A stretch of 64,000 nucleotides of DNA from Raillietiella orientalis (lineage: Eukaryota). A program made the translations under genes and the position numbers. Shown piece by piece: positions 1 through 64,000 of the stretch. How positions within the stretch are numbered: position 1 is the first letter of the stretch; each line of letters begins with the position of its first letter. Location: NCBI GenBank assembly GCA_036172245.1, contig JAYWIR010000029.1:186001-250000 (forward strand), written 5' to 3'. The notes under the pieces were generated by a model. That model searched no databases. It had not been told where the DNA came from and was given only the letters and a program-made list of their open reading frames with translations.

Positions 1-1620
1 AGAGAAGGGACTCTTTCCGAAGATGTTTGACTTTCAATCTTGTGGGATGCCCGGTCTCTATTCCATGTGTCTCTTTTTTGTTCACCATAGGTCCCATCCG
101 CTGACTTCAACCGTCCTTTCGCGTTCAGATGGACTCCTAGCGACTCTTCCGGATTTTTTTCCTCGAAGGAAACCAGCTTCTACTTTCAGTCATTCAGAGA
201 GGACTCTCGACAGTGAGGCTCGACCCTTAATGAGGCTCGACGGAACGATGAACGCTTGCTCGCCTGCGGTGTGTGAGTCCTTGTACCCGCCAGCATACAG
301 GAATCTACAGCACACGGCTCATGAAGAGATGATGCGTATGCATATACGAATTTTCCGCCTCCTTGTTTCTTAGGGAAAGTCATCTCCAGCCAACGATTCA
401 GATGCACATTGGATTTAGAATAGTTAACGAGAGTGAAAATGAGTTCTAGGATCTGATTCTAAGCAAGTGACACGGCCGTGACACCGAAGCATGGCAGACT
501 GCAAACGTTTCTTTGCAAGCATGATGGTGGTTCCGATGCTTATCAGCGATGGAATATCGAATGAGCTTTTCGTTATCTCGACGAAAGTTGCAGTTTTTCG
601 TTTGCATTTTTTTGGGGGGGAGCCTCTCGTTTCTCGTACGTTCTTCTCTTTGTTTCTTTGCACTGTGACGGGAAGGTGGTTAACAGCATCACCTATCAGA
701 CAGAGTAAAGAATGTTCTGGAATAACCGAACAATGATATTCCACGCCGTATGGGATGAAGTATCGAAAGGAGAACACAGACAGTGAATTCTAAACCTCCT
801 TGTTCCTCTTCTTGCAGTAGTTCCTGGCTCATTCTGCAAACGCGAGCTCTCCGGATTCATCCTAGAACAGGAGGCAAACACTTCATTGATGAATCCTCAG
901 TCGAACCAGAAGTCATTAATTCCACTTCTTTCGAGCTCGACGTTGACAAGCAACTCTGGCAGTCGATACGAAAACCGGAAAAAATTTTCAGGCACCTTCA
1001 TGTGTCTCCCGGAAAAGTCCTCGAGAGTGAAGTTTCTCCCATGAGTTTTGGGATACATTGGTTCCTTTAAAGTGTTAGAGGCCATGGTCGTTCCTGCTAA
1101 ATGTGTAGAGGCTCTGCAGGTTTTGAGCACCACATGCACACACAGTTACAAGGAAAGCGTTTGGAAACAGTGGAGCCCTCGTGTCAGCATCTGTTATCTC
1201 AGCTCTGCGAGCTTCACAAAAATACTTGCACGCTCATGATGAGTGGACCTTCGGGTGAAAACCATTATCAAAGCGGGTGTCGAATCATCCTTGACTTCAC
1301 CAGAGTGTCCTCAGTATCACCTTTGCGTTTCCCGAGCACAACGACCTGAGTGGTGCGCGTTCTTACAAACAAATGACGCACTCACGAAGCCGTTCGGTCT
1401 AACAGTGAACTGCCCGCATAAATCTTTTCCATGTCTCCTCACTGAGTCTGCCGAAAAATCCGTGCGAAGCAATACATCAGCTCAAAGCGACCTCGCAATA
1501 CCATACATACCCAACTAACACAGCACAGCACGGACTTCATACGAGGATGCAGTGGTTTCTCCATGAAATGAAACCGTGATGAAACGCAGCATCTTCCGGT
1601 CCATGCAAAGGACAGTTGCT
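1..1620 (-). CDS. Probable multi-exon protein-coding gene of unknown product, running off the left edge; exon structure only partly resolved
   Basis: Minus-strand splice-like sites bound short open segments, e.g. exon 1447-1386 (acceptor tttttcggcag, donor gtgagt) and an acceptor ccactcag at ~1346. Open stretches include LKEPMYPKTHGRNFTLEDFSGRHMKVPENFFRFSYRLPELLVNVELE and EKLIRYSIADK. Only weak cadherin-like motif hints (DADTRAPLF, IRYSI), so no family is assigned. Confidence 0.3.
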
Positions 1621-4600
1621 GTGGGAACTCCAGAATTCGATTTTCCACATTATCGACCTCAAGAGGACGAAGCGAACTGGCTTGTGAGCGCAGCATTGAA
1701 TTTCTGTCTTAAATTGTGCTCTAAATCTTGTTTTTCCCCTGCATGCTTAGCGTGCAACCTTCCCACCTATCTTCCTCCCTTTCATAATATTCTCGAGAGC
1801 CTCAGTATCCCGTTTCACATTTTCATTAAAATATTCATTTCACTGTGTAAAAATGCACAACACAACATTCGCCATAGCGAAACTTAAATGGTGGAATGTA
1901 AGCTTAATGATCGGCCGTACGGAAATCGGAGATGCAACGGGATCTCCGATGAAATATGAGGGACATTTCAGAATACGTTCTTTGCAAGCAAATTAAAGAC
2001 GCAAAAGTGTAGAAAAAAAAAAAAAAAAAAAAGGAATCTGCTGAATAGTTCTTAAGACAAAGGAAAAAGATATGAGAAAGGAAAGGATTGTCACAGAGGA
2101 AAGAACACGAATTGCGAGAACTCCCCAGCAGGAGATGGTGACGAGCAAACAGGCAATTCATCCAATTGCAAAGTTTTGCCTTTCCAGTCTTGCAATTCAT
2201 CTCTAACACATCTGCCATAAAAATAAACTGTAGTGAAACTGCTATTAACTATTTCAGCAGCACCGATTCTATAATATTATAATGGTGCCGAATGTTTGCA
2301 CCATGCTGATTTCAAAACCCAGTTACGAATTCTGGTTTCATGCCTTTTAATTCCGTTTTGAAAATCGTCCTCTCCATTGGCATGCATGAAAATCTTTAAC
2401 ATTAGTTAGGAGCTTTTAATGCATTTGATGTGGAATCTCAGTCTGAAAATCTAATGGAAACATTGGTTTCCAAAATATTCAATTGTATTGGCAAATTATT
2501 TAAATTTTCTAGATAAGAAGTAACATTCTTATGAAAGCAATCCAATATTGTTTGGCTGTGGGAAACTTCATCCAGAATATCCTTAGAATAACTGGAGTGA
2601 ACAATAAATTTGCAGCTTCCCAGCTCCGCATTGTGCTGACATTTGAAAACAGGAAAAAGCAGTCTTCCTCTTCCTCTCAGGGGATATCGGGGAACTATCA
2701 AGAACCAACTTCTTGGAAAGAACAAGATATCATCAGTAAATGTTGCAAATAACTATCCTATCAATGTAGAACGTCATGAGGAAAACGGAAAAGTCATTCT
2801 CACTCACCCATGAGGAACAGCCTCCTACTGTTTCTGAGAAAACGCGTTTACCTCAACTACAGAAATTCGTTTTATCTGTAGAAATAATGCATACGTGAAT
2901 ATGATTGTATTTTCCAGAAAGAAAACATTTGAGTACTGAGGATCTCTATTCGTGCAATATTTCTCATCTTCTTTATCAGTAGCAGAACTTATCTGCTGCA
3001 GACGGCGCATCAGTTTTCGTAATGAATGCATATTGCAGTGCAGGTTAAGAACTTCTATGCATGGGATACGATTCGATTATAAATACCAAAAACAAAATGC
3101 GTATCGATAAGAATGATTAAAAAAAAAAAGGTAGAAGAGCGATAATCCTGGACAGATTCTTGAAGGATGGAAGCGAAATATGACCTTTCCGTAAAGAAGC
3201 AAATTGAGATTTCATTTCATTTCCTGGAAAAGGAAACAGGATCGATGAAAAATTGGTGCAAAAGAATGAGATAGTAAAAATGCTTTAGGCGCTATAAAAG
3301 AAGCAAATAGAAAAAATAGAAAACAGCTTAGAAAGAAGAAAGAAATCTTAGAGAGAAGCATATAGCATCTCCTCAAAAAACACAACGTGTAAAAGTTACT
3401 AAAAGAAAAATGAATTCTTTCGGAATACAGAAATGAAGGTCCAAGTTTGTATCAACTGTTCATCGGAAGAATGGACAGAAATGTCTAAACCCAAATTAGA
3501 TGACAATGGATTTAATTCATTATATAGCAAGCATCATTTATGGGCAGTTGACAATAGTAGAGGCTATAAATGATGAACTGGAGGAAAAGATGGGCATTCT
3601 GTAATCTTTTATCGTGATAATCTTTCTATAATCAACAAATATGACCAGATAACTTGTCCTTACAAGTAATCTAGTATATTACACACATATTTAGGCTATT
3701 TAAGTACTCACTCAGCAAGAAATACCTTATTTATAAAATGTCACGTTGAAGTAATCAAAGAGTATGAGCTTGCTTCTGCATAATCTTGCATATGAACATA
3801 AAATTTAACCTTAACTAGAAACGAAACTTGCTCTAAATTGCCTCTACAAAGTTCTGTCAGTGTGAAATCCAACAGTTGTAGATAATATAAAAAATTCCAC
3901 GTTATTTCTTTTTTGACTTCTTACATTAACACGATTTATGGCTATTCCTAAACGGATCTGCTGAAAAATAAAAAGTGCACCAGTAGAAAGTCTTTAGGGA
4001 TTCATTTTGTATGCATTTTTATGAATAAACAAGCATGTTGTAGGTCAAAAAAAAAAAAAATCTTCAAAGATCTATCCTTTCTTCTAAGATTGATGCTCAT
4101 ACATGTTATGTAATATATACGAACATTACATTAAAAAGTGGTTTTCTAGCGATGCTTAGAAATTCATGCAAGATTCCCTCTTGCTTAGAAAACACAAGAA
4201 GTATTCCGAAATATATGAACATTGGAAAGGATATTTGCAAGAACAGAGATTTGTAATTTACTGCTTTTTGAAGCAAATAACTGTTTCGTTTCTAAACTGT
4301 TTCATGAATTATGAGGTACATTCGAGACAACAAAAGCATCGAAGAGGTGAGATGCCTGTAGTATGCTGTTTTCTCCTGATGGTGCCCAGTGCCTCTTCCA
4401 CGCTAAAACCAGTGTATAATAAAGTCATATTTGATGTGTCCTCAGAGGACAATTTGTACATCATACATTTCATATACAACCACCACGATGCAATACCACA
4501 CAATCTCCTTTGCTTATTTACCTGTATCTTTTAAGTGCGCTATAGAACGCAGCAAACAAAACAGCTAAGATGAGTTAACTGAAGGGATGTTCCTTTTCTC

Positions 4601-6757
4601 ACTAACGAAATCGAATTTCGAAGTTTTTTTCGTTTCATTCATTCAGGTGATTCACTTCTTGAAACATGAAATACAGCTTACATATTCAGAAGCTTTAAGA
4701 TACATCGATTCTATGCAGAAGTTGCTGAATATCCACTTTTTTCAAAAAAACGTTATAGCTTGATTTAAGTACGATGGGCCATTTGCCATTCTTTTCACAT
4801 TGCAAACTTGACCTTTCGTGACTTGTCCATCCCTGAACGAGTAGCGTGTTACAGGCTAGAGAGACGCATTTATGTACTCATAGATTCGGTATTTACTACA
4901 CCTTAAACTATTTATTACAGGGAGATTTCATATTTCCCATGGAGCTTCAGGTGACTTCTATATACTCTTTTAATTTGTAAATGAGCAGACTGAATCACGT
5001 GTTTTCCGATTATCCAGGATTTCATAGATTCTGACCCAAGTCCATTCAAATGCTTGCATTTATGTAACTGTAACGAAGTATTTTGTTGGGGATCTTTCTG
5101 AAGGAGTAGTTCTATCAAATTTCGTGTATCCTCACGTGATATAAACCTTTTGATTGGATGCATCCATTATGGGAGCTTTGGAAACTTTGTGCACATGAAT
5201 TTATATGAATACATCTTTTTATTTTGCATTTACCTTATGCATACGTTTATATTATCCAGAAATGAAGTGTTTGCACAAATGTGTCTGTGCACCCATTCAT
5301 GAGCATGAATTTATTAATATCATCATAGGGATATTTACATCGATAGTCATTTTGTTTTTTTTCATACAATTTTATAGTATATGTTGATAACACTTCTTAC
5401 AATGAGAAGATATTTCATATGCAGATTCATAATACCGATCTGTCTGCAGTGCATGCATTATGTGCAACATTTAATATTGGTTTGAATTTAAATTTGGTGT
5501 GTATATTGCAACACACCTACCTCGAAAGCATACACAGAGATAACAGATGTCTGTACTGAAGTAACTGTATAACAAGGAGATTTCAATACATGAAATCTTG
5601 TTATACAGTTTCACGTCACACACACACACCAATTTGCACAAAGTATGTAATTGGTTTTAAAAGGTAAGCGTGAATCCCTTTAGACGGCAACTTTTGGTAC
5701 ATTTTGATAACAGCACGAGAATCTGAGTTCGTAATCAGTTTTTTTTAATAGGAAGAACTTGGAAGTGATTCGAATTGCACACAGCGCTGCGTGATGTGAG
5801 CATCGAAATCGTTCAAATCCTTCGGAGTGGATATCGACGAGTGATCACGCAGAAAAAAAAAATGGGATAAAAAAGGGGTGGGCTCCCAGCCTTTTGGACG
5901 TGGTAAATTGCAAACTTAATTTTGCATCCGTGTTGCATCTGCGTTTACACAGAACTTTCAATGACGCGCATCGTTATCATAACAATCCTGAATCCAGAAA
6001 CAAGATTTAAGTTCACTCCAGGTTTTCCAGAAGTATAGAAAGGATCAGCTGGGTTGGGATGTGTCGTGTTGGTGAACGAAGATAGTGGCCAGTTTTTTTG
6101 CTTTCCTATGTCACATAGGTGTAGATAGAGCGATTCGTCTGTTATTTTCCTGTAATTGACTTGTTGAGAAGTATAAAGTAACGAAAGATACGGAGATATT
6201 ATTACCATGAAAAATGTATCTGCATGTGTTTGTTGCTCGGAACTTGCGAAGCCGTGCTCAGAACTTAAAGAAATGTTACCTTGGTGCAATAATATCCGAA
6301 TGTGATATATGTTGATGCTTTAACAACTGACAGTTATATTTAGTAAGTAATTTACCCTTATTTTCAATGATTTTGAAAAAAACATAACCATTACCATGCA
6401 TTGCTACAAATGAAATTAATTTGAGGTTTTTGAATTCATTCACCAGAAATGGAAAATTGAGCTGCAGATAACGAATGATGAATTTGTTAAACTGTGTATT
6501 TTAGAATTCATGGCAGTTTTGTATTATGATCTCCTGTTATTTAATTGTTTAAAAATAGCGAGGACTTGTCAACTTAGTTTGTCAAGTAATAGAATGTTAT
6601 GTTATTTTTATTAACTGAGCCTGTATATGAATATTAAGGAAAACATATGTGTAATTGTATTTTGGAAATCATATATGTGTTCCATAGCTTTAGTTGCTAT
6701 ATCTTCATTGGGTTTTTTTGATGAGTAGTTCTTTCACATCCATGAAGAGATGGTAAT

Positions 6758-9700
6758 ATGATCAATCCAAGTTCTTCTGAAGAAGAAAGTGAAGAAAATA
6801 ATGTCGAAATTATTGAAAGCAAGGCTCAGCGAACGAAACTTCAAAATACCGTTTTTATTTCTCCTCAGCATTCTGTAAAAACCCAAGATGCTGCCAGTGT
6901 TACTCCAGGGAAATTGGATTTACCGTCGAAAACGTCAATATCAAGGTAGAAAAGAAAGTTTTTTTTTAACAACTGTGGACTATAAAAATTGGAATTATGG
7001 AACTTTGATGACATGTATTAAATGTTTATGTTGTCTTGAAACAATAAGCACATTTTACATGAAACATATTCAATGCATTTTCTTGGTGCCCATTAGCATA
7101 TAGAAATCAGTGCTTGTTTGTTAATTATAACAGTGGAATGTAGCAAATTTTCGCACTCAACATACATTTTAAATGAAATTAATGATATTCGGTTTGAAAG
7201 TTAAAAAGAGAATTGCAGGGGAAGTTTTCAGAGAACTTTCTGGTCCATAAAATAGCTGAACGTTAGGAGTTCAACACAATTTGAAAATAGCATCAAGATC
7301 GTTTTGATAGATTTTTATGCAGTTTTGTACATCGAGTACATCAAGATCAAAAATGGTTTTCACAGTTTGTTAGTCATACTGATTGAGTTATCAAGTACTT
7401 TGCATTTATTCAATTGAACACTGCACTTCAGCCAAATTTGAATGCATTGTTAAGAAGTGTATTTCATTGATTTTCAGTTTCAAAGGAAATTCTTTTTCTA
7501 TCAGAATCTCATTTCCAGGATTCAAAGATGTTCATGAAATTTTTTCAAAAGTATTTTTTTTGTAGTTTGGTCTGATTCTTAATGATTTACATAATGGCTA
7601 TTTTTTGTTTTGTTTTCCCATTTTAGATTTCGAGAACGAAATTTTGTTAATTTAGATCAGTTTTACCATATTATTGCAATCCATGGATTGCAGTAATATG
7701 ATAGAGATTTTTTTCTTCAAGTGGTTTTGTCAATTGTTTTTTTACTTTTCCAACATGTAGGTTTTTCTTTTTCTGTAGTTGAAACCAGTTATTGTATCAT
7801 TTTCTTTGCATCACATACATAGTGTTATATTTATTATTGCTTTCTTTTTATGTATTTCAAGATTCTTGACAAATTCAGTGTTAATATTGAAAATGTTGGA
7901 TGTCAATTTGAGATTCTGTACTATCTTATGGTTTCTCCGATGTTTTGTTGTTTGTGACACATGAAGGAAGTGGAAGTCATATCAAAAGTTTATCAGGGTT
8001 TTAGTGCAGTGCTTGAAAGTATTTTGCCAAAGAGCTTATGAAAAAATAAATTTCTAGAATAAAAATTGAAAGGGTTAATCCTAGAAAGTGTTTTTCAGAT
8101 TATTCAGTAAGGAAAAGAACACATACCAAAGTATTTAAATCAAGTTCAAGAATTCCTCGAAATAGGATTGGGAAGTAGCACAACAGTTCAAATAGAAGCT
8201 AAGGGAAATGTGATAGTTATATGTGACAGTGATAGTTATGTTAATGTGATAGTCATAATTTGTATAGGATTTACTTAGCATAATGTAGAATGACCATACT
8301 TTGGATTGTCGAAGTTAAAATTCATTTTAATTTATCGAGACACAAAGAACTACAAATGTGGACAGGGCAGTTCAGAGTGTTTATCATGTTTGGTTTTCAG
8401 CATTCTCTTAAGTTCAAGGTTCATTTGAGAATGAGTTGAGAACTTGAGGCAGTCAAAACTGCATTTCAAGTTGAATTTCATTTCCAGTCTAGAATTAAAA
8501 ACAAAAGTGCAAACAAGTATATTTAGTTGAAAGAGCAATGATAACTCTAACAAACCAAATCTCTAAACAGAAAACTTTTTAAAAGTAACATAAGAATTAC
8601 AGCTTCTTATTTTGAAAATAATTTATTGAAGGAAATATCCCAAAGTACTGAAAATTGAAACAAAAATGACTGTTAAATTTTTTTAGAATGAATGTAATCA
8701 TTCTAAGATGGAGTTTTAAATTGCACAACTAAATTGTACAAAATCATGAACATTGAAGTTTTTATAAGTAAGTGAGGTCTGGTAGAGGAACTGTTATAAC
8801 ACTGCTATGAAAATGAAGTTATGAAGTTTGTGAGACTTCTTTGCAGTATAAAAGTAGGAATTGAAATATGCGAACAAATAAACGAAACTTTCAATAAGAA
8901 AAGAGCGATCTTTAGGAAGTAGACTTCTTAAAATATGTATCTACTTATTTCAGAGAAATGAGATCCCGATAGCTTTTGTTTGTTCTCCCATGCTCGCAGT
9001 TTAGATAATGTGGTGTTTACTTTAATACAATCCTAATTCGGACCCAGAAATAATCTCCTGGTATTGATTATACACCATTGCATTTTATCTTCAGTGAATA
9101 GTTTCCTGCAAAAATTAGAACAAACATGCTTTTGCTGCAGTATAATTATATTTTAAAATTGTTACCCGCAAAATATGCAATGTATAAACTCGGAAAGTTT
9201 AAAATATAAAATCTTAGTTTCTTAATAATCACAGAGAAAAGGCATTCGTTTTATTATTTGTAGGAAATGTTCTTGCATTTTATGATATTAATTTTGAAAT
9301 AGTGTGCTATTTTTCTTTTGTGGCTCACTTTACTTTTGGTTTTTTACTAATTTTGTAGATGATATGATTTAGAGACTAACACTGCTGCTTCATACACACT
9401 CAGTTGTCTTCTCAGCCTCTTATCTCAGGGTAATATGATTTACATTAAGTTGTTTCTAGTTTCCTTATTGATTTGTGAAATTTCATCCGAATTTTCTGTA
9501 TAAGGTTCCCGTGAGTTGTAGTCTTGCACATCTGTACATGCTTCATGAATAGATTGTACATATCATTAATGGTACCAAGCAGGTTTTGTTCAATTTATTG
9601 TTTCTTGAGTAATTGAAGATTGTAAGTTAATTTATCTCATTTAGATTATGTCTCATATCTGTGCATTTAGGATTTCTCAATAAATTATTGTTTTCACTGG

Positions 9701-12700
9701 GTATGCTTACAGTTTTTTAATTTTGTTTTTAAATGCTTTTTTGATTTTTTCATAGCATGAATACATTCTTCATTGTCTTTTTTTTTCTGATTAAATTCAT
9801 CACATATTAATATCTTAAAAGATTATTTCTGACCCCTTTTGCATATTGTGATGAAATGCTTTAGATGACCTTATCCAAAGATGAGAACAGCAATATTTTT
9901 GGTTTTTAAGATACTGGATGTATTCAGTTTGCTGCAATTGTAGAATTTTTTCATTATTATAATTATGTCTTAATTTTCATTGTTTCATTTTTCTCCCCAG
10001 CATTTGAATAGGCTTTTATTGTGTAAAAGCAAAACTGCTTTTACTATGAAAATTATGGTCAAGTAACACTTAATAGTGCCATCAAATTGTAGTTGTATGA
10101 TAGAACTAACATCTTGCAACATATCATTATTAACAACATAAAAAAAGTTTGCTTGAATTTCAGAAAGTTAAAAAGAAGTTGGAATCCAGTTTTAAGATAT
10201 TTGAAGTACTGTTTATGTAACATTAATATTACTTGATGGAAAGCTCTGTTCAGTTGCTACTTTCGATTTTCTACTGTAGTTGTAAAATCCGAAATTTGGA
10301 TTCTAAAAATCCGTACAATGGCAAAATGGCATAGATTTAATTTTGGATATGTTACTTTTTTTTGACATTTTGGTTTAGAGCATAGAAATAAATGTTGTAG
10401 TGGAAGGTTTATGAAATTTGAATTTTGTTGGTAAAATTTTCGGTTCCTTAAAATTCACATTCATCTTACAATTTCAGCTGTTCTTCACAAGATACACTGA
10501 GTACCATTGGTAATTTGACACAGGATTCCTTCCAGAGACCTGTTTCTCCAACTTCATCCTTAACAAGTGAAAAAGGATTACCTGATTATGATCAAGTATA
10601 TTCATAATTTATTGTGAACTATTTTATTGTACCACAGTGTTACATTCCTTATGTAGTTCCAAGTTGAAAATGTGTGAACAGCACAATCTGTTCATAAATA
10701 TCTATTAAATAACTATTTTATTCAAAACATTTCATTTCATATTTATCTGTCTTCACGACATTTTGTAATATTTTAATTTCAAAATCTGTGGTAATAATAA
10801 AAAAACACCACCTTAATTAATATTAAGGTGGTGTTTTTTTGCATAAAGTTTAACTTCGTAATAATTTTTACTAGATTGAGTAACTTGGTCAATGAGGATC
10901 TGAATCGAGAATTAAGTTCTCTCTCTCATGTTTTAGTCAATACACTGTTGAAGTACCTTCCCACTTCTTTTTTATTTGACTTTTGCTTCAGAATGCATTT
11001 TTTAGAATTTCAAGTTATGGTTTATGTATTTTAATCTATGAAGGCATATTTTTCCTTTTTATTTTTACTGAATTTTGAATAATCGTAATAAACCAGAAAT
11101 GACTTTCATTGAGTAAATCAAATTGAAGCTTCAATCTGTAATGAAAATTTATTTTGTAATCGTAACTTCTGCATCTTTTTTTATGTCCATCTTTTATTAT
11201 GCCATGAAAAATATGCTGTATTTCATCAAATCAATTATGTAATAAAGTCAATGATAAAGTAATTCTCCTGTTGTTTGTAATCTCATCTGATCAGTATTGC
11301 GAATTCTTTTATAAGAACATTTTCTTGCATAAATACTTATTAGTACCTCATGAATGCTCCTGAGTGAATGCTTGGTTATGTTATGAACGGATACAGGAAA
11401 ACTAAACAAAATGAATAATAGGGAACATACAGATTATCCAAGATCAATCAGTTAAAACTGAAATGTATAGCAGATTTATTTTTGTCATTAAAGTTTATTT
11501 GAGATTGTAGAGCCTTAAATATCTGATTGAGTGTGCTCTTTCAAGTAGCCTGTTAAATTGACTCAGTTTTATAAGTTTATAGACACTGATTTTATTAAGT
11601 TGCAGCATGTTAATTTTCTTGGTACTTTCATCAATAATGTATCTACCCTTTTAAGTGTTGAGAAACTAAATTGCACAAATAAAAATATGGAATCTATTAC
11701 TTTTAGAATAAGAAATTGAATCCACTTTCAGCATTAACAAGTTGCTTTCCAGTAGTAGATTTGAATTTCTTCAGTCAGCACATATATGGAAAATAAATTA
11801 TTTGAATTATAATGGTATAATGGAAATGAAAATTTTATTGTAACTTCAAATTTTTAACTGTATGCAGCCATTATGTTCATTGCAATGCTGTACTTTTTTC
11901 ATGTTGATCAGTTGTACAGGTTGTTAAATAAGTCAGATTGAAATTTTCGATGATGCCTTGTTACATTAATGTTATTAAACGGTTATCACATTCAAAAATG
12001 AGTAGAGGGGGAGTGTGTTGGCAAACTGCACAAAGCATCATTTTAAAGCTCCGAAAAAGATTCCGTCAGGAATTGATTTCAATGGCACAGATTTTTTCAG
12101 ATAGCTGTTTATGATGGTATGTTACCAGGAGAATATGCAGAATCAATATGTGTTCTGTCATTTTATGTGAAATCTAAGACTCGGAAAGCAATCTTAAAAT
12201 AAATTTTGCTGTATACAACCATCGTATCTTTACACTTTTTTCCAAAGAGTCATATATTTTTTTAAGCAGAGCAGTTTGCTTTATTTGTTTTATTGAAGGC
12301 TACAAATGAAATATGTACCTGCAAGCATTTTCTTTTCGTAATGATTCATAAGGATCATTTGAGCACCTAATGAGAAATGGTGTTCTTGTTTCTGTCTCTT
12401 TCATTACGTTGGCATTGAAAAATTACATTGTGATTGGTGTTGCGAATTAAGTGACAGAACCACTAAAAATCAAAGAAATGTTTAAAGAAAGTAAGATATG
12501 TTCAGTTGGCTCATTAAAACGAAAATTTCCTCATTTAGGGTTTTTTGAGTTCTTTGTTCATTTTCAATGCAAAATTGGATGCAGTGAACAACAGTTTATT
12601 CTTCAGTTTTCGAAATACCGATTTTGCATATAACTTGTTGACTATGATTTAGGACAAACATGAAAAAGAAGAAAAAGAAAGGAAAATGCGATTACAACTT

Positions 12701-15700
12701 TACGTTTTTGTTCTTCGATGCATAGCATATCCATTCAGTGCCAAACCCACCACGGATTTAACACGCAAACAGCTGAAAGTAACCAAGCAGCACTTAGAGC
12801 AAATCCAAGCCAAATTTGAGGTCAGCACATTACTGAAAGAAACTCATGCTTCTATGTTTCATGTCAGAGTTTTTTTCGTGGCGAAATGCAGATTCCATCT
12901 GACGAAGCATTTCAGAACGTGATTCGAAATTATTATGATGTGTGCCTCAAATCTGATCGCCTTCTTCGCTTTGTGCAGTCTGGGGCCTGCTCCCAAAACG
13001 ACCTTAAAGAGATTTTTCGTAATAGCATAGAAAAGAGAATTAGGCAAGCAGACTCATTTGTTCCTTAGACAACTATTCTCAAATTTTCTGATTATATTAG
13101 ATCACTACCCGAGATGGATGGTCTTAGCAAAGAAACTGTACTTTCTTCTTGGGTTGCCAAATTTGATTGTATTATCAAAGGTAATGTTATCAATTCTCCC
13201 AGGGCAACCTTGGAATCACTTGAAAATTTCTTAATTTGCAATTTTTCTTCAGGAGAAGAAGAGGTTCGGAAACCTGCACGACTACAACCAACTTTAAATA
13301 ATGAACTAGTATTTTCTAAAGAACATCTGTTTGATACTTTCCAAAACATTTTGGGTATCAAGAAGTTTGAGCATCAATTGTTGTATAATGCTATGCAGGT
13401 GTGATGAATTAAAAGAAGTGCACTTTGCAATTTATTGTAATAGCTGGATTCAGCAGATGAACAAGCAGCAGCAATTCGTCGAGAATTGGATGGTCGCATG
13501 CAGAAAGTGGCAGAATTAGAAAAGGTAATTGGGATCTGCTTAATAAGTTGCATTTTATTTGTTGACAGAACCGAAAAGCCATGCCTAAATTTGTTCTAAA
13601 AGAAATGGAATCTATCTATGTTGATGAATTAAAATCATGTATCAGTACGTTAATGGCAAATCTGGAATCCCTGCCTGTATCTAAAGGATCAGCTGAATCG
13701 AAATATGGATTAAAAAATCTCAGGCGCTATAATCACAGGTAGAATTGGGAAGTTTTGAAATGTTGGTTGAACTGTGTTTAGATTGCCATTAACCTTTGTG
13801 ACAGACTTTATGGAAATCTTAGGTTTATATCAGATATGATGAGCAAACAGAATGACTGTAACATCTGGATAATTATATCTCAGATAATCAGATATTTATA
13901 CATCGTTTGTTATTGTTTGCCGAATAATTTGCACATTATCTAGCAAACAATCTACGATTGACCAAAATCTGGATGTATTTCTGCTCTTACTATAGGTGAA
14001 TTATTGATAAAGGAATTTGATATCTGGTTACATGAGATAACAACTATCAACCATTAGAATGCATGTGCGTTTGTCCAGATCCGCTTAGCTTTGTTTTTAT
14101 GCCTTCAAATGAATGAAACTGATTCAAGCATACTTTTGATGTGTGTGTAGATACATGGGTAATGACACCGAATAGTTATTATTAGTGAGTAGGCTTGTAG
14201 ATTTCAGCATTTAGAAATTTAAAATATTACAAGAACAGGTGTATGCTTTTATTATATTCTGATTGCCTTTTAATGGCATAGAAAATAAAAAGTAATTTTG
14301 CTTGAGGTTGACAGAGGAGGATCGCTTTTGCGAAGCTAGTATTAAAATTAAGGAAAGCGAAAAAATAAAGACGGTTCTGTGTTTAACCAGTGACACCGGA
14401 CAACAGTTGCGAAATACAAAAACTAATGTTGCTATTTAACTAAGTCATTGTTCTACACTTTATAAATAAAGTAAATTATTAAGAAAAATATCAAATTTAG
14501 ATATTATATTTGAAGTACACATATGCTCTTTGTGCTATGAAGAAAAGAAAACTGCAGTGCTTCTTCATTATCATTATTTTCCCATAATAAATCGGAAAAA
14601 ATAATGATAACTTACAATAAGAAAATGGATAAATTGAAATAGAATACACGAATGAATTTAAAAATAAACCTTGCAGTTCGAAAAATTAGACCCAATATTC
14701 ATTAAAAATCAAAAAAAAAAATTCATTGAAGTGCATTGCCATTTTTTATCTGCAGGAGTTATTCACAAGATTTATGCAAATATAATTTTACACCATTCTT
14801 GCAAATTTTTGTGCTCTTGATTTGAAGACATGAAACGAGATTAAATAAGAAATGACAAAGGTAAAGGTGTTAAGAACTTAACAGTGATCTGAATGAATAA
14901 AATGCAGTTTTGTTAAAAAAATTAATGATCTGATGAGAAAGTGAAATTGAAATCGCCACAATAATACAAGCCTATTTTTGGCTAAAAATTATTGAATAAC
15001 TAAATGATAACAGAGACATCAGTAATAATGGAAAAAAAATAGTACTTGTGAGATAAAGTATACTATTCATGCTTTGTGGAAGCATATTCCTGAATTGGTA
15101 TTTTGATTTTGCAAAAAGCGTACTTCAAGATCAGACACTTGAAGAAGACCATTTTACACATGACAAGTTATATCAATAAACAATGATTCTGAAAAGGATT
15201 AGGTTGTAAAATTACTAACTCTTCGATTGTAGTTTTAAAACTTCAAATTTTCGAAAGTATGATCGACTTGGTATGATGGAATTTAACACATGTAACCTTG
15301 CTACCATATTTTGCAATCTCGGAAACTGTGCACTTGTGCTTGTATGCCTTCTCAAGCAGTCATCTGATGCTGTGGTTTCCGATACGTAAATGTGCACAAC
15401 TTTTAAAAATATAAATTCTTTTTAAATCACAATCAGCTGTCATTAAACATGCAGTTGATTTAGTCATATAAACGAATTAACAGATTTTTATTATTCTCAT
15501 TGTTGATTAAATGTGCTGGTACTTTAGTTTAGTTTAGTTTGATTTGGTCTTCTTTTTTTTTTTTTTACTGTTCAAACATGCACAGACTGTAAGTTGAGTA
15601 TGGATCACACTTTCAGATATTTTCAGTGAGATTGTACATGAAACATTTTGACCTTATTGATCATTGATTAATGCTTGTGATATTGGGATAGTTGCTCCTT

Positions 15701-18700
15701 TTGTATTGATTTAATGTATCATTTGCTTGGTTTTTCAGCCGTCGCCGTGTCTCCATTCTCAGGCAGGTGTTTTATCCTGCATGTTTACTTTTCTGCAAAT
15801 TGAATGAAGTTGAATTTGTGTCATGTGATCTTTAGTGTAGTAAAACTAACAGCTTGCACATCCTCCTGGCTTTTGAATTTGTAGTTAGTCATCTTGTTGT
15901 TCCACTTTTTATGGGGTTCTTTAAGTTTAACATTTTTTTTTTCTTTATAGATCTCAGACTTCCTTACAAGGAGATCCTGTGGATACTGAGGTTCAGTTAT
16001 CAAAAATGGATGTAGTTTTGTCCTTTGGCATTGAGGTAGGGAAATTATTTGAAAAACCAATGCTGAAAAACGCAGTAGGTTATCGTCATTGAAGTCCGAG
16101 GACTGAAATCCTTGCCTCCTAACAGAGTCGTCTATTGTACTATGGAAGTAGATGGCACTAAATTACAAACAGATCAAGCAGAGGCATCACGACCTATGTG
16201 AGAAGCTATTTGTACATTTGTTTAGTTTAGTTGCATTCACTTATTGTATACAGGTGGGATACTCAGGGTGACTTTACTACTACCAACCCTTTGCCAACGG
16301 TAAAGATCAAATTATATGCTGAGTCTGCTAGCATGTTGTCCTTGGATGATAAAGAACTAGGAAAAATTATTCTTCATCCAACTCCATTTTCTAACAAAGT
16401 ATCAGAACTAGGAAAAATTCCCCTTATTAACTTTTTTGCTTTCTAGAGCCCTGAATGGCATAAGATGTTGGTTCCTAAACATGTGGCAGATACAGATATT
16501 CATATTAAAGTTGCCTGCCGGATGGATAAACCTTTAAATTTGAAACATTGCGGGTAAGTTTAGAATAGAAATGAGCTGTTGATAAATGATCGTAGTTATC
16601 TGTATGCCCTGGGCAAAGGAGTATGGAAAAAATGGAAAAAACGTTATTTTGGATTGGTGCAAGTTTCTCAGTATACTTTTGCTATGTGTAGCTATCGAGA
16701 AAAGAAAGCTGAACCGGTAGAACTTCTCCAGCTAGATAACTACACAGTTGATTATATTGAAGCAGCCAGTGGTGAGTAGATCTTTGCCAAAAAAAAAAGA
16801 AGACAATTTCGAATTTTATTTTGCATTCAGTTTTTTTTGTGCATTATGCATTGTTATCGTTTTTGATTATTATCATGTCACTTTTGATTATTATTGCTTT
16901 TGGTTTCTAAAAACTTAACGCATTCATAAATCAGTTTTTATTTCTTCTTTGTTTTCTTGTAATTATCACCATGAATGTTTCTTTCAGCCAATCTAATGGT
17001 GGGCATGGGTGAGTAGTCTCAGTAGGTACAAAAAATTTGCAAAAGTAATTTTGCTAAGATTTGGAAGGCGGACGTTATTTTTTCAATGCAGTCAAAGAGG
17101 GAGATAGCGTCATTTTTGCCAGTGATGATGAAAATGAATATCATTTATGGGTGATGGCGTTGTATCGTGCCACAGGTCAAGCACACAAACCAACCCCACT
17201 TCTGATCCCTGCCAGTAATAGGAATTCAACAATTTCAAAATTGCAAGGAGGTAAAAGATTTTGCCAAATATTTTAATGGCTTGTGTAGATGCAGATCGAG
17301 CTCGCAAGCATGGCATGGAGGAATATATATGTGCTGATCCTTGTCAATTTGACCATCATGCCTTGTTTAAATCACTACAGGAAATGGCACTTGATTTCAG
17401 ACTTAAGGAACCATATTGCTCCCTGGTGAATATATCATTAGCATTGACTACATGTGATACTGTAAATCAGGGATGGTTCAGTCCAGGACAACTTCTAGTG
17501 CTTGATGAATATGTTTTGCGGTATGGTGTGCGGGGATGCTTTCGTCATTTGTATTATCTGGAAGATTTGTTAACAAGAGCAGAAAGTGGCATTATGATCG
17601 ATCCCAATCTTTTACATTTTAGTTTTGCTTATTGTGCCAGCCATGTTCATGGAAATAGGTAAAAAAAAAAAAAAAAATATTTTACTTCTATAACAAATGC
17701 TGAAAACAGACCTGACAATATTGAAACTGTGCTTCATGAAGAGAAACAGCGGTTCCAGCAGGTGAAAGAGAGACTACGTATTTTGTTAGAAAATCAAGTG
17801 ACAAGTTTTAGGTAAGATTCTTGTTAGAAGTTATCCCTACGAACCTTATTTCTTCACTAACATTTCTGTACTTGTTAACCCTAACAGGTATTCTTTCCCA
17901 TTTGGGAGACCTGAAGGAGCCCTCAAGTCAACGCTTTCACTCTTGGAACGTGTAGGTGTTTTTCAACTGTCTGTTTTTTTTTCCCCAAAGCACCATTTTC
18001 TCCCAATGACTCCATTGTTTATCTTGACCTTTAATGCTCTACCTTCCAGGTTCTTATGAAAGATATAGTTACACCAGCCTTGCCAGATGAAGTGCGCAAA
18101 GTAGTGCGTAAATGCCTTGAAAATGCAGCTTTGCTCAACTACGAACAGCTGACTGCTGATATGCAAATAGAAGGTGAACAATACAATTTTTATTGCATTA
18201 AGTTAATTCACTTGATTTCAGAAAATTTAGATCCTGAATCACAAGTACTTCCTTCAAAAAAATTAGAAGATTTAATTCATTTGGCTGAGTATTGTGTAGA
18301 TCTTTTACAGCATAATGAAGAGCATTATTCAGAAGTAAGTAGCATTGAAAAGCACTAAAGATGTTATCATCTCGCCAGGCCTTAGCATGGTTTAGTGATA
18401 TTGTGGTAGAGCATGAAGAGATTTTCTGGTCATTATTTGTTGTGGATATGGACCAAGTTTTAGAGGAACAATCATTAGACACTTGGGATGCGTTTCCATT
18501 GTTTCAAATTCTCAATGATTATTTATGTTCAGATGGTAAGGATGGCTCATTCCCCTATCGAAAAAAATTTTTTTCTCATCCTTCCTCGCAGAAAACTTGA
18601 AGAATGGACGATTCCATCAACATCTAAGAGATACATTCGCACCCATGGTGATTCGATATGTGGATTTAATGGAGTCGTCCATTGCCCAATCTTTATTCAG

Positions 18701-20305
18701 AGGGTTTGAAAAAGAGCGCTGGGAACAAAAAGGGTATGCTAGAAGAATCATTCTCGTTTTTCTTCATTGATACAATATGGTTCATTTTCGCCACCTGGAT
18801 TTTATAGGAATGGTTGTAACACATCAGAGGAACTTTTTTGGAAATTGGATGCTTTGCAGACGTTTATTTACGATTTGCATTGGCCTGATCCAGAGTTTGG
18901 TCACCATCTATGCCAGAGACTCAAGTCACTTGCCTGTGATATGCTTGAATCTTGTATCCAAAGGTAAACTCTTTGAAACAGGAAACACCAGTTTATTTTT
19001 TCATAGAACTGACGCTGCATTTCATCTTTGGTTGAAAAAAGGAGGCCTTTTTGCAGGCACAGATTATGTTTTGCCTGCTGAACTTTGCACTATGATTAAT
19101 GTGGTATTAGATACTAAAAACCAGTCTTATAAATTATGTGTTCTGGATGGTGTTGATTTAGTAAGTAAAATATTGATATTAATACAAAAATATTTCTGCT
19201 CAGCATCAGTACCACACCAAAATAGATGAACTAATCGAAAAGACAACCGTAGATATTGTTCAGAGTTTGTTGAATAAACTGCAGTCTGTCCTTGAAGGGA
19301 TATTAGGCAAACTAGCACGTTATGATGAAGGGAGCCTTCTTGGTTCCCTGCTTACATTAACGGTAGTAGATTTTACGTGTTTTTCCAACTGACTTTATGA
19401 CAGAGTGTATCTGGCTCTGGCCGGGAAGTAGGTCAAGCATACATTACATTTCTGCAAAACAATATGGAGCAAATGCGCACACGAATCAATGATGAAATGT
19501 GGCTTTTGGGTTTTTTTGAGGTAAATGATCTTGGTTTACTATTAGCAACAATCCATTAGCACTATTCTGTTTTGTCTAGCAATGGTATGCAAACCAAGTA
19601 CGTTTAATTAGTTCTTGGTTATCAGAGCGGTTGGATCATACTTTGCATCCTTATCAATGTACTTGTCTCTGTCACATCGTCAAGGTAATCTCGTTCTCAT
19701 TAGTTATTAGCACTGAATTAAGGGATGGGTGGGATAGGCTCTTCCAGAGGTATACTTTGCTTTGGGGGTCACTACTAAAAGGCGTCAGGCTCCAGCTCTT
19801 GCTGGTATTGATCAGCGTCTGGAAGCCATGATGGCCCATCTGTGAAGTCGGCCAGCCATAGGTAGTTTGGTAGTGGGGTGTGCTTGCTAACTTGGTGATG
19901 GCTGTGTGATATCAGAATATCTTATGCTAGTTTTCTTATGACTGTTGTTTTTTTTTTTAGAAACTCTACTCTGATTTTGAGCTGCAAGGAGTGGTAGAAG
20001 AAAAGCTCAATTCTCGAACTTACGAAACTATTCTGTTACGAATGCAGTCCGAGGAAGCAGCATGTGCCTTGCTCATGGATACCCACAAATCCACATCATT
20101 AGATTTTCAAGGATCTTTAAGGAAGTCTTCACATACAGCATCCTCTGGTTCTGCCTCTGCTCTTTGTATCAATTCAAACTCTGATTCCAATTATGTCACC
20201 AAGATTCACTCTGCTACATCTAATGTGGCAGGCCGTATGAGCAACATGTTGGGAAAATCAATTGGCTCATTTGCCAATAAATTTGGTGGTAGTGTTCGCT
20301 TTTGA
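6758..20305 (+). CDS. Cadps: Calcium-dependent secretion activator (CAPS/CADPS, UNC-31 orthologue) with C2, PH and MUN/MHD domains. Exons: 6758-6945, 10478-10595, 12653-12820, 12868-13043, 13101-13180, 13253-13398, 13444-13524, 13569-13738, (15739-15762), 15951-16035, 16079-16197, 16254-16398, 16447-16553, 16596-16771, 16988-17008, 17059-17250, 17289-17425, 17471-17658, 17710-17811, 17888-17951, 18050-18173, 18222-18334, 18379-18535, 18592-18733, 18808-18963, 19007-19160, 19204-19362, 19404-19520, 19580-19684, 19961-20305
   Basis: The spliced translation gives hallmark CAPS peptides: [10 protein letters not shown] start, [62 protein letters not shown] (C2), [32 protein letters not shown] (PH), [55 protein letters not shown] and DFELQGV. 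Introns are GT/GC-AG with consistent phases. Confidence 0.97.
15739..15762 (+). CDS. Cadps: Putative 24-nt CAPS microexon encoding (S)RRRVSIL(R)
   Basis: GC-rich 24-mer after tttttcag in an AT-rich intron. It is phase 2 to phase 2 between RRYNH and SQTSL if the GC donor (ag|gcaggt) is used. Confidence 0.55.
19738..19845 (+). CDS. Cadps: Putative alternative terminal exon of CAPS ([35 protein letters not shown])
   Basis: Phase-0 open segment after AG at 19736-19737, which gives a 53-nt intron from the 19685 donor. It aligns without gaps to the start of the canonical last exon. Confidence 0.6.
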   Translation, partial: ALPEVYFALGVTTKRRQAPALAGIDQRLEAMMAHL

Positions 20306-20561
20306 GAATTTTCGGATATTGCTCCTTTTAATCAGAAATAGACTCAGTATTGTGATGTTTTCTTATTCTTCTGATCCCTTTCATGTTTTGAAGTAACTAC
20401 ATTGATAAGAGTTATTACCATCCCATCCAGTTCTTTAGATTGAGACAGTGCTCCTTCATCTTTACATGCAAATGTTTCCAGTTAATCAAGTAATGATGCC
20501 TTCGATCTTTGATAATTTTTCTTAATCATTGTTATTGAATCATAAGAGATTTCTTTTGTAC

Positions 20562-20567
20562 AATAAA
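20562..20567 (+). promoter_or_regulatory. Candidate polyadenylation signal of CAPS
   Basis: AATAAA about 260 nt after the stop codon at 20305. Confidence 0.5.
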
Positions 20568-21292
20568 AAAAAATGCATTTTTGAATATGGTGTTTATATT
20601 AAAATTTAAAGCTATATGGGTGTCTTGGAGAACAGAAGAGTAAGCTTATTGGTAGTATTGATTAAAAAGTAGTATTGATTTTAAAAATTTGGTGAGCAAC
20701 TATTGGGAAATAAAAGCTAATTTGAAATGTGACTTACTTGCTCAAATTGTACATAATGCACAATTCGTTTCATTTAGTTGTATAATTATGTAATTATTTA
20801 TTGATAACTGTGTGTGACTTATTTGGCCCTAAAGGTCTATACAACTTTGGAATGTCATAAACTTCATTTTCAAAAGACAAGTGAGAAGTGATCTAGGGTT
20901 TTAAGCTCAGTGCAGAAGCATATGAGAAAGCAATCCTTGCAGAAGTATTTGCTACAAAGCATTAAATTGAAAATTGTCAATCAGTGTGTATAAAAAATTG
21001 ATACATTTGAAAGGAAACTATTGCAGCTAAACAAATTTTTGACAATTTTTTCATCAAGCATTTAATTTTGCTGAAGGGCTTTCATGCTTACTCTGAGATA
21101 TCTAGCTAATATCAGGATCCTAATTTGTTACAAGTCGAGATTTTCTATTTTTGTGAACTCTAAAATCAAACTAAGTGACTTCTTTCATGAATAGAAACCA
21201 TGATGAGATTTCAACACTATGTTTCTACCAAGATTGGATTTCAACTGTTGGATATTTCGTAGAGGAATATTCTTGTAGATATACTGCTGTAG

Positions 21293-22206
21293 ATGGTGTC
21301 TATGGCGGTTGTCTCTAGGAAACGAAAGTTTAGGGTGGCAACGGGTGTAGCGAAGAAGAGGAGGATATTTAGGAACCGTAGGGTGTTTAGGAGAAAGTGA
21401 TTGAAGAAGAGTTGTTGGCGGAAGCGACCGCGTGTGTCGAAACCTTTGAAGTGGAAGATGAGTTTTTTGAAGCGAGCGGTAGAGCGGATGACGATGATAG
21501 AGTGTCCGCATTACTGTTGTCACAGGATGAAAACAGGTGGAAAAGTCAACACAGCGTGGATGTTTAGTTATAGGGAGTTGGAAGGCGACGTATTGTCGTC
21601 ATTGAAGGATTGAATTTACAAGATTTGTGCAGATCCTTCCAGTACATCAAGTTCGTGGGAGTTCCGTATAAATTGGAGCCATTGACTCTTGGGAAGTCTG
21701 GTTCGACCATGGGAGAAGATTCGGGGCTTAAGATCTCTTATAGGAATATGATTTTGTTTGAGCCTGCAAGTGCTCCGGAGACAGCATGGAAGTTGGAGGG
21801 GAAGTCGTATGACGAGGTACAGTCGCACCTGAGTACTTACTCTGAGACCCCTGGTCATTGGAGGAAGTACTTTGGTGTGAAAGGAGTGAGGTGGTTCGTG
21901 AGATCGAAGTGTCGAATAAATATGCCGTATGAAGGTGGACCGAAGTATGTGTATCCGAGAAGTCCGTGGATGGAATGTGCACAAGGAGGATCATTAGACG
22001 CAGAGATGTATTGCAAGATTTACAAAGGACGGGTATATGTAATGAATCATATGTCAGGGCAGGAAATCCCGGACAACTTCAAGAACGGAGGGAACCAGGG
22101 TGTGTTTCCCGGCATAGGGACAATGAAGGCAGGAATGCCTGTGTATAGGCTATCCTCGAAATGTTATTTTGTTTTTAAAGGAGCGAGAGATAAAGGACTA
22201 TGTTAG
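21293..22206 (+). pseudogene. cap: CRESS-virus capsid-protein-like pseudogene
   Basis: ATG 21293 opens the Arg/Lys-rich arm MVSMAVVSRKRKFRVATGVAKKRRIFRNRRVFRRK*LKKSCWRKRPR, with an in-frame TGA at 21398-21400. After a frameshift near 21600, ORF 21610-22206 contains FQYIKFVGVPYKLEP, which resembles the circovirus-type F-x-Y-x-R/K-h-x-x-V-x-h-x-h-x-P strand. It is convergent with Rep. Confidence 0.75.
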
Positions 22207-22221
22207 TGATCTGATAAATGT

Positions 22222-23001
22222 TTATTTCGTCTTAGCAGGATACATCGGTAGCATCTTGGAGAGGAGAAGCTGGAGGAGTAGGCCTCTCGAATGGCATGAG
22301 GTTGCCTGCGTCGTCCATGAAGTTTTCTTTCGATTGGAATGTATGTCCAGGTCAATTATGGTCCAGCCATCCTAGCTCAATTTGGAGAAGTCAGATTGCC
22401 AATTAGCAAATACGATCACGTGGGATGTATCATAACACTTGATGGACCCCTGATATTTGGGGTCGAAGAGAATCCCGTTTTTCAGGGATTCGATAAATCC
22501 ATACTGGACGAGCTCCTTTGCATCGCGTGTGAAGTCGACGATGATAATCGACTCGCCATTGTAAAGATGGGCAGCGTCTGCCTTACAACTTTGCTTATAG
22601 ATGGCCTTTTTTATGAAAAAGAGATATTTAGCAAAGGTTGTTTTGCCTGCTTTGCCTCGTGAATCTTTGACCCAGTGAATCTTCCTTGTTCTGAGCAATT
22701 CAATGATGTCAAGCTGCCATGAGCGAAGACGTACTGAAGCCATCGAGTCGTTGCGGAAGATGCGGAAGCATTTCTTAATTAAATTAATGTCCCGCGAGTA
22801 AAACTTTGTCTAGTGTTCCAGGATGTACTTTTCGTTATACCCTGATTTGATAAGTTGAAGAATCTGGAAATAAAGATAAAGCAGTGATGTGATGAATGGA
22901 AGAGGTGAATTGATGGTTACCTTTTTCTCGTAGTTTTCTTCTGAGGGATTATCATCCAAGGCGCCGTATGTCCATGGATTAGGGTCTTGCTTGGAACAGT
23001 A
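22222..23001 (-). pseudogene. rep: Rolling-circle replication initiator Rep pseudogene, 5'-truncated; segments 23001-22921 and 22863-22222
   Basis: Contains RCR motif III YCSK (23001-22990), LRSWQ, Walker A region RKIHWVKDSRGKAGKTTFAKYL, Walker B IIIVDFTR, YGFIESLKNGILFDPKY, motif C HVIVFAN and KLS*DGW at the arginine-finger position (typically KLSxDRW). This is a nanovirus/alphasatellite-like SF3 helicase. Premature TAG codons at 22812-22810 and 22374-22372. The terminal TAA (22224-22222) overlaps a minus-strand AATAAA (22226-22221). Confidence 0.93.
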
Positions 23002-24784
23002 CTGTAGAGAAATAGAACAAACAATTCTCCGGAAAAATATTGAGAAATAAAAACTGGCTTAAAAATGAAAGCATTGATCCTAACTATTAGGCAATTACAT
23101 AAATAATTAAAATGAAAAAAGACAAATCACCAACCATCATCGTATGCAGTTCGAGTTTGCTAAGGAGTCACTAAGAGATGTTCAGATGAGTACATGGCAA
23201 TAATTACAGAAATAAAGGAAACGGTATTCAAGGAGGAAGTATTAACCATGCTAAGTCCTAATCTTGATGTTTACCTTATGTCCTTAGCATTTACATTGTT
23301 ATGTTTATTTTGTGAGCATAGCAATAAGAGCAGCATAAGCAGTTGCAGTTTCCCTAATTTGGAACCCTACAATATTTTTATTACTTTAGCAAATTAGGTA
23401 TGGGATCTCAAGCAACAGTTCATCGATTCTGCAGTAAAACAAAGAAATTAGCTAATTAATTACACACTTTGGAACGATAACTACAAAACAAGGAGAGAGC
23501 ATTTTCTTTTACATTAAACTTGAGAATGAAGCATTGTTAATAGTTACACTTGTATATTAATATGCTTAGCAAGAAACTCTGTAAAGAATTCCTATTAAGA
23601 TACAAGACATCAAGTGCTTGAAAGAGATTCACTAACAGTAAAGCTTTGTTGTGAGAGCATGGGGATCACTATCTGATGTACAGGTGTAAGTTTAGGTTAT
23701 CACTTGCCCACTATGGATAAGAGTTCGTTATGCCTTTCTTTCTTGTTCGTAATAACTCGAGTTTTACTGTATGTTTTTCCTTTCAGCACATAACTTTTGG
23801 TACTGAGGAAAGAACTAAATCCTTTCAATACAATAGCAACAGAAAATCTGCAATTAAAAACACAAAATGTGACAAAATCCAAAAGTTAAAAAACAAGAAC
23901 AGTGTCTCCTACAAAATCATTCCTAATGCGATGAAAGATCCTGAATAATTTCGGTTCCTTAATGTCCTCCTTGATTCATGAACATGGAACTGAGATAATT
24001 AGGAGTTAGTCTTTAAAAAGCTCCTAAATACCATGGAAAGAAATAGTACAGTTTTGATATTGCATACTCATTAATTATTAGGTGCGTATAAGTATGCCTA
24101 CCGCAAAAGATTTTGGAAAAAAATTTCTTTCTTGTGGACCTGTAATGCTTTTCATTCATGAATAGTCAGATACCAAATGTAATTAGCAAATACTGTGCAC
24201 AAGTAAGGTTTTTAATTTCCAAAAAATGAATTTTGGATGAATATCCAGAGGTACGAATTAGTATTTGGGTTGATTTTTCACCATGAATAATTTTGATTGT
24301 CATTGCAATAGGGAATAATTTTTGAAAAATACTTTAACTTTCTGATTCCTGAAAGATGGATTGAATTTTTCTTTTCTGAAAATTCCTGTAAAATATTTCT
24401 GTCTACACGAGCATTATAACGAATGGATCTTTCATTTCTAATAGGCAAAATTAATTTTTCTCTCGTATGTGCATTATTGATACACAACTGTGGAAATTTT
24501 TTTATAAGTTCCCTGCTTGATTGGTTTAAGCTCACCTTTTTTAAAGCTTAAATTTAAATTTCAGTTAGAGTTAATTTTAGTTATATCTGTGAAGGAAATT
24601 CTAATCTTTTGTTTAGTTAAGTTAAAACATAATCCTGAATACATATTGAGGTATGCTTTCATGTAATACAATGTGTGCCATTTTTTTTCCTCTCTTTAAA
24701 TTCGCAATGCGTATGTTTTGAGAGGTATGCGTTGTCTGATTGCATCGACTTGCAAAGTGTTTGCCCGTGCCATTAAATAGAACA

Positions 24785-26013
24785 ATGAATCCTCATTATT
24801 CGAAAGGTAATTTATTAATTTTTTTAATTCTTACATTCTGATGGATTAGTGTATACATTTCGTTTGCAGCTTTCCATAGGAGATTGTAAAGAATTAAGTA
24901 TCATAATGCAAATTATCTATGCAATAGCATTTTTAGTGTGACCAGTAGTTTTCATTTCAACCATTTCATATTCGGAAGATTGCCCTTTGATTGTATATTT
25001 GCTAACTTCATTTGGTACTCTATAGTACTCTATTGTTGTTGTAGTAACCGTGCCCATATCTATTGTATTTACATACCGTTAAAACATCCTTATAGTTTTC
25101 CATTTTTCATTACATATATGTAAATTTGTTTCACTGTTTTATTTAAGTTAAGACCAGAATAACATGTTTTTGTTAAAGGTTCATTGCTACCAACCCAGAA
25201 GTCTCAGTGTAGATTGTACGCCATGAAATTCTGCCCCTATGTACAAAGAATAGCATTGGCCATGACTGCGAAAAATGTAATGTATGTTTGTTTAGATTTC
25301 ATTGAAATGTAATCACTGATATTTTGTACAGATATGAAACAGTGAACGTGAATCTTGTAAATAAACCAGAATGGCTTTTTGAGAAAAACCCATTTGGAAA
25401 GGTACCAATTTTGGAGCACAATGGAAAAATTGTATATGATAGTCTCATTATCATTGATTACCTCGATGGTACCTTTCGAGAATTTCCTTTGCAGTGTACT
25501 GATCCATATCAAAGGGCTTGTGATAGAATGTTTATTTTATATCTTGACAAGGTTATTTGAACATGGAATTCCGGATGCTTCTTGTAATTGTAGATATCAA
25601 CAACTATGTACAAGCTATATACTGTCAAAGACTGGAGAACAGAAGCCTTAAGTGTGCAGTCTTCCTTGGTTGATGCTGTGACTCCCTTTGAGATGGAACT
25701 GCAATCTCGATCCACATCATTTTTTTCAGGTTAGTGTTATAATGGCGGTAGGATTGATTTTTTTGATACAGGAGAACGACCTGGATTTGTTGACTATGTT
25801 ATTTGGCCGTGGTTCGAGCGCATACAGATGCTTCCTTTGATTACACAACAGGAGACAGCAATATCTAAAACAGGGCTTTTGAAAGAGTGGATGAGGAACA
25901 TGATGTTGGACTTTGCTGTTCAGAAGCATTATATCCACCCCAAGCATTATTTAAAATTCCTTGTAAGTGTCCATGAGCACAATCCAGATTATGATATGGA
26001 CTTTGAATCTTAA
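24785..26013 (+). CDS. GstO: Glutathione S-transferase, omega class. Exons: 24785-24806, 25179-25281, 25332-25551, 25594-25729, 25772-26013
   Basis: RLYAMKFCPYVQR (omega active-site Cys), VNLVNKPEWLFEKNPFGKVPILE, YDSLIIIDYLD, DPYQRACDRM, FFSGERPGFVDYVIWPWFERI and C-terminal NPDYD. All introns are GT-AG and phase-consistent. Confidence 0.95.
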
Positions 26014-29000
26014 ACCGGTGCATTCAGCATTATTTGATTTTATTGGCAAATGCCAATGTAAAGGATCTGATGTGGATGTGTTTATTTAATTAATCAAGTG
26101 TTATCTCAGAAAAAAGCATGAACTTTTTTGATTCACAAAGAAAAATTAGGAATCCTAGGGAAGAAGTATAGAAGAATAAAGGTTTTTGTAGATGCCAACA
26201 TTTTTATATTTTGTGAAATTCATGTTAAGAGGCAGTCATATTATTAATCAGGATTTCTTGAATAGGTTTAATTATCTGGTCATAAAATATGCAATATCCA
26301 TCACTTTAAGTTAATATTGTGATATATCAACTATAAGCCAACTCCTAGTAAATTTGCTTCAAGAATTTTTTACATACAGTTTTCAGTTTTGAAGGCTTGT
26401 GACTTTATATGGCGAAAAAATGTAGAGGGAAAAATTTCTGTAACACAAATTTGATAATTATTTTAGGCCATATTGATGAAGTTATTGTTTTTCTGTCACT
26501 TTGAAATCATAGAAGTTGATGTAAAAGTCAAATTTAAAACAATACTGTACTCAGAAAACGAAAACCAGTGATACTTCCCCCAATGTTATGCATTCTTTGA
26601 CCATAAGCGGAACTTATTCAATAATATTTAAGGGAATGACAAATGTGGAATCCAGCTTAGTGGCATAACTGATTGCCAAGACATTCCAGCAGAGTAATCA
26701 ATGGTAAATGATGGGAAAATGCTTTGCTAATAAAAAAAACTTTTAATTTGAAGTGCAGTTTGATGACATTTTTCTGATTGTAGTAGTTAGTAATTGCTAA
26801 TCTGTAATTTTATCTTGTCTTTGTAATATATTTTAGTTATGAGACTATTTATACTATTCATACAGGTCAAAACAGTTTTTCTGTGATCTTAAGGAAGAGA
26901 TTGCTGAGAGGAGAAGCTGTTGAGCTGAATAGAATCACCAGTTGAAACTAGTAATACTCAAAAGTAATAGCATTCAATAGCTTCTTGAGGGATTGCAAAA
27001 ACATTTGTCTACAAGAATGCGCTCAAATTTTGTGTAAGAATATGCATAGCGAAATGTCATCAAATGGACAGCTGAAGTAGAAAATATTGCAAGAAATGAC
27101 GAGCTACCCTCAAATTATTTTCCTCAAATCATCTCCATTTTAAAGTTGATTCATTCAGATTATAGAATGGAATTACTACTATGAACTGATGAATTGCAAT
27201 TTGTTTGTCATATTATTTTTTATCGTTCTTGCTTAGATAAGTGTGCTTTCACTTTTGAGAATCTGAGATAAGCCATAGTAATTTTGGAAATGATCGTACC
27301 TCGTATTCATTCATTACTTGCATTTAATCTCGCAACTCAAAATCAAAAGGTCTGTAATAAGTGTTGTTTTGACTAAGGATTCTTAAATATCAGAGTTTTG
27401 TTTGCTCCTGAAAAGGATAGTTCAGTTTATGTTTGGTAAAATTGGAACCTCAAAGATTGATAAGGGTTGTGATAATAGAAACTATCCTGCAAGGTGGGAC
27501 TTGTATTCTCAACTATTTTTCTGTTGAATAGTGAATGCAAAAAAGAAATAACTTCATGTTTTTAATTAGTGGCGTTTTCATCTCACTCCAATCATGTGAC
27601 TGCGTTGATTGCAGGCTTTATCAATTTCTTTACTCTGTTTCTAACATTAGGTATCCAGTGCATCTGGATCCCATTACGTTACAGATTCATCACATTAGAT
27701 TAGCTTACATTCTCTACAGGAGACAAGGATTCATTGCGTTACTCAGAATATGAAATATGAAAAAAAAGAACAAAAGTAAAGATGAAATTTGGAGTTAAAG
27801 CCGAAAATCATTTAGGTTGACATTTACTGCTACATTTTACTGCCAAAACAATTCATTCGTGGTACCGAGAGCACTGCACATGGGACCAAGCATAATCCAT
27901 GCATGCGATCCAGGGACGAAAGAACCAGGAACAGTTCCATGCTTTTAAAAGGTCTTTATATAATGTAGAAATATTATATGAGGAGAATGTGCTACTAAAT
28001 AATCTTTTCAGCACAAACAATCCTTAAGAGTCTTTGCTGAGTGAAATGAATCCAAAAACAGATGCATTTAAAATAGTAATTCATTATGATTACACCTTCT
28101 CTCATACTACGGGGTGAAGTTTGTCATCCCTTTTTTTTCTAACCTGATTTCTTCGCGTTTTGATCATTTGGACTTGCAATCGTGGCAAACAGGAAGAAGA
28201 ATTTCCCTGGTTGCAGCGTCAAGACTGAAAGACCGACTGGATCATATTCAGAAAATTACTACTACTGAATCAGAAATACTGTTTCATTCATTCAGAGTGA
28301 CCTCACCATGAACGCATCCGTCCTCATGAGATCGGTGGTTTTCATCTCAAGATGCAAGACAACGAAACGACCTTCTAGGAGTACAAAGGGTAAAAAGAGC
28401 CTCCGAATTTTTAGAGGATGAGGATGCTTCAATCGGGATGCTCTGCTAATCCAATATCTTTAATAATCCGTGGCATTTCAGATATGTTCTTCGCTTGAAA
28501 GAATCAGGTGAGGTATGGAAACCTGAACAAAAAGATATTTCCTCAAACCACAGAAAAAAAGCCATAGAAAAAAACCTGGGTGGATCGCTGAAGTTGTCGA
28601 TCGAAATCTCAGAATGATTCTTTAAGTCATAAACATCCACCCAATGAATGCTTTCCTTAATTATCTCTTCTATTTTTCTGTCAATCAAGAAAAGAGAATG
28701 AGATCATTTTTTATGAGATGAATACAAGAATAGGAAGCTCAGAAAAGCATGTTAAGTCATTTCTCTTAAATTCTCTGCCTTGCTGAGGTGGCCCAATTTC
28801 TGGAGAACAAAAGTAGGATTGAGGGCATTTATAATTTTACATAGTAAGGGAAAATAATATTAAGCTATTAAGTAAGGAGCTAAGAAGCCTCGACATTTGA
28901 AAATACCTTTCATCCAAAAGAAAAATGTGTGACATCGAAAGAGGATGCAATATTGCGAAAAACAGTGGAAATAGAAAAAATACATTTGCTCAGAAAAGAT

Positions 29001-31555
29001 TTTTGCAGTAAATTCAAGAGAAGGATACAACCATTTATTGCCAAATGCACACTCGAGGAACTTTTTAAAGGCAGTGCGATAATGAGAAAAAATGCCAGTA
29101 GCTATGCCTATGTGGAATCATACCGAATCTTAAGCTCGTAAAAGTCAGCATCTTTTTTTCATACTGAGTTGAATAGTAAAGTTGAATGAAAAAGCCAAAA
29201 CAAAATGCAGCTCTGCTGCTGATAAGGTCCGTTCGAACATGGACTTGGCTTTTTGACGAGGGAATGCATTTATTTGGGGAGACCAACACAATAAGAAAAG
29301 AAAAAAATTAGAAGATCAGTTACCGTTTTCTCAGAAAAACTCATTTCAGTAATAAATTCTCAGGGAAGGAAATTTGCTTAGCTTTTTGAGTCCTGTGTGA
29401 TCCATGCTGCTTTAATCTAAGGACTTTATAAAGTGATTAACTTCAAACTTCATTCACACGCCATTAGAAAGCAAGAGGTAGAGAGTAGTCGCGAAAAGAT
29501 GCGAGAAACAGAATAGATGGCAACAGTGCATTTCATATGCTACGACCGTGGCTGTTGTGCACATACATGAAATATACCAACAGATGTGTTTTGGCTTAAC
29601 ACATGCACTACTAAGGATATTTCACACAGAGTAAAGCCTTGGTTGTTATGTACTAAGAGATTGAGTGGATTGTACTAGAAATCCTGTAAGTTTGTCGCTA
29701 AAAGAGATACGTGAAGAAAGTTTCAGACGAAGGATTTTAAGAAAATTTTCCAAATGAACCATATTTTTTGGGAGATCATGAAGATTTCAGGAGTTAAGAG
29801 ATGAGATCATTTTGCAAAATGCAAAATTTGCTGACGTTTGCTTTTTATCTTATTACATGAATTTCATTTCTGGTGCTTCTAATATTCCCCTTGTCGTCCT
29901 GTCAGAGACTCGTCTTTTCAAATTTTGCTTAAATTCCTCGTGATCTACAGTGTATACACGAGAGAACGAGTGCTTGGGAGGATACACTGCACTTTTGCGA
30001 TTGTGGATCCCTTGATGTCATCAAAATTAGTATTAAGTTTTTAGGAAATTTGTTTCGTCTTCCCAAGAGAAGCATAGAGCATCGTTTTCCAATGTCATAA
30101 ACCATCTCATTCCTTCATAGTTCTCATGAGAGCATTTTTCTTATTTCAAGATAATTTTCTGGTAAGTTGCATTCTTTTTTCATGATTTATCTGCTTACTA
30201 TGAGAGTTTTCTCAACTTTGAATAATGATTATCTTGTAAAGTTCTTTGCTTGGAATACGTGGTTGTTGTACTTACAATTTATTCGTATTTACACACTTAT
30301 TTCTTATTTTGAAAATCAAAAAGCTCTTTCTTACAAATCTTGTCAACCTTTAAGATAAAATAAGCCTTTTTTTTTTTTTTTTTTTTTTTTTATCATGTGG
30401 AGAGATGCAAACGCCAAACGCGTAGGAAATTTTCGTTTTCCCGAGGGCCCACGACAAGATGAAAACCTATTTGGAAATGATATACAGGACTTTGCGGCAT
30501 TATCGAGGCCATTTTTCTTAAGTATCACACACAGTGGTCAGTTGGGGTCTTCGTTAGCTCCTGGTGACTCATAGAACAGATCACCATAACGCAGGAAGAC
30601 GCCACCATGAAGCGCGTGTCGTCATGCTAACTGCTAACCCGATAAACAAGTTCGTGAAAGCATTGAGAGACTGAAAACTTTGGTCAACTAGAAGGTCCAA
30701 GTGCAAACACTGACCTTTGTCAAAGGCAACATCTTAAAGCAGGCTTGAGCTGATGGTCTCAGATTTTAAGAAATCCCTCATTCAGAATTCCAGAGACACG
30801 TGCGAGCTTGCCCATGAATCTGTAGATGTTCGTGTATCTCAGTTTGAGTGCCTCCGTATTCGTAAACTGGTCCTAAAGCCAAAATTTCAATCAAGAAACC
30901 CCAAGGATGATAACGGCAACAACTGAGAACAAATTTTCTTAGCTTGAGGATCTTAGCTCGATTAGTAGTCTTCTTGGCTGTTGTGAGTGATGCATCAAAG
31001 AATGTTACTGAATGAGTAACTTCAACGTTGCTTCAAGGAGTGCTTGGAATCCAAATCTTCGATCTCAAGTGAGAATTCTTCCAAGCCTTTCTCCTTTCCG
31101 AGACCTAACTTTTTTTTCCTTTACTTTATTTTTGCTACCTCTCTACCCCTGTTACCTTGCAAACCAGTAAGAATAACATCGAGGAACTTTCTATAATTAT
31201 GTCTGTGTTTTCTTCTATATGCTCTCTGTTTTTTGGAGATTTTTCTCGATCTATTCTTAGCTTCATAATGATTTTTTTTTATTTTTTATTAGGAGAACCT
31301 CCAACAGCAGATATTGAAGAGGATGTCAAGCATGTTTACAGAGAAGAAGTAAGCAAAACGATTTAATTCTTCTTGGTAACTTACCAGAAAAAAACTTGCC
31401 AGAGTCCTTGTATGAGAACTCAAGGATCTCTTTGCTCGATTGAATTCAACTTATGATTCCAACTTGTTAATTGGTTCAGACATGTCTGTTTCCAAAATAT
31501 ACAACCTCAGCTTTCGTGCACTTTACGATCGCAGTGCGTAGATTCGGTGTTGTGG

Positions 31556-31576
31556 TGTGTGTGTGTGTGTGTGTGT
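31556..31576. repeat. (TG)n microsatellite
   Basis: About 10 TG units seen directly. Confidence 0.9.
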
Positions 31577-32948
31577 TTGCATGTGATTTTTGCCATTTCA
31601 AGGAACCAGTGGAGCCCCTTCCCTTAAACTCAAGTTTCGTGCAATTATGTGTTAATGAGATCTCATGTATTCAGTGTGTATCCTGAAAGTCTTTAGCAAA
31701 TCGACTCAGAAAGAAAGGGTAAATTCTCATTAGTCAGCATGAAATGTTTCCTTTATGAAATTGCTGGACAGATCACAATCGAGATTGTGCCAAATTTGGA
31801 TCTCTGAAGTTTCGCAAATGATTTCAGAATACCTTCCTTGAGTTTTAATCTGATCACGGCTGTGTGAAAGCAGGTTCACTAGTTTTCCAGAGAAGATAGT
31901 TTGTTTTTTCATCTTGGCTTTACAAATCCATACGTATGAGCATGCTATTCAGCTAGGTTTTATTGTTATTATTATTATTAATATTATAAAGTTTGTAAAT
32001 TAAAGATAGCCCGCTTCACAAATGATCAAGTGCCTTACACAGAATGTGGCCCCCTCCCCCCTCCCCCCCGGCTGCGTTGAACTCGTCGATGCATTTTCAT
32101 GCATTTCGTCACACAAGGGCAGATCAGCAATCAGTTTGTAATCAGGTTACGTGAATGATTGTGAAAAAAGACCGGCCTCTCTTCAGTGTATTCTTTGTAT
32201 TCTTCCTTGATGTAGATCGTCTCGAAACTGAGGATGTTCCAAGCCTTCCTTTATTTCAATGAAGGGCAATTTTTCTTGCATTTCCTGATGGAACGAAACT
32301 CGAACTGAACAACGAATGTCAAAGTTAACCACAGCCGTTGATTTTCTTGATTTGTTCATAGGCCTAACTGATCGCTTGCCTTTCAGAGATTGCATGGACA
32401 TACGAAACTCAAACCAAAGCGTATCTTTCTTTTTGATATAATGTCGAATTTGTCGTTATACGAATGGGTTCCTTCAGGTCGTTGACGGTCTAAAATGAAT
32501 TTTCAGAGAGCTAATCAGCAACCATGTGTGTTTTCGTGAAGACAGAAGAAAAAGGTTGTTGTCTACTTCCGATTTTATTCCACGGAGCTGTTTCATCTCT
32601 GAGGTAATTGCTTTGGATCAAACACTGTTTCTTCTATGCTCTCTATGGCACTCTTCGTTTCGAGTGGACCGAAGTTCTACGAAACGAAACTTTTCCCCGA
32701 CAACTCAATGCACATCCTACAATTAAAACTAAGATACTAACAAATGTATTTTCCTTCACAGGAACAGTTCAAATCGAAGGGTCTTTCAATGGCATAGTGA
32801 TCTCATAGCACGGCAAGATAGAGAGAAAGAAATCTCTTGATTTCTCTGAAGGGTGATTTTCTGAACAAGATCGGATTACTGAGTTTCTGAAAGACATCCA
32901 CAGTAGCCTTTAATCTTCAAGGTTATAAAAGTTCTTCGACATTGGAGC

Positions 32949-63228
<30,280 letters not shown>

Positions 63229-64000
63229 CTGGAAAGAGAGCAAGTGTCAGTCTTGAGGAGGACGGGAGGAAGTCGACAGCGCTGGCACCACCGCGAACCC
63301 TTCCTTCCCAACCCATCGTTTTCTCCCCCCCCCCCCCTGCTCCTTCTGTTCCTTGTCTGACCATTTTTGGTCTCGAGAGACCACCCGGAGGGCAAGTCAG
63401 CTCTCACCACCCTCCCACTCCTTCCCCTTTCTCTCGCACTCATGCTAGGAACTCGAGGACGATCGCGGTCAGAGGAAGAGGTGGAAAAGTGGGATGCCTC
63501 GAGCTCGAAATCCGAACGTCGGAGGCTGAAATCGACCCTAGCTTGCGTTCCCAGGTCGATTCCCGAACAAACATGAGGGAGGAAGTAGGGGTGAAGGGCG
63601 AGAGCGGAGGTTGCGCTTTCGCGAGGGAAGGGTAATCTCCTGAAAGGAAGGTAGGAAGAGCGGTCTTCGGTTGGATGGTCGGAATGATGATATTCCAGGC
63701 ACCTCAGGGGACACGGAAGATCCCTGCTTGGACGGAATCTCCATCTCTGCAGCAACGGCATAGGGATGGTCCCGGACCGTCGCAGCGATGCGGTCCTGGG
63801 TTCCGGAAAGAGACTGCGGGAGAGAAGGTTCCTATCCGCATCCGTTCTGAGCTCTCTCCCTGTTCCTGTCCGTGCCCACAGATTCCCAGAACTCTATTTA
63901 TGCGGCCGCTGCAGACGTCCCCGAAGAAGTCAGAGATGCATCTCTCCTTCCTGCTCCCTCTCTTATCTCTCCCCTCACTCCGAGATCATGCAAGAAAAGG

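Follow-up and report, generated by a model that had tools for sequence, protein, structure and literature searches.

A candidate alternative C-terminal exon in the last intron of the CAPS gene of Raillietiella orientalis

Short CAPS isoforms and duplicated exons

CAPS (CADPS) is the calcium-dependent secretion activator, a secretion-priming protein with C2/PH/MUN-type domains. The first-pass annotation of the DNA studied here connected the C-terminal region of this protein with dense-core-vesicle association, and the connection is indeed stated in the cited parts of two papers (PMC1853102; PMC5589909), one of which places the dense-core-vesicle domain at residues 1220-1355 of mouse CAPS-1 (PMC5589909). 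Short isoforms without the C-tail domain that mediates this association are described for mouse in the cited part of Sadakata et al. (2007, PMC1853102), where CAPS2d, 2e and 2f arise through an additional unique 3' exon. No such short isoforms are described for CAPS-1 in the cited portion of the other paper (PMC5589909). Adjacent exon duplicates form a second relevant group, and human CADPS2 is placed among three-exon clusters in a study whose cited sections do not mention an arthropod CAPS exon (PMC6071210). Our literature search found no publication describing a pancrustacean CAPS alternative C-terminal exon.

Annotated isoforms offer a further precedent. In decapods, Daphnia and Artemia there are CAPS isoforms that, past the corresponding exon junction, run into a diverged copy of the beginning of the last exon. 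Among the 28 decapod cluster members listed, a 42-residue insert separates the ...HIVK exon from the canonical exon in 13, the protein ends 43 residues past the junction in 8, and 7 are canonical. Short ends are also present in 2 of the 14 Daphnia isoforms listed (42 residues past the junction) and in 2 of the 7 listed for Artemia (48 residues). Any two of these exon versions have 10-13 of 42 residues in common. In addition, Logan contigs of 7.9-9.0 kb encode uninterrupted short CAPS forms (P0137, P0139 and P0140) and probably represent spliced transcripts. The alternative exon was not seen among the isoforms listed for a barnacle (14), a stomatopod (14), a springtail (11 of 13, the remaining two records having no canonical exon start) or hexapods.

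A structure model of a 70-residue Scylla fragment (P0227; mean pLDDT 81.7) places a turn at an invariant glycine and predicts a long helix over exon residues 18-38; the fragment displays the helices and does not extend to their packing on the MUN domain. A search of the PDB by sequence (E<=1) returned no solved structure for this region of CAPS.

The last CAPS intron and its candidate exon

The window, by which we mean the whole 64-kb stretch of DNA analysed, contains a CAPS gene whose spliced model spans 12653-20305. Its 25 introns (24 GT-AG and one GC-AG) leave 3,708 nt of open sequence in which the only stop is the terminal one. The model is 68% identical to the orthologue P0004 over 1,256 aligned positions, and is collinear over its full length with, and 66-69% identical to, the best 40 insect and crustacean CAPS proteins; domains PF25341, PF06292 and PF00169 were seen on the orthologues. 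The organism's own CAPS is absent from the 90% protein clusters, where the best match to its last exon is 44% identical. A quick tree, with a taxon set that lacked chelicerates and myriapods, groups the protein with barnacle and malacostracans (SH-aLRT 91) on a branch of length 0.72. Such a long branch fits the presence of a very diverged exon copy.

Introns of this gene are mostly tiny, with a median of 48 nt and 22 of the 25 falling between 38 and 98 nt; the long ones measure 276, 287 and 2,212 nt. Because the 287-nt intron hides a conserved 21-nt microexon, long introns of this gene do accommodate alternative exons. The last intron (19685-19960) is the one of 276 nt, and its GC content of 0.45 is the highest of all, the remaining 24 ranging from 0.18 to 0.41, so that it is both long and GC-rich, as the first-pass annotation had described it. 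This intron follows the penultimate coding exon (19580-19684, plus strand), which ends in phase 0 with a conserved ...HIVK and is 48 to 71% identical to its counterpart in those metagenome loci in which tblastn detected it. The last coding exon of the canonical form (19961-20305, plus strand) comprises 114 codons and a TGA; its start is conserved and leads into a Ser-rich tail. The first AATAAA 3' of its stop is at 20562.

Within this intron, flanked by the ...HI[VT]K exon on one side and the canonical last exon on the other, lies the candidate alternative exon (19738-19845, plus strand), which is supported by similarity and codon usage. An in-phase frame of 35 sense codons (19738-19842) and a TGA (19843-19845) is present exactly as had been claimed. 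It begins in phase 0 immediately after an AG (19736-19737), which is supplied by a TAG at 19735-19737, and its first codon is in register with that of the canonical exon. The start at 19738 is in phase because the penultimate exon (to 19684) and the canonical exon (from 19961) both break at whole codons. If the candidate were used, the segment upstream (19685-19737, plus strand) would be removed as a GT...AG intron of 53 nt with the donor aag/GTAATC, an ordinary length for this gene.

Composition agrees with coding to a limited degree. GC content by codon position is 0.71/0.46/0.40, an ordering that matches the coding sequence, and frame 0 has a codon-usage log-likelihood ratio of 12.7, against 4.4 +/- 4.7 in stop-free shuffles (p 0.035, a modest fit). 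The frame lies in a GC-rich core of the intron (19722-19905; GC 0.53, with flanks of 0.40 and 0.26) that extends about 60 nt past the candidate stop, and coding therefore cannot account for all of the block. Other frames are open in the intron as well, namely a 79-codon frame on the minus strand, which has no match in Pfam, and an intron-retention frame. The predicted end had been described as more basic than the canonical one and free of its Ser-rich tail, and both descriptions are correct: K/R and D/E residues number 4 and 3 in the candidate and 4 and 7 in the first 35 canonical residues, and the canonical tail has 18 Ser in 79 residues.

Comparison with the gene's own last exon yields a faint likeness. 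The gap-free alignment reported previously could be reproduced, with 6 identities and 13 positives over 35 residues and a BLOSUM62 sum of +4. Shuffling gives p values of 0.0055 for the score and 0.021 for the identities, and the match is equalled by 105 of the 28,901 stop-free 35-codon windows in the 64 kb. BLASTP between the two found nothing at E<=100. With a profile built from the canonical exon starts of arthropods (49 distinct sequences), the likeness is stronger, shuffling giving p 0.0006 compared with the 0.0055 obtained with the gene's own exon alone. We judge that an open frame with this likeness to its own exon would not be convincing without outside evidence.

The decapod exon provides that evidence. 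For this comparison the register was fixed beforehand (same intron, same phase, offset 0), and the candidate was scored gap-free against a six-sequence profile, where it reaches 20.67 (shuffle p 1.1-1.8e-4). Among 106,502 distinct stop-free 35-codon windows drawn from both strands of the 64-kb window and 80 loci, 45 score at least as high, and these are 43 canonical exon starts, the candidate itself and one unrelated window. The top score in other animals, taken over 34 homologous introns that measure 100 nt or more, is 16.3. When only the 1,907 windows that follow an AG are ranked, the canonical exon is first and the candidate second. A profile of all three crustacean lineages performs comparably on shuffles (p 1.8e-4), with five unrelated windows attaining the candidate's score. 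Likeness to single exons is weak, both for Daphnia (p 0.0098; 254 unrelated windows as good) and for Artemia (p 0.013; 757).

The candidate departs from the family in two respects. Alignment of 44 alternative and canonical sequences defines four invariant columns (Asp5, Gly10, Arg27 and Glu31), of which the candidate keeps Gly10 and Arg27 and replaces the others with Val and Met. Furthermore, the end motif [LM]-I-R-x-G at positions 35-39 is represented only by Leu35, after which comes the TGA; the motif is absent after the candidate in frame 0 and, when read by eye, in both other frames. It also counts against an alternative exon here that L014, whose penultimate exon is the most similar of the loci compared, has an intron of just 84 nt in this position.

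We put at roughly 55% the probability that the candidate belongs, as a lineage-specific and strongly diverged member, to an old family of pancrustacean alternative exons that provide CAPS with a short C-terminus. The old duplication of the last-exon start proposed in the first-pass annotation is supported by the decapod, Daphnia and Artemia isoforms and by the fixed-register decapod match. By this reading, a tandem duplication of the beginning of the last coding exon, approximately 40 codons, would have placed an alternative exon in the preceding intron. Splicing from 19684 to the candidate via the AG at 19737 would then let the candidate's own TGA end the protein 35 residues on. The product would keep a paralogous helix but be deprived of the canonical tail of 114 residues, a part of the region with which mammalian CAPS binds dense-core vesicles, and vesicle binding might be affected. 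The suggestion in the first-pass annotation that such a short isoform could be a switch for vesicle targeting is speculative.

Splice sites and competing explanations

How the candidate would be joined to the transcript is best judged from its flanks. Its acceptor is no better than a random AG: the AG at 19736-19737 has a position weight matrix (PWM) score of -1.39, a value equalled or exceeded by 52% of 429 decoy AGs. Three of the 25 real acceptors are about as low or lower (-2.11, -1.33 and -1.18). A better acceptor (2.91) is present 10 nt downstream and would open a different frame. On the 3' side, a donor-like site (tag/GTAGTT, 19862-19867, plus strand) scores 6.31, near the leave-one-out median of about 7.1 for real donors. 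Its use would define a stop-carrying cassette of 124 nt (19738-19861) followed by a 99-nt downstream intron; otherwise the rest of the intron might be retained.

The first-pass annotation called the candidate an alternative last exon. In the strict sense of a poly(A)-dependent terminal exon this is unlikely: 13 poly(A)-signal hexamers were searched for in 19846-19960, before the canonical acceptor, and none occurs there. For the same reason, either a cassette with its own stop or an alternative 3' splice site is the likelier arrangement.

The rival that survives best, itself unlikely in our estimation, holds that the candidate descends from the ancient alternative exon and is no longer spliced, being removed with the whole 276-nt intron through the very strong canonical acceptor. 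That acceptor (19940-19960, plus strand) contains a run of 11 T and is the strongest of the 25, with a PWM score of 12.52 in the full model and 12.37 when left out of training. Also in favour of a relic are the candidate acceptor, indistinguishable from decoys, the loss of two of the four invariant residues together with the end motif, and the isoform lists for barnacle, stomatopod, springtail and hexapods, which would fit repeated loss of the exon. Composition by itself would leave such a frame open with a probability of 22% (5,000 of 22,775 composition-matched shuffles are free of stops over 35 codons). However, an unused block of GC 0.53, in a gene whose other introns have GC contents of 0.18-0.41 and are mostly shorter than 100 nt, should have been eroded or deleted. 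The codon usage still fits the frame, and this frame is intact to codon 35 in a family whose exons have 42-48 codons. These features count against a relic.

Mere coincidence was initially our leading reading, at odds of about 85%, and was dropped once the crustacean isoforms and the decapod-exon match had been found; we now regard it as improbable. It takes the block for unrelated GC-rich sequence, inserted into the intron or filling it, open because GC-rich DNA is poor in stop codons, and its likeness to CAPS exons for an accident. Several observations are in its favour. The frame was picked with the sequence already in view, and further frames are open in the block, including the 79-codon one. 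The single unrelated window noted above, at 28144, scores 28.8 against the decapod exon and thus outscores the candidate, so that chance can attain such scores. No local-alignment search was significant. With the decapod exon as query, tblastn reached the candidate only at E 9.5, and tblastn of the candidate peptide against the 80 loci, a kind of check proposed in the first-pass annotation, had a best E of 5. When the 35-residue peptide was compared by phmmer with 1.84 billion representatives, the sole match (P0124) was an artefact, a tandem-repeat protein in which 7-8 of 19-23 residues are matched many times over. This library holds one protein per 50% cluster, and a short CAPS isoform of this species could therefore hide behind another representative. 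The ESM Atlas gave no usable match for the candidate.

Against coincidence, the fixed-register decapod score is attained by just one unrelated window of the 106,502, and by none of approximately 6,500 windows in the 34 homologous introns. Moreover, the GC-rich block has no second copy in the 64 kb, where a repeat search found short repeats only and no terminal repeats of a mobile element. Searching with the intron by blastn against the window and the 80 loci gave only matches to T-runs.

Least probable is that the intron hosts a small RNA or a splicing-regulatory element in which the reading frame is incidental. In its favour, about 55 nt separate the end of the GC-rich block from the 3' splice site, G-runs lie just 5' of the candidate, and folding of the minus strand of 19720-19925 is somewhat more stable than in shuffles (z -2.21; 5 of 200 as good). 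Against it, the sense strand of that segment folds no better than shuffles (z -1.17; 30 of 200), Rfam at E<=10 places nothing inside 19685-19960 (with eight weak matches elsewhere in 19000-20600), a tRNA search of the window found none, and no C/D or H/ACA box arrangement is seen by eye. It would also leave unexplained why the candidate resembles the alternative exon at fixed register.

Implications and comparison with known systems

A stronger form of our preferred reading, a diverged member of the pancrustacean alternative exon, is that the candidate is a true orthologue of one alternative exon common to Decapoda, Branchiopoda and this fast-evolving lineage, a proposition that we place a little short of even odds. 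If true, the duplication would date to an early pancrustacean ancestor, and a short CAPS isoform, apparently lost in hexapods, would have been retained by selection over several hundred million years. Comparing two natural isoforms would then put the role of the CAPS C-tail to a direct test, and such a pair, differing only in the tail, would be a clean tool for C-tail function. The candidate in the window is strongly diverged, being 23% identical to the decapod exon. If it is expressed, the few positions that matter might be the turn at Gly and the residues Q-R-[LVI]-E; if it is not, the candidate would exemplify how long an exon relic stays recognisable. In addition, with introns of about 48 nt in this gene, the few long ones might mark hidden alternative exons.

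The closest counterpart is the decapod CAPS exon, RefSeq-predicted in Penaeus vannamei (X11, P0021), Homarus americanus (X7, P0025) and Penaeus monodon (X8, P0138), with further predicted examples in Cherax (X16, P0230) and Eriocheir (X15, P0231). Like it, the candidate occupies the same junction in the same phase and resembles a diverged duplicate of the canonical last-exon start, and the two have 8 of 35 residues identical at offset 0. The decapod exon is approximately 90% conserved across decapods (counted on six versions), and ends in I-R-x-G-K, a motif that the candidate lacks. Decapod short isoforms terminate 43 residues past the junction. The candidate has its TGA after codon 35. The decapod exon comprises 42 codons without an internal stop and can thus also serve as an in-frame cassette before the canonical exon, as in the 13 of 28 members listed.

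The short isoforms of Daphnia (P0240 and P0242) and Artemia (P0269 and P0270) use the same junction and, as the candidate would, their own stop, which in these species comes 42 or 48 residues on. Gly10 and Arg27 are common to the candidate, Daphnia and Artemia, and the initial L-P to the candidate and Daphnia. Identity with the candidate is 6/35 for Daphnia and 4/35 for Artemia (p about 0.01 each).

The mouse isoforms are partial parallels. CAPS2d, 2e and 2f are truncated from points far upstream (in exons 14, 12 and 5, respectively) and lack the Munc13-homology domain as well, and the cited part of that paper does not present their terminal exons as last-exon duplicates (PMC1853102). Mutually exclusive exon clusters are another parallel, since in them, according to the cited sections, an adjacent exon duplicate serves as the alternative (PMC6071210). 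Unlike the strict mutual exclusion described there, the CAPS duplicate either carries a stop or, in decapods, is included together with its parent exon.

The CAPS gene and its last intron

The eukaryotic window carries a CAPS/CADPS gene on the plus strand that extends at least from 12653 to 20305. We modelled this gene by combining ungapped tblastn blocks against a stored orthologue protein (P0004) with a search for frame-keeping GT...AG pairs. The spliced frame of 3,708 nt has a single terminal stop, and its product shares 68% identity with P0004 across 1,256 aligned positions and 66-69% with the 40 top-scoring CAPS proteins among those stored for insects and crustaceans. In a quick tree of 31 CAPS proteins, it falls within the arthropods (SH-aLRT 100), on a branch of 0.72 compared with a median of 0.13. 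Its grouping with a barnacle and malacostracans (SH-aLRT 91, not starred) is tentative, because it stems from a quick tree only and from a set without chelicerate or myriapod proteins.

There are 25 introns, 24 of them GT-AG and one GC-AG (13044-13100 (+), donor ag/GCAAGC). Their median length is 48 nt and 22 fall between 38 and 98 nt, leaving three long introns of 2,212, 287 and 276 nt. The 287-nt intron (16772-17058 (+)) contains a phase-compatible microexon of 21 nt (16988-17008 (+)) with good splice sites (acceptor tttctttcag, donor gtgagt) that encodes exactly the seven residues of P0004 between the flanking exons. The 2,212-nt intron (13739-15950 (+)) coincides with six additional residues in P0004; a simple motif scan found no microexon matching these six residues there, and a further hidden exon may be present. 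The last intron (19685-19960), at 276 nt, has the highest GC content of the 25 (0.45; others 0.18-0.41), an excess due to a core at 19722-19905 with a GC content of 0.53. Among 80 metagenome loci used for comparison, 48 include both exons flanking this junction; the intron is absent in 10 and measures 64 to 1,979 nt in the remaining 38, and thus varies in presence among animal lineages.

Elsewhere in the window, an open frame at 43473-43952 (-) encodes an Ets DNA-binding domain (PF00178, E 6.7e-24) and belongs to an adjacent gene for a transcription factor. Towards the far end of the window (43000-64000) GC content climbs: values of about 0.27-0.36 at 7-16 kb give way to 0.50-0.60 at 51-64 kb, and nine long open frames in this last interval lack Pfam matches.

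A candidate exon and its probable crustacean counterparts

The first-pass annotation proposed that 19738-19845 (+) is a cryptic, duplicated alternative last exon that gives CAPS a second C-terminus. The reading frame is as described: 35 sense codons followed by TGA, beginning directly after an AG (TAG 19735-19737) and in phase with the exon ending at 19684. The proposed gap-free alignment with the canonical last exon (19961-20305 (+)) was likewise reproduced, with 6 identities, 13 positives and a BLOSUM62 sum of +4 (shuffle p 0.0055). An equal or better likeness to this exon is found in 105 of the 28,901 stop-free 35-codon windows of the 64 kb, and BLASTP of the candidate against the gene's own last exon yields no match at E<=100. 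On its own, this likeness is weak. Moreover, 22% of composition-matched shuffles of the candidate are stop-free, and this block is also open in a 79-codon frame on the minus strand and in an intron-retention frame. Given the weak likeness and these other open frames, our initial reading, held with considerable assurance, was a chance ORF; it was given up after the profile and isoform comparisons and is kept as a rival.

The start of the canonical last exon is almost invariant across arthropods, and the candidate fits a profile of 49 distinct arthropod versions (8.67; shuffles -27.8 +/- 10.3; p 0.0006) better than it fits the exon of its own gene. We surveyed the continuation after the penultimate exon in 130 stored, motif-bearing CAPS proteins of at least 700 aa. 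The canonical sequence follows in 114 and lophotrochozoan spellings of it in 10, while the other six, all decapod entries, carry a different but clearly related segment of 42 residues. The canonical exon comes after this segment in P0021 (Penaeus vannamei X11) and P0025 (Homarus X7), and proteins P0137-P0140 end 43 residues past the junction. The 28 decapod cluster members listed (Penaeus, Homarus, Cherax, Eriocheir, Scylla and Petrolisthes) comprise 13 cassette, 8 short and 7 canonical forms. Related tails end 42 residues past the junction in Daphnia (2 of 14 isoforms among those listed) and 48 residues past it in Artemia (2 of 7 among those listed). The alternative exons of the three lineages have 10-13 of 42 residues in common pairwise and 6-9 in common with the window's canonical exon.

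No such exon was seen among the isoforms listed for Amphibalanus (14), Oratosquilla (14), Hyalella (1), mayflies (14), or termites, cockroach and stick insect (14), nor in 11 of 13 listed for Folsomia (the other two lack the canonical exon start) or 12 for leafhoppers. Two further, partial leafhopper records also lack the canonical exon start, and one of these ends 6 aa past the junction. The kind of exon envisaged by the annotation, a duplicated alternative at the same junction, therefore exists in annotated isoforms of at least three crustacean lineages. Its presence in automatic RefSeq isoform models means that it is already known to databases.

Kinship and use of the candidate

Kinship was assessed in a register fixed beforehand (same intron, same phase, offset 0, gap-free). 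Eight of the candidate's 35 residues are identical to those of the Penaeus and Homarus alternative exons, and the BLOSUM sums are +19 and +21, compared with -28.5 +/- 11.7 for shuffles (z 4.1-4.2; p 1.8e-4 and 1.1e-4). Its score against a six-sequence decapod profile, 20.67, is reached by 3 of 28,901 windows in the 64 kb, namely the candidate itself, the canonical exon and one unrelated stretch, at 28144. In the 80 metagenome loci, 42 of the 77,601 distinct windows attain it, all of them canonical CAPS exon starts. Only one of the pooled 45 of 106,502 is thus unrelated. This stretch, 28144-28248 (+), lies within a 73-codon frame and scores 28.8 against the decapod alternative exon, above the candidate; there is no sign of a gene around it, and we take it as a chance match. 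Among 1,907 windows preceded by AG, the canonical exon ranks first and the candidate second in the decapod exon test, and the top score among the 34 homologous introns from other animals that measure 100 nt or more is 16.3 (about 6,500 windows, summed counts). Scores against one lineage alone are 5.0 for Daphnia (p 0.0098) and 0.0 for Artemia (p 0.013), and an equally weighted three-lineage profile gives 8.56 (p 1.8e-4), a score reached by five unrelated windows. These similarity tests are interdependent because all targets are homologous, and in an unanchored tblastn search with the decapod exon the candidate appears at a non-significant E of 9.5. As judged by these comparisons, homology to the crustacean alternative exon is very probable.

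Whether the exon is used is a separate matter. In favour of use, its codon usage fits frame 0 (log-likelihood ratio 12.7 versus 4.4 +/- 4.7 for stop-free shuffles, p 0.035), and its GC content by codon position (0.71/0.46/0.40) has the same ordering as in the CDS (0.51/0.34/0.33). The upstream segment of 53 nt has a normal CAPS intron length, and the block lies far above every other CAPS intron in GC content, which would be hard to maintain without constraint. Furthermore, the microexon in the 287-nt intron shows that long introns of this gene mark alternative exons. Against use, the candidate acceptor scores -1.39 by PWM, near the decoy median, and only 3 of 25 real acceptors have scores about as low or lower; the AG at 19747 scores better (2.91) and would open another frame. 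The candidate has lost two of four residues that are invariant across 44 alternative and canonical sequences, it lacks the family end motif, the GC-rich block continues 60 nt beyond the stop, and none of 13 poly(A)-signal hexamers searched for precedes the canonical acceptor.

On balance, we favour, at about 55%, a genuine, diverged representative of an old alternative exon through which CAPS acquires a short C-terminus. A relic that shares this ancestry but is no longer used would account for the poor acceptor and the lost residues but not for the codon usage, and we consider it rather unlikely. Chance would agree with the weak likeness to the gene's own exon, but the decapod profile comparisons make it more doubtful still, and another element altogether is highly improbable. 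The annotation thus holds in its observations of frame, phase and alignment, and its interpretation stands in part, now with a diverged duplicate-exon family at the junction behind it.

If the exon is used, it would most likely enter the transcript in one of two ways: as a cassette of 124 nt (19738-19861) that ends at the donor-like site at 19862 (PWM 6.31), or through the AG at 19737 acting as an alternative 3' splice site. By both routes, the TGA at 19843 would terminate the protein and the canonical exon would become 3' UTR. The stop would be 16 nt upstream of the last junction.

The predicted short C-terminus

A 70-aa Scylla fragment (P0227), which joins the end of the penultimate exon to the alternative tail, was modelled in isolation with a 44-sequence alignment of mostly canonical rows (mean pLDDT 81.7). 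In this model, a helix spans the exon junction, a turn occurs at the invariant Gly, and a long helix covers exon residues 18-38. A sequence search found no solved structure of this CAPS region. The link to vesicles drawn by the annotation agrees with the literature, according to which this region belongs to the part of CAPS that binds vesicles: CAPS associates with dense-core vesicles through its C-tail (PMC1853102), and deletion of 135 residues from the DCV domain of mouse CAPS-1 (residues 1220-1355) impairs this association (PMC5589909). Thus, the predicted short isoform would retain a paralogous helix but lose the tail, possibly altering vesicle targeting.

Our literature search found no paper on the arthropod alternative exon; one article names human CADPS2 in a list of mutually exclusive exon clusters and says nothing more of it (PMC6071210). 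A parallel is provided by mouse CAPS2d-f, which are likewise short isoforms with unique 3' exons, although these proteins are cut much further upstream (PMC1853102).

Follow-up and report, generated by a model that had tools for sequence, protein, structure and literature searches.

Layout of the locus

The window, that is, the whole stretch of 64,000 nucleotides that was analysed, contains between two host genes a GC-rich island at positions 21293-23001 (GC 44-47% versus ~30% in the surroundings). In 300-nt windows the GC fraction is 0.44-0.47 across 21300-22799, compared with 0.27-0.33 on the left and 0.32-0.36 on the right; the step is sharp at either end, with the right-hand boundary placed only within ~23001-23040. 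The island carries a remnant of a replication protein (Rep) gene on the minus strand and, on the plus strand, a reading frame that we describe as a putative capsid gene. The host exons on both sides and the elements at the meeting point of the two frames are:

19961-20305, plus strand: last coding exon of CAPS with stop codon 20303-20305; aligns to residues 1272-1386 of the 1386-aa termite CAPS
22207-22221, between the strands: spacer of 15 nt separating the convergent stop codons
22213-22218, plus strand: GATAAA hexamer
22226-22221, minus strand: AATAAA hexamer overlapping the Rep stop codon TAA (22224-22222)
25163-26013, plus strand: glutathione S-transferase (GST) exons with GST_N and GST_C

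Upstream of the last CAPS exon there are exons of the MUN domain; the CAPS exon at 17255-17659 has insect and crustacean CAPS as best matches (63-69% identity). The GST has a CPY motif, presumably as in omega-class GSTs, and an intron of 50 nt (GT..AG). Host exons of the same strand thus flank the island left and right within a single contiguous sequence; both flanks are AT-rich, and the interval from the CAPS stop codon to the GST gene is ~4.9 kb. A preliminary description of this DNA had placed an ambisense cap/rep cassette with stop codons 15 nt apart between CAPS and a GST, and our coordinates agree with the location as well as with the layout. Poly(A)-like signals had been described on both strands, too. 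The hexamers are indeed present at these positions; however, GATAAA is not among the canonical poly(A) hexamers, and such hexamers are frequent in the region (the plus strand of 21001-23400 has ten, counting AATAAA, ATTAAA and GATAAA together).

Around the ends of the island, direct and inverted repeats were sought; none amounted to a noteworthy target-site duplication or terminal repeat, and no hairpin suited to an origin stem-loop was present at the ends. The NANTATTAC-type nonanucleotide, the only type sought, had no match on either strand of 20000-24500. Rfam gave no match over the whole window.

The Rep remnant

The recognisable part of Rep begins at a YCSK tetrapeptide and continues in one frame up to the stop codon next to the spacer, with the following features:

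22222-23001, minus strand: Rep remnant, from YCSK to the stop codon TAA; covers profile positions 106-319 of 346 (E 1e-46)
22990-23001, minus strand: YCSK, aligned to homologues at HUH motif III (YxxK); 5' limit of recognisable Rep
22864-22920, minus strand: in-frame GT...AG stretch of 57 nt with a pyrimidine tract; candidate intron of the viral Rep
22810-22812, minus strand: first in-frame TAG
22639-22656, minus strand: Walker A, GKAGKT, of the SF3 helicase domain (G135, G138 and K139 invariant)
22534-22548, minus strand: Walker B, IIIVD (D175 invariant)
22402-22410, minus strand: motif C, FAN (N219 invariant)
22372-22374, minus strand: second in-frame TAG, within the conserved C-terminal motif

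When a profile of 37 related Reps was compared with the 2747 six-frame pieces of the window, the only match in 64 kb was the piece 22375-22809 of the minus strand (E 3.1e-38; the next piece had E 2.9); for the Rep frame read through its stop codons the E-value given above was obtained. The origin from a CRESS-DNA virus, claimed in the preliminary description, is well supported by these values. A search with the single Rep sequence produced two matches among 301 candidates, both of them Reps with PF02407 on contigs of 2.6-2.7 kb, and with the profile 724 of 6283 candidate proteins reached E<=1e-5; contigs of 1-4.6 kb carried almost every one of the 120 profile matches listed. Pairwise, the Rep was 37% identical (54/145) to the Rep of one metagenomic contig, P0002, with E 2e-28. 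Pfam reported for the Rep ORF only a sub-threshold RNA_helicase (E 0.009, 16.9 bits versus a cutoff of 21.5). A phmmer search of the read-through frame against PDB gave a chance match to thioredoxin reductase (E 0.43) and nothing else.

The AF2 model of the helicase part reached pLDDT 83-91 in the core blocks. Compared with BFVD, it had 274 matches at E<=0.001; among the top 50, every named match was a replication protein, in almost all cases from a small circular ssDNA virus or a satellite. Matches in PDB were AAA+/SF3 ATPases, including BPV E1, vientovirus Rep and the PCV2 Rep ATPase domain.

At the 5' side of the frame, the piece 22813-23058 taken alone was absent from the 30 best-scoring pieces listed for the profile and has no score of its own. 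YCSK lines up with YxxK in all homologues, with Y20 and K23 invariant. The 57-nt stretch corresponds to 19 codons that each of the nine aligned homologues lacks; judging from its boundaries and pyrimidine tract, it may have been an intron of the original virus. At eight columns identical in the nine homologues the Rep has a different residue, while for each homologue taken in turn the number of such columns is 0-2.

Motifs I and II of the HUH endonuclease were not found anywhere in the window, either by tblastn with two full Reps or with the 37-sequence profile. The gene pair had been described as a near-complete virus; with only the part from motif III to the C-terminus left of Rep, and with no origin nonanucleotide, this does not hold. 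We read the absence of motifs I and II as truncation of the copy and not as an argument against descent from a CRESS Rep. Relaxed tblastn of 39 Reps versus 20001-25000 gave noise only; its recurring weak matches at 21301-21197 of the minus strand, with the motif II-like string HHLQQY at 21285-21299, scored E 16 with the profile and were rejected. A permuted integration of more than unit length, with the N-terminus of Rep left of cap, was rejected because of this score and because there is no space for motif I and the intergenic region.

With respect to its relatives, the Rep sits, as a long branch without a settled place, among metagenomic CRESS Reps that are unclassified and come from contigs of 1-3.5 kb. 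Of 41 IMG/VR loci found with the Rep, 24 were contigs of 996-1416 nt; names were checked for 13 of these 24, and all 13 were alphasatellites. In the free tree the Rep falls outside the starred alphasatellite clade of 12 rows. A clade uniting it with the 12 alphasatellite Reps was not rejected (p-AU 0.604); its lnL exceeded that of the quick free tree by 6.76, the group having been chosen after the tree was seen; as both branches are long, attraction between them is possible. The tree was built without a circovirus Rep, and the named sequences included no nanovirus master Rep apart from one structural match (BBTV, rank 11). With this sampling, the names and the tree test agree with the alphasatellite side of the nanovirus/alphasatellite-type helicase proposed in the preliminary description.

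The plus-strand reading frame

Facing the Rep remnant, the plus strand shows an interrupted reading frame:

21293-21400, plus strand: start of the reading frame, with ATG at 21293, an R/K-rich N-terminus and an in-frame TGA at 21398-21400
21401-21613, plus strand: continuation of the same frame beyond TGA, an N-terminal piece of 70 codons with stop 21611-21613; no Pfam match and no usable Atlas match
21574-21610, plus strand: stretch shared by the two plus-strand frames, both of them open here
21574-22206, plus strand: ORF of 210 codons, putative capsid body, with stop TAG 22204-22206

Since the two frames are both open only in 21574-21610, any single frameshift should be situated there. Together, one TGA and one frameshift in the putative cap and two TAGs in Rep make up the four lesions listed in the preliminary description, and this list stands. 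The capsid-like reading frame has 304 codons in total.

Homologues of the 210-codon ORF were sought in several ways. Exhaustive HMMER found no match among 1.84 billion representative proteins; Pfam found none for the plus-strand ORF, Circo_capsid (PF02443) included; comparison by phmmer and blastp with ORFs of 41 and then of 117 related loci (1469 ORF pieces) gave nothing below E 0.1; hhalign against 13 non-Rep ORF families gave probabilities of <=1.2%, no better than those of reversed or shuffled controls (<=2.7%). The Atlas feature score of this ORF to Cressdnaviricota clusters was 0.95, with a recognition of 2128, below the mark of 2300 under which a high score counts as weak evidence only. 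The top Atlas clusters belong to Cressdnaviricota, and some of them carry Circo_capsid (14% of members) or Smaco_capsid (21%). The single-sequence AF2 model (pLDDT 31.8) was too poor for any fold search, including one for the jelly-roll expected by the preliminary description, whose designation of the ORF as cap gained no support from homology.

One could argue that the Rep alone is the trace of a viral gene with known function, the plus-strand ORF being some other viral ORF or a frame kept open by G-richness of the strand. Such an explanation is favoured by the failure of all sequence methods to produce a homologue, by the lack of a usable fold, by the weak Atlas recognition and by the plus-strand GC skew, which is +0.30 to +0.49 over 21300-22199; long open frames appear easier to get in this stretch, as the minus strand facing the putative cap also has ORFs of 116-137 codons. 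Yet the ORF shares the GC island with Rep, and the two stop codons face each other at a distance of 15 nt, a convergent arrangement that ambisense CRESS genomes usually have; the 210-codon frame is longer than any other open frame in the island; and the neighbouring frame upstream provides an ATG and an arginine-rich stretch (R or K in 25 of the first 60 codons). In addition, according to the account in PMC6069186, no detectable homology is to be expected for the capsid genes of CRESS viruses from invertebrates. We consider the explanation without a capsid gene rather unlikely, though it is the strongest of the alternatives. The position of the ORF, its basic N-terminus and the weak language-model match suggest that the plus-strand ORF is a capsid gene.

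Origin of the element and known systems

The cassette is very probably an endogenous viral element: a linear, 5'-truncated and decayed copy of an unclassified CRESS-DNA virus. Its integration is suggested by the lesions, by the truncation and by the host DNA on both sides, all of them features of the sequence.

A quite improbable explanation is that of an assembly chimera or contamination, in which an exogenous CRESS virus, or a virus from a food item or parasite, contributed reads that were misjoined into a host contig. The composition of the island, sharply unlike that of the flanks, would fit such an origin, and small circular viruses are described as common contaminants (in PMC6069186, where endogenous elements are the subject). 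However, in a replicating virus the only two genes would not be broken by three in-frame stop codons and a frameshift, and Rep motifs I and II and the origin would be present; moreover, two false joins would be needed, one per side, to host DNA of a single locus. Hardly credible is a viral Rep helicase that was domesticated as an expressed host gene and has introns of host type, one at the 57-nt GT..AG stretch and one at the acceptor-like 'ctacag' directly upstream of YCSK, the first Rep-like codons: the insertion is intron-like and similar in size to the intron of the GST gene, but two in-frame TAGs interrupt the helicase frame, the protein departs from its homologues at the eight otherwise invariant columns, and the window has no upstream exon with motif I or II.

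Returning to the endogenous viral element, one could propose the following history. A circle of 2-2.5 kb, the genome of an unclassified CRESS-DNA virus, would have been opened within or just upstream of the endonuclease region of Rep, and motifs I and II as well as the origin would have been lost because of the opening at this place; alternatively, they may have been deleted later. The resulting 5'-truncated linear copy of ~1.7 kb would have been inserted, presumably in the germline, into the interval between the CAPS stop codon and the GST gene of an arthropod-like animal, to decay thereafter. Three stop codons in ~566 codons would roughly correspond to a neutral divergence of a few percent, with a very large margin of error. 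The rolling-circle replication of HUH Reps cannot start without the nicking domain and the origin, and the element is now probably functionless.

CRESS viruses close to the Rep of the element are almost all metagenomic, with no host assigned. An integrated copy between host genes would show directly that germline nuclei of this animal lineage were once entered by such a virus. The element also keeps a candidate capsid gene of a kind missed by homology screens; such missed genes may partly explain why fewer cap-derived than rep-derived elements are reported, as far as the survey in PMC6069186 goes. The practical value is modest: the locus could serve as a dating and host-link marker if compared among relatives, and its sequence as a query for a living virus.

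One could speculate further that the element stems from an unsampled CRESS lineage of arthropod-like animals that has left no other trace so far, with a Rep that is the animal-side sister of plant alphasatellite (perhaps nanovirus) Reps and has a short spliceosomal intron, and with a capsid founding a sequence family with no known member. Taken as a whole, this reading is improbable; if true, the Rep lineage would gain a direct link to an animal host, with a bearing on the origin of alphasatellite Reps.

Among known systems, Reps of Alphasatellitidae (Faba bean necrotic yellows C11, C7 and C1; geminivirus alphasatellites) are 25-35% identical to the element in the helicase domain and have in common with it the pattern of Walker A, B and C and the C-terminal S.DR motif. 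Alphasatellites, however, are capsid-less, Rep-only circles of plants (1.0-1.4 kb), whereas the element has an adjoining capsid-like ORF and resides in an animal genome. The best sequence matches are metagenomic CRESS Reps from contigs of 1.9-3.5 kb (P0187, P0193, P0002 and L001), with identity of up to 44% over 46% of the query for P0187. Their domain order from motif III on is the same, but they are complete Reps on small contigs, with motifs I-III (PF02407), while the Rep of the element starts at motif III; and none of their neighbouring ORFs resembles its capsid candidate. Named metagenomic relatives are Skomarfal virus 56, uncultured marine virus, Temperate fruit decay-associated virus and Crucivirus-88.

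The ambisense two-gene layout is common to the element and Circoviridae, and the PCV2 Rep (8xms_C) has the same SF3 helicase fold (TM 0.53 by target length, rmsd 4.1 over 126 columns, E 1.6e-3). Nevertheless, the profile of the element's relatives aligns to PCV2 Rep 7lar only over the endonuclease half (positions 8-157), in line with the earlier remark that the helicase is not of circovirus type, and the Circo_capsid family of Circoviridae has no Pfam match in the element.

Endogenous CRESS elements of arthropods are well documented in reports on such sequences (PMC6069186, PMC6186406). There, Rep-derived sequences in host DNA, often with stop codons and frameshifts, are described with mites, spiders, insects and crustaceans as frequent carriers, and the elements of invertebrates (CVe/CEV) are traced to uncharacterised CRESS lineages. 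Being Rep-derived, often decayed and embedded in host DNA, CVe/CEV are similar to our element, although its Rep is neither circovirus- nor cyclovirus-like. All the new elements of the 2018 screen, as presented by Dennis et al. 2018 (PMC6069186), were rep-derived and none cap-derived; here, in contrast, a putative cap stands beside rep in the viral arrangement. An endogenous cyclovirus element of a parasitic helminth, in the description by Rosario et al. 2018 (PMC6186406), keeps both Rep- and capsid-derived sequences, as does our element, with the capsid only putative. Both genes of the helminth element are recognisably of cyclovirus origin, whereas our element has an unclassified Rep and a capsid candidate lacking any homologue. 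Viral fossils of this kind are thus already known, and the cassette between CAPS and GST is a new, partial example of them.

Island layout and host locus

The element, an island at 21293–23001 of the window, differs from its surroundings in GC content (44–47% in 300-nt windows, against 27–33% in the left flank and 32–36% in the right flank). To the left, ORF 19961–20302 (+) matches the final 115 residues (1272–1386 of 1386) of termite CAPS, and its end coincides with the C-terminus of that protein. For another CAPS exon (17255–17659), nearly all of the 120 matches listed are insect, springtail or crustacean CAPS at 63–69% identity, a lancelet entry (38%) being the sole exception; the host would thus be arthropod-like, though no near relative of any species in that list. 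To the right are exons of a GST gene, which we take to be of omega class by its CPY motif. The placement between CAPS and GST genes, made initially from the sequence alone, thus holds. About 1 kb separates the element from the CAPS stop upstream of it. The cap ORF (the putative capsid gene) is oriented as CAPS, and the element lies in intergenic DNA or in the CAPS 3′ UTR.

Features of the CAPS–GST interval (read-through, the Rep frame translated through both in-frame TAGs)
Upstream of the CAPS last exon: MUN-domain exons
21293, plus strand: ATG, start of the cap ORF
21398–21400, plus strand: in-frame TGA of cap; the frame goes on beyond it
21611–21613, plus strand: stop, end of the first cap frame
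21574 to TAG 22204–22206, plus strand: second cap frame, open for 210 codons
22213–22218, plus strand: GATAAA
22226–22221, minus strand: AATAAA, overlapping the Rep stop
23001 to TAA 22224–22222, minus strand: Rep frame, a single reading frame with two internal TAGs
22812–22810, minus strand: TAG, first in-frame stop of Rep
22374–22372, minus strand: TAG, second in-frame stop of Rep
22920–22864, minus strand: 57-nt intron-like stretch, read-through residues 47–65 (GT start, pyrimidine tract, AG end, in frame)
From 25163: GST_N and GST_C exons

The two open cap frames overlap only at 21574–21610, so one frameshift within this segment would join them; the terminal stops of cap and Rep are 15 nt apart. 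Frames, stops and overlap read from the sequence agree with the coordinates and the four lesions listed in the preliminary description.

In the window at large, GC is 28–38% at 2–32 kb and rises to 45–58% at 42–64 kb (2-kb bins); in the GC-rich half all six frames contain long open stretches, and an Ets-domain exon lies at 43470–43952 (−).

The Rep remnant and its probable integration

Searching with the read-through, we found two matching proteins among 301 candidates, both with PF02407 and from contigs of 2.6–2.7 kb; the better one has 37% identity (54/145 residues, pairwise E 2e-28). Pfam detects Viral_Rep in both homologues; in the window's own 145-codon Rep ORF it detects only RNA_helicase, below threshold (E 0.009, 16.9 bits; cutoff 21.5). 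A profile of 346 positions, built from 37 related Reps and run against the whole window as 2747 six-frame pieces, had a sole match, 22375–22809 (−), at E 3.1e-38 (next piece, E 2.9). On the read-through its positions 106–319 were aligned (E 1e-46). The aligned stretch opens with YCSK, which resembles motif III, and takes in Walker A (GKAGKT), Walker B (IIIVD), motif C (FAN) and, at its far end, the conserved C-terminal motif. The profile matches and the PF02407 homologues bear out the earlier view of a Rep of CRESS virus type; judged from these alignments, the minus-strand gene is part of such a Rep only.

Profile positions 1–105, with motifs I and II, found no match in the 64 kb, whether by tblastn (two full Reps, or 39 Reps in a relaxed search) or by the profile, and there is no origin NANTATTAC in 20000–24500. 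Therefore, the virus cannot be called near-complete, as had been proposed: the nicking domain and the origin are missing from this copy. No hairpin or terminal repeat marking the island ends was found. A motif II-like string, HHLQQY at 21285–21299 (−), recurs in relaxed tblastn, but with a profile E of 16 it was taken as chance; on the other strand, its position overlaps the start codon of cap. Directly upstream of YCSK, at 23002–23040 (−), there is a pyrimidine tract ending in 'ctacag' and, in the YCSK frame, an RR pair spaced from YC as the conserved RR in homologues. Because of these, the true 5′ limit of viral DNA may lie up to ~40 nt past 23001, though GC falls at 23001.

An AF2 model of the Rep part, built on an alignment of nine homologues, had mean pLDDT 68.3 (83–91 in core helicase blocks). 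Foldseek against PDB gave seven matches at E≤0.001, all AAA+ ATPases; among them are bovine papillomavirus E1, AAV2 Rep40 and a vientovirus Rep hexamer. The ATPase domain of PCV2 Rep ranked 17 (E 1.6e-3, target-length TM 0.53, rmsd 4.1 over 126 columns). These scores, though weak, are consistent. In BFVD, 274 matches had E≤0.001; the named ones in the top 50 are all replication proteins, nearly all from small circular ssDNA viruses or satellites, such as Cruciviridae sp., uncultured virus, banana bunchy top virus master Rep (rank 11) and shrimp-associated circular virus (rank 22).

The intron-like stretch at 22920–22864 falls within an insertion of ~35 residues relative to the Rep profile, and within an insertion relative to nine of nine aligned homologues. 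Removing its 19 codons leaves the same spacing as in P0187, a related Rep, between the YG that follows motif III and the conserved helix that comes next. The first GST intron (25286–25335, GT..AG), 2.4 kb from the Rep insertion, is ~50 nt long; very short introns thus occur in the host, which bears on how the insertion is read. Introns are known in Rep of arthropod-associated CRESS viruses (PMC6186406). We regard the 57-nt stretch as a candidate, and probable, intron of the original virus.

The window Rep differs at eight columns identical across the nine homologues (one of them in a conserved motif immediately after the second Rep stop), while each homologue, taken in turn, differs at 0–2. 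We infer that the element is integrated in the host genome, because its lesions are impossible for a replicating virus, its nicking domain and origin are lost, its Rep departs at these eight columns and both its sides are host DNA of one locus; a chimeric assembly is a very improbable alternative to integration at this locus.

The plus-strand reading frame

The plus-strand ORF is likely to be a capsid gene, a reading based on position in the island, convergent layout, basic N-terminus (R or K at 25 of the first 60 codons from 21293) and a protein-language-model look-up. In the latter, the nearest clusters were Cressdnaviricota (first match 0.95, 198/256 features), and in some of these Circo_capsid is present in 14% of members or Smaco_capsid in 21%. 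The recognition value of 2128 does not reach the 2300 mark, below which the tool counts a match as weak evidence. Pfam assigned no family to the ORF, exhaustive HMMER against 1.84 billion representatives gave zero matches, and there was no match to 1469 ORF pieces from 117 loci with related Reps. In hhalign against 13 non-Rep ORF families of these loci, probabilities were ≤1.2%, with reversed or shuffled controls reaching 2.7%. An Atlas look-up of the 70-codon N-terminal piece returned no usable match. A single-sequence AF2 model (pLDDT 31.8) was too low in confidence to be compared with the single jelly-roll expected of the capsid.

Relatives of the Rep and documented endogenous elements

An IMG/VR pattern scan proposed 139 candidate stretches, of which 44 were confirmed, giving 41 loci, the best of them with 33–37% identity on contigs of 2–3.5 kb; 24 of the 41 are on contigs of 996–1416 nt, and all 13 looked up among these 24 are named alphasatellite Reps. 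In four loci (L002–L005) the Rep match is divided between two frames just past Walker A (ORFs of 218 and 118 codons), which could reflect an intron or a frameshift, at a site other than that of the window's insertion. L002 and L005 share an 8.3-kb contig with a repeated unit that looks like a concatemer.

Of 6283 candidates in a profile search of 5.8 billion clusters, 724 proteins reached E≤1e-5. Among the 120 listed, nearly all are on 1–4.6 kb contigs, four are virus-named (Skomarfal virus 56, uncultured marine virus, Temperate fruit decay-associated virus and Crucivirus-88) and the top identity to the window Rep is that of P0187, 44% over 46% of the query. Three Rep-like proteins among the 120 listed (P0227, P0279, P0271) come from long contigs: one contig of 825,018 bp encodes two of them, and another of 32,209 bp the third. 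They could be additional endogenous copies within cellular genomes; in the tree P0227 and P0279 pair with each other (starred), apart from the window Rep. Two partial 'hypothetical proteins' labelled Neisseria meningitidis, from an 1100-nt contig (P0007, P0008), share a 90% cluster with a faba bean necrotic yellows alphasatellite Rep; they are probably contamination of that bacterial assembly.

In the Rep tree (48 rows, 312 columns, quick IQ-TREE, LG+C20, built without circovirus, nanovirus master or plasmid Reps) the window Rep is on a long end branch (1.72), without a settled place inside a 30-row group (SH-aLRT 85) that also contains a starred 12-row alphasatellite clade. A sister position to the alphasatellite Reps is allowed by the aligned sequences, because a tree constrained to the window plus these 12 rows had lnL 6.76 better than the quick free tree and p-AU 0.604, the group having been named after inspection of the tree and the branches being long on both sides. 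DDF is the circovirus-type helicase signature; that the helicase is not of circovirus type, as described earlier, is consistent with the relatives' profile aligning with PCV2 Rep structure 7lar over its endonuclease half only (positions 8–157).

CRESS-derived endogenous elements are recorded in mites, spiders, insects, crustaceans, molluscs, cnidarians and helminths; the new elements of one screen were all rep-derived, and its authors note that divergent cap genes may go undetected (PMC6069186). A helminth element that combines Rep and capsid sequences is also on record (PMC6186406). Our literature search returned no report of this CAPS–GST element, to which we give little weight. Interest attaches to the orphan capsid candidate, to the intron-like Rep insertion and to the possible sister relation to alphasatellite Reps. 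Since CRESS endogenous elements, including one with Rep and capsid, are already documented, the CAPS–GST element is a further example of them and not a new kind.

Follow-up and report, generated by a model that had tools for sequence, protein, structure and literature searches.

The window (the whole 64-kb stretch of DNA analysed here) contains two host genes on the plus strand, CAPS (calcium-dependent secretion activator), whose best named matches are arthropod proteins with 63–69% identity, and GST-omega. Between them lies a viral element composed of a capsid-like gene and of a minus-strand sequence, from nucleotide 23001 to 22222, which corresponds to the C-terminal two thirds of the Rep of a CRESS-DNA virus; rep is antisense to both host genes (Table 1). 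Endogenous elements are recognized by viral genes contiguous with host genes and by disabling mutations, and both are present at this locus: rep and the capsid-like gene make up an endogenous viral element that has decayed within the genome of an animal. Endogenous CRESS/circovirus-like Rep elements of animal genomes typically consist of a fragmentary rep, with or without cap, carry nonsense mutations and lie between host genes, and the element described here resembles them in being a fragmentary copy, in its nonsense mutations and in its location.

Table 1. Features of the viral element and of its host surroundings (positions are those of the window)
Feature	Position	Strand	Basis
Host gene CAPS	12653–20302	+	
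Capsid-like gene, arginine-rich N-terminus (MAVVSRKRKFRV...)	21302..22206	+	ORF reading; protein atlas lead
AATAAA overlapping the Rep stop codon	22221..22226	-	Read from the sequence
Rep downstream exon: ILQLIKSG oligomerisation-domain helix, superfamily-3 helicase, TAA stop at 22224–22222	22222..22863	-	Profile, 192 bits
In-frame TAG within the conserved KLSxDRW motif, residue 229	22372..22374	-	Translation and alignment
Walker A, GKAGKTT	22636..22656	-	G135, G138 and K139 are invariant alignment columns
In-frame TAG, residue 83 of the read-through translation	22810..22812	-	Translation
Candidate U2-type GT-AG intron, 57 nt, phase 0, multiple of three, stop-free	22864..22920	-	Sequence, homologue gap, splice matrices
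Rep upstream exon remnant, motif III YCSK to ...EENYEKK, 27 codons	22921..23001	-	Rep homology begins here
Acceptor-like tract ttgttctatttctctacag, ending exactly at the start of Rep homology	23002..23020	-	Acceptor, 7.0 bits
Host gene GST-omega	about 25170–26013	+	Homology

The assignment of the minus-strand sequence to Rep is based both on its motifs and on homology. Motif III (YxxK) reads YCSK and starts at nucleotide 23001, its residues Y20 and K23 being invariant in an alignment of 40 sequences, and the helicase carries Walker A, Walker B and motif C; the usual GxRxDL motif is missing from this Rep. When Rep was compared by HMMER with 1.84 billion representative proteins, 5275 matches were obtained at E<=1e-3, 1972 of them at E<=1e-10. 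The top match reached 1e-46 and the remainder about 1e-29 or weaker, with protein identities of at most 50%. The ten best matches, which we looked up, are on contigs of 1.3–3.9 kb, and the close matches are metagenomic. Full-length homologues contain the Pfam domains PF02407 (Viral_Rep, HUH nuclease) and PF00910 (superfamily-3 helicase), while the fragment itself scores 16.9 bits against Pfam, under the cut-off of 21.5, and a Pfam search with the whole Rep read-through gave no matches at E<=0.01. Three further searches gave no confirmed relative: nothing was found in the prokaryote genome contigs scanned for the best Rep match (P0002), a word-index protein search with the Rep read-through returned 173 candidates, none of which scored, and a single-protein scan of viral contigs with Rep returned 50 pattern matches, none of them confirmed.

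Among solved structures, no match to the Rep fragment was obtained with phmmer, and the Rep of porcine circovirus 2 (PCV2) was reached via the family profile only. That structure (7LAR) is the best solved match of the profile (1.3e-29). The profile also matches the chains 2HWT and 6H8O (about 1e-21), labelled replication-associated protein, which we take to be nanovirus nuclease domains. As the top solved match of the profile is a circovirus Rep, a nanovirus/alphasatellite-type label for this Rep does not appear to be established by the sequence comparison.

At its 5′ end the Rep copy is incomplete and lacks nuclease motifs I and II: a profile of 93 N-termini, run against all six frames of the whole window, gave no match, the best E-value being 1.9. 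In total, the element has accumulated three nonsense codons and one frame change. The possibility that TAG is read as a sense codon was ruled out, as the standard code gives normal host exons and TAG itself closes the capsid-like ORF. The element is a pseudogene today, since motifs I and II are missing, rep contains two nonsense codons, and the capsid-like gene contains one nonsense codon and the frame change. The nonanucleotide origin motif NANTATTAC has nine matches where 5.6 are expected, none of them in or beside the element.

The capsid-like gene shows an in-frame TGA at 21398–21400, the frame change within 21574–21613 and its stop codon, TAG, at 22204–22206. In the protein atlas, the nearest clusters to its product are Cressdnaviricota capsids (score 0.91), which we consider a lead only. 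No capsid homologues were found by the word-index search, and phmmer of both pieces of the protein against 555 ORFs from 79 viral loci gave a best E-value of 0.39. The single-sequence AlphaFold model of its C-terminal part has a mean pLDDT of 31.8 and is unusable for assigning a fold. A 53-nt GT..AG pair (21590–21642) bridges the frame change in phase. We rejected it as an intron; its score is 4.1 bits, the same 1 kb contains 62 GT..AG pairs of at least 4 bits, and the frame change is accounted for just as well by a 1-nt indel. The gene converges on rep, and the two stop codons are 15 nt apart. Because a convergent gene adjoins rep so closely, it was a genomic DNA copy that integrated and not an mRNA, in line with what the initial annotation had proposed when it favoured integration as DNA over that of a spliced mRNA copy.

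Within rep, our attention was focused on a 57-nt segment which the initial annotation had described as a spliceosomal intron; upon re-reading the sequence, both its coordinates and its description are correct. On the minus strand, from 22920 to 22864, it reads AAG/GTAACC...TTTATTTCCAG/ATT (its end is also written CTTTATCTTTATTTCCAG/ATT), that is, it starts with GTAACC, ends with TTCCAG and therefore has the GT and AG ends of a U2-type intron. A pyrimidine tract is clear (CTTTATCTTTATTTCC), and for the branch point only loose yUnAy-type sequences, TTTAT and TTCAT, can be recognized by eye. The segment is located between motif III (YCSK) and Walker A (GKAGKTT). If it were retained, it would encode VTINSPLPFITSLLYLYFQ between ...EENYEKK and ILQLIKSG..., a hydrophobic and proline-rich peptide of 19 residues at a position which is otherwise a short linker. 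Translation confirms that the segment is stop-free in the Rep frame and a multiple of three in length, as had been remarked; for this reason, the reading frame alone does not demand splicing.

If the segment is an intron, homologous Reps should show a gap of 19 amino acids at this site, as the initial annotation had anticipated, and such a gap is found exactly there. In a MAFFT alignment with 15 homologues spanning the region, all 15 have 19 gap columns (15 + 4) opposite the segment. A Rep profile was also built from 116 of the 150 homologues listed, those spanning motif III to Walker A; when aligned to it, the query has 19 extra residues, placed as inserts of 5 and 14. At this site, 107 of the 116 homologues have no insert at all and nine have inserts of 1–6 residues. 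A similar distribution was obtained with 62 ORFs covering the site, which come from 51 of 79 IMG/VR loci: 52 have no insert and 10 have one of 1–7 residues. The loop hence tolerates small insertions in some Reps, and an equivalent of the 19-residue peptide, which had been named beforehand as the observation that would speak against an intron, is present neither in the 116 Reps nor in the 51 loci, none of which has more than seven extra residues here.

The spacing between conserved positions leads to the same conclusion. From the tyrosine of motif III to the isoleucine of the IxxG helix there are 50 residues in the query and 31 after subtraction of the segment. Among the homologues, a spacing of 29–31 is the modal class (42 of 116), and 33–35 residues are found in another 33. 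A spacing of at least 49 occurs in 10 of the 116, in which the extra residues immediately follow motif III and hence are in a different place. We also aligned the two exon translations to the profile separately, no joined sequence being built. The upstream exon alone occupies profile states 5–25, with six trailing residues unaligned, and the downstream exon alone aligns from state 33 onwards, its first residue remaining unaligned. When these six and one terminal residues are extended without gaps, the exons abut at states 31/32 with neither overlap nor gap. The residues flanking the site are poorly conserved and the query is without the GxRxDL motif, so that the junction was placed by length and by anchors situated 13 and 18 residues from it. 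Relatives from viral and metagenome contigs show 26–45% identity in their best segment, and the proteins do not exceed the 50% already mentioned, so that none of them is close.

The splice signals of the segment were evaluated against those of the host. We used a set of 24 host introns, comprising 21 introns of CAPS, obtained by a homology-guided search for GT-AG pairs, and three of GST-omega (25282–25331, 25552–25593 and 25730–25771). Nineteen of them are 38–56 nt long and the other five 74–287 nt, with a median of 47.5 nt. This agrees with the host intron length of 40–60 nt claimed previously, and places the candidate, with its 57 nt, at the upper edge of the main cluster, one nucleotide past it. 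Log-odds matrices were derived from the same 24 introns, all of them inferred and one, at 13060–13113, probably mis-drawn (-4.6 bits). On these matrices the donor of the candidate scores 8.3 bits and its acceptor 5.9 bits, 14.2 bits altogether. When host introns are scored with leave-one-out, four of the 24 reach 14.2 bits, the median being about 9. The candidate is the only GT..AG pair of 38–76 nt that scores at least 14.2 bits on the minus strand between 23100 and 22201. As background, 80 such pairs occur in 421 kb of DNA (79 related viral loci, both strands), which corresponds to 0.19 per kb, and 0.07 occur per codon-shuffled Rep of 780 nt. From 0.19 pairs per kb, a stretch of about 120 nt and the few lengths that are admissible, we roughly estimate at about one in a thousand the chance of finding such a pair with a length that restores the spacing. 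Another pair on this strand, 22840–22774 (67 nt, 9.5 bits), spans the first TAG of rep and was discarded: its length is not divisible by three, and the alignment of homologues runs through it without interruption.

These data bear on two explanations in which the GT and AG ends would be coincidental. According to the first, the 19 residues are a translated loop insertion at the junction of the nuclease and oligomerisation domains. A segment that is stop-free and a multiple of three is compatible with it, as are the few extra residues that some relatives have at this site and the inserts of about 20 residues that 10 of the 116 Reps have nearby, after motif III. Against these points stand the absence of any insert longer than seven residues at the site itself, the hydrophobic and proline-rich peptide where a short linker is normal, and the need for 14.2-bit ends to bound the exact excess length, expected roughly once per thousand cases. 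In composition, too, the segment contrasts strongly with the flanking coding sequence, which is rich in purines: with 70% pyrimidine and 5% G it is the extreme among 724 sliding 57-nt windows of the gene, and none of the non-overlapping 57-nt windows exceeds 65% pyrimidine or falls below 8.8% G. We consider a translated loop insertion unlikely. The second explanation, a random insertion into the decaying pseudogene after integration, by filler DNA or slippage, appears to us highly improbable. The damage that the element has suffered, three nonsense codons and one frame change, makes such an event conceivable, but the argument from chance applies to it just as to a translated loop, and it would have to account for an AAG/GTAA donor, a pyrimidine tract and a CAG acceptor occurring all together in a segment that is in frame, whose removal restores the modal spacing exactly and that carries no signature of a repeat or duplication.

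A different question is whether the intron, if real, was acquired in the host. It might have arisen after integration, by intronisation or by exaptation into a host transcript, and never have been viral. That its signals fit the host matrices very well and that its length is host-like would be in accordance with such an origin, and the 7.0-bit acceptor-like site at the 5′ limit of Rep homology could hint at capture by a host transcript. On the other hand, the same signals would in any case be required of a virus that replicates in this host, rep is antisense to both plus-strand host genes, and there is no sign of exaptation, as rep carries two nonsense codons. Base composition also argues against a host origin. 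With 31.6% C, the segment is above all 24 host introns (maximum 26.8%), and with 5.3% G it is below all of them (minimum 7.8%). Over the entire element, the Rep strand is rich in C and poor in G (Rep sense, C 0.243 and G 0.194; cap sense, which is the opposite strand, G 0.319 and C 0.141), so that the segment shares the viral strand bias and not the composition of host introns. Contrary to what would be expected from an origin by duplication, the segment has no second copy within the window and does not resemble its flanks. Taking all this into account, a gain after integration is quite unlikely.

The reading that we favour, with a probability of roughly three in four, is that the 57 nt are a short but genuine spliceosomal intron of viral origin, which survived because integration took place at the DNA level. 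What the analysis shows is the excess over homologous Reps, the splice signals, the agreement in length, the composition and the arrangement of a genomic copy; from these we infer that the segment was actually spliced and that it is older than the integration. On this view, an exogenous CRESS-DNA virus had this 57-nt U2-type GT-AG intron in its rep gene. In that virus, rep pre-mRNA in the host nucleus would have been a substrate of the host spliceosome, and once the short intron was removed, the nuclease domain (...EENYEKK) would have been followed directly by ILQLIKSG, the helix that opens the oligomerisation domain, giving a Rep of canonical spacing. A large piece of the viral genome, of about 1.7 kb and comprising the capsid-like gene and the C-terminal two thirds of rep, integrated as DNA between CAPS and GST-omega. 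Both the length and the signals of the intron, which fit the very short introns of this host, suggest adaptation of the virus to it or to other hosts whose introns are alike.

As both spliced CRESS Reps and CRESS-derived endogenous elements were already known, the finding of an intron in such an element is confirmatory and not surprising. In the literature that we searched on introns and splicing, we found no account of an endogenous CRESS element that retains a viral intron, which does not prove that none exists. Spliced Reps occur in mastreviruses and genomoviruses. The initial annotation, which had pointed to these two groups, restricted spliced Reps to them too narrowly, since Rep splicing is also reported, in the available text of the sources cited below, for cycloviruses, PCV2 and the nanovirus PNYDV, and since, in addition, rep is split across ORFs in eight of 153 related metagenomic loci.

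The introns recognized in these loci are at sites other than that of the candidate. Two loci (L047 and L052) have a canonical 126-nt intron, CAAG/GTATGT...TTTTCAG/A, directly after Walker A, and in another two (L059 and L060) the ORFs are split in the same way, no intron having been located in them. In the remaining four (L097, L098, L100 and L101), the intron measures 80 nt (GTAAGA...TACTAAA...CAG) and falls at profile states 48–51. The two groups with located introns belong to the same Rep family as the endogenous copy (32–35% identity in the best-matching segment) and, like it, use canonical GT-AG ends; they differ from it in the positions of their introns and in intron lengths, which exceed 57 nt. 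No convincing GT-AG pair was found at the first frame change in L052. None of the 153 loci has an intron at profile states 31/32. One of them (L084) has a frame change at states 30–33, where no extra DNA is present and the pieces overlap by 13 nt, most simply explained by a 1-nt assembly error.

The closest counterpart in position is found in PCV2. The solved chains 7LAR and 8H56 read ...QRSDLSTA-VSTLLESG for Rep and ...QRSDLSTA-YSDYQQSD for Rep′, and because they diverge at this point, the Rep/Rep′ junction follows residue 122. Via the family profile, this corresponds to states 32/33, compared with 31/32 for the candidate intron, that is, 0–1 codon apart; the place becomes identical if the single length difference is set downstream of the junction. 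Both sites are at the boundary between the nuclease and oligomerisation domains, in proteins whose identity is low. In PCV2, full Rep is reportedly translated from the unspliced message; in the message for Rep′, a large part has been spliced out and the frame is changed. Unlike this, the 57-nt in-frame candidate must be removed for a canonical Rep to be produced. Splicing to Rep′ was described by Bratanich and Blanchetot (2002), as cited in the available text of a preprint (10.64898/2026.02.19.706752).

In mastreviruses, genomoviruses, TYLCV and PNYDV, the spliceosome likewise acts on rep between nuclease and helicase, the differences with respect to the endogenous copy being their plant or fungal hosts and their longer introns. 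As far as the available text of the preprint goes, Rep loses its oligomerisation domain by splicing in several CRESS families: this is reported for TYLCV, with PCV2 cited for the same, and has been confirmed by experiment in PNYDV; the spliced isoforms that it describes are truncated regulators and not the replicative Rep (10.64898/2026.02.19.706752). In animal-associated circular ssDNA viruses, the accessible portions of two reports indicate that GT-AG introns of about 166–170 nt are not uncommon in cyclovirus rep (PMC9241739, PMC3684831). Those introns belong to exogenous genomes, whereas the one described here is of 57 nt and is in an integrated copy. Interrupted Rep ORFs have been flagged in arthropod CRESS genomes, according to the part of that paper available to us (Rosario et al., 2018; PMC6186406).

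Provided that the intron is of viral origin, the integrated copy documents a CRESS virus of animals whose very short intron matched the unusually short introns of its host, a fit that would tie the virus to its type of host more firmly than integration alone. If so, intron size may also help to point to the hosts of the many orphan CRESS genomes. The PCV2 junction, within one codon of the candidate, and the loss of the oligomerisation domain by splicing in other CRESS families, according to the available text of the 2026 preprint (10.64898/2026.02.19.706752), together hint that splicing in the phylum favours this domain boundary. A bolder version of this idea, which we regard as rather unlikely, is that the boundary of the nuclease and oligomerisation domains is a recurrent or ancestral splice point of Cressdnaviricota Reps, used by PCV2 (for Rep′), by begomoviruses and by a nanovirus and preserved in the element, and that the 57-nt intron acted as a two-state switch. 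Its removal would give the replicative Rep; with the intron retained, the oligomerisation domain would begin with a hydrophobic wedge of 19 residues, and the protein would act like a non-replicative regulator of the Rep′ type. Were this splice-point reading true, intron length in uncultivated CRESS genomes could serve as a fingerprint of the host lineage.

The tract ttgttctatttctctacag, which immediately precedes YCSK, had been taken previously as a possible hint of another intron. The tract is indeed there, directly before YCSK. A second intron is unsupported, since the upstream DNA is host-like in composition (the 60 nt upstream of the tract have 30% GC and 48% T) and an upstream Rep exon was not found within the whole window with the N-terminal profile in six frames. 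Acceptor sites of at least 7.0 bits occur locally on this strand at 2.2 per kb, so that one would coincide with the limit of Rep homology to within a codon with a chance of about 1–2%, a figure that is suggestive. The simplest reading is that the end of the tract is an integration or truncation boundary.

Two other groups of related uncultivated CRESS genomes carry introns in their Rep genes. The Rep genes of L047 and L052 are interrupted by a canonical intron of 126 nt immediately 3′ of Walker A (GKTFLS|R|WLVEHK), and the same split ORF pattern is found in two further loci, L059 and L060. The second group, comprising L097, L098, L100 and L101, contains an 80-nt intron whose position is roughly 17 residues downstream of that of the 57-nt candidate intron; it includes a branch-like motif, TACTAAA, which we take to be reminiscent of fungal or protist introns.

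Coordinates of the viral, host and related-genome features
Sequence	Feature	Position	Strand	Remark
Window	Capsid-like gene	21302-22206	+	same viral element as Rep
Window	Canonical AATAAA	22221-22226	-	overlaps Rep stop codon
Window	Host CAPS gene	12653-20302	+
Window	Host GST-omega gene	25170-26013	+
L047	126-nt GT-AG Rep intron	1242-1367
L052	126-nt GT-AG Rep intron	965-1090
L097	80-nt Rep intron	593-672
L098	80-nt Rep intron	611-690
L100	80-nt Rep intron	490-569
L101	80-nt Rep intron	596-675

At the spot of the 57-nt candidate intron itself, the Rep of the metagenome contig L084 shifts frame (at about 829-841, states 30-33 of the Rep family profile), but without extra DNA; this change is most simply accounted for by a single-base assembly error. 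Among the Rep homologues, P0137 exhibits a hydrophobic insert of 21 residues (civvgvhgskgtilslclslc) downstream of motif III, directly after YCSKEDKI. This insert was seen in no other homologue and may represent a further in-frame intron that a gene caller translated as coding sequence. The closest relative of the Rep helicase, and best match of the HMMER protein search, is P0002, a predicted protein of 354 residues in which two helicase units stand in tandem and the nuclease domain is absent. Its source is a 3.9-kb contig with a bacterial MAG label, and we regard it as a probable CRESS sequence, either concatemeric or mis-binned.

The capsid-like gene encodes an arginine-rich N-terminus, has a TGA in frame at 21398-21400 and shifts reading frame somewhere in 21574-21613. 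Sequence homologues were searched for by a word-index protein search and by phmmer against 555 ORFs of 79 viral loci, and none was found; in a protein atlas the nearest clusters are Cressdnaviricota capsids, which we consider a lead only. Its TAG stop lies 15 nt from the stop codon of Rep, and the AATAAA motif at the Rep stop is placed as would be expected of a polyadenylation signal within the short 3′ intergenic stretch of an ambisense circular ssDNA virus.

The introns of the host genes CAPS and GST-omega are very short (38-56 nt in 19 of the 24 mapped), and the best named matches of CAPS are arthropod proteins with 63-69% identity; hence, the host is an animal whose introns are unusually compact. 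G+C content climbs sharply at about 42000-64000: the left two thirds of the window stand at about 30-40%, whereas the right part reaches 45-58% and contains long open frames on both strands.
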